Source: Fimbriosthenelais zetlandica (lineage: Eukaryota). Taken from it: DNA of 64,000 bases. The number at the start of each line of letters is the position of its first letter. The first letter of the stretch is position 1. The DNA lies in assembly GCA_977030845.1 (NCBI GenBank), contig OZ365109.1, positions 52,638,001-52,702,000 of the forward strand, read 5' to 3'. The notes beneath the pieces are model-generated. The model saw only the letters and a list, made by a program, of their open reading frames with translations. It was not told the origin of the DNA and made no database searches. A program made the translations under genes and the position numbers. Below are positions 1 through 64,000 of this stretch, piece by piece.

Positions 1-3000
1 CAGTTTTAACCTCTGAACTGCAGCAAAATAATTATTCCATGGTTTAATTCTTTGGAAGGGCAAATGCAAATGCTTTGATGATATGAAAATTATGGCAAGC
101 ATAATTGGTATTATACATGAATTTGTATTATTGTAAATTGCAGTCAAAAGCTTGAAATTGCCTGCAGCTGATCTCTTATACATTTTGCATGCTATATTTT
201 CAGATCTAGAAAGGAAGGTTTGGCCCTTGGCAATTGACTCTGCATGACAGGTACTTATTCACTTTACTGAACAGGTAATTATCAAGTCAGCCAATTTAGT
301 GCTCAAATATTTGGACAGGTCCAAAATCTGCTAATAATGAACAATTGTGAACTAATAATTCATGCACCTATTCGATTTCACATTGATTCATAATAAATAT
401 CTTAGGTCATTCTGAATAATGTCTTGCAGGCATGGAATATTTCATGCATTAGCAAACAAAAACACGATCTACTTTTTGCCTCAGGAGAATTCAGATCTGA
501 GCTAAAGTACCATGTAGAGAAGGTTGCCAAAGCAAACACAAACAGAAGAACTGCCTTTCATTAAAACTGGTCATAATGTGTGGAAAGGCATTGACAAAAG
601 CAAATATTTCACCTTACTTAAAAGGTATGCCAGCCATCGCAATTCTATAGAGAAGACAATTTTCAGTTTAGTAGATATCAGCTACAGTGAATTTAAGGTG
701 AAGCAGCCAGAATTACAGCACTGAATTGAACCACCTCTAGCCTGCATTATTCAGGTTTTGCCTTATTTGTTGCTTCATTAAAAATTGATATATCATTTCC
801 CACCGCGGGAGCAGGCAGAAATCTAAATAAAACCATGGATTGTCACCCTATATGACCTAGTCTAGCCTACACAGCTGACTTCATACTTGCTCTTCCTACA
901 TCACGTCCACACATTGACACACGTTCAAATACCTGATCCATGTATGTTTATAGACCATGTACAAATAGTAGCAGGCCTAATGCATGATAAAGATAGGGGA
1001 GGCAATGTCCACTAAGCTTAGATCCACGTGCCATATGAGATACCATATGAAAGACATACACCCATGTCTATCCTTCATTTTCCCCAGTTTTCTACCCCCT
1101 CTTTTGATCCCTGCACAGGTTTTCTTTGACATTCAGAAGCAAGATCCCTTATTTCCAGGAAAGGTATACTATTTCTGCGCGAACATTTGGCCTGGAGCCA
1201 AACCACATTTGGTAATTTAGTGGGAAACAAAAGCTCAACAAAGCCTGTCTGTTTGGCAGAAGTCAGAGGCATGAATGGGTTACCAAATGACCAGATCAAT
1301 GAGCCATATTCTCATATTCCATCGCACCAAAACAAGCCAGGAACAGACCATAGTGAGAACTCATTCAAACATCCATCTCTGTCCGCGCAGGTCGCTCATA
1401 TTAGACTCCATAATAATAAGCCTTTGTTATATGGGATTAAAAAGAAATCTAAGCTCTTATGAAACACAAAGGCCATTCTACCCTATTGATTTGTGCTACT
1501 CGGGTATTTCAGACTTCAATAATGTAGATTTCCCCCGGGGCTGGCCAGACAGGTAACTTCTATACTGTGCACCACCCTCCAGACGTTCAGTGTCGAGGAA
1601 ATCACAGCCCCTGGCTTTGTCATGCTTTCCAGGAAGAAAAAGGATTACATTTTCAAAGTACCGTGGAATGTCGAGATTTTCAGAACTTGACCTTTTTCTT
1701 CATCCCTGATGACACCTAGATAATCATGATGAAGAGGGGTATAGGGTGAAGGGGGCAACTATCATGAATCAGAGTGGTGGATCAGCAAGGGAAGATCCAG
1801 GGTAGGCCCCCCTCTCCCCCACACACTTCAAGACTGCATGGGTTCTTCCCCTGGGATGAAGATTTTGTACAGACTTTTCCAGGACCAAAGTGATAAATTC
1901 GAGGACTTTCAAATGGCATTATCAGAGTTCTAGTCTATTACAAATATTGGGGAGTATCAAAATCCCGAACGCCCCCACCCTGTTCAGATATCCAGTATAG
2001 ATAGAGATCCATGTCTGGGACATTCCTGCTTCCACCTTCTCATCTCACACCATTCACTGAGCCAGGCCTGCTGGCGCGGACTGTTGACCTTATTGCCATG
2101 GCAACGCCAAGAAAATAACCATTTGGGGAAGTTGGATCTAGCGGAAATGACAGGAAAATTGCTGCGTGTTGAGATTCAGCACACGATGGGGGGATAGGTG
2201 AGGCCAGTTCATCAGGACTGTGTCCTCACCACAAAACCTCACCTATTGTAGGAGGGTGAAAGAGGGTCCAGCCATGATCACCTGTTGGCCTATCAATAAT
2301 ACCAACCAGCGCTGTTAGCACGAACAACTGTCAAACTGACCATTTGTGCGGTTTAATTGGCATGCAAATGGGTAATATCATGGGCAATTCAACTACATGT
2401 TCAGTACTCCATCTATAAAGCGATCACCGTGGCACGTTTGGGACTGACAAAAAGTATAGTTTCTATATATATGAAAATATGTACATATAGTAAACCCAAG
2501 AGGCATTAAAAATTATAGAAAATGTTGAATTTACTATACCCATAATTTCTTAATAGAAGGGCAGTAACGTAGAATCCAGATAGCTGAATTTTCAGTCATT
2601 TACATATAGCAAGAATTTCCTTATATTTTAGCACTGCCGAGTAGCAGCTAATGGGATTATTTATCCCGATATAGCATTAACCAGTCTTGTATTAACAAGG
2701 CTACAGTGTAAACGACCCAGAAGACATCTACCTGTGAGCTTCTACCGGGTAACAATCATGTGTAAATATCTCCAAGACAAGCCTGGAAGCCTGACACCTT
2801 CTATAATCCATGCCAAGGTCCGGGCACAAAAGAAACATGCCTCCCACTCTCACTCTTTATACCGATCTGGGATAGAACTATATTTCGGGGCTTTTATCTT
2901 TGGCTTAGAAATGATATCATGATTATTAACGCTAATGTACTTCATATGCTACTTTGTACCTGAGCACTGTTTTAATATTTGTAATACGTATAAATATATA

Positions 3001-4202
3001 AATCTTTTTGTGTGTGAATACGTATATTATTTGCATGCAAAAAATGTATAGATCATCTGTTGTAAATGAATACCTGTTTTGCATTATATTTAAATCTTTG
3101 CTATACATGTATCTCGATCCAGGTGTATATTAGTGCCTTTTGAATGCCCTTTTTCCCATGCATTCCCTCTCCACATGTATTCAAGCATGTCGTTGAATCC
3201 AATTATCTTTGAATATACCGGTCCATGAATACCCTAAGGTCTACCACTTTTATATCACCCGCTTGTTTCTATAGGCACTTATAAGACATCAAAGAGTATA
3301 AGGAAGAGTGCTTCTCACTTGGATTGCTGATAAATACTAAATAAAGGCATTCACTGTGAAATCCTGGCCATGAAAACACCTCAGGAAAAAAACAAACACA
3401 GGTTCAAAAAGAGCAACAACTCATTCAAAGTTCCAAACAAAGGACGAGTAAAAAGGCCTGACTCTTTGAGTATAGCTGATCTATCTTCTGACCTGCCAAG
3501 CTAACCAGCACTATATAATAGTGTTTTTGACCATATTAAACCAAGCGTTCGTCAGGAATACAATGGCAAGGTAACCCCAGGAAGACCTTTTAGCCTGACT
3601 TGACCAGCAAGGCCAACTAACACTTAAATATTCCCCCCCTGGAGATAAGTTATCACAAACAGGTGAGATGCAGGTGTGTATCCACGAGTCTATGAGAGCT
3701 GGTGATCAATAGCATTATGAAACATCAGCTTAATCTACATGATTAATCACCAAAAGAAATTTTAAAGGCATCCCATTATAGGCGCGGCATGCCACATTGT
3801 CATCAACACATTATTGCAGGAAGAAAAAACCATTTCCTTTGTAGCCGAGTGCACAATAGATCCAACATAATATAAAGTATCTCCACAGTGTGTTTGTCCA
3901 GAATTATATTCACCTTTTCAAACTCTATATTAGGATCCAAAATGTGAAGAATCTAACCAAATGGTTTCTTTTGAAAGTCTTGTCAGTGTGCTTTGCTTGG
4001 ATGTTTCAGCATTCTCCAGATGGCATCAAATCGATCCTTGTATAGGAATACCCAGAGTAAATATATATAATCTAGTCCTTGAACACTATAATACATACCA
4101 TTGTAATGCACCGAGTATTCAATAGAGAATTTCCAGTAAATGATGAGTGTGAGGGTGAATAGGGCTTTTAGTACATGAAGCAATGTGCTCGGAGCAGCTT
4201 AC

Positions 4203-4270
4203 CCATGGCACAGATCCAAGTCGTTACTGGTGAACCTGTGATAACCTTGCCAAGCTAGGATCTTCTCCAA
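4203..4270 (-). CDS. Tentative PDZD2/IL16-family exon 12 (LEKILAWQGYHRFTSNDLDLCH)
   Basis: Acceptor cattcttgtcagtgcag| and donor gg|gtaagc. Only one frame is open, and it is phase-compatible with the micro-exon (..RHKM-LEKIL..). No homology evidence; intervening exons may have been missed. Confidence 0.45.
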
Positions 4271-7200
4271 CTGCACTGACAAGAATGAGAGACCTTATCA
4301 TGTTTTTTACTCCCACTCACTGCCTTTCTCAATAAAGCTGCTTCACTTCACCCCAACTCACAAAAAACAATCCCCTCACAATACACTAGCAATGTACAGA
4401 CATTTGTCCATGGTCTAGGAATCCTTTGTGATGCAATGAAATTGAAAATCCAATTTTATCCTCTTTTCTGGTCCCCCACCTTGAACATGACAGTCTATGG
4501 ATGGTTATTATGCACGTCAGTTGCCCACAGAGGGAAGAAGCTACTACCCTGCACAGGTTTCATAATGCCAGATTGGGCAGCATTTGGAGGTGGAGTTTTT
4601 TCTTGCTTGAGCCAGGATAGAGATTGTGTAGCTGGCTTTGGTTAGGGCTGACAACTCGATCCCTCTACATCCTGGTGCTTCTGGTGACAGTCAACAACCA
4701 GGTGTGCATTGGATCCAAACAAACCTTTGCTTTAAAGCAGCTCCTTACCTCTATCACACAGGTATTCCCTAACCAGAGTTAGTGTATGCATGTAGGTATC
4801 TCTAAATGTCCTCTAATCATACTGTCAGTCCGGATCAAGTATTCACCATCAAAGTATATACACCAGATTACGACCAACATGCACGCTTGTTATTCTCCCA
4901 AAAGCGTGCTGCATGTGCTGCTGCAAAACCAGCCGACCCACCTTCCCTCCTCCTCCCTTCTACCACATGTGTATGATGAGGGACTGGGGAACCACGCCCA
5001 CCTGCCAATCAACCTCCCCTTCATTTCCATATACCTTGCTCTCTTAACTTTCGCGGGGCTTCAGGCCAGGTGAGAATAAGAGCAATGAAGATGAGCACAT
5101 AACAGCACTGTTTTATATCTTTTCTATATACAGCCACACCTTATTGTAAACATTTATATGGTTTGTAGATGTTCCCACATGGTCTAGCCCTGCCAGCACC
5201 TATCTCTACAACCCCATGCCCTTATCTCCAGCAGTGCCATGTACTGAGCAGAGGGCCATTTTCTTATGCATGCAAACTCGCCTCTCACCTGACATTGTTC
5301 ACGTCTAGACGTGGTGCTCCCTTCTTTAACCCATGATCTTGTCTTCATAATACCACCATAAACCAACGTCATAAAAAATTGCTAATGATCAATGAAGAAA
5401 CACTAAGCTACTTGTTTGTCAATTTTAATATAAATTTAGGCTAAATTTGGGGCCAATTGAATCATAAATCAACATCATAAGAAAATTGCTAAGGAGGATT
5501 CACTGAACCTTCTTTTTGTCAATTTTCTTTAGTGCCATTGAAACATACTTTTGCAGTGATACCTTTGAAGAATATCGTTTTGCAAAGTTTTCTAAGCGTG
5601 TTGGTTAGGACCCTTATTCCCCCTTCTCGGAGACATTAACCAGGCAGAATGGAACAACATTCCAGCAACAGTTCAATAATTACAAGGTATATAGGGGGAG
5701 GTACTATGTGTAGCGAAACATTATACTGGTCTCTATTCTCTACACAGCTTTCTAGATTTCTCTGAAACAGATCTTTTTCATATGGCCCAGTGCAGCTTTT
5801 GGTACAGCATGTCATATACATTGTACATGCATATATGTAAGCAATGCTCTTTTCTTTCTGCAAATGACTGTCGATGTTACTATGTAATAAGCAAATGACA
5901 TATTAAAGAGCAACTGCTTATACTTTTCTCAAGACAAACAGAATGTTATCAATATCACTAAGGCCTGAATGAGTGAACCATTGTCTGAAACACATACAGT
6001 AACAAGCTTTCATATAAATATTGAACATACGATGTTTAACAAGTTTTAGTGCTTTTATGTACACATAATATTTAGGAATAAATGTGCTAATGGCCAATTA
6101 GAGATCAGGACCTGTTTATGTTTCTGTGGATCACAGGAAACTGGTTTATTCCGAAACCATTAAAAAGTTTGTTCGTGATTCCAGTTTCCTGAACTCTTCC
6201 TGCTCACGGTGGTTAGCATGGTATTCAACACATACTAATGTTCCGCCTCTGTCCCGTAAAAGTAACATACTTACTCCTGTCTACAGTTCATGGAATAGGA
6301 ATATTCAAAAAAAGATATCTGGATATCAAAAACAGATATCTGGATCATATTTACAACTATTCTGACTAATGAAATTTATGGCAATTCTCAGCACCATGGT
6401 AATGTCTATAATTAATTTTCATGTGGATTCAGGGCAGCTTAATAATGTTATCGCGACCTCTTGCCACTTGTACGCTCCACTAGTTATGTTTGGTACCTTT
6501 TTACCTAGATCTGGCATGCTCATGAATTTAACCATTCACACAAAGAATTCATCTCCATTTCTAGCCTCCCGTACTACTCCCTTCCCATATAGACACATAT
6601 ATAAATGTTAAACATACATTTAACCACTCTAGGACATCCCTCCCTATCCCTCTGCTTATTTCATAGAGCATTTTTTTGGCCTTGAACATTCATTGAGTGA
6701 CCTATAATCTTTACCCCTTACATATGAAATCCACCAGCCTAGTCACGATCTTCCCCTTAACAAAGGTGTTCCTGCCCGGGTTACCTCCACGGCACCCACA
6801 CGACGGAAATATCAGTTATGAGGCCATAAGGGTATATCATGCATATCAATAGAGTCCCAACACATATAGGTCATTGTTTCAACTCCTTTCATCCTAAATA
6901 TCTTCAACTATTCACCCAGTCATTTTTCACTTTTACAATTCAAAATGTATTAATTGAATAATTCTAATTATATACGTTTCAGACATTTGTCACTTGTAGG
7001 CAGAACTCCTCAAAGAAAGACATTAATTAAAATCAATTAATTCCCTCCTCATTTAATCTTGAATTACCATTTTAGTCAGGGAGACTATTAAGTTCCGTGG
7101 GAAAATGATGATTAAAATATCCCACCTATATAGAAATGTTCTATAGACCCTCAGGAACAAGAAAAACCATGTTGTCAATCTTGAATTTGCTGCAGAGGGC

Positions 7201-7339
7201 GGCCATCTTGGATTTCCATGGCAACAGTGCATTTTTTAAAGAAATTATAAAAAAAGGATGTTTTAGGGCATTACTTGATCAGAAATTGTCATAGAAAGCT
7301 AAAATTTGGTATGTTGGTGTATTATGCCAAGTTGCATTT

Positions 7340-8830
7340 TGGGATGGAATTTAGTTGACCTTTGCCAAGGTCAAGGTCATTTGAAGTGACCTTGAACCTC
7401 TAAATTTGAGCAAAAAACCATATAGGACCTTATTCCAATACCATCCATTGCCTCATTATTGTATAGAATAGTTAAAAGTTGGTATATTCATGTGTAGTAA
7501 TATAGGAGCTTTGGATGGGGAGGTATTATGTGGTAGTTGGACTGGTTGTTACCATGGTAACCAACACTTTATTAAAAAAATCATTTATAACAGACTGACA
7601 CCCGTGAAATATGTTTTACTCGAGTTTTAGGAGTTTAAATAGAGATAGAGACTTTATATTTGGTAGAGTGATGTATCATACCGAGATGCATTCTGGCATA
7701 TAATTTGGTTGACCTTTGCCAAGGTCAAGGTCATTTGACGTGACCTTGAATCCCTAAATTTGAGCAAGAAACCACATTGGACCTTATTCCAATACCATCC
7801 ATTGCCTCATTATTGTATAGAATATTTAATGTTGGTGTATTCCTGTGTAGTAATATAGACGCTTTGGTTGGCGAGGTATTATTTGGTAGTTTGAGTGGTT
7901 GTTGCCATGGTAACCGGCACTTGATGAAAAAAATCATTTATACCAGCCTTACTTACCCCGGTGAAACATTTATTTTCTGAGTTTTAGGAGTTTAAATAGA
8001 GATAGGGACTTTATATTTGGTAGGTTGATGTATCATGCCGAGATGCATTTTGGGATATAATTTGGTTGACCTTTGCCAAGGTCAAGGTCATGTTACGTGA
8101 CCTTGAAACCCTAAATTTGAGCAAGAAACCACATCAGACCTTATTCCAATACCATCCATTGCCTCATTATTGTATAGAATAGTTAAAAGTTGGTGTATTT
8201 CTGTGTAGTAATATAGAAGCTTTGGTTGGTAAGGTATATGTGGTAGTTTGAGTGGTTGTTGCTATGGTAACCGGTACTTTATGAAAAAAAAATCATTTAT
8301 ACCAGACTGACCCCGGTGAAACATTTATTTCCTGAGTTTTAGGAGTTTAAATAGAGATAGAGACTTTATATTTGGTAGGTTGATGTATCATGCCGAGATG
8401 CATTCTGGGATATAATTTGGTTGACCTTTACCAAGGTCAAGGTCAATTGACGTGACCTTGAAACCATAAATTTGTGCAACAAAAGACCGTATTCCTATAT
8501 TAACCATACTCTCATTATTTCATAGAATAGCAAATAATTGCTGTATTTATGTGATTTAATATCTATAGGGTCTTTGGAATGCCAGGTATTATGGGATAGT
8601 TTGAGTGGTTGTTGTCATGGTAACCATTTATATCATACTGGCCCTGGTGGAACCTCAATTTTCGAGTTTAAGGAGTTAAAATATAAATAATGACTTCATA
8701 TTTTGTAGCTTGTTGTATCATGACGACGTGCATTCTGCGATGTGATTTGCTTTAAGGTCATATGAGGTGATCTTGAACCCATAAATTTCAACAAAAAATA
8801 TCAAAAATACCTTTACCAAGATGATTCATT
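7340..8830 (+). repeat. Left-arm tandem array of ~355-bp units (4 clear plus 1 degenerate)
   Basis: Anchor GTTGACCTTT(G/A)CCAAGGTCAAGGTCA at 7354, 7708, 8065 and 8420 (spacing 354-357), degenerate near 8750. Confidence 0.95.
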
Positions 8831-8890
8831 ACCTAATTATTAAATATAAAGAAAAATTGTATGCATGTGAAACCCCGTAGGATCTTTGGA

Positions 8891-11200
8891 ATACCAGGTA
8901 TTAGGGTATTGAGCTGGAAGGGCCAGATCTTGAACTGAAAAGAGCAGATGTTGAGCTGAAAGGGTCGATAATGGACTCGAGGGGTCCTATATAGGATTGC
9001 AAGGGTCCAATATTGGATTGAAAACGTCAGATCATGGGCAGGAATGTCCTTATCTTGAGCTGCAAGGGTCATATGTTGAGCAGATGTTGAGCTGGGATAG
9101 TCTGATATTGGACTGGAAGGGACAGATATAGAGCTGGAAGGGCCAGATGTTGGCCAGGAAGAGCCTTATTTGGAGCTGGAAGCTCTATCTTGAGCTGAAA
9201 AGACCTGATGTTGAGCTGCAAGGGCCAGGTAACTATTACTGCCATATTAGGCCAGTCAAAAACACCCCTATCCCCCAAAATTGCAAGAAATTATTTTATG
9301 GTTGTTTTTGGAAGAACCACATATGGGGACCATTGTGCTAAGAGTTCACCAAAAGTGGACCACCACAGGTGGTCTAAATTCAAGCCAATACGGTTTTTCA
9401 TCATTTTGGAATGGGTCTTGAGGGTGTCAAATTGGTTACCAGGGAGATATGAAATTCCTGGTCAAGATATGTCGACCCACCTCAATATTTGGCCCTTACA
9501 GCTCAAGATATTATATACATGTATATGTACATGTCCAAAACATGGCCCTTCCTGCCCAGTATATGACCTTTCCCACTTAAGATTTGGGACTTTTGGTCCT
9601 ATACCTAACCTTTCCAGCTCAACATCTAGTCCTTCCACCTCAATATCTGGCCCTTCCATCTTGAGACCCTTCCTCAGTTCCAGTCAACTTCCTGGCCAAG
9701 ATATGCCCTTATTCCTGTCCTATACCTGACATTCCAGCTGAAGACCTGGCCCTTTCTGTCCTATATGACCCTTCCTATTCAAGATATGGCCCTTCCAACT
9801 CAGGATAGGGCCCTTCCTGTCTAAAATCTGGCCCTTCCTGCTCAACATCTGGACCTTCAATCATACTATCTTTCTGCCTAAGACATATGGCCCTTCCACC
9901 AGAATATCTGGTCCATCCAACTCAAGATATACTCTGAGAGTTCAGGATAGGCCCTTCATGTCCAAGATCTGGCCCTTCCTGCTCTCACGATATGACCCTT
10001 CCAGGTTACGACATGTCCCCTACTGCCAAAGATATGGCACAACATATGGCTCTTCAAGCTCAACATCTGGTTCTTCCATCATAATATATGGTCCTTTCAT
10101 CATATCTGGCCCTTCCCGCCCAAGATATGACCCTTCCAGGTCAGATTAGGGCCCTTACTGCTCTTACTGTTCAGGATGGACCAGATATTGAGCGCAAGGG
10201 GCAGATATTGGGCAAGAAGGATATGTCATTGAGCTGAAAGGATATGTCATGAAAGGTGAAAGGAGATGGAGTGTTCTATATATATTACATTATGTAATTC
10301 CAGAATAGGAATATTTAAGTAAAGAAATAGGATGAGATCACTTCCAACACTTTCAATAATTGAGGAGAGGCATATATATATATATTTACACCATATTACT
10401 CAAATATAATTTGACTACTCAAATATAATTTGAACCTTTTCAATGGATTTGTCATCCTCAAATGGACCCGAATTGCAGTCAAAATCTTTAGACAGATACA
10501 TGCATATGAAAAAGTGCAAATATGGCCCTTCTGCCAAAGATTTGTCCCTTCCACCTGCCCATCCTATCCAAGCTCTGACCCTTTCAGATCAAGATACGAC
10601 CCTTACTGCCCAAGATCTGGCCAAGATTCCAGCTCAATATCTGTCCCCTCCTGTCAAATATCTGATCTTTCCAATTGAATATCTGATCTTGTTAGCTCAA
10701 TATATTAGCCTTCCAGCTCATGATAAGGCCCGTTGTGCCCAAGATCTGCCCCATACAGCTTACAATCTGGCCCTGTCTGCCAAATATGACCCTTCCAGGT
10801 CAAAATCTGCTCTTTTCAGCTTAACATATGGCCTTTCCAGTTTAAAATAAGGTCCTTCCTGTCCAAGATTTGCACATTCCAACTCAATATGTGGCCCTTC
10901 CAGTCCAATATCGGACATATCCAGCTCAACATCTGCCCTTTCCAGCCACAGATATGGCCCTTGCAGCTCGAAATATGGCCTTTGCAGCTCTAGATGAGGC
11001 CCTTATTGCTCACCATCTGGTCCTTCCTATGCAATACCTGGCCCTGCTCGCCTAGTACCCTTCGCCCAGTACCCTTTGACTATTCCTGTCAAAGATCTGG
11101 CCGTTCCAGCTCAGGAACTGTCCAATACATGACCCTTGTAGTTCAAGATCTGACCATTGCAGCTCAAGATCTGGCCCTTCCTGCTCAAGATCTATCCCAT
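8891..11200. repeat. Core of degenerate 21-bp repeats (consensus about GGGCCAGATATTGAGCTGGAA) in four blocks
   Basis: Forward about 8891-9232, reverse about 9461-10165, forward about 10175-10260, reverse about 10520-11200, with unique spacers at 9233-9460 and 10260-10520. Confidence 0.9.
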
Positions 11201-11299
11201 ATAATACAATGTACCTGGCATTCCAAAGATCCTACGGGGTACACAGACATACAATGTTTCTTTTCTTTAAAATTATATTTAATAATTATACAATGGTTA

Positions 11300-12720
11300 A
11301 GATTGGAAAAGGGATTTTGTGATATTTTATGTTGAAATTTATGGGTTCATGATCACCACATATCACCACATATCATATGACAAAATATAAAGTCTATAAT
11401 CTATAACTATTGTCACGTCTTAAACTCAAAAATTGATATAAACTGATGGTTACCATGGCAACAACCACTCAAACTACCACATATAACTCGCCAATCAAAG
11501 CTTCTATATTACTACACAGGAATACACCAACTTTTAACTATTCTATACAATAATGAGGCAATGGATGGTATTGGAATAAGGTCTGATGTGGTTTCTTGCT
11601 CAAATTTAGGGTTTCAAGGTCACGTAACATGACCTTGACCTTGGCAAAGGTTAACCAAATTATATCCCAGAATGCATCTCGGCATGATACATCAACCTAC
11701 CTAATATAAAGTCTCTATCTCTATTTAAACTCCTAAAACTCAGGAAATAAATGTTTCACCGGGGTCAGTCTGGCATAAATGATTGTTTTTTCATAAAGTA
11801 CCGGTTACCATAGCAACAACCACTCAAACTACCACATATACCTTACCAACCAAAGCTTCTATATTACTACACAGAAATACACCAACTTTTAACTATTCTA
11901 TACAATAATGAGGCAATGGATGGTATTGGAATAAGGTCTGATGTGGTTTCTTGCTCAAATTTAGGGTTTCAAGGTCACGTAACATGACCTTGACCTTGGC
12001 AAAGGTCAACCAAAATATATCCCAAAATGCATCTCGGCATGATACATCAACCTACCAAATATAAAGTCTCTATCTTTATTTAAACTCCCTAAACTCAGAA
12101 AATAAATGTTTCACCGGGGTAAGTAAGCCTGGTATAAATGATTTTTTTCATAAAGTGCCGGTTACCATGGCAACAACCACTCAAACTACCAAATAATACC
12201 TCACCAACCAAAGCTTCTATATTACTACACATGAATACACCAAGTTTTAACTATACTATACAATGGATGGTATTGGAATAAGATCTTATATGGTTTTTTG
12301 CTCAAATTTAGGGTTTCAAGGTCACGTAACATGACCTTGACCTTGGCAAAGGTCAACGAAATTATATCCCAGAATGCATCTCGGTATGATACATCAACCT
12401 ACCAAATATAAAGTCTCTATCTCTATTTAAACTCCTAAAACTCGAGTAAAACATGTTTCACGGGGGTCAGTCTGTTATAAAGGGTTTTTTTAATAAAGTG
12501 TTGGTTACCATGGTAACAACCAGTCCAACTACCACATAATACCTCCCCATCCAAAGCTCCTATATTAATACACATGAATATACCAACTTTTAACTATTCT
12601 GTACAATAATGAGGCAATGGATGGTGTTGGAATAAGGTCCTATATGGTTTTATGCTCAAATTTAGAGGTTCAAGGTCACTTTAAATGACCTTGACCTTGG
12701 CAAGGGTCAATTAAATTCCA
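11300..12720 (-). repeat. Right-arm tandem array of ~355-bp units (reverse orientation)
   Basis: TGACCTTGACCTTGGCAA anchors near 11630, 11985, 12332 and 12686, degenerate near 11340. Confidence 0.95.
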
Positions 12721-13310
12721 TCCCAAAATGCAACTTGGCATAATACACCAACATACCAAATTTTAGCTTTCTATGACAATTTCTGATCAAGTAATGCCCT
12801 AAAACATCCTTTTTTTATAATTTCTTTAAAAAATGCACTGTTGCCATGGAAATCCAAGATGGCCGCCCTCTGCAGCAAATTCAAGATTGACAACATGGTT
12901 TTTCTTGTTCCCGAGGGTCTATAGAACATTTCTATATAGGTGGGATATTTTAATCATCATTTTCCCACGGGACCCTAAAATTGTCTATTAGTCTCCCTGA
13001 CTATTTGTTTGATGTTGGTTTAATGAAATATTCATCAATGGCTAGGAGGGCAATTGGGTCAAACGCGGCTTCTCATGTGTTCTATTTAATGAATTTTCAT
13101 TTAATATGCAAAACTGCAACTATACCTTGAAACTCTATTAATTTATTTGCAAATAATAAAAAAGACGGTGCTAATAAATTGAGAAATTTCGATTAAATTC
13201 CAAATATATATCAGAAGCTGAATAGGTAATTGTCAGATAAGACATTAAGAGATGGTCATGACTGCATCAGATAGCAGTTGTATAATGTTGGTTTGATAAA
13301 AGTTGGCTGG

Positions 13311-13329
13311 TATATATATATATATATAT
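13311..13329. repeat. (TA)n microsatellite
   Basis: (TA)9T. Confidence 0.9.
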
Positions 13330-16300
13330 GTAGATCTATAGAGGGGTTTTGGAGGACGAGGATTAGTGTGGGGGAGTGGATTACAGGGCAGGTCTTTCTC
13401 CAACATAAGTGATCCCCTCTCAGGACAAGGTTCTTCATACAACATTCACAAAAGATTGTATACTAAACAACCTGCCTTCAAGTACAAGCAGAACATGCTG
13501 CAAGTCACTGCAAATGTATGGCACCAATACCAACAGTGTTCTCCTAACATCCCTCAAAATATATAAGTTAAAACATGAGGCAAATGTATACCCAACACCC
13601 CAAGCAATAACATTAACACTCGACTTTCTATTTAAGTGAGAATGTAAAAGAAATGAGATTAGTTTTATCTTAATAAACATCTCCTTTCAGCACTGTGAGG
13701 TGCTTGTCTTTTTGACTGGAGGTGAATTGAGGGTTGGAGGTATGAGTGAGGGAATCTCACATTACACACGGGTGACTACATATTATACTTTGAAAGTTTG
13801 CATAATCATTGCCGTCAATATTTGGATCAAATATTTGGTATTTTCTCAGGCTAGAAATCATAGTCTTGTTTGGGATCACTTACTGCTTAATATAAACTTG
13901 GGCACCCCAGGGTAATATGAATGAGTGGGACTCTACCATAGAGAGAAGAGTGGCGGGAATTGAGGATAAATCATTTGAAGAAACTCTCAAAACTGTAGTC
14001 GATCTAGCGCCTATTCTTGATGTTTCTTAAAGCCGCATATTCATAGGGTGAAGTTGTTATTAAAAGATGATAAAAGGAAGCAACAATTGTGATAAATAAT
14101 TGCCATTCGACATATTAAACTGACAAAATATTGGAGGCAAAATATTGTCATTAATGAAGCAACTAATTGCCATTAAAATAGACAAAATCAAGCAAACTAC
14201 TGGAGAGAAATTTAACAAGAAACAAGCAGGAGACTTTTTCTAATATTTCTTCCTATTCCATCATGAACCTAATCAGTGGAGGATCATTGCAGAGTGAGAA
14301 TAGAAAACTAATCATTGCAGATCAAAGAGTGTTGAGCTTAGAGCTGCAGCTGTCAGACTGTCAGACCGACTTACACCTGTCCATTACTAGTTACAATGGT
14401 GGGGGAAGAGATTCTCAAATCATTGAGGAGTTTGATGTAATGTACCATCAGCCTCTTACACCGGACATAAATCACACTCTCCCTTCACGCCATTAAAACC
14501 TGCCTGATCACAACAGCATGAGCCGTGGCTCTATATAAGCACAGTCTCTTTTGATCTCCACCAGATCTAGACCAGCGCACCGAGTGGTCACTTATTATGC
14601 GGGTTACCTTGGTAATAAGGCAGCGGAAACAAACTGTTGGGAACCCATTCAGCCCTCAGCAGGAGGGGAGGATATATATGCACAAAATGATCATTTCCGA
14701 AAAGGTGAGTGGCTAGTGAAGGGATCAAGATGTAGTCCAAAGGTTAATGCGCGTGAGATGGAGGAGGGCAATTTGTATTGGTTTTCTTGGCTGGTCAGTG
14801 GGTCTGTGCTAATAAACCAAGCCAGCTTGATCTGGCTCTGTGATGTACTGCTAATACAAACTTTATTGATTCTACCACTTCATGAATGTCAGGTATGTTG
14901 AAGTTGGCAGGAGGAGTAAATCCCATTAGTCGTAGACTAAGTCGTAGATAGAGATGCAACACCATGGGGTGATCTACACATTTAGATGGACTAGAAAACT
15001 GAGCCACTTAGATAGCAATTGGTATCAGAGATCGGATTAGCCTGAAGACGGCCAAAAATACCAATTAATAGGTTCTCAGCAAGCACTTTTTTCTGTTTGT
15101 GTCTATACATGATTTAAATCTTATATAAAAAGTAGTCGTTATGTTCCTTGACGTATGACCTTTTACTTCATCGTGCATTACATCACTCATACGTCTACGA
15201 CTCATCCCAAGCCTAAATTCTGCAAGTGTTTTCCCATTGGAATTCAATTGGATTTAATTTCACATCCTCAGGCTTTTTAATTTGTTGGGACTGACCTCAT
15301 CCTTAACAAATTTCAAAATTTAATTTTCACCGTGGAAAAAAGCAGCAGGGGAAATGTTAAATCTGCAGTAACATGCATTTACTGTGAGGATTTGGACTAA
15401 TAAAAATATTTTAGATGGGAATATCCCTGTCTCAGTCTTTCTGGAATGTAAGTATTCCATGTCAACTCTAGTAGGTTGTAGTAATTCTGGAATTTTAATA
15501 GGGCATATTTGGATCATGTTTCTGTTGAGGGCTTGCCGTACCTTTATTGGATAAGCAGCAATAAAAACTGGCTTTACTTGACATGTGAATAGATAGGTAA
15601 AATGAAACCATTATCATTCTGTGTCCATTGAATATCTCTTGGTGCCATATTTGAAAATGATTCAATGAAAAATTGCCAACATTTCAAAGTAAACTAAGAC
15701 TACTCCCACTGCATTCAAGCAAAAGCATTTTACAATAATGCACTGTATATGTTTCAGACAAACAGTGCGATCACTGCCAGATATATTTTCTCATACACGG
15801 CTGGCAGAGCGAGAGAAAAAGCTCTTTACTAATACCATGTGAAATATAAACTTGAATAAGTTATGAAAACACAATTGACAACCTCCAACATATAACCTGA
15901 AACTTCACCTTCTGGCGTCCCTGAATATCCTGAAATCTGACACACTAGATTTCCATGAAATGCTCGACCATTTTTTATGTTTTCCTGCCGAAGACAATAT
16001 CATCCTTCATGTAGGGTAGAGTTAAAATTGAATTTACTAATTTACATGACTACGAGTATTTGAAGTCATTATAAAACTATCATTTTGGCTAATGATCAGA
16101 ATTTGAAAGTTTTAATCATATAGTTGTCATGCAAACAAACAGTAGTTTTCATTTTAATAGCTTCAAATAATTATGTATCCGCTATGAAACTTGGTTTTCT
16201 TCCCTCCCTCATGGATTAGTACTTTAATAAATCACCTATTGATGAATCAATAATCGATTATAGCCATGAAATTATAACGATATCTAGTGTGTTGTACCCA

Positions 16301-18158
16301 GGGTTGTCATGCAAAGAATTAATGCAAATTAAATTACACCGCACGTGTATAAATAATTCATAAATAAATTCATAGTCAAATAGTTTCTATGGTGAACACT
16401 CCATTTTAATGAATATTTTCTGGTAAGTTACCATTATTTCACAGTTCATTAGATCTACCCTCACCATTCATCAGTGGACCATGCTGCTGGCGTGTGGAGC
16501 AGTGAGGCAGAAGGCAAACGTAACGTAAGAAATGAAAGCCATGTGCCAAGGGAAGGTACAGATGAATGATCAGAAATTATTAAATGCCAGACATCATGAA
16601 TAATAGGAATTATTAAACATTCCACAGGCTTGTTTTTCATTATCTATGTGTAAGTGTTACTTAAATATTTTCTCAGTGAGGAAAGTTTAAAAGTGAAAGG
16701 TTCAATACTCGAATACAGCAAAGACATGGACACATGACATGTACCCATGACTTTAAATGTCTGTAATATCATTTTAGAAGATTGTATTGTAAATATTGAA
16801 AAGTTGATTAATCTAGATCTAGATATCAGTCATATATACCTGTACTGCTATAACTCTAGGCTATAGTTACGTTCAGACAGAAGTCTACAGGTGCTAGCTG
16901 CTCACAGAAGTCGGACAAGAAACACATGGGGGAGCAGACAGGGGTGAGCAGCCTTCCCCCTCACTATTGATTTCCAATTATTTACCCCAATAACTGCAAC
17001 ATCATCATTTAATATGTGTGGGTGGGCTATGGCTGACTTTCATTAATCTTATAATTATGATAACATACATACTGTAAACATCCTAGTAACCCAATTTTAC
17101 CACCCATTCAAAAGTAAGGTGACATTTTTATATACACAATCCAATGTCATCAATTTACCAAGAATAATGACACTAATTAAAATAAGAAAAATAATCAGTA
17201 TTATCCAGTATACCTTTCCTGTCTTCAATAGCTAATTTCTAGCTTTACCAATCAAACTCCAATTTTCTATGATCACCACCTCTCTTTCTCTGTCCCCATT
17301 TCTAATATCTGGCCCTATTCTCTATATCTCCCAGCCATTCCCATCCTCTATTTCCCGCCTCTCCCACCTACCTTCTCTCTCCCACTGTGCTAGACAGGTA
17401 ATTACTAAGTAGGTTGGTAAATTGTTGACCTTTGGATCCGTCGTACCACCATCTAGCCTGAAAACAGAAGCCATGTCAACTCTCCACTGCACGCATTGCA
17501 CTCCGTGACACCCCACATGTTTCACGCCATAAATCATAACTCACAAAACACTCACTCATTACATCAAATTACTCCTACCCTACTTACTCTAAGGGGACCA
17601 GACAAATACCAAACCATTTAATTGATCAAAAATCTCAATTTGGTTGCCTTCATGGCAGTTTCTTTTAAGATTACATGTATTCATTTCATTATGTGAGGTG
17701 GATTTTTTCTTGTCGGTACTATCAAGGATTCGGTAGGTTTTTTTTGGGGGGAAGGGAGCAATTTAGTGATCATTTTCAGGAAGATTATTTCTGATTTCAT
17801 TATGTATTCAGGACTATTTTTTAGCTGGCAGGTATTATCAAGGATTCAGGTTAATCATGCATTAGTCAGTCAGTCAGACTCTGGTAATGATAATGACTCA
17901 GAGGTCCTATCACAAAAGTGTGATGCAATTATTTGAATGTGCTAAATAGAGGTGCGATAATTAAATGGCTAATGGCCCAAATCAGTCTCCCTCTTCACAA
18001 CTCAATGTTTAATCACTGTCATTCAGGTAGATGATGGTATTTAATTAATCATTATATATTCAGCCCTCCCCTGAACACTATTATTTCATTTTAGCGGCCT
18101 CAACATGAAGGGACGAAAACTTAATTAAGACTAAAAAATCTCTATCTATTCATATGGA

Positions 18159-18174
18159 GGGGGGGGGGGGGGGG
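18159..18174 (+). repeat. G16 homopolymer
   Basis: 16 consecutive G. Confidence 0.9.
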
Positions 18175-21088
18175 CGTTGATGTAGGCAGAATTATGAAAA
18201 ATACTTTGAAAATAGATATTTTTGATTTACTTCGGAAACATATCTCTGACAGGAGGAAGACTGTATATATACCGGTAGGTATTTTGACAAATAAAAAAAG
18301 CTATAATTGAATAAATATACATCACACTTTTATTATAATTATTCCCACTTTTTCTAAGTCTTTTTTGATAGCTTCATCAAGAACTTTGCATTACGATAAC
18401 ACATATCAATGCTTCCCAACATATACATGGATATACACTGTATATGCCCCGTACACCATAGGATCCAGAAGAGTCAGAGTCTTGAAAACTCCCAGCCATG
18501 TTCTACGGCATTTGTCAAACACAAAAGCCTCACCTCTTGCTATTTTGTCAAAGAGCCTGCTTGAATAGTAAAGATGAGAACATAGAGGTGTATGCATAAT
18601 ATACACTATACATACATGTAAAAACCTTACCCCCTGGATTCCTTTGTGTAATATTACACAGTCAGTGATGCCAAAATATTTGACGTTTTGGCAAGCAAAG
18701 GAAGTGTAACAGAGCCCTACTCCTCACCGTGCCTTTAACCGTAAAGACAGGATTTTGAGGAATGTGTCACATTGTCATACTCTTCCCCACCAAAAAGATG
18801 TTTCATCATTGTACTTATACAGTCAGTCAGTCAGTCCTTTCCCTTTTCATTGTTTGTAAATAGCCATTGGTATGTATTGTAGGGACACAATTGGTGATAA
18901 GGTGCCGCAGTAAATCATCTTGTTAAGGAAAATGTCAGCCAAATTCCTCTTTATATTGAAAGTGGTGTCAGGACTGGAAGGCATATATAAGTGACAGTGT
19001 AATAATGTGAAGGAATGTGACAGGTGGGGGGATGAAGGTGTCACGAGGTGGGCTAATCCTGGCACCAGTTAACAATGTGACGGTATGGCCTGCTGTCCAC
19101 TCACTTTACATCCTTCACAGGGCGTTTTGTGAGGAGGTGAGACTTGTATCAATTACCATGGAGATAGGGTATCATGATATCATACCATAATAAGATTATC
19201 ATTTCTCAACACCAAGATGTAAGCCCATGGTTGTCAGTATTAACTGTACTTTCAAAAATATCAATTTTTAAGCGATTTTCTTTTAGCTCAACAACCTGCT
19301 ATATGGTTAAGGCAATGACTGAGCTGAATTGCTGGATTAAAATTCCTATAAAATGTTTTTGAATTTCAAGCCATTTGAATTAATCCGGACAGCAAAGACC
19401 TAGCTGTATGAACTTTATTGTAAATGTATCTTTTAATGATATCTGCTTAAAATCAGAATGGGAATCAGGAGCCTGTTTCAAAACAATGCTTTAGCTTATG
19501 GTTATGAAAAAGGCCCCTGATGTATATACATGTAGGTTGGCCTAGCTCCCACCTGCCCTCTAGTGTGAACGGAGTGAAACAGTCTCATGGTTACTTACAT
19601 GGAAAGATCAACAGGAATCCATATACATTTGTAATAATAACCTCTCCTAAAATCCTAGTTAGTTTTAATTAATTAGTCTTCTATTATTAAAGGCTTCTTG
19701 GAAGATCGTTCTGGTAGAAGAAACAGTACGAGTATAGACTTTTATTACAATAGTTTAAGCCTGCCTCGTGCCAATTTCTCCAAACTTTGAATTTAATTTT
19801 TATCTCTTATCATGTCACTGACATGAATGGTCAAATTACCATATAGCCTATATCTCTCCTCCTATTAATTTCATTCTAAATCACTGGTCTGAAACCCCAA
19901 ATTATATCAAATGCATGATAAATTCTTATAATGAGAATTCGGTTTTTTTTCCTGTATATTATTTTGATCCCTCATGAGCATTGAATAGTGCATGGAATTG
20001 ACAGTTCAAATCCAACAATGAAACCAGCATTAAACGCTGTACACAGTTATGTCTTTATGACTGACTGCCAGTTAGTGTCATTTTGTCCAACCCGTCATGC
20101 ATGCTACCCCCCAATATTTGACTATGAGGAATGTCCATTGTCACAATTTCATACCTGGGTTAATTGCTGTGTGACTCGCAATTATATTTGAAAGCACAAA
20201 ATAATGGTAAAACCCACAAATCAATAATCAATTGATTGGCTTGATATAAGTGTTTCTATGGTGATTATGACGAGGTATAATCACCATGGATCGACATGCA
20301 GATGCCAGGGTGATGCACTCTTCAGGTAGCGCTGGCACCAAATCTGGCACTACAATTGTACCTATGAGTAATCCATGGTATATGGGTTCTGGATAGAATC
20401 CAGGTGAACTAGAGACATTTAATCCTCAATTTAACACTGAAAACATTTCCTCACGAATAATTTGTCAATTTTACTTAGGGATATGACGTATTAGAGCTGT
20501 TCATCTGAGCTAAACATGGACATAAGAGCTCTTCCATATAAAGGTCTTCAGTCATGCGTGTCATGATGATACATATTTTATATTATACTTGTGTATACAT
20601 GTATACACGTGTTATAAAATGAGACAGTGGCTTGCATGCTTCAGAAAGACGATTTATAACGTCTCACAAGTAGAGTGCACAATATAATAGACATAACGTC
20701 AAGGACTTGTATAATTAAATCAGTTCTCAAGTATTTGTTATGTCGAGAATTAGTGGGTGATTAGATCTAATAAAGTCACATCCATAATGATGGTTCTTGA
20801 TATAATTATGAAAGAGGAAATTCCCATGGTCCGTATCACTTAATGACATACTTCTTAGAACAGAATGTAGGTATACATTGTCTGTCTCTCAGACTGATTG
20901 AGATATCAACCTTATGGGAAATCTTTTGAGGTCATGATCTTGTAGACATCAAAAGGAAAAGGTTCTGCCTACTTATTATAAGATTCAGAAATTCCCTTAA
21001 TGATACATTTCCATATCAAGAAATTAGTTACCTACCTTTCATTTTGATTTATTTGTTATTTAAAAATATATTGATAATTTCAACTCAC

Positions 21089-21120
21089 CATTTTGTGGCG
21101 GTCATCCACGTCGCTCATTC
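21089..21120 (-). CDS. PDZD2: PDZD2/IL16-family exon 11, 32-nt micro-exon (GMSDVDDRHKM)
   Basis: Very strong acceptor (ttttttttttcttgcag|) and donor (atg|gtgagt). Phase 1 in, phase 0 out, stop-free and in frame with exon 10. Confidence 0.72.
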
Positions 21121-24100
21121 CTGCAAGAAAAAAAAATAGAGTTCTAAGAGTTGAATCAATAGAGAGTGAAAACTTAAGTCAAGGCATGCCGGCAAACAAC
21201 TGAAGAATGTCTGGAATACTTTAACTTCATCAAACAAGATCCAAAAGAGAAAAGGTCCACTCCTGGCTAGGTTCCTTATTCTACAGCCTAAATCTGTGTA
21301 ACACACTAAAACAGAAGTTCCCCACGGTCCAAAACAAACACTTGAAGAAGCAGACTTCTCTCAAAAACTTGAAGGACAACACACATACCTTTCCTCTGGT
21401 GTCTGAAGAAATGATTGAAATATTTCTTCAACACCGACATGTTGGTGGAATCTAAAGTAAATCCAAATATATATAAATTCATCCAGGTTGGAGGGGAGCT
21501 GGGTGTCCCATTTGTCAGGGATTGATGGTAGGTTGAAGTATGTTAGGAGATAGTGGCATTGTGAATGAGGATGAATGGGAGCGAGGTGGGAGGTGAGAAG
21601 AGATCCTCTGGTCTCTATAGTATAACGGTAAATGTCAACGCTGGGCATGCACTCAGGCATGTATGGCTATAGGATCTATGGTAATACACCAGAGCCATGC
21701 TAAAGACTTCAACCACTGCTCCATGCACCCAGCCGCGTCCAGGCTTTCCTCATCGCTGGCTTCGGCTAATAAATTATCAACCTTCTCCCCCACTTTCTTC
21801 ATTACGACATCTGTTTATTTTATCATTAAATTCTTGCCCTTATGTCACAGAAAATTTTCAAAGATTTATGGGATCCTTTCAGAAGAAAATGGTTTATCTA
21901 ATGTGTATATAAGGTTGGCTCCTACCCACGACCTGAGAATAATTCTTTGAGATTTTTATCATGTAACTGATGCCATCGCAGTAATGTGTTGTTGCTATAA
22001 ACGAAATTTGGAAGCATTATATGAAACTATTAACCCAAACATTTCAAAATGAGTAATAAGAATATTTAATATCCAGTGAAAGTATTGGTGAACTCTTTGA
22101 ACAAAAAGGCCTGGAAGATTACATTTTTAAGGGTTTTTGTGTTTTTTGTAACACTGTGTCTTCATGTACATTATGTCATTATCTTAATATATATTCATAA
22201 GTGTTTATATATATATATATGTTTAATAACTTTCAGCGTATTGGTTTCACCAGATATAGGGTATCTGGTTTCACTATGGGAAATTTTCTTGATAAATGAT
22301 TTATCTCACAATAAATATCACAGGTTCAGATTTATTTCACAGATTGTTCCAAAACAGCAGCAAACCCCAAACAACTAAGACTGACTAACCCTATACAAGA
22401 GCTTAAGCGGTGGAACCAGGGTGAGTTGACAAGTCATGTACACCTGACTTACAAAATTAAAAGCCCAGGTGTAAGCCTATAGAGAGAGTGGTTTGTATAA
22501 TGGTCAACATTCCACAGGGGAAATCCACCACGGGGATACATACAAGCCCAGCTGTGCACCTCCCCACCGACTTCAAACAGGCATCAGCATCATGGATCTA
22601 AAGGTAATCCTGTAAGTGCACTCACTATACAGTATTTTATATTGAAATTGCTATAGTATTTTAAAGCACTACAGACTATAGTGTGGAGGTGCCAGTACAT
22701 GCTATATGGTCGGTTAAATATGAGTGATGGGGGCCGTTTTTCACCAGCTATTTCCTGATTAAACACCCATCAGCCCACATCACTCGTTGTTATGTTAATG
22801 GTGGGAGTAATTCCCAGTGAGTTGGATTATGAATTATGACAGTGTCTCTGATGCTGCATTCATTCATGAAAAGACCGGCACGCAATCTGTGATACAATGT
22901 CATTGTGAATATAGCCTTGTTGGGCTTTTTTATTGCTTCCACATTTAAATAGGGCTATATCCTTTGAAAAGGTTGTGTGCAATTAGTTTCAAAACTTTCA
23001 TGTTGATCAGGTTGAAAACCGACAAAATGAATCTAGATGTATTGAATTATAGACAATAGCACATTTCTTTATCATACAAATCATAAGAGGTGTACATGTT
23101 TATTTCTCGAAAGGATTTCCGAAAGTATTTAATGTATACAGATCTTTAAAATAAGTCAAAGGAAATAAATAAAATATCTCAACTATTTCAGTGTTTGTAG
23201 GGGTTTCATGGAGAGGAAGTTTTACTCAGTCAGGAAGCATCGAGAATCACAGAACAGGAAAGTTTTCAGACAATAAAAATGGGTAAAAGTCGGTGAAGTA
23301 GACTTCTTAAATTCCCTGTTCCTAAAATCTTACTTGCCGTGCATGTTCACGTACAAACGCCCCTTAATATTGGCAGGCGAATCTTCTTATGGAAAGAGCC
23401 ATTTAATTTAAGAAAATGATCAAAAATGATCATCCCGGAGCCTAATTCATAATAGATAATCTTCCTTTAGATTAAAACACTTCCCAGGAGTGTAACAAAA
23501 TCAAATGACAAATTTCCATGTGAATTTTACATCATATTTAGAGTAAACATCAATGCTCTGTGCCCGTATCGTTTGGGCATGAGTTTAAGGAACAGTGGTG
23601 TCTATTTTTTGTGAGTGACATTGAGAGGGAGTGATAGCGGAAGCAGAGGATCGCCTCTCACCTGACTCTGCGTGACTCGGTGTGGAGGAAGCATGTGTAT
23701 GTGAGCAGCAAAGCTTGTCTCATTGTTTCTCCACATATAATTCTCACCACTTTGTTTCACGGGGGAGGCAGTCAGGAGGCGTGACCGTTTTAAATTGCTT
23801 GTTTGCTCGTTCAACACGTCAAGGATTGAATGCGGTCGGCGGATGAAGCCGCTGTGTACTGAGACAATTTAAGGAAGCTACAGAATACCTGGCCATGTGC
23901 TGCTAAGGGATTATGTCAATGGGGGAGGATAGGGCATTAGAGTTGAGAGGATCTCTCCATCCAGTGTTCTCAACATTCCTCTTTCTGTCAAACTCTAAGC
24001 TTATGTTTTAAACAAATTTTTCAAATTTTAAACCATCAACGCAACGGAAAGTCTTATATACTGTGTAGAAATAATGAAATATCTTTATGACTGAATGGGT

Positions 24101-26507
24101 ATCGATATATAATCTAAGTTGCTTTTTTAGTGGTAAATTGCCGGGAAATTTATTAATAGAAGGATTCAGGAAGATTTTAAGTTATACTCTTGAATCGTGC
24201 CCACGGAAAAAAGGACAGGTGGTCAGGAATGCATAATTGTTACAAACAATAGCTGGTATCACATAACAAAAAGACCCTCAAAATGAAATGAACGGTTCCA
24301 GTTTATAGTACATGGTCTACAATGCTAATTCTTTCATCCATGACTTGGTATGGGAATGAATGATTGTGCCATTCATGACTGCACGTGGGAAAGTGGAGGA
24401 AGGACGCTTCCATTCCATTCAATTTTCATGTAAATAGATAGCAATCTTATTTACATACACATGTCTAAAGGCTAACGTGTCTTGTGAAAGACAAACTTTG
24501 GATATTCTAACTATAATGCCACGTTGCTATATCTCCACCTTCCCCTTCCCTGCTTTTCTTCCCTATTTTTTAAAACAAAAATATATAGATTTTTAAAGAA
24601 AAGATAAATGTTAATCCAAACATACCCTTGTTGGTAACAGCAGTCCTTAATATTTTCAGGAGGTTGAACTTCATTTTGAATATTGATGTCTTAGTTAATA
24701 CAAGGGATAATTAAAACTGAGTGTTCCGAGTACGGCTTTAAAATAGATGCCACTGACACTTGATGGTTAATCTATTTTAAACCGCTTTACTTTATCTCCA
24801 AATCCAGACCATAAACATAGTGTTTATCCTTATCAGAATAGTTGTTAATCCAAGGTGGACATTTGATCAAGGACGTCCTAGTTATATTATTTCCTGGTTG
24901 ATCATTTAACACTTCATTTCCAGATTTCCAGAAGAATGTTGTATGTTAGTTTATGTATTGTTTCCGTGCGCATCAATCTCAGACAGGTGATACGTTCAAA
25001 TACTGCACCGACCAATAATCCGCCTGTGCTCGTGTTATAATCAGACTCTTCTGCTGTACACACTAGGCTTCATCTGTTTCAGTCAATCCACTAAAACAAA
25101 CACGCTGACAGACTCTTCCATCCATCTGTTCAGATCGTGTTAAAAACCTTGTAAAAACCAACACAGGTATGGAGACCTACAAGGCCGTTGAGAGACATGG
25201 GTGGCACGTTTCCCACTGACCATTTGGTATCCAAGAAATGACAATAGTTAACTGTTATACGGTTCTGGTCAGCTGTTACCTGAGATACCTGACTTGTAGA
25301 TAGCCCCTAGCCTGGTTTAACTCTGGTCTGTGTATATATATGGCTTTCTGACTGGCCTAGGCTTCATGTTCAGGGTTTAAGTTCACTGCGCACTGTAATC
25401 GCTCAGAGGTGCATGAATGCACACTTCATCTACCCACAAACACGAGTCTCACCTATATTTTTTTGTCTTCTGAATAATTTCCGGATTATAAATCATGTAC
25501 ATCTACATACAATTCTATGTGACAATGTTTTTATGTCAATTTAATAAAGATTTACATAAAGTAAATTATTGGTCCGTCATCCTTCTTGATCAAAGTCAGA
25601 TATATTATATTTTGGGATTATACTAGGCTAGCTATGAACACCAATCATTCTGGTTCAATAATGCAGAAAAGTAGAGTGTGATATTTCTCCAAATTTCATT
25701 CCCTTATAGTATAGGACCGTAAAATATCCATACTTTTCATTTATCATAATAGACATTCATCCTATACTCAATACCCCGGCCATAGAAATCTACAAGGTTC
25801 CTTTCATGATATACTAATTTACATAATTAACATATGATTATTCACAAAAGCTACACTTTTCCCTCAAACATGACAATGGTAACATCCTCAGTTCCTAGTG
25901 AGTTTATGTTTAGGGAGAGAGACTACAATAGAGTGTATAGAAGTGTTGGTGTGTCGTGATGGAGGCGTGTCTGTGTTCACACACCGTGTAACCGACTCTC
26001 TGACTCTCTACTATCAATTACCACAACAATCAAGCCCTCCAAAATACTCTCCCTTTAATTAACATTAATTAACCTGCTCCTCATTCTATCTGCCCTCACC
26101 TCATCACCCCCACTACACCTACCCAGATAATGTTAACCAAATGAGCAGACATGAACATTTTTTAGTCACGATGTTAATGAGTGTTCACTAACTAGGTAGA
26201 CAGGCTTTTTGTGAATTATTTTTTTGTGAAAGATTTGGCTCGATCTTTTGGAGATAAATCTAAGATTCTATCAGGTATGTCACAGGGTTGTATGAAGATA
26301 AATGATGTTATGATAGACATAGTTTTACCTGAGAATGGATGGTGCATATGTTATTATATATGAGGAATAGCTCATTATTGTAATATTGGCGCATGACTAA
26401 ACTGGCACTACACAGTCACAGACATGGATGTGCATTCCTCAAAGACAATAGTCATTCACTGTGAAGTGTATGGTATTTGATTGTCTACCATGCATGGTGA
26501 CTGGCCA

Positions 26508-26842
26508 GGAGTGGGTGGGTGGGTTTGTGGATGGGTGGTGAGTTGGTGGGATGATATCGTTGGGTAGGAGGTGGGTGAGTGGGTAATATAAGGTGGGAGT
26601 GGGTTTGTGGGAAGGGTAGTGGATAGGTAGATGGGGCGGTTAGGTTGATGGGTAGGCGGGCGGTTGTGGGTAGGTGGATGGATGGAGGGTAGATGTAGAT
26701 CTATGTAGGTGTAGATCTATGGAGTGTATAAAACTTCTCTGGTAGGTCTTTCTATGGTAGGTGTGTGTGAGTAGATGATGGGTGGGGGGGGGGGGGGGGA
26801 TTGGTGAGCGGGTGGGTTGGGGGTTAGGTGAAGTGGTGCGGG
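26508..26842 (+). repeat. G/T-rich low-complexity tract (GGGT-like runs plus G16)
   Basis: Many GGG tracts on the plus strand, G16 at 26784-26799. Confidence 0.8.
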
Positions 26843-29800
26843 TATCAGGTTAACATCCTGAACCTGTCTCTTCATTGCCTGGCTACATGACACCTTTATA
26901 CAGGTATGGACATCCCGTACAATGTGTTATTATCCTGAATAAGGCATTATAATATATACTGACGTTATTTGTGAAATCAGACTAACTGGTACCAGATCTG
27001 TAAAATGGCACTCCCAGATCAATATATTATTCGACATGGACAATGCATGCCTTCCTGCAAGGTATGTTTATGCCAAGAAAAAGACACATGCAGAACACAA
27101 CATGTAAAGTACTAAAATAGAATCAGAACGTGTCCTAAAGAACTACCAAACTTATTTTCAATAACAAATTAAATTCAAAATTGAAATTCAGTCTCAACAT
27201 CCAAGCTATGACTATTTTGTCCTACGCTTTAAAAAAAAGTTCCTTGACCAGATAATGTTGAATGCCCCTTTATGCCTCCACGCTCCCCCATTTCCATGAC
27301 CTTCGTCTAGCCCCGCCTGCCTCCGGGACTAGCGGGTCATGCTGAACTGATGAACCTAGAGTTACTAATGACAGTAAAAAGGTAGAAGGGGAAACATGGG
27401 GGTCGCTTGTGGAGGAGAACCTGGGTTAATGGGTGAAGTAAATTCTGGAAATTGTCCTAAACGTTTTGTGGTGCATAAAAGTCTAAATTCTATTTATGAT
27501 GGATCTTAGATTTACTATCATAGCCTACTTGTCTCGAAGAAAATATGGAAGAATGCGCGCTTTTAAGACAAGAAATCGAAGAATTTACCAATTAATGACT
27601 CACAATTCATTCATCGATATTTTCCCAAAGGGGAGAAAAGGCTTTCGAGCGCACTAGGGCATGTTTTTATATGAATCAACAGCGCTATACAAGTTTAGTA
27701 TAATAAATTACATTTAATTAACAGACTATAACATAAATTGAATGATTGTTAACACGCTTTTAGCACAGCAGGACTGATCATTTAAAAATTTATATCACCT
27801 TAGATTTGACATTTTCAGCAGGGCACTCAGTAAGGGCAAAGGGCCATGGCCCTCTCTGCTTCAGCCTTTCTCGCTGGTCGAGTGGATACATACAAGGTAT
27901 AGCGGTAATCCACCCTAAAAGGGCCACCCGAGTTGCATTGTGCATTCTTTACTACTGCCCTCAGGCAAAACACATCCTATTCTGATAGCCTGAAATCGGT
28001 CAACCCACGCTAGATCCACTTGCAAGCTTTTATTGTCGTTCAATAAACGATAGGCCTACTGGTCATAGAAGAAGATCAAAAGAAGATGGACAGGTCAAAT
28101 CAAGAGAAGATTGACAATTGACTGATCTGACCAATGTCCATCTCCTGCCATTGTGGTTGAAGGTATAGGTAGGATGGAGAGATAACATTGAGTCGGGGAG
28201 AGGTAGCTTGTATGGGGTCAGGTAGAGGTGGTTACCTGTGTGTATATTGGACAGGTAATGAATCTACTGATTTATGGGGGAAGAGTCCAGCCTTCAAGGC
28301 ACGGAATGATTTTTCTGGTTTTATTTATTTACTTTCAATTTAACCACCTGTATTTTTCATGGGTTTGAAAATGTTCCCTCTAAACATTTGGAACCTTTTG
28401 AGTTATGGTTTTATCCCAGGAATGTGTGTGACTAAGGTGGACATGATGCAATGAATCACAGTGTCTCCGGACCATTCAACTAACTACATGTAGTGAAAAT
28501 ATAGAAAAATGGTGGATTCGTTTATTATTGAAAGCATAATTTGCCTCTCAATCCTTGTCACTGCATTTAAAGCAGTCCAATGAAGGCTAAGATTAATGCC
28601 TTTTATGTCTCTGCTTCCTATTGAAGCTCTTCCCTATCCAAGTCAACTTTGCACGTCCAAGATGCAGAACACATTTTAAGGACAATTGTTAAATGAACCA
28701 GATATGTTATGCCCTCAGGGATTGCCCTCAGGGATGGGGTTAAAACATTACCTTTAAGGTCAGGAATAAGGACTTAAATGTACATAGTCATTGGCGTGTT
28801 AAATTTTAATGAGCCAATTATCCATTATAGATTACCCAGGCCCTATGGCCCTGCCATTATCAATCTAAATGGTTTTATAATACAGGCCTGACGCTGGGAA
28901 TCGAGCTCCCATCATGGATGGAGTATCCACCGTCACTGAGGCACCACCTAGTGGATTTCCCAGACACTAAAGCGCTTCCCACAGAAACTAAGCTCTGCCA
29001 ATGATCTGCACACAGGAAAACAAAAATCATTCCCCTCTGTGTCATGGGATCCATGACTCTTGTCTTAGGTGTGTGGGTTTTAGTTACTATGGTAACACGC
29101 GGAACAGATGGGAGAGCTAAGTGCCAATGAGTCACCTGAACAAATGACCAGGACTTCGCTCTCCACCTGGCTGGAGAAAAAATAATCAACTTTGACAGAA
29201 AATCCGTCCGGGAGGAAGTCTCGATGACATTTCTACCTGGAGGTACACACTTGAAGCTCTAAGTCTTTCAGTCTAAGGACAACCTACAGGATTTTGTTAA
29301 ACCTTATTTTTTTCATTCTTTATCCCTCGATCACACTCGGTGTTTTTTAAGCCTTAAATGTTTGTTTAATCTCAAAAACTGACAATGATATGAATAATTT
29401 CGACTTTTAAAGCTGTGAAAAAAACAAAACTGAATATGTTGATATCCAGCAACCAATTTAAAGGAACAGTTTATCAATCGGTCAATGCATGCAAGAATTT
29501 TCATGTTAATAATAATCAATGTTGTTGTACGCATTTCAATGTCCAAGTGTTTAATGGACTGTGACTCTATTTAATCCCACTTTTAAAACCATTCACCTAA
29601 AGCTAACGTGAACTTTTATGCCGCAGGATCCAGCGGTTAATGCACATCTAAATCCCCGACTAATTGTGACCCTCTAATAAATTAAGTACCTTCCTCATCT
29701 ACCTAATACTTGCCCGCAGGGATTTTTGATCATTTAAGATTAAATAAATTTATTCGTGACAAAAAGTTTATGTGTGTTACAGGATGTTTGAAACATAACA

Positions 29801-32451
29801 TGCGGGTGAAGAGATCTAAACAATGATTTCTCTACAACCATCATGGCAAGCAGTAAACATTGCCATGAAGATATTTTAAAGATATGAGGTGAAGTTAACA
29901 GCAGTAACTGAATGTGTTAGGTCTTTGGGTAGCCAATCATTCTCTTCTGATCAGATCAGGATAGATTCGCTACATAACTTTTTAGCGTTTTAGATTATCT
30001 GAAAGACAATTTACCTAACTGTAAAATAGGTAATCCATTCAAGTACATAATATATAATCTGTATCAATTGTAATTGTATCATTTGATATCAATTTTAAAC
30101 AATCCCAATGAGTAAAGCAAAGAGTTGATTTGGCAATTCATCAAGTTCGGATAAATTTAATTCAAAGAAACCTAAAAGGAAACCGAAAGCACGAGCTCTC
30201 AACAAACAAAATGCCCAAAACGACGTAAACAAAATAAGTATCAAAATTATTAGTTTAAAATGCCAGTAAATTAAGCGCAAAATGAATGGGTAGCTAAATC
30301 AGAGATACTGAAAACTAAGTTTACATCCTACCTGTATTGAAGATTAGGTTCCAAATGAGGATCAGGTATAAGTCCGAATAAACAGAGTAAGCCACATAAA
30401 GGCACTACCAGAGCAGGTCCTGAGGTTTATGAAGGCCATAGGCACTACATGTTACACTCGAAACACTGAGTCATGCAGACCCCATCTGCGACCATTGACC
30501 ACATATAGGTCATTCAGTAAATATCTGCATTAAACATCCTCAAATCAAGACACCAAGAATTCCCAAGCACAATTAGTGCTCTGTGGGAGACTGATATATG
30601 GTATACAGAATCCGTCTACCCTTCCCTTACATCCGACTCCAAGAAACAGGCATTGAGGAATGCTTTCAAAAAAGTTCAGTCTTCAAACAAGACAGCAGCT
30701 GCAAGATCCTTAATTATTTTTGCCTTCTCTCACATATGTCTTGACCGTGTATATAGCTGCAGGGAAGGTGCGACAGGTAAAGATCCCCCTCTTACGTTGC
30801 CATGGCTCCCCTTCTAATGGTATAGTGTACTTTCACTCGGCGGTCAAAAGGTGGAGTTTTTAAGGAGAACTTTTAAGCAAGACATGTCGGCCAGCAGACA
30901 TGTTTCATCTTAATCAACTACCGTGCAACCTGCTTCTCTAATAAGAGCCATGTATACAGGTGCTACAGGTATATATACTTTTTTCACGGATGTAATCTCC
31001 TCTTTGGCAAGATCAAGTTTTATTTCATGCGCTTGGTGGGAACTTCTCACAAACTCCTTACTCGAGTTTACCAAGTTAATAATCATCAAGCAGATTTCAC
31101 TTCGACTTTCTAATTTCTCTCATTGCTTTCTGGAGAAAATGGAGACACTATAGGTTTTGGGGATATTAGGAGATACCCCGATGGTTGTTTGTCCAAGAAA
31201 TTGCATGTATTAAAGTTATGAATTTCCGTTATTATTGTACATGTAAATTTATTGCATGGAATTAGATAATTACATGTTATCTCCTCTCTTTCGTATGTCA
31301 CATATCATGAATATAAACCAACTTTAGGGGCACTGGGGACTACATTTATTAAAGTAAATTACATGAAACATGGACATCTTACACCGGTTGGGGTGTGGTT
31401 GAGAGATAGGGTAACATGTCGGCGGACGGGGTGGGGGATATACATAGTGTCTGTTTTTTAAAGAGGCCCCTGCCCCCTGCGGTCCCTCCCTCTGGCTGTT
31501 GAATCAGTTAGCCCTGTGGTATGTAAGGTCGCGGTGCGGCTATTATAGAGCACCAGTAATTCACATAACGGCTATATAAAACACGTCTCTATAAATCAAG
31601 TGCAAGAGAAGGTGTCTGGTTGCAGATTAGAGATTACGTCTGACATTTATTACCACAAACATACATTTACAATCCTCCAAAGTATGCATTATTTTAAGTG
31701 GTTTATCAATCGGCTTGCATTTAAATCGTTTGTATAAATTTTCTACTTGGTTTGAGCTTAGAGTAAAATGATTTTACTCTAAGTTTTGAGGAAATTGTTT
31801 CTTTCAGTTTCACATTTTGAATTTGAAATTGGCAAAATAGAGCAAACTATGGTTTATACCTTGCCATATACCCAGGTACTGGGTATATTATGTTCATTAT
31901 TCAAACGCATTAAATCTGACATTTGTCTTCGACAAATGTTAAGGACATTTAAAAATATTTTTGGGATTTTATAATTGCCCTATGGGGTAATGCAACACGT
32001 GCAACAGCCGAAGGGGCTTATTACTGGGCTCACGACCGTTTTCTACAGAATGTCAGCGGAAAATCCAATAATAGGAGAGATTTTCTGCATTCATCTGCTA
32101 AGAAAAAATTGTGATAATAGCCCATCTTACAGAGGAAGGTAGGACTGTGTCATTCATCATGATAAAGGAGATGTTTTATCTGATGGTCTATACGCCGGGG
32201 CAGGTAAATGTCTGGCTGGCATTTTGTGCTATATTATACAAATATTCCCAGCGGCAAATCACTCATAATGATGATAATACCAAGATATAATGATCAGGTG
32301 GACTATAGGACTGATTCAACACTCTCAAAGATGAAGGTTTTCACTGTTGGAATAATGCCAAATTATACCACTTTCAAACTAAATTTTACCTCAGATATCA
32401 GAAAACTGAACTCTTACAGTTTTGTAAGTATAATGTAGCAAAACACTTTAG

Positions 32452-32666
32452 GATGAAAGTCCCAGGGCATTGATGTGATATATCGATGTCGTGATCATCA
32501 ATATGTGATGCTCAATGTCCCCTGGGAATTTATGGGCTACATAAGCCTGAGATAGTGATGGTCAAAGCCCCCCTGGGAATTTGCGGGCTGCAGAAGCCAA
32601 AGATTATAGTGATGCTTAATACCCCTGGGGCATTTGAGGGCATATTATGATGCTCAATGTTCCAGG
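32452..32666 (+). repeat. Degenerate ~40-54-bp minisatellite (3 units plus partials)
   Basis: GTGATG(C/G)T(C/T)AA..CCCCTGGG(A/G) recurs at 32505, 32555 and 32609, partial at 32452 and 32648. Confidence 0.75.
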
Positions 32667-34065
32667 TAGGACAAAATATATAAGATTTTTCAGAGCTTAG
32701 GAGACCAGACTACTCTAGCACACCTGTTTTCACAATGTATGTGGGAAGTTAAAAAAAAAAACTCACAATAGACGTTAAAAACTAGGCGTATTGAAGTTAA
32801 TGGTGGAAAATCACTGACGTGGATGTAACAACACAAAAGGCCAGCACAAAGATATCATTTTGCCTGGACGAACAGGATAATTAGATAACAGAGCGGGAGA
32901 AAGCGGAGAGGAAAAAACTTTACCATGGGCTACAAGTGAAACACTTGATAGAAGAACAAAAATGAAGGCAAACCAAGCAATAAAATTCAAACATTCCACA
33001 GAGAATAGAAGTGGAAATGAAGAGAATAAAAGTACAGAAAGGTGTGGGGAAAACAATGTGAAAGGTTCAGAGAGCAAATATTTCCCAAAGGGCGACTGCA
33101 TGGGGGAGTTAGAAACAAAGAGGGACAGACCATGCAGAAGAATCATGAATATATCACGAACTTCTAATACCGGTACATATGACTTAGACTTCTGCCTTTA
33201 AAAGGAAATATTTTCAGAGAAACAAAGAAAAAGAAATACAGGAGAATAATGTCCATACTGCCAAATCCTGTATCATAAATTTGAAACTGATTATAACTGT
33301 CTTGTATAGTGAATCTAATTCATCAAAAAATCATTGAAAATATTTTTTTAGTGTTTTCCTTCCTCGCTTTAACATTATTCCGTGAAATAACAGGGAGAGA
33401 ATCTGGCAGGGCCCGCCAACCCTCCCCTCCCCTTCTCCACAATATTTGCCCAGCAGGGATACGAGGAGGCAGCGGCCCACTTTTTATGTCAGTCACATTT
33501 CATCCGTCCAGCCTACCTACTCTCTCATTCACAGAGTGCTTGATTTGTTGGCCGGCGTTTTTTGTTCACCTTGCTATCAATGGGCTTTCAGGGAGGCAGT
33601 TGGGTGGAGTTTCAATATGAAATCCATGAGAGAATTCCACCTTGGCTGGCCACAATGGATCAACCAATATAGGCGGACATGGCCTTAGTGAACACTTGTA
33701 TACACATAGAAATTGGCTTTATATGGAAGTAACAGTATATTGAAGTGAATCAGGGAAATCCACAATTGGATAAATGTACATTGTATAAATAATAAAATTA
33801 AAATATATTTTGGGCTTAATCTCATATGCAGTAAATATAGAGTTCCTGTAACCGATAAAGTGACATGCTGAAACTGTGCTTGGGACAGAAAAGAAAATTT
33901 TACTTTCGCTTAAGGAACGACCGTCTGGTGATCCGTCAAACTTCCGGAGATAACCATATCTCTATTAAGGTCATAAGATACTCTATAATCAACCTTTTTC
34001 TTTCCTGTCATCGGTTAAAATCTTGCCTTAGTGGAAACTGTACATAAATTTTAAAAAAAACTTAC

Positions 34066-34636
34066 CTGAAGTGATGTCCTCGTCATCCGTCTCGTATGTC
34101 CCGAGTGTACTCAAACTGTCCATACTATAACTTCTATTACTGTATCTGTCCACCTTCCAAAGGTCAACAGAACTGGCACCACTCCTGTCCTCCCCAAACC
34201 TTCTGTCCTGGGGAGGAGTAGGTAGGCCTGTCATCGTTCCACCTACACCAATACTGGTCACAAAAGGTCCCATGGGTTCAGGAGCTGTATTATCTGACAT
34301 TCTATCCATGTTATCCGGTAGAGTTAGTAACTGTCTTTCTTTGAGACACTTCTGAAGGCTCTGGATAAAATCACTTTCTTCCTCCACTTGTTGATAATGT
34401 TGCAGTTGTTGCTCAGATTGTTGCTGGTTGTTGGTAGTGCCAGTAGAGTTGCCCTCAGCCTCCTCTTCCTCTCTGTAAGGCCTTCCCTTCTCCTGCTCTT
34501 CCCTTTCTAGGTGCGCCCCTGGGTGCGGATCAGTGGGATGGAGAGGAGGCGGTGGTGGGGGAGTGAGACTGGAATCACTGTCACCAGCAAACTCCTGTGG
34601 TGGAGGCGGCAGTGGTGAGAGCGACAGAGCCTCCCT
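34066..34636 (-). CDS. PDZD2: PDZD2/IL16-family exon 10 (Pro/Gln/Glu-rich disordered region)
   Basis: Acceptor ttctctctttgtaccacag|, phase 0, inside the 211-aa ORF. Ends ...TYETDDEDITS g|gtaagt, phase 1; 571 nt. Confidence 0.88.
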
Positions 34637-35263
34637 CTGTGGTACAAAGAGAGAATCTGACATGTAGGTAGTATATAGGAATGTGAGTCATGCTCAGGTA
34701 TCCCAAACTAGGAAGCCAGCCAAAAAGTCCAGCTATCCCACTTATTACTATGTCAAAATATTTATTTGTCATGGCAACATGCAGCTTGACTTTTTGCCAA
34801 TATAAATTCTTTTCAGCATAAAAATATTCACATGCATGTTGTCAATCAATTATGCTTCATGAGAGCAAAAATGCAGGGTTTATTTAGCGTGTAAAAATCC
34901 GTGGAAAAATGTGCATTTTCTGAGTTCTAAATATGGTACCCTGGGGCCTAATTTGGCCAATTTTATTAAACACATGTAATTGGCTATAACTAATAGTAAC
35001 TAATTAGAAGGGCAGCAATCAAACTAGCCGTTCATTGTATAATATTTATTAGTGTATATAAATCAAATATTACCGCTATAAACTACTTATACTATAAATG
35101 TAATTTAGATATATCGTAACCACTATAGTCAGAGACCACCATCATTGGTACCTGGGACAGGAGAGCACCACTGAAAATATAATTAACCAGTCCCAACCTG
35201 TCACCTGGAAATCTGTCAATCAATAATTATGCAAATGAGAAAAAGCAGAGGTCATCCACCCAC

Positions 35264-35396
35264 CTCGCCCTGGTCCCTCTTTTTCAGCACCAGTCTGATT
35301 GGTCCGGGCTGGAGCTGGCGGAAAATGGCGAAGGCCTCATCCACCGACACGTTACAGAGGCTGTGAGCGTTCACTTGTAGGATTTGGTCGCCATAG
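35264..35396 (-). CDS. PDZD2: PDZD2/IL16-family exon 9 (PDZ4 C-half)
   Basis: Acceptor gttttatgtag|. (S)YGDQILQVNAHSLCNVSVDEAFAIFRQLQPGPIRLVLKKRDQGE. Donor |gtgggt, phase 0. Confidence 0.92.
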
Positions 35397-36047
35397 CTAC
35401 ATAAACACAAATAGAGACATGTTGTCATGGCAACATTGAAAGCATCCGATTTTTAATGGGAGGAAATCAGCATGCAACAGGTCGATATTACAGATCCATC
35501 TGTTCCGCCCTGTGAACAAGGCCTTTTGAGCACATTCACAACTGGTGCTGTGAATCATTAATTAACATAGGAACAGTGAAAGGAAACACAATCCAATCTC
35601 ACTCTTTGAATCAGTATCTATCACATTCCTCTAGGTAAAACATGGTTTCCTTTACGTTCCTTCATTTTCCAATTCCTTACGTTAATTCATGCATACTAAA
35701 TTAGACACTATGTAGACAGAACTTTTCAATAGGATTTTCGATTGAACTAGTTTTTGCTGAATGAATAGAAAGGCCGAAGTTAGTAATGAATGGTCATCAA
35801 TCAAGTATAATTAAGGGGAATGATTCACACCTGGGACCCATGACATAATCACCTAATGAATAACCAGTCATCCATAAACTTAACATCAAGTAATGTCACA
35901 TAAATCGTACGTGGCATGAATTATAAAATAACTGGCATAATGACTGTAATATTAGGCATTACAAGGCAAGAGGTAAATTGGTGAATTAGGTAACGTTTCA
36001 AAGTTTGTCGAAATAAACCGATCATAGTGAGACTTAATTATTCTTAC

Positions 36048-36165
36048 CTGAGTCTACCATCGCGTTCTGCTGGAGATGAAGGTGCCATATCCTCGATGAA
36101 GATTCCTCGTTCTCCATCTTCGGTTTCTTGACAAATGACACCCAATCCTAAACCATGGCCAGGGG
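36048..36165 (-). CDS. PDZD2: PDZD2/IL16-family exon 8 (PDZ4 middle)
   Basis: Acceptor ttcggttgacag|. APGHGLGLGVICQETEDGERGIFIEDMAPSSPAERDGRL, in a different frame from ORF-track 36054-36320. Donor ag|gtaaga, phase 2. Confidence 0.92.
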
Positions 36166-36950
36166 CTGTCAACCGAATTAAACGGTATAAACATGATATT
36201 CATTGATTTACTCTCAAGCAATTCGAAAATAATTGACAAAAAGCTTATTACTAGGTAGAAAGAGTCAAATACATATTGAAGTCTCGTATACATATGGATG
36301 AAAAATATTTTTAAAATCATTCAAAGTTTCAGCTGATTTTATGAGTATAGTTTAGTACATTTTCATACAGGTAAGTTAATTGTTCCGTTGCTCCAAAGAT
36401 CGGTTCAAAGATCACTCTCTAAAAGGCCAATATCACTGCAATCATAGACCGTACTCTACGTGAAAATGATAAGCTGGATTCCAAATGAAGTCAGAAAACT
36501 ATGGAATAAATAATCTGCTCATCTAAGCTACTGAAGGATCCTTGCAATAAAATTTTCAAAGAACAGAATGCAGAAAATATTTTATAAAATATCCCAACAG
36601 TTCTAATTACTATACAACAATCAAAAAACACAAGCCGTGATTCAAAGTCGTGGAAATGATAGAAATAATGCACACCAGTGACAAGAGAAAATCACACAGA
36701 AAAGACATACCTGCATTGAATAGTTCTATTGGACATGGGAATGTGGAATTGTATTAATATAAGTCCCATAATGTTCTACCATAATAAAATATAGATCTCC
36801 TGGTAAAAAATGCTTCTGTAACAACCCAACATTTGCTTACTTTATCTTAAATCTAAGTTCCAATGTTGGACATTACATTATAATTTTGTTAGATAGTAAG
36901 ATAGTGGGCAAGCTATTGTTATCAAAAGTTAAACAAAAAAGATGACCTAC

Positions 36951-37129
36951 CTTTTTGGAGAACGATCTCTGTAGAATCAGGAAGCAGGGGTAGAGAGGAG
37001 TGGGAGTCGGTGGAGAGACGAGAGGTGGTTCTCTTTGGTGGTGTAGGGGGAACCCTCCGGGGTGGGGCTTTAGGTACAGGAGTCCCACTCTCACTGTTCT
37101 GAGGGGTGTGGTTAGGCGACAGTTGGGGA
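36951..37129 (-). CDS. PDZD2: PDZD2/IL16-family exon 7 (Pro-rich linker plus first strand of PDZ4)
   Basis: Acceptor tttgctttgcag|. PQLSPNHTPQNSESGTPVPKAPPRRVPPTPPKRTTSRLSTDSHSSLPLLPDSTEIVLQK. Donor g|gtaggt, phase 1. Confidence 0.88.
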
Positions 37130-38230
37130 CTGCAAAGCAAATGGTTTTAATTACAATTTAAGCTAAAAGATAGCATAGGTTTTCTTTATGAATCTACAGA
37201 AGATATACATGTTCCGTTCCCTGTCTTCTTTCATTTCGATAATAGTTAACTGTATGCTGGGATTAGAAACCAGTGAATTGCAGCAACGTTTTAAGGCAGT
37301 GTGTTGTTTATGCCTATGGGACTTGCTTAAGATTTCTGACGAGCTTTGAGTGAGTTCCCATGGAGACAACCAAATGAAATGATTAGAACATGGCATGACA
37401 AGAAGTGATTTCATTGATTATTGGTGAAACTTTAAGCACTTCACTATTAATGTTCTAAATCAAAGGTCAAGTCATAAGGCATCAGACAACCAAGGTTATT
37501 ATGATCAATACATTTGGATTATCACTAGGTATGTTATTTATGATGTTCACTGATGATGTTATAGCATACATTCCAGGCATATGTTATGGAGATGTATACA
37601 GATGTTTACCTCGAAACTATGTCCATATTCGTTCTACACCAGACGCATAAAAAATCCATGTTTATAAACATCCCGTTTCTAATTTGAATCAAAATTTTCT
37701 GTAGCTTATCACTTTATAGTTTTATACACCAGATTTCTGTAAATTATATCTGAATACAATTAGAAGGATTCTGAAGCGTCAGAATGTTGAGTCAGTGGAT
37801 GCGCGTCCCACTGAGAGTTACATGTAGGTTCCTGGTGGTAATCTGGTCCTTTGACAAAACGTTTAACAAAGTTGCACAAGTGTTTTGGTAACATACTTTC
37901 CTCCTGTCTTTCTGTCTTCAGACCATCACCAAGGCTGGTGACAGATGTGTAATAATTGGTGCAGTACACTAACACGACCAGAGTTCTACATTTAAACATT
38001 CTTGCACCAGAAATAATTAGAACTCAAGGCTACATACATTTTGAACAAGGCAAGATGTGCAAAAAACAGAGGAATATCTATATGATGAAGTAATCTCAAT
38101 TGACAATCAAGATTTCTTGGATGAAATTGTCCAGGTCATTACAGAAAGTCCTTCGGGAACTAAAGAACCATAGACGTTAGAAGTACGTGTATACTATAAA
38201 TTTCCAAAATATGGTGCTGAAGAAATTTAC

Positions 38231-38354
38231 CTTGGAATTCTGGACCGAATTTTAAGACAGATTTTTCCGTGTTTCAGTTGTCTGAATTTAAGGATCGCTT
38301 TCTGATGAGTGTAGCCTTTCAAAAGCTCTCCGTTCACTTCTATAATTTCATCTC
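38231..38354 (-). CDS. PDZD2: PDZD2/IL16-family exon 6 (PDZ3 C-half; too short for the ORF track)
   Basis: Acceptor ttatttctttgtag|. GDEIIEVNGELLKGYTHQKAILKFRQLKHGKICLKIRSRIP. Donor ag|gtaaat, phase 2; 124 nt. Confidence 0.93.
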
Positions 38355-38733
38355 CTACAAAGAAATAATAAATGCCCGGTCAATTAATAGACAAAACATT
38401 CAATTTCCAATTTATAACATTGTGTCACCTTCTGACGGGATCTACCATGTGTTCTTGTTTGTTGAATATATGTTTTAAAAATTGACATCTTTGATTGAAG
38501 GATGTCTCTCCAATTTTCTTCCATGACATTGCAAGCCTTCAGGGCATAAAACATCATGCATGTTAGTGAAGACAGGTATCATGATCCATAAGGTTGCATG
38601 TAAATTTTCATTCAGATTTAACCATAAAAATATGCACCTATAAAGCACATGTGAATTTTCTGTTGAACAGAAGATAAATGGTGTGAAATATGGAAAATAA
38701 ATATTAGATGAAATTGACATTTTTTTAACCTAC

Positions 38734-39046
38734 CTTCTTTTAACTTGCCACTCTCAGCAGCCACGCCATTGGGGAAGACTGTCCTGACGAAGAATCCAAT
38801 ATGACCTTTATGTGAGTCAGCGCCTCCGACAATGCTGAAGCCAAGGCCCTTTCCGCCCGCCCCCTTCTCCAGCTCCACGTCACAGGGCGGCCCATAACGA
38901 GGAACCCTCTGTTGTTGTCTTTGGGGTGACCTTGTAGCGGGGTTCGCTTTTCGCCTCCTGTTTTCTGAGTTTGATGTCATGGCTTGGTTGTTTTGCTGGC
39001 CTCCGCCCGGGTCAGGGGCTTGATCTGGTGGAAGTTGTGACGCCCC
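38734..39046 (-). CDS. PDZD2: PDZD2/IL16-family exon 5 (linker plus PDZ3 N-half with GLGF motif)
   Basis: Acceptor ttttctcctcatag|, phase 0. ...[49 protein letters not shown]. Donor g|gtaggt, phase 1; 313 nt. Closely resembles vertebrate PDZD2 PDZ3 and the N-terminal PDZ of long IL16 as I recall them. Confidence 0.95.
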
Positions 39047-40010
39047 CTATGAGGAGAAAATCACACTATGACAATGACCTTCAGGAAGTCAATATGTCCT
39101 CAGAAGGAGGCCATAGCAGGTCAGGTTATCCCATGCTCTATTGTCAAATGTTTATTCTGAACTTGTCATAATCATGTACTGACCGCGTTCTGGGCGAATG
39201 ACAAAGCCTTCTTATTATAGAGACCCACTCCGAAAATACAAACGGACAATATTTTGAATAACAAGACCCTAAACGACCCCTCTCTCCCTAAACCCAGTGA
39301 CTGTCCTGTCAGAATGTATGTAAAAAACTAAGATGATAAATAATTCATTACAACTGTCCTTGGAATCATCCCTTGCACAAAGTATACCACGCAAGAATAT
39401 GATGCATAGATATAAATCTGACACAGGGATTGAAAAGTGAAAGTACAGAAGAAACGTAACCAAATAATATAGGCAAACCGTATTATAAAGGACTTACATT
39501 AATTGTTTCAGGTTCAGTGTGCTGCTCACTTTGTACCGGCGAGCAACTCAATGTAATCTGGAAACAAAGATATACCATGGAAAAGACCCGGAAAGTCTCA
39601 GACAAAGTGGATAGAGAAAAGAGATAGAAGAAATAGGAATAGCTGCATAGTCTGATTTGCTCCTGGTTTTTCTTGAACAAAATTAATGCCCATCATATAG
39701 TTTGTCTCGTGCTTCAGAAGAAATGACCTGAAACTTGGGGATACATACTTTCACTCTCCAAGTGAAAAGAGCAAGGTTTGACAGTATGTGATTTGTTTTG
39801 GTATAATTCAGGTGCTTCAAGAGAAATTCAGTGAAACTTCACGAGATACTTCACAAAAGACCCATCAAGTACATGAAATGAATGAAAGGCATATAGAATA
39901 TAGAACAAGTTTTTTTAGCCATAAACCGAAGGCATACATGTCCAGAAACAGATACATAATGTCAAGGTATTCAATGCCACATTGGTTAGGACTGAATGAA
40001 TGAGACATAC

Positions 40011-40143
40011 CGTTCTGGCCACGACTAGCTGGACGATATTAGGAGATCCCTCCAGTATTTTGAACGCTTCATCAGGACTGACTCCAGCCATACTCTGACC
40101 ATTGATCATCATGATTTCATCTCCGCTCTGAATGCGTCCATCT
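40011..40143 (-). CDS. PDZD2: PDZD2/IL16-family exon 4 (PDZ2 C-half)
   Basis: Acceptor tctttactcag|. (R)DGRIQSGDEIMMINGQSMAGVSPDEAFKILEGSPNIVQLVVART. Donor |gtatgt, phase 0. The join gives the typical HRDGR..GDE PDZ motif. Confidence 0.92.
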
Positions 40144-53533: not shown

Positions 53534-56500
53534 CCCTCCCCTTACCTACAGCAGTGGTCACCCCTGATAAAGAGTGCTCACGGGTGGAGATTAGTAAGTC
53601 ACCGTACATAATTGGAATTATATGTTTGGATTATTGCATCGCAATACTGCCTCACAAATGGCGCACTCAGTCACCTTTGATGAGGTGCTAGATTGTGGCA
53701 TTGTATTAGAAAAAAAGTCTGGGTAATTTCAAGTTAGACATAAATGTTTATATAATATTATGTAAGAATATTTTCCTCGTTACAAATCTAAATCTAAACT
53801 GAATTATAAAAAAACATCTGATGGGATCCAGCTCTTCTATTTAAGCTTGGTTAACTATGAGTATATGGGTGGCATTTTCCCATAATGATAGACGGTAAGA
53901 CCTTTCTTGATAAAATATTTGAATGTAATCCAATTTCTTACAGGTTATCCAAATCAAAATGTCACCTTTAATACATTATAAGTTATAATTATTATTAATG
54001 CAAATTACTTCTAATACATTCCAACGATAATTTCATTTTCATTTCATGATATATGCGGGTGGTGGGTTGGAAAGGATTGACCCATGACCACTTCCTATAT
54101 TGATACATGTCTTCTGTAAAGGCCTACATGGAGTCTATGATTTGGACTGGTGACAAATATGGGAAAGCTTCCTCTATTCCTCCCGCCAGTTTACATATAT
54201 GTAGGCCCAGGCAGGATTAAGCCATCATATATGCGAATCCTATCCGCAAGCAAAGAGAATTGGGTTTGCTTCAATACTGGACGCCCAGTCAGTGTATGAC
54301 ATTGTACTCAACTTCCTAATCTACCGACCTAGATGTTTCCATTGCATTGAATATTCCACTAAAGCCCCTGACAATCCTTTCCCAAACTTCCCCATGACTT
54401 ACATGGTATATTCCATTCATCAACCAAACCTCTGCTATGTTCTTCTTTGCTCTTCTAAAGAAATTATTTTTCAAAGGACAGCAGTTATTTCATTCTTCTA
54501 CAAATTAAAGTAAGTCGTGACTAGTAGATAGCGTAATTTGTGTTTCTTTCAAACTGTGCCAAACCACAGTCCCAAAGATGGCTATTTCTGAATGGATGTA
54601 AGGTGGATATTCAGTCAAGGTATTTGACGGACCATGACTGCCCTAAGAAAAATTAAGAAGGGGTGTCCAGAGCATGTCTTCAGGAGCCCATTTCAAAAAG
54701 AAAATGAGTCATAGAATTAGCATTAGCTGGGAGGGTGAAACTAACTGGAATTCACATAACCAGTAATACCCAATCACACTACAGATAATGTATGAGAACT
54801 TACACCTTAGAAAAGTAATTGAACTGCACGTTAAATTTTATAATTATTACCAATGATCCAACACATGTTTCCCATACAGTACTATTTACCACTTACACCA
54901 ATGTATCGATTTGTCCAGCATAATAGGCCTGTGGAACCTATAGATACCTTGGTGTTTATTGTGACTGGTCAGACATGGGGAAGGACATGGGATGGGGTTA
55001 ACACCCATGCACAAAGGATTCTGCACCTAGAGATACTGGGATCTTCTTATTATACAGTTATAAACTCTCATCTAAGGCCTATGTCCAATTATTTTGCAAC
55101 AGGTGCAGGTACTTAAAGTAATGGCCCAACAAAACAGGACACAATGAATCTCCCACTTCATGCAACCAAGGGTAATAGGGTGGCAGTCCAGTTACAGGAG
55201 CTTGTCGATCTATCTGTATAGATCTGAATAATAAACTGACAGCTGATTATGCAAAATAAAGAAACCGAAAACCATAACTACTCTGTTGGCCCATTGAAGA
55301 AAGTATTTTCAAATTGTTTTATACAAATCCTGTGTAATATAGGTCTATTGAGTAGGCCTACTAGAATCTCTACAGGTCTATTTTTGAAAAAAATCTAAGT
55401 GGGGCAAATGTTTGATAGAAACATAGTACTAGGCATACCCAAGAAGTCCCATGGTACATAATGCTGCATAATGATGGTTGATTCCATATTCTACAAGCAA
55501 TGACCATTTCCAAACATGAATAACCACCAGACAAAATATTACAATAGTAGGCCTAAAGTTTGTTGTGTATTTGTGACACATGTGAAAATTTACCAATGTA
55601 GACCTGCCAATATACCTTATTTAAATTTTAATCTACAAAACAAGATCCTTAACCAGTGGAACTTCAAACTGATGCCATTGACATAGGCTATTTCGTGTGT
55701 GTGTCTATGGAGGCAAATTATAATAAAATGTGAAAAGAAGTGGTGTTTTGGGGAATTGGCGGTATGCACAGCTACGCGAACCTGGCGGTATCGCTCATGT
55801 GCATACCTGTAGGGTTTTGTGTGAGCAGACATTTGTGACATGTTTTCATTAATGAATCTAAAGTTACAAAAATGGATTTTGAGTTAGATGTTAGATTCGT
55901 ATAGAGATTACAAGTGTTATAATGATATATATAATGACAAAATAACAATTAGAGATGTGAATAATATTTATATAATTTCAATGAAATTTCAAGTAGTGAA
56001 AGCAGAAACTAGAAGAAAAATCACTAGGAAACAAGAGAAAACTCACAAAGTTGAAACTTTCTCAATTTAACTCAGAAAAATAGTAAAGAAATTGTATACT
56101 TGCTTTTAATGCAAAAATGCAAAGAGAAATAAATGCTTTCAGGCATGTAGCGCTGAAAGGGCCTGGAAAACTTTATACTCATTTAGTGAAAACGTTTCAC
56201 ATTTATTTAGATACATTTTGACAACTAATTTTAATCATTGCTGACATGGGCAATGTACCAGGGATTTGTTAGCAATCAAATTCTGGCCAATACAATTCCA
56301 ATGGTACAATGATGACTGCTGAACATGAGTTATGAACATGAATGGCATTTTATATGTATGATAATGATCATGAATATCAGAACTAAATTCATATATAGAA
56401 AAGGTTGTGAGACTGAGGGTTAAGTAGTTGAAGGCACATACAATATAGTCATCAGAGGCGGTCAAGAGAGTAGTACAGAATATGTGAAGTAAGAAGCAGA

Positions 56501-57894
56501 GATCATACTGAGAAGTCGTGAAACACATAGGGATGGTGCAGGTAGAGAGGGGAAAGGGGGAGGAAGAGGAAAGGGGGAGGGGGAGGGTGAGAGGGTGGGG
56601 AAAGAGAGAAGGAGATAAGACCACATCATTAAACCTCAATGAGTATAGGCTGTATATTCTAACCTAATTATGATAGGTAAAAGAGAAATATTTCTGAATT
56701 TCATTAAACCAACCAAATAAACTCATTCCTATATTTCCATCTGCTAATTATCAAAAGTACTTATGCAAAACAATTAATTATAATCTTTTCTGTCACCCGT
56801 TAGGCCAAGTAAATACCCTTGTAATAAATTAACCCTTTAACAAATATCAGTAACTTATTTGTAAATGCAGGCCCTGACATTGGTATGTATAACAATGTGT
56901 CGTAACATAATTGTCATCAAACGCAAAGGCAATAGATTTGCTGTGGGTTAAGTGAATATGACAATTATATAGGGAATCAATGTGTGGATATTGACCATGG
57001 AAAGTGAGTTAAAAAAACAATGATTACAGTGCCTCCTCTTTAAAAAATAAAATGCAACTGAAGATTTAAATTGTTCATATACAACGGAGACTTTAGATTT
57101 TGTTTTTTCGTAAACCATACGATATGTAGGAAAAAGACTATCTTGAATTAAATAGATCATATTAGAGCAATGTCAAATGAATGAGTGGAGTTAGAATAGG
57201 TCTAGAAAAGGGAAAAAGAGATTGTATAGGCATAGTTAATTGTTTATAACATTGCCGAAAATTGTGTGTGACTGAAATTTAATTTAATGTGTATTATAGG
57301 GATATAGCAGTAGCAGGTTTACAAGATGCATGGCAGTAAAAAAACATTGTGTAGATCCTTGTTGCAAATATAGACGTACCGTAGTGCAATTGTAAAAGAA
57401 ATGGGGATAAATCATTCAGTGAAGAACTCCATTGAAAGATCCTATTCTTGTTCAGGGTAGTCCAGTGTGCGAATGGGAAGTCTATGGCGTATATATGACC
57501 AGGCAAAATAAGCTGTAGGCTATGGAAGTTGTTGATACCCAATCACTGAGTTATAATTGTTTGAACGGAATTTTCACAGATCAGTGGTCACGGTTTGAAC
57601 AACAGGCGCCGGGTATGGGAGTAGGGGCAAGGTACTTGAAAGCAAAATGGATGCCTATAATATATAGTCTATACCCGGGCTCTATGTCAAGGACACGTGA
57701 AGGTGCATTAATTTAGTAAAATGTGAGAAATTTAAGGCTACTCCTTGGGATGTGATTTGTTGCAAAATGTTCGAAAAATTAATATTAGGCCCAATATTTT
57801 ATTAAAGAAAAAGATTTGTTTTATGTAATGAATGCCCTATTAAATCAAATTGTTACTTTTCATATCTGCTATGGATGCTTTATAATGTTGCTTT

Positions 57895-58046
57895 TAGTAC
57901 AGTAACTTCACCTTGTTTAATAAATGTCTTTAAAAGGATGTCTTTTTGAACATAAAATGCTGAGGAACAGTAGTACAGTAACTTCACCTTGTTTAATAAA
58001 TGTCTTTAAAAGGATGTCTTTTTGAACATAAAATGCTGAGGAACAG
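57895..58046 (+). repeat. Perfect 76-bp tandem duplication
   Basis: 57895-57970 is identical to 57971-58046. Confidence 0.95.
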
Positions 58047-60529
58047 TAAGACGGTGAACATTGAGCACAAACATGCACACACAGTTTAGTTGGAAGTACC
58101 CCATGGATTATATTGGTTGTGTTCGAGAACCGTCGTCCTAGTAGTAAATAGTAGTTAAATATTAACAGTTTTATTTCGTCAATTTTTCATCTTTTGCTTC
58201 TGATAAATTTCTTTAAAATGGCATAGGATCCTTTATAAGCAATGTTTAAATCATTTCACGCGGAAAAAATACAACGTCAATGGGGAGATTATTGAGAAAT
58301 CAGCATGGAAAGACGTCTACGTGTTTGAGTCTTTTTCCTTCTTAGCGTGTGGCCCTGATTAGGGACTGGTATACCTTGCAGGCCTACAGAGGCCTAACTG
58401 GGGCCGATTTGACTAGAATTACAGGTTTTTGTTTAGTTCATTACATCACCATTGTTATAAAATGACAGACAATTCTATTTCCACATGAGGTAACACTGTA
58501 ATTGGAAGAAGTCGGAGTCGGAGCTCTCTTCTTTATACACGGTTGCTGAAGCGAAAAAATGTTACCTGGTTTATTTCGACATTCGAGTTACATAACTAAC
58601 ACCTCACCTTAAGTAGTCTGTGGGAAAATTTAATTTTTACCTCGGTACTACAAAGATCTCCTACTGCCAACTCCCTTCCATATTAATCATCGAGTTAATT
58701 CTTTGGGGAAATGAGGTTTTATTCCCATTCTTATATACACATTTGTAAGATTTTGTCGTCAAACAAGATCCAAACTGACAGACTTATTTAAACCTCTTTC
58801 ATGTGATTCCAAATACATGTAAGAAGTGCACCCGATCCACACCCCACTAATAACAGGGCCTACTTCTTACACCTAGTTCTTACAAATCTAACGCTTGGCT
58901 GCCACCCGTAAAGCAACAGATTAAATGGAGATGCTTGATTTGGTATAAGTAAAAATAAACTCTGCCTTTCACACAGCCAATGTAGGAGAGGCCAGGCTGT
59001 ATGAATCAATTGTAGGCATGGAAAGCCCCATTCACAACAAACCCGTACACAAAAGACGAGGGTTTAACATTCCTCCTGTTGTGAGCGGGGGGACTTGAGC
59101 TTCCTCAGAATCTAAACCAGCGGGAGATGGGGAATGCTCCAACTCATGTACATGGAGGGAGAGACAAATTTACCTTCATGGGTAAGAAGGGTGTCCACAG
59201 ACTCAAGTGATATTTATGTCAATATGAATGGATTTTGACATTCAGCCAAGGTGGGCGTTTGTGAAATAAAACCATGGGAGAGGGGATAATTATCCGCGAT
59301 ATGAGTGAACACCTTGCCTGACTTTAATAGGGTTTACACTCCATACATTTGCCACAACCTTGAGCAAATGTCTGTTAAACATTGTCCTTGCAATATTTAT
59401 GCCTATAATCATTTTAAAACTTTTAAATCTTGTTTTGTACCAGTAGATTTTACAATTTCAACCTGCCAATTTCGCCCCCTATGTTATTATTTTCTACTAT
59501 CACAATGTATAGATTTCTTGAGATTCAGATTTCTGTGAAAGAAAATAAGGTGGATACAACTCCATCTATGGAGTGTGATAATGAACACTCATCGAAAAGA
59601 AGTTCAAGTAAAATCAAACGTTTAAGTTATAACACAAGCCAGTTCAAAATAAATGTCTACAAAATTGCCCCCTGGCTGTATGTATTTCTGTGGGCTGAGT
59701 TATTCTTGATTTGTTGACGGACCAGTGAAAGAAGATTTAAAATGTGCCTCATGGGTCCATTGGGGTATTGTTACCAATTATTTAGATGCCATTATTCACG
59801 GACCATAATAAAAGAGAGATGTGGGAACATAATCTTGAATTGATCAGTGGAATGCAGGACAAGATGCCGCCGATAGGTTTCAGGTGTGAAGGGAACACTT
59901 GTACCATTTGAATATGTTTAGAACAATCGAAATTGTTCTCATGATAGAACAGGAGGTCGCCACTGACCTGGGGCCATCTTACCAGAGAGAGATAAAGAAT
60001 AACTATTCCAACCTCGGGCCATCCTTTATTACCTGCCAAAAGGGCCTTAAATAGTGCAGGATATTCTATATCGGGGTCCTCAGTTGGAATTCAGGGGAGG
60101 TCTAAAATACATTTTACCTGTCTTACCGGTAACGAGTTTTTTGTCTGTGCAGTGTCAAAATGAAAGGAACTAGGCAAGTATAATGACCCAGGGCTAGGTA
60201 ACACCTATCCATTTTTTCATGAACCACATATTTTCAGTCTCAATGACTCATCCAAACCCTCACCGCAGAACCCCACAAACGATGGTTTACATCTTTAAGA
60301 ATTCAATGTTTGGACCCGTATTTTTTGGTTTAATTTTACAATAAATTTACCTTGATATTATTGATATTTTAACATAATTTAATTTTATCAAGTATTAAAC
60401 TCAAGAATTTATGGGTGCAGTTGACTTCAACAGTAACTTGATTAATATTCACACAATTGTCATGTAACAAAAACAGTGAATACACACATGAAATTCCAAA
60501 ATACAAATAATTAAAAAAGATATATTTAC

Positions 60530-60924
60530 CTGACTTGACCATCGTTCATATCCTTGACGTCAATGTCGTTAATCTCCGTTATTTGATCACCATATTTAAA
60601 CCGGCCGTTGAGCTCGGCCAGAGAGCCAGGCAGTATACCTGTGATAGCCACATAATAATCCTCCTCCAGGGAGGTTTGATAAGATCCAGGTAACGATAAT
60701 CCCCTCTGATCCCTAATCTCAGGGCGCTCCTCCAGGCCCACAATGATCCCAAGATGCTGGAGGTTGGACTCCTCCTGTAACTGGAATTCCTCTCTGAACA
60801 ATCTCCCGGTCCTGGGAGGTTTAGGAGGGGGTTTTGTTTTACCCCCTCTGGATCTTCCAATGGGGGATATCATCAGGTTTTCCTCTCCATATGTTAATGC
60901 GGGTACATACTGATTTTCTTCCAT
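60530..60924 (-). CDS. PDZD2: PDZD2/IL16-family multi-PDZ protein, coding exon 1 (start codon, most of PDZ1)
   Basis: ATG at 60924 in strong context (gagaaaATGg), in-frame stop about 15 nt upstream. Encodes MEENQYV...HLGIIVG...VAITGILPGSLAELNGRFKYGDQITEINDIDVKDMNDGQV. Donor AG|gtaaat at 60529, phase 2, matching the next exon. Confidence 0.9.
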
Positions 60925-61092
60925 TTTCTCAGGGTTTTCTATACATAGGGTATAATGTCAACTTTCTGTCATGTGAAACTTCTCCATTCGACTACAGCTT
61001 GTGCGTGCAGAAAGCCGGCCATAATTTTGGTGGTGGTCTACCAAAACATGTCATGCATTCTCAAGAAATTGTCCTCAACCATGTCACCATAC
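60925..61092 (-). other. 5' UTR portion of the first coding exon
   Basis: Acceptor attgtgtcatttacag| at 61093. All three frames hit stops before ATG 60924. Confidence 0.6.
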
Positions 61093-61758
61093 CTGTAAAT
61101 GACACAATTAATATTTTTAAGGATAGTGAACCCAGTATGGTCTAAATATTATTACACGTAAAAAAAAATGGCATAGAAGTAGGCCTAGACATAGAATGGG
61201 TCTTCACAAGTCTTCTTAAAAAAGTTTTACTGTGCATAAATCTAAGAGCAGGCTATTTTATCTAACACAAGGTCTCCAGATAATTGGCATTTTTATTATC
61301 AAAAGCCTAGGTCAACATATATGTGTCTATATTCGATTTTAATTTTCCCACGCCACATGAGTGTTTGAATTACGACAGGGATAAAAACAAAGCCATTTCT
61401 TACCTACATGTAGTTAGCGACCGTGTATTGGGAACCACATTTAACTCATGACAGTCGACCAAGTGCAAGAAAATCCTCCTTGTTGTAATGAATTGTAAAT
61501 TTTTAAAAGCCTAAGCCTATTTAATTAAATTCGATTCAATCGCTCTTGAGTTTTCATGGCCATCTAGGCTTATGGCATAGATATTCCTATGGTCAGTGTC
61601 AGTCTGTCATAAACATCCATGATAGGCCTTCTTTAGAAAGACACTAACTGGAAATCCCCATTTGTAAACCATGTGTCCCCAACAAAAACATGGCCTCTAT
61701 CGACATAATGAATCAACTTAATCAAGGTAAGGGCCTATGACAGGCTATGTCCACTCAC

Positions 61759-62010
61759 AAGCTGTACTACCCTTTTGGTGCAGGTTAAGTCCCAGGGTAT
61801 GCTCCATACTAGTGTTTGTTGTCATTCTAGTTAGCCGGCATTTTATAACCTGCCTCCCCCTCCTCCTCCGAGACCAGAGACTGTTCGCTCTTCCTCTCGT
61901 TCTACCAACCTTGGTAGGCCTGCACCCGGCGTCTCGCATGAGTGATATTGCTGGTTCAGGTGGTGGGGGGTGGACAGACATTTCCGCTCTCCCTGTTATG
62001 ACAGACACAC
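61759..62010 (-). other. Probable 5' UTR exon of the PDZ gene, containing a uORF
   Basis: Acceptor ctaataatacacag| at 62011, donor |gtgagt at 61758, GC-richer than its flanks. It cannot be joined in frame to the main ORF. Confidence 0.55.
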
Positions 62011-62086
62011 CTGTGTATTATTAGAGTTACCCCATCACATCATAGGCGATAAGCGCTGATAAGAATGGGGCTTCAGTAAAATCACG

Positions 62087-62600
62087 TAGGCCTATACCGA
62101 TAGGCCTACCGATGATAGGCCCCTATATAGATCTATATTGATACAGGCTATAGCCTATATAGGCTATAGAACTTAGAAGTACCGGTACCGGTACCGGGAT
62201 TCACTTTTTGCATTAGCCTAAAAACAAATAGGCCTACCCGGTAGGCCTATAGGCCTAGATGCATCTAGCCGAGAAAGGGCCCACGTAGGCCTACCATATA
62301 TAGGCCTATGCCTACAGTAAGCCTACCAACGAGACTTTCTCAGCTAGCTAGACAAATGATCGGCTCAACTCAACTCAAGCCTCAAGCCAGTCAAGGGGTG
62401 AATAATATTCATGTACGGTACCAATGGATTTGTTTTTAGGCTTTCGATAATCGGTACGCTATGTGAATTTACATATTCTAGTTTCGTTGGGCCTACAGAT
62501 GAGTAGGCCTATATAGCCTGCCTACAGTACACATGACATCTAGCCTACAATCTACAGTGATCTGCAGTTACTGTAGCCGACACTACATGCTACAGCACAG
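62087..62600. repeat. TAGGCCTA palindrome cluster with (GTACCG)3
   Basis: Eight exact TAGGCCTA copies in 62087-62511, many half-sites, (GTACCG)3 at about 62179-62196. Confidence 0.9.
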
Positions 62601-62790
62601 GGTTTGTATATTATGATCAATGAATGATAGTATCAGTGACTAGCCTACATTGAACCCATCAACATCAAAGTGACCTGAGTTTGAGACTGACATTACAAGT
62701 TTCTCCCACTTATTATGGCAACTTTGAGAACTACAGATAATAGATGAATACGGCATTACTATGACACTTCAAAAAACATTATTAAGTTAC

Positions 62791-62950
62791 TTTTAAGTAG
62801 AAGAAATCCTGCTGGCTCCCTGGTCCTACTCTCCTCCACGTGCTGTCCGTGCTCCTCGTGTTGACCCGTCTCGCAACGTGTCGCGCGACCTGCCACCAAC
62901 CGGCAAAAAGTGAAACTGAGCTTCCCTGGTGAGCAAAACGTGAACTAAAC
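62791..62950 (-). other. Candidate first non-coding exon of the PDZ gene
   Basis: CpG-rich segment ending in a weak donor aa|gtaact at 62790, next to the promoter motifs. The TSS cannot be determined from sequence. Confidence 0.3.
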
Positions 62951-63093
62951 CAAAATGGCGGCCACCGTCTGCTAGAGTCTTGGGGTAACAGTCCTACCAA
63001 AGATAGTTGAGAATAAGATACCCAACTCCGCCACTTCCTGCGTGCAAGCACCGACGGTAGCGCCATCTAGCAGGGCCTTGGTTCCGCGTCAAA
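62800..63093. promoter_or_regulatory. GC-rich bidirectional promoter region
   Basis: Lies between divergent genes. YY1-type AAAATGGCGGC at 62952-62962, ETS-type CCACTTCCTG at 63031-63040, CTCF-like CTGCTAGATGGCGCTA (minus strand, about 63058-63073); local CpG enrichment. Confidence 0.65.
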
Positions 63094-63212
63094 ATGGAGG
63101 CGAAGCAGCGGCTTCGGAAAGGTGGACGGCATTGTGCCGCCATCAACTGTATTCACAGCGACAGGAGGAACCTTGGGATGACATTTTTTAGTTTCCCGAA
63201 GGATTTAGAAAG
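63094..63212 (+). CDS. THAP zinc-finger protein exon 1 (THAP12/PRKRIR-like THAP domain)
   Basis: MEAKQRLRKGGRHCAAINCIHSDRRNLGMTFFSFPKDLE: CxxxxC and FP of the THAP signature. Donor ag|gtaagg, phase 2. Confidence 0.88.
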
Positions 63213-63645
63213 GTAAGGCATTGACAATTATCCTGTTTTCACGATGAGTATTGTTTTTATGTGAGAATAAACATGAGCGGACATGAGCGATAATATGTGA
63301 TTTAAGCGAGTTCCCGCCGCTCTGAGAAAGGACTTTTGGATCTATATCTGGTTGAATTTGTCTTTTGGAAATCATTAACCCATAACATGCAACTTGCATC
63401 GAATATGAATCATATGTAGACGATTAATAAGCAAAAGAGTGATATAAATCATTCGGTACTAGCTTGCCAGACTGTCTTTTATGTTGCCAACAACATTGAC
63501 AATGACATTGGCATGCCACGCCCACAAAATCAGACCAAGACATTGCGACTTGAGCCTTTTGTACAGCTTTAAATATTTTTACAGAAACATCGGATTAATA
63601 TTGATGGTTATGAGGTACTTGACATTTAAAATAAATAAATTTCAG

Positions 63646-63734
63646 ATGTAAAAAGTGGGTTATCAACAGCCGCCGACAGGACCTCGAGAAAGTGCCACTG
63701 GAGCGTCTCCACAAATCTTACGTTTTTTGTCCAG
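63646..63734 (+). CDS. THAP zinc-finger protein exon 2
   Basis: Acceptor aatttcag|. (R)CKKWVINSRRQDLEKVPLERLHKSYVFCP has the conserved W and third C. Donor g|gtcagt, phase 1. Confidence 0.88.
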
Positions 63735-63955
63735 GTCAGTGCCCGCCCAACTTAGTAATTTTGTTTTGTCATTAGCTGTGATTTTGAACACTCTTGTCCT
63801 TTACCCGAAATGGTAGCAATTCTTAATAGATCTATATAACTATATTATCACAGTTCCTTAATTATTTTAATACGTCTGTTAATACATAGTTAATACATCG
63901 TAGGTAGACACTATGTATTCATTGTACTGGTAATGCTTTACCATCTATTCCACAG

Positions 63956-64000
63956 ATCATTTTGAGGAATGCTATTTCTATAACGCCCAGGACAAGAAGA
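63956..64000 (+). CDS. THAP zinc-finger protein exon 3 (partial, runs off window)
   Basis: Acceptor tctattccacag|. The join gives CP-DHFEECYFYNAQDKK, completing the CxxHF motif of the C2CH finger. Confidence 0.85.
   Translation, partial: MILRNAISITPRTRR

What the first reader, a model, noticed from the sequence alone, without database searches (positions are those of the whole stretch)
7073..13003. 5.9-kb three-tier foldback element with no coding capacity, inside an intron
Seen: a near-complete palindrome. From each end inward it has ~270 bp of unique TIR, then 4-5 tandem ~355-bp units, then arrays of 21-bp units, with only two ~230-260-bp unique spacers in the middle. Known: Drosophila FB and sea-urchin TU elements have modular inverted arms, but those arms are built from short (about 10-31 bp) repeats. 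Inference: this long-unit/short-unit hierarchy looks like a distinct, possibly undescribed foldback family mobilised in trans.
Basis: partly seen in the sequence, partly recalled or inferred. Interest (0 to 1): 0.75.

Follow-up and report, generated by a model that had tools for sequence, protein, structure and literature searches.

The report
Young non-coding foldback Academ-type transposon
This 5.9-kb stretch is one of about forty almost identical copies of a gene-less "foldback" jumping element; its repeat-built inverted arms match those of a single 11.3-kb partner that encodes an Academ-type transposase fused to a flap nuclease, so it is a well-preserved, recently active example of a known kind of element.

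Summary
The structure is real and its ends are exactly as reported (7073 and 13003). It is a mobile element. The genome holds 40 exact left tips and 43 exact right tips, which pair into 38 complete copies. All 20 copies inspected have a perfect 3-bp A/T-rich target duplication, and twelve standard copies are 99.5-99.97% identical.

- Only the outer 1,555 bp on each side is a good palindrome. The 2.8-kb centre is asymmetric.
- The "unique" tip is a diverged 355-bp unit.
- The 21-bp repeat is a genome-wide family (about 14,500 matches), not private to the element.
- Intron location could not be tested.

A partner exists. An 11,309-bp copy on another chromosome has the same tips, a 3-bp duplication and six 355-bp units. 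It carries a 1,538-aa ORF whose models show a DDE/RNase-H-like transposase core (P element, Hermes) and a C-terminal FEN1/XPG/Exo1-type nuclease. With the 3-bp duplication, this matches the AcademX lineage.

Long tandem units in foldback arms are already known (Tetris about 220 bp, Galileo about 210 bp). I class it as a new member of known kinds. It is of moderate interest as a very young pair of autonomous and non-autonomous elements.

The parts
7070..7072 (.). Left copy of the 3-bp target-site duplication (TTT)
   Evidence: Read directly. The same 3 bases follow the right tip. 20 of 20 inspected copies have perfect 3-bp duplications.
7073..8627 (+). Left arm. It holds the tip TAGTCAGGGAGACTA (a 5-bp mini-palindrome, TAGTC/GACTA), a diverged terminal unit, and tandem 355-bp units with anchor motifs at 7544, 7897, 8254 and 8607.
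   Evidence: The terminal 268 bp is 100% identical in at least 28 other loci.
8628..8903 (.). Inner left segment without repeats, weakly mirrored by 11195-11445 (74 nt at 81% complementarity)
   Evidence: (I19)
8904..9226 (+). Short 21-bp array in the GGAAGGG orientation, 12 matches
   Evidence: (D6)
9227..9449 (.). Spacer 1 (about 223 bp). The 21-bp arrays switch orientation here, about 700 bp left of the geometric centre.
   Evidence: GC-skew sign change
9450..10150 (+). 21-bp array block A, CCCTTCC orientation
   Evidence: (D1, D5)
10151..10576 (.). Spacer 2 (about 426 bp). In the genome it is found essentially only inside copies of this family.
   Evidence: 40 scored hits, 90-100% identical, at positions that fall inside paired termini
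10577..11194 (+). 21-bp array block B, CCCTTCC orientation
11195..11445 (.). Inner right segment without repeats, weak mirror of 8628-8903
   Evidence: (I19)
11446..13003 (-). Right arm: 355-bp tandem units (TRF 11448-12761), a diverged terminal unit and the tip. It differs from the left tip by a small indel at bases 16-40.
   Evidence: The right-tip 31-mer is found 43 times in the genome.
13004..13006 (.). Right copy of the 3-bp target-site duplication (TTT)

Best explanation
Window 7073-13003 is a non-autonomous, foldback-type deletion/replacement derivative of an AcademX-like cut-and-paste DNA transposon.

Its two 1.55-kb arms (tip plus about 4.4 tandem 355-bp units) are the cis-acting ends. 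They are shared with an 11,309-bp partner at G000:C13:34487582-34498890. The partner encodes one large protein that has a DDE/RNase-H-like transposase core and a C-terminal FEN1/XPG-type nuclease, and ends in a Cys-rich tail.

Shown:
- exact ends, 3-bp target duplications, copy number and 99.7% identity between copies;
- shared arms and the protein folds;
- a second, truncated locus with the same arm-ORF linkage.

Inferred:
- The partner's protein, or an intact allele of it, binds repeated sites in the 355-bp units. The most conserved block in the unit is a cluster of four AGGTCA/TGACCT half-sites.
- It synapses the two tips, cuts at TAGTC..., and inserts with a 3-bp stagger into C-N-WWW-G-like targets. 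The nuclease domain would process the second strand.
- The 2.8-kb centre is passenger DNA built from a genome-wide 21-bp repeat and replaces the transposase gene.
- The family expanded very recently, from one master whose arms had already diverged by 4-6%.
For: Mobility:
- Flanks diverge exactly at the tip in 30 loci.
- 20 of 20 copies have perfect 3-bp duplications, 90% A/T.
- There are 40 exact left tips and 43 exact right tips, with 0 in the reversed-pattern controls. They pair into 38 elements, 18 of them 5,929-5,941 bp.
- Twelve copies are 99.46-99.97% identical, and 105 of 120 variable sites are singletons.

Partner:
- L043 has the same terminal 268 bp at 100% identity, six 355-bp units and a 1,538-aa ORF.
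- Its right tip lies 11,309 bp away and is flanked by the same AAA as the left tip.
- A second locus (C40, L029) is collinear from the arm into the ORF's 3' end at 99.3% identity, with different flanks.

Protein:
- D108, D281 and E532 are invariant across 24 homologues.
- The core model has pLDDT 79.6. Its best structural matches are P element transposase (Z 9.0, 332 residues aligned), Hermes (Z 8.3), ISCth4 and integrases.
- The C-terminal model has pLDDT 81.9. Foldseek matches Exo1, T5 FEN, FEN-1 and Rad2 at E down to 3e-5 with probability 1.0.
- VIA-align gives Z 9.2-12.7 for 17 FEN/XPG/Exo1/Xrn1/GEN1 chains, then drops to 7.2.

Literature: AcademX makes 3- or 4-bp duplications and is associated with a nuclease, whereas AcademH makes 9-10-bp duplications and carries a helicase (PMC10045372, citing Kojima 2020).
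Against: - No reference Academ transposase or profile could be compared directly. Pfam gives only a sub-threshold DUF6589 hit (20-23 bits against a cut-off of 27).
- In the only full-length copy, the first ~74 codons, which are homologous to the N-terminus of relatives, lie in a different reading frame from the 1,538-aa ORF. That copy may therefore be defective, or the assembly may carry an error there.
- The non-autonomous centre shares nothing with the partner's interior, so the two are linked only through the arms.
- No empty-site allele, expression data or binding data exist.
Confidence: 0.8

Rival explanations
1. The foldback family is mobilised by some other, unidentified transposase. 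On this reading the 1,538-aa ORF in the C13 and C40 copies is cargo, or an unrelated element that landed in a foldback copy and was then carried along.
For: - The ORF-bearing copies and the 5.9-kb copies share only the arms.
- The full-length ORF copy has a frame break near its N-terminus.
- Only one full and one truncated ORF copy are 100% identical.
Against: - The ORF is a DDE transposase plus nuclease of the type reported to make 3-4-bp duplications, which is what the family makes.
- No 21-bp arrays or central spacers flank the ORF, as a nested insertion into a standard copy would leave.
- The 11.3-kb unit has its own 3-bp duplication.
- Two loci show the same arm-ORF junction.
Confidence: 0.1
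2. It is mobilised by the P-superfamily (Galileo-like) transposon noted at the 3' end of this window. Galileo is the classic foldback-like element with repeat-bearing long TIRs.
For: Galileo TIRs carry about 210-bp tandem repeats.
Against: All 20 copies examined here, plus the partner, have 3-bp duplications, not 7-bp. The same tips flank a non-P, nuclease-fused transposase.
Confidence: 0.02
3. It is a non-mobile local inverted duplication of a satellite-bearing segment, or an assembly artefact.
For: Palindromes can arise through replication errors, and long inverted repeats are hard to assemble.
Against: 38 paired copies lie on 13 contigs, with unrelated flanks, exact ends and target duplications.
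Confidence: 0.01
4. The copy is an exapted host element: a hairpin-RNA or small-RNA source, or an enhancer cassette.
For: Each unit carries a near-palindrome containing GTTGCCATGGTAAC. A block with four AGGTCA/TGACCT half-sites is the best-conserved part of the unit, at 0.94-0.99 column identity.
Against: The motifs are carried by every copy of a young selfish family, so conservation among units is equally expected for transposase-binding sites. There is no expression or orthology evidence, and no runs were listed.
Confidence: 0.05

Closest known systems
Academ superfamily, AcademX lineage (Kapitonov & Jurka 2010; Kojima 2020, as cited in PMC10045372 and PMC5751038)
   Same: It makes 3-bp target duplications. 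One large protein combines a DDE/RNase-H-like transposase with an XPG/FEN-type nuclease, and there is no helicase. Relatives occur in marine invertebrates, and Academ is reported as expanded in bivalves (PMC10294476).
   Different: - The arms are kilobase-long and built of 355-bp tandem units, giving an 11.3-kb autonomous copy. Curated bivalve Academ elements average 5.6 kb.
- The dominant form is a non-coding foldback.
- I could not check whether such arms are already recorded for any Repbase Academ family.
Drosophila Foldback (FB) elements and sea-urchin TU elements
   Same: Long modular inverted arms made of tandem repeats, mostly non-coding copies, and variable numbers of repeat units between copies.
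   Different: From my own knowledge, FB arms use 10-31-bp repeats, FB makes 9-bp duplications, and its coding partner is MuDR-like. Here the arm units are 355 bp, the duplication is 3 bp, and the partner is Academ-like.
Galileo (P superfamily, Drosophila)
   Same: A foldback-like cut-and-paste element with TIRs up to about 1.2 kb holding about 210-bp tandem repeats. These repeats expand and contract and are proposed to hold secondary transposase-binding sites (PMC3573991; PMC3688188).
   Different: Galileo makes 7-bp duplications and has a THAP-type P transposase. Here the duplication is 3 bp, and the transposase is fused to a nuclease.
Tetris (Drosophila virilis foldback element)
   Same: A non-autonomous foldback element whose TIRs contain long (about 220-bp) tandem repeats, with a modular structure and rearranged forms (PMC4079207).
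   Different: The autonomous partner of Tetris is unknown, and its repeats have seeded kilobase satellite arrays. Here a partner is identified, and no long free 355-bp arrays appeared among the hits listed.

Membership tests
AcademX (Academ superfamily) | Target-site duplication of 3 or 4 bp | tested here: met
   20 of 20 copies have perfect 3-bp duplications. The 11.3-kb partner is flanked by AAA on both sides. The criterion is taken from PMC10045372.
AcademX (Academ superfamily) | DDE/RNase-H-like transposase domain | tested here: met
   D108, D281 and E532 are invariant in 24 sequences, on a strand, after a strand, and on a helix of the model respectively. Structural matches include P element transposase (Z 9.0), Hermes (Z 8.3), ISCth4, integrases and RAG1.
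AcademX (Academ superfamily) | XPG-type nuclease encoded with the transposase, and no helicase (which separates it from AcademH) | tested here: met
   For the C-terminal 459 aa, Foldseek matches Exo1, T5 FEN, FEN-1 and Rad2 at E down to 3e-5, and VIA-align gives Z up to 12.7, with human XPG at Z 9.9. No helicase family appears in the Pfam scans. That AcademX fuses the two in one protein is from my memory of Kojima 2020; one search says only that the nuclease goes with AcademX.
AcademX (Academ superfamily) | Sequence homology of the DDE core to reference Academ transposases (Repbase, or the Yuan & Wessler profile) | not testable with these tools
   No reference sequences or profile were available, and the Kojima 2020 and Yuan & Wessler 2011 papers are not held. 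There is only a sub-threshold DUF6589 hit. In 2017 Academ had no Pfam model and was most abundant in rust fungi, where DUF6589 is reported as enriched. That link is circumstantial.
Foldback-type elements (structural class) | Long inverted arms made of tandem repeats, with little or no coding capacity | tested here: met
   Arms of 1,555 bp at 93.5-96% complementarity, made of 355-bp units. No ORF with a domain, no Rfam family and no tRNA.
Drosophila FB / MuDR-related foldback | 9-bp target duplication (from my own knowledge) | tested here: not met
   3 bp in all copies.
Galileo / P superfamily | 7-bp target duplication | tested here: not met
   3 bp. The P element transposase is only a distant fold match, at 9% identity.
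PIF/Harbinger | 3-bp TWA target duplication and a DDE_Tnp_4-type transposase | tested here: not met
   Only 2 of 20 duplications are TTA or TAA. No such Pfam family appears in the partner ORF.
CACTA/EnSpm (CMC) | CACTA-type termini with a 3-bp duplication | tested here: not met
   The termini read TAGTCAGGG.... No Transposase_21/23/24 hit.

The most novel reading that the evidence does not exclude
This would be the first described Academ lineage that has converged on the foldback architecture, with kilobase arms of satellite-like 355-bp units. It is caught as a live pair: one autonomous copy and about forty 99.7%-identical non-coding copies. The fused FEN/XPG-type nuclease may act on hairpin or cruciform structures formed by the arms and the palindromic tips. 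That would make the poorly understood Academ transposition mechanism, and the reason foldback arms evolve repeatedly, directly testable.
Probability: 0.3. Interest if true: 0.6.

Novelty: new member of a known kind. Interest (0 to 1): 0.35.

Why it matters
Academ is one of the least characterised superfamilies of eukaryotic DNA transposons, and none of its members has been studied biochemically. This genome offers three things that together are suitable for excision, binding and nuclease assays:
- a very young family with exactly defined ends;
- a clear 3-bp target signature and a candidate autonomous copy;
- dozens of near-identical non-autonomous copies with repeat-number variants, and one copy whose centre is flipped.

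It also adds another superfamily to those in which foldback-like, repeat-armed ends have arisen (MuDR for FB, P for Galileo). That supports the idea that tandem subterminal repeats are selected as arrays of transposase-binding sites. For annotating this genome, it explains a recurrent 5.9-kb palindrome that could otherwise cause misassembly or be taken for a regulatory structure.

Tried and rejected
Instead, the partner's right end and duplication were located with exact-pattern searches.
- The look-up of sequencing runs listed no run. Read laying was therefore not used, and neither an empty-site allele, nor expression, nor the intron claim could be tested.
- Sequence searches of the ORF against Pfam and PDB gave nothing significant. 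The classification rests on folds.
- The word-based protein search returned only unnamed hypothetical proteins.
- Literature: Kojima 2020 and Yuan & Wessler 2011 are not held. Searching "Academ" with "foldback" was swamped by words such as "academic".
- Rejected origins: the centre deriving from the partner's interior (no similarity), a coding origin for the 21-bp arrays (no Pfam hit), Harbinger, CACTA, P and FB membership (see the membership tests), and local inverted duplication.
Full report

Yes, with corrections.
- The repeat finder reports inverted arms at 7092-7804/12261-12973 (713 nt, 96% complementary) and 7825-8483/11592-12250 (659 nt, 96%).
- A gapped BLAST of the element against its own reverse complement gives one anti-diagonal alignment, element positions 23-1555 against 5898-4374 (93.5%). 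Inside that there are only two weak pieces at 75-80%.
- TRF finds 3.3 copies (7304-8483, period 357) and 3.7 copies (11448-12761, period 355) of a long unit, plus many short 21-bp arrays between 9081 and 11193.
- So the three tiers exist, and the coordinates 7073 and 13003 are exact.

The palindrome covers only the outer 1,555 bp of each side.
- In the centre, 21-mers in the GGAAGGG orientation occupy about 0.32 kb (8904-9226, 12 matches).
- 21-mers in the CCCTTCC orientation occupy 9450-10150 and 10577-11194 (41 matches). Shuffles give 0.02 matches.
- The switch of orientation lies about 700 bp left of the geometric centre. The GC skew changes sign at the same place.

The "unique 270-bp TIR" is not unique. 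When the arms are cut at a 19-nt anchor motif that recurs every 343-357 bp, the terminal segment aligns with the inner units at 72-84% identity. Each arm is therefore a run of about 4.4 units that reaches the tip.

No coding capacity or RNA gene was found.
- The longest ORFs (173 and 135 aa) lie in the 21-bp arrays and have no Pfam match.
- Rfam and ARAGORN find nothing.

**2. Is it mobile?**

Yes.
- The terminal 268 bp finds 40 scored matches at 99-100% identity elsewhere in the 447-Mb genome.
- In 30 loci the flanks are unrelated right up to the base before TAGTCAGGGAGACTA.
- I fetched 10 kb for 20 loci. Nineteen contained the opposite tip, and all 19, like the window copy, are bracketed by a perfect 3-bp direct repeat.
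- The triplets are 90% A/T and contain no C. They are not restricted to TWA (2 of 20). The target shows a loose C-N-WWW-G pattern: C at position -2 in 13 of 20, and G just after the triplet in 11 of 20.
- Exact-pattern counts give 40 left tips and 43 right tips, with zero hits for the reversed controls. The coordinates pair into 38 complete elements on 13 contigs.
- 18 of these are 5,929-5,941 bp. The others range from 1,833 to 17,199 bp.
- Twelve standard-length copies are 99.46-99.97% identical (mean 99.73%), and 105 of 120 variable columns are singletons. This is a star-like pattern typical of one recent burst.
- The two arms of a copy differ by 4-6%, and that difference is inherited by all copies. 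The burst therefore came from a master whose arms had already diverged.

Length variants are mostly gains or losses of 355-bp units, or changes in the 21-bp arrays.
- A 1,833-bp mini-element keeps little more than the arms (L037).
- In one copy (C38, L032) the centre is inverted relative to the diagnostic tips. Recombination between inverted arms would produce this.

**3. The partner**

One fetched locus (L043) had no opposite tip within 10 kb. Instead it carries six 355-bp units followed by an intron-less 1,538-aa ORF on the opposite strand.
- The right-tip pattern search places its other end at C13:34498890, giving an 11,309-bp element.
- A longer pattern shows that the right flank begins with AAA, and the left flank ends with AAA. 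It therefore has its own 3-bp duplication.
- The same protein occurs at 100% identity (residues 806-1538) at C40, next to another exact left tip. That locus (L029) is collinear with L043 from the arm into the ORF's 3' end at 99.3%, has three fewer units, and has different flanks.
- The partner's interior has no 21-bp arrays and no similarity to the 5.9-kb element's centre. It is therefore not a standard foldback copy hit by another element.

**4. What the protein is**

Sequence methods say little. Pfam gives only a sub-threshold DUF6589 match and a weak CXC match, and PDB sequences give nothing.

The word-based search found 44 relatives. They are 35-63% identical apart from one outlier at 23%, and up to 1,636 aa long. 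All are unnamed, and they include proteins from sea anemone and coral assemblies. The ESM Atlas points to unnamed clusters from molluscs and echinoderms.

The central region (residues 330-1100):
- Aligned with 23 relatives, it has invariant D108, D281 and E532, among others.
- Its AlphaFold model (pLDDT 79.6, pTM 0.80) puts these on a beta strand, just after a beta strand, and on a helix. [quoted passage not shown]
- Foldseek's weak top hits are Hermes, RAG1 and P element transposases.
- The Foldseek-independent search gives P element transposase (Z 9.0, 332 aligned), Hermes (Z 8.3), ISCth4 (Z 7.9), retroviral integrases, Tn5 and RAG1.

The C-terminal 459 residues:
- The model (pLDDT 81.9) matches Exo1, T5 flap endonuclease, FEN-1, Rad2 and Xrn1 at Foldseek E down to 3e-5, probability 1.0.
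- VIA-align gives Z 9.2-12.7 for 17 FEN/XPG/Exo1/GEN1/Xrn chains, followed by a drop to 7.2.

The ORF is therefore a DDE transposase fused to an XPG/FEN-type nuclease, with a Cys-rich tail.

**5. Comparison with known families**

- PMC10045372, citing Kojima 2020, says that AcademH generates 9- or 10-bp duplications and AcademX 3- or 4-bp ones. It relates the difference to the helicase versus the nuclease they encode.
- From my own memory of Kojima 2020, AcademX families encode a single protein with a transposase and an XPG nuclease. That paper is not held here.
- Academ had no Pfam model in 2017 and is most abundant in rust fungi. DUF6589 is reported as enriched in rust fungi. This link is only circumstantial.
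- Academ is reported as strongly expanded in bivalves, with a mean curated length of 5.6 kb.
- Three testable defining features are met: the 3-bp duplication, the DDE core, and an XPG-type nuclease without a helicase. Direct homology to reference Academ sequences could not be tested.
- A first-stage note of this scan independently labelled the same 11,309-bp copy [quoted passage not shown] (s1-210771). I treat it as a lead that agrees with my own tests, not as evidence.
- Harbinger, CACTA, P/Galileo and FB memberships fail on duplication length, termini or protein (see the membership table).

**6. The claimed structural novelty**

- Tetris, a non-autonomous foldback element of Drosophila virilis, has about 220-bp tandem repeats in its TIRs.
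- Galileo subfamily F has about 210-bp tandem repeats in its TIRs. They expand and contract and are proposed to hold secondary transposase-binding sites.
- Long-unit arms are therefore known.

The 21-bp tier is not specific to the element.
- A 20-nt consensus with up to 2 mismatches matches 14,521 times in the genome (controls 0). Only about 9 matches per copy, or about 380 in all, would come from this family.
- The listed hits form many arrays elsewhere.

The best-conserved block of the 355-bp unit, a 24-mer with AGGTCA/TGACCT half-sites, occurs 745 times at up to 1 mismatch. About 340 are expected from the counted copies.
- The listing shows further foldback-like loci with the same units but other tips, for example C1:34366835-34372086. 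Exact 21-mers sometimes lie between their arms.
- The window copy therefore belongs to the youngest subfamily of a broader group.

**7. Mechanism**

Shown: the ends, the duplications, the burst, the shared arms and the protein folds.

Inferred:
- The transposase recognises repeated sites in the units. The AGGTCA cluster is the most conserved part, at 0.94-0.99 column identity.
- It cuts at the tips and integrates with a 3-bp stagger, and the nuclease domain handles the other strand.
- The tip itself is a 5-bp mini-palindrome (TAGTC-AGGGA-GACTA), which might matter for a structure-specific nuclease. This is speculation.

Caveat: in the only full-length copy, the ~74 N-terminal codons that match relatives (51% identity to P0001) are in a different frame from the 1,538-aa ORF. 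This copy may be defective, or the assembly may have an error there. The active source may be an allele that was not assembled.

**8. What could not be done**

- The intron claim is untested. Flanking ORFs have no domains, and no runs were listed.
- No empty-site test was possible.
- The partner's last 1.4 kb is unread.

**9. Verdict**

This is a real, very young, non-autonomous foldback-type element with an identified Academ(X)-like partner. The claims of a near-complete palindrome, of a distinct new foldback class and of an unprecedented repeat hierarchy do not hold. I class it as a new member of known kinds, of moderate interest.

Noticed in passing
Genome-wide, e.g. G000:C1:54697886-54698029, C10:43247287-43248058, C11:16060636-16061720: The 21-bp unit is a dispersed genome-wide tandem-repeat family. 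The consensus TGGCCCTTCCAGCTCAAGAT with up to 2 mismatches matches 14,521 times. That is far more than the ~380 expected from this transposon family. Its origin (another transposon or a minisatellite) is unknown.
   Followed up: partly
G000:C1:34366835-34372086, C1:51144153-51150839, C1:54926588-54933476, C10:4682028-4693200: Other foldback-like loci carry the same 355-bp-unit motif in inverted blocks but lack the exact tips of this subfamily. These look like older or sister subfamilies with 3 to 7 or more units per arm.
   Followed up: no
L032 (G000:C38:2283702-2289588): In one copy of 5,887 bp the central segment is inverted relative to the diagnostic left and right tips, and its right arm is 99.7% identical to the standard left arm. 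This suggests recombination or gene conversion between the inverted arms.
   Followed up: partly
L043:7124-7360 (minus strand), overlapping the ORF start at 7164: The N-terminal ~74 codons of the transposase, homologous to relatives and containing a CxxC motif, are out of frame with the 1,538-aa ORF in the only full-length copy. This is either a real frameshift or an assembly error.
   Followed up: partly
window 7073-7087 and 12989-13003: The 15-nt tip TAGTCAGGGAGACTA is itself a mini-palindrome, with a 5-bp stem and a 5-nt loop.
   Followed up: no
G000, 38 scored places, e.g. C29:14606845-14611488 and C21:2859851-2863303: The genome holds many paralogous intron-less ORFs of 1,100-1,600 aa that are 24-43% identical to the partner's protein (263 first-look candidates). 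Several Academ-like lineages therefore coexist.
   Followed up: no
G000:C27:7895226-7912424, C10:11643334-11653309, C1:31549233-31557204: Three copies with standard tips are much longer (17,199, 9,976 and 7,972 bp) but show no close match to the partner's ORF. They probably carry nested insertions or expanded arrays.
   Followed up: no
window 7544-7562, 7897-7915, 8254-8272, 8607-8625 and their mirror sites: Each unit starts with a near-palindrome containing GTTGCCATGGTAAC, which resembles an RFX X-box, as another note of the scan pointed out. The AGGTCA cluster about 165 bp further along the unit is better conserved among units.
   Followed up: partly
window 60526-60924 (minus strand): This ORF carries a PDZ domain (Pfam E 2e-7), probably an exon of a host gene. 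It is the only recognisable host coding signal I saw in the window.
   Followed up: no
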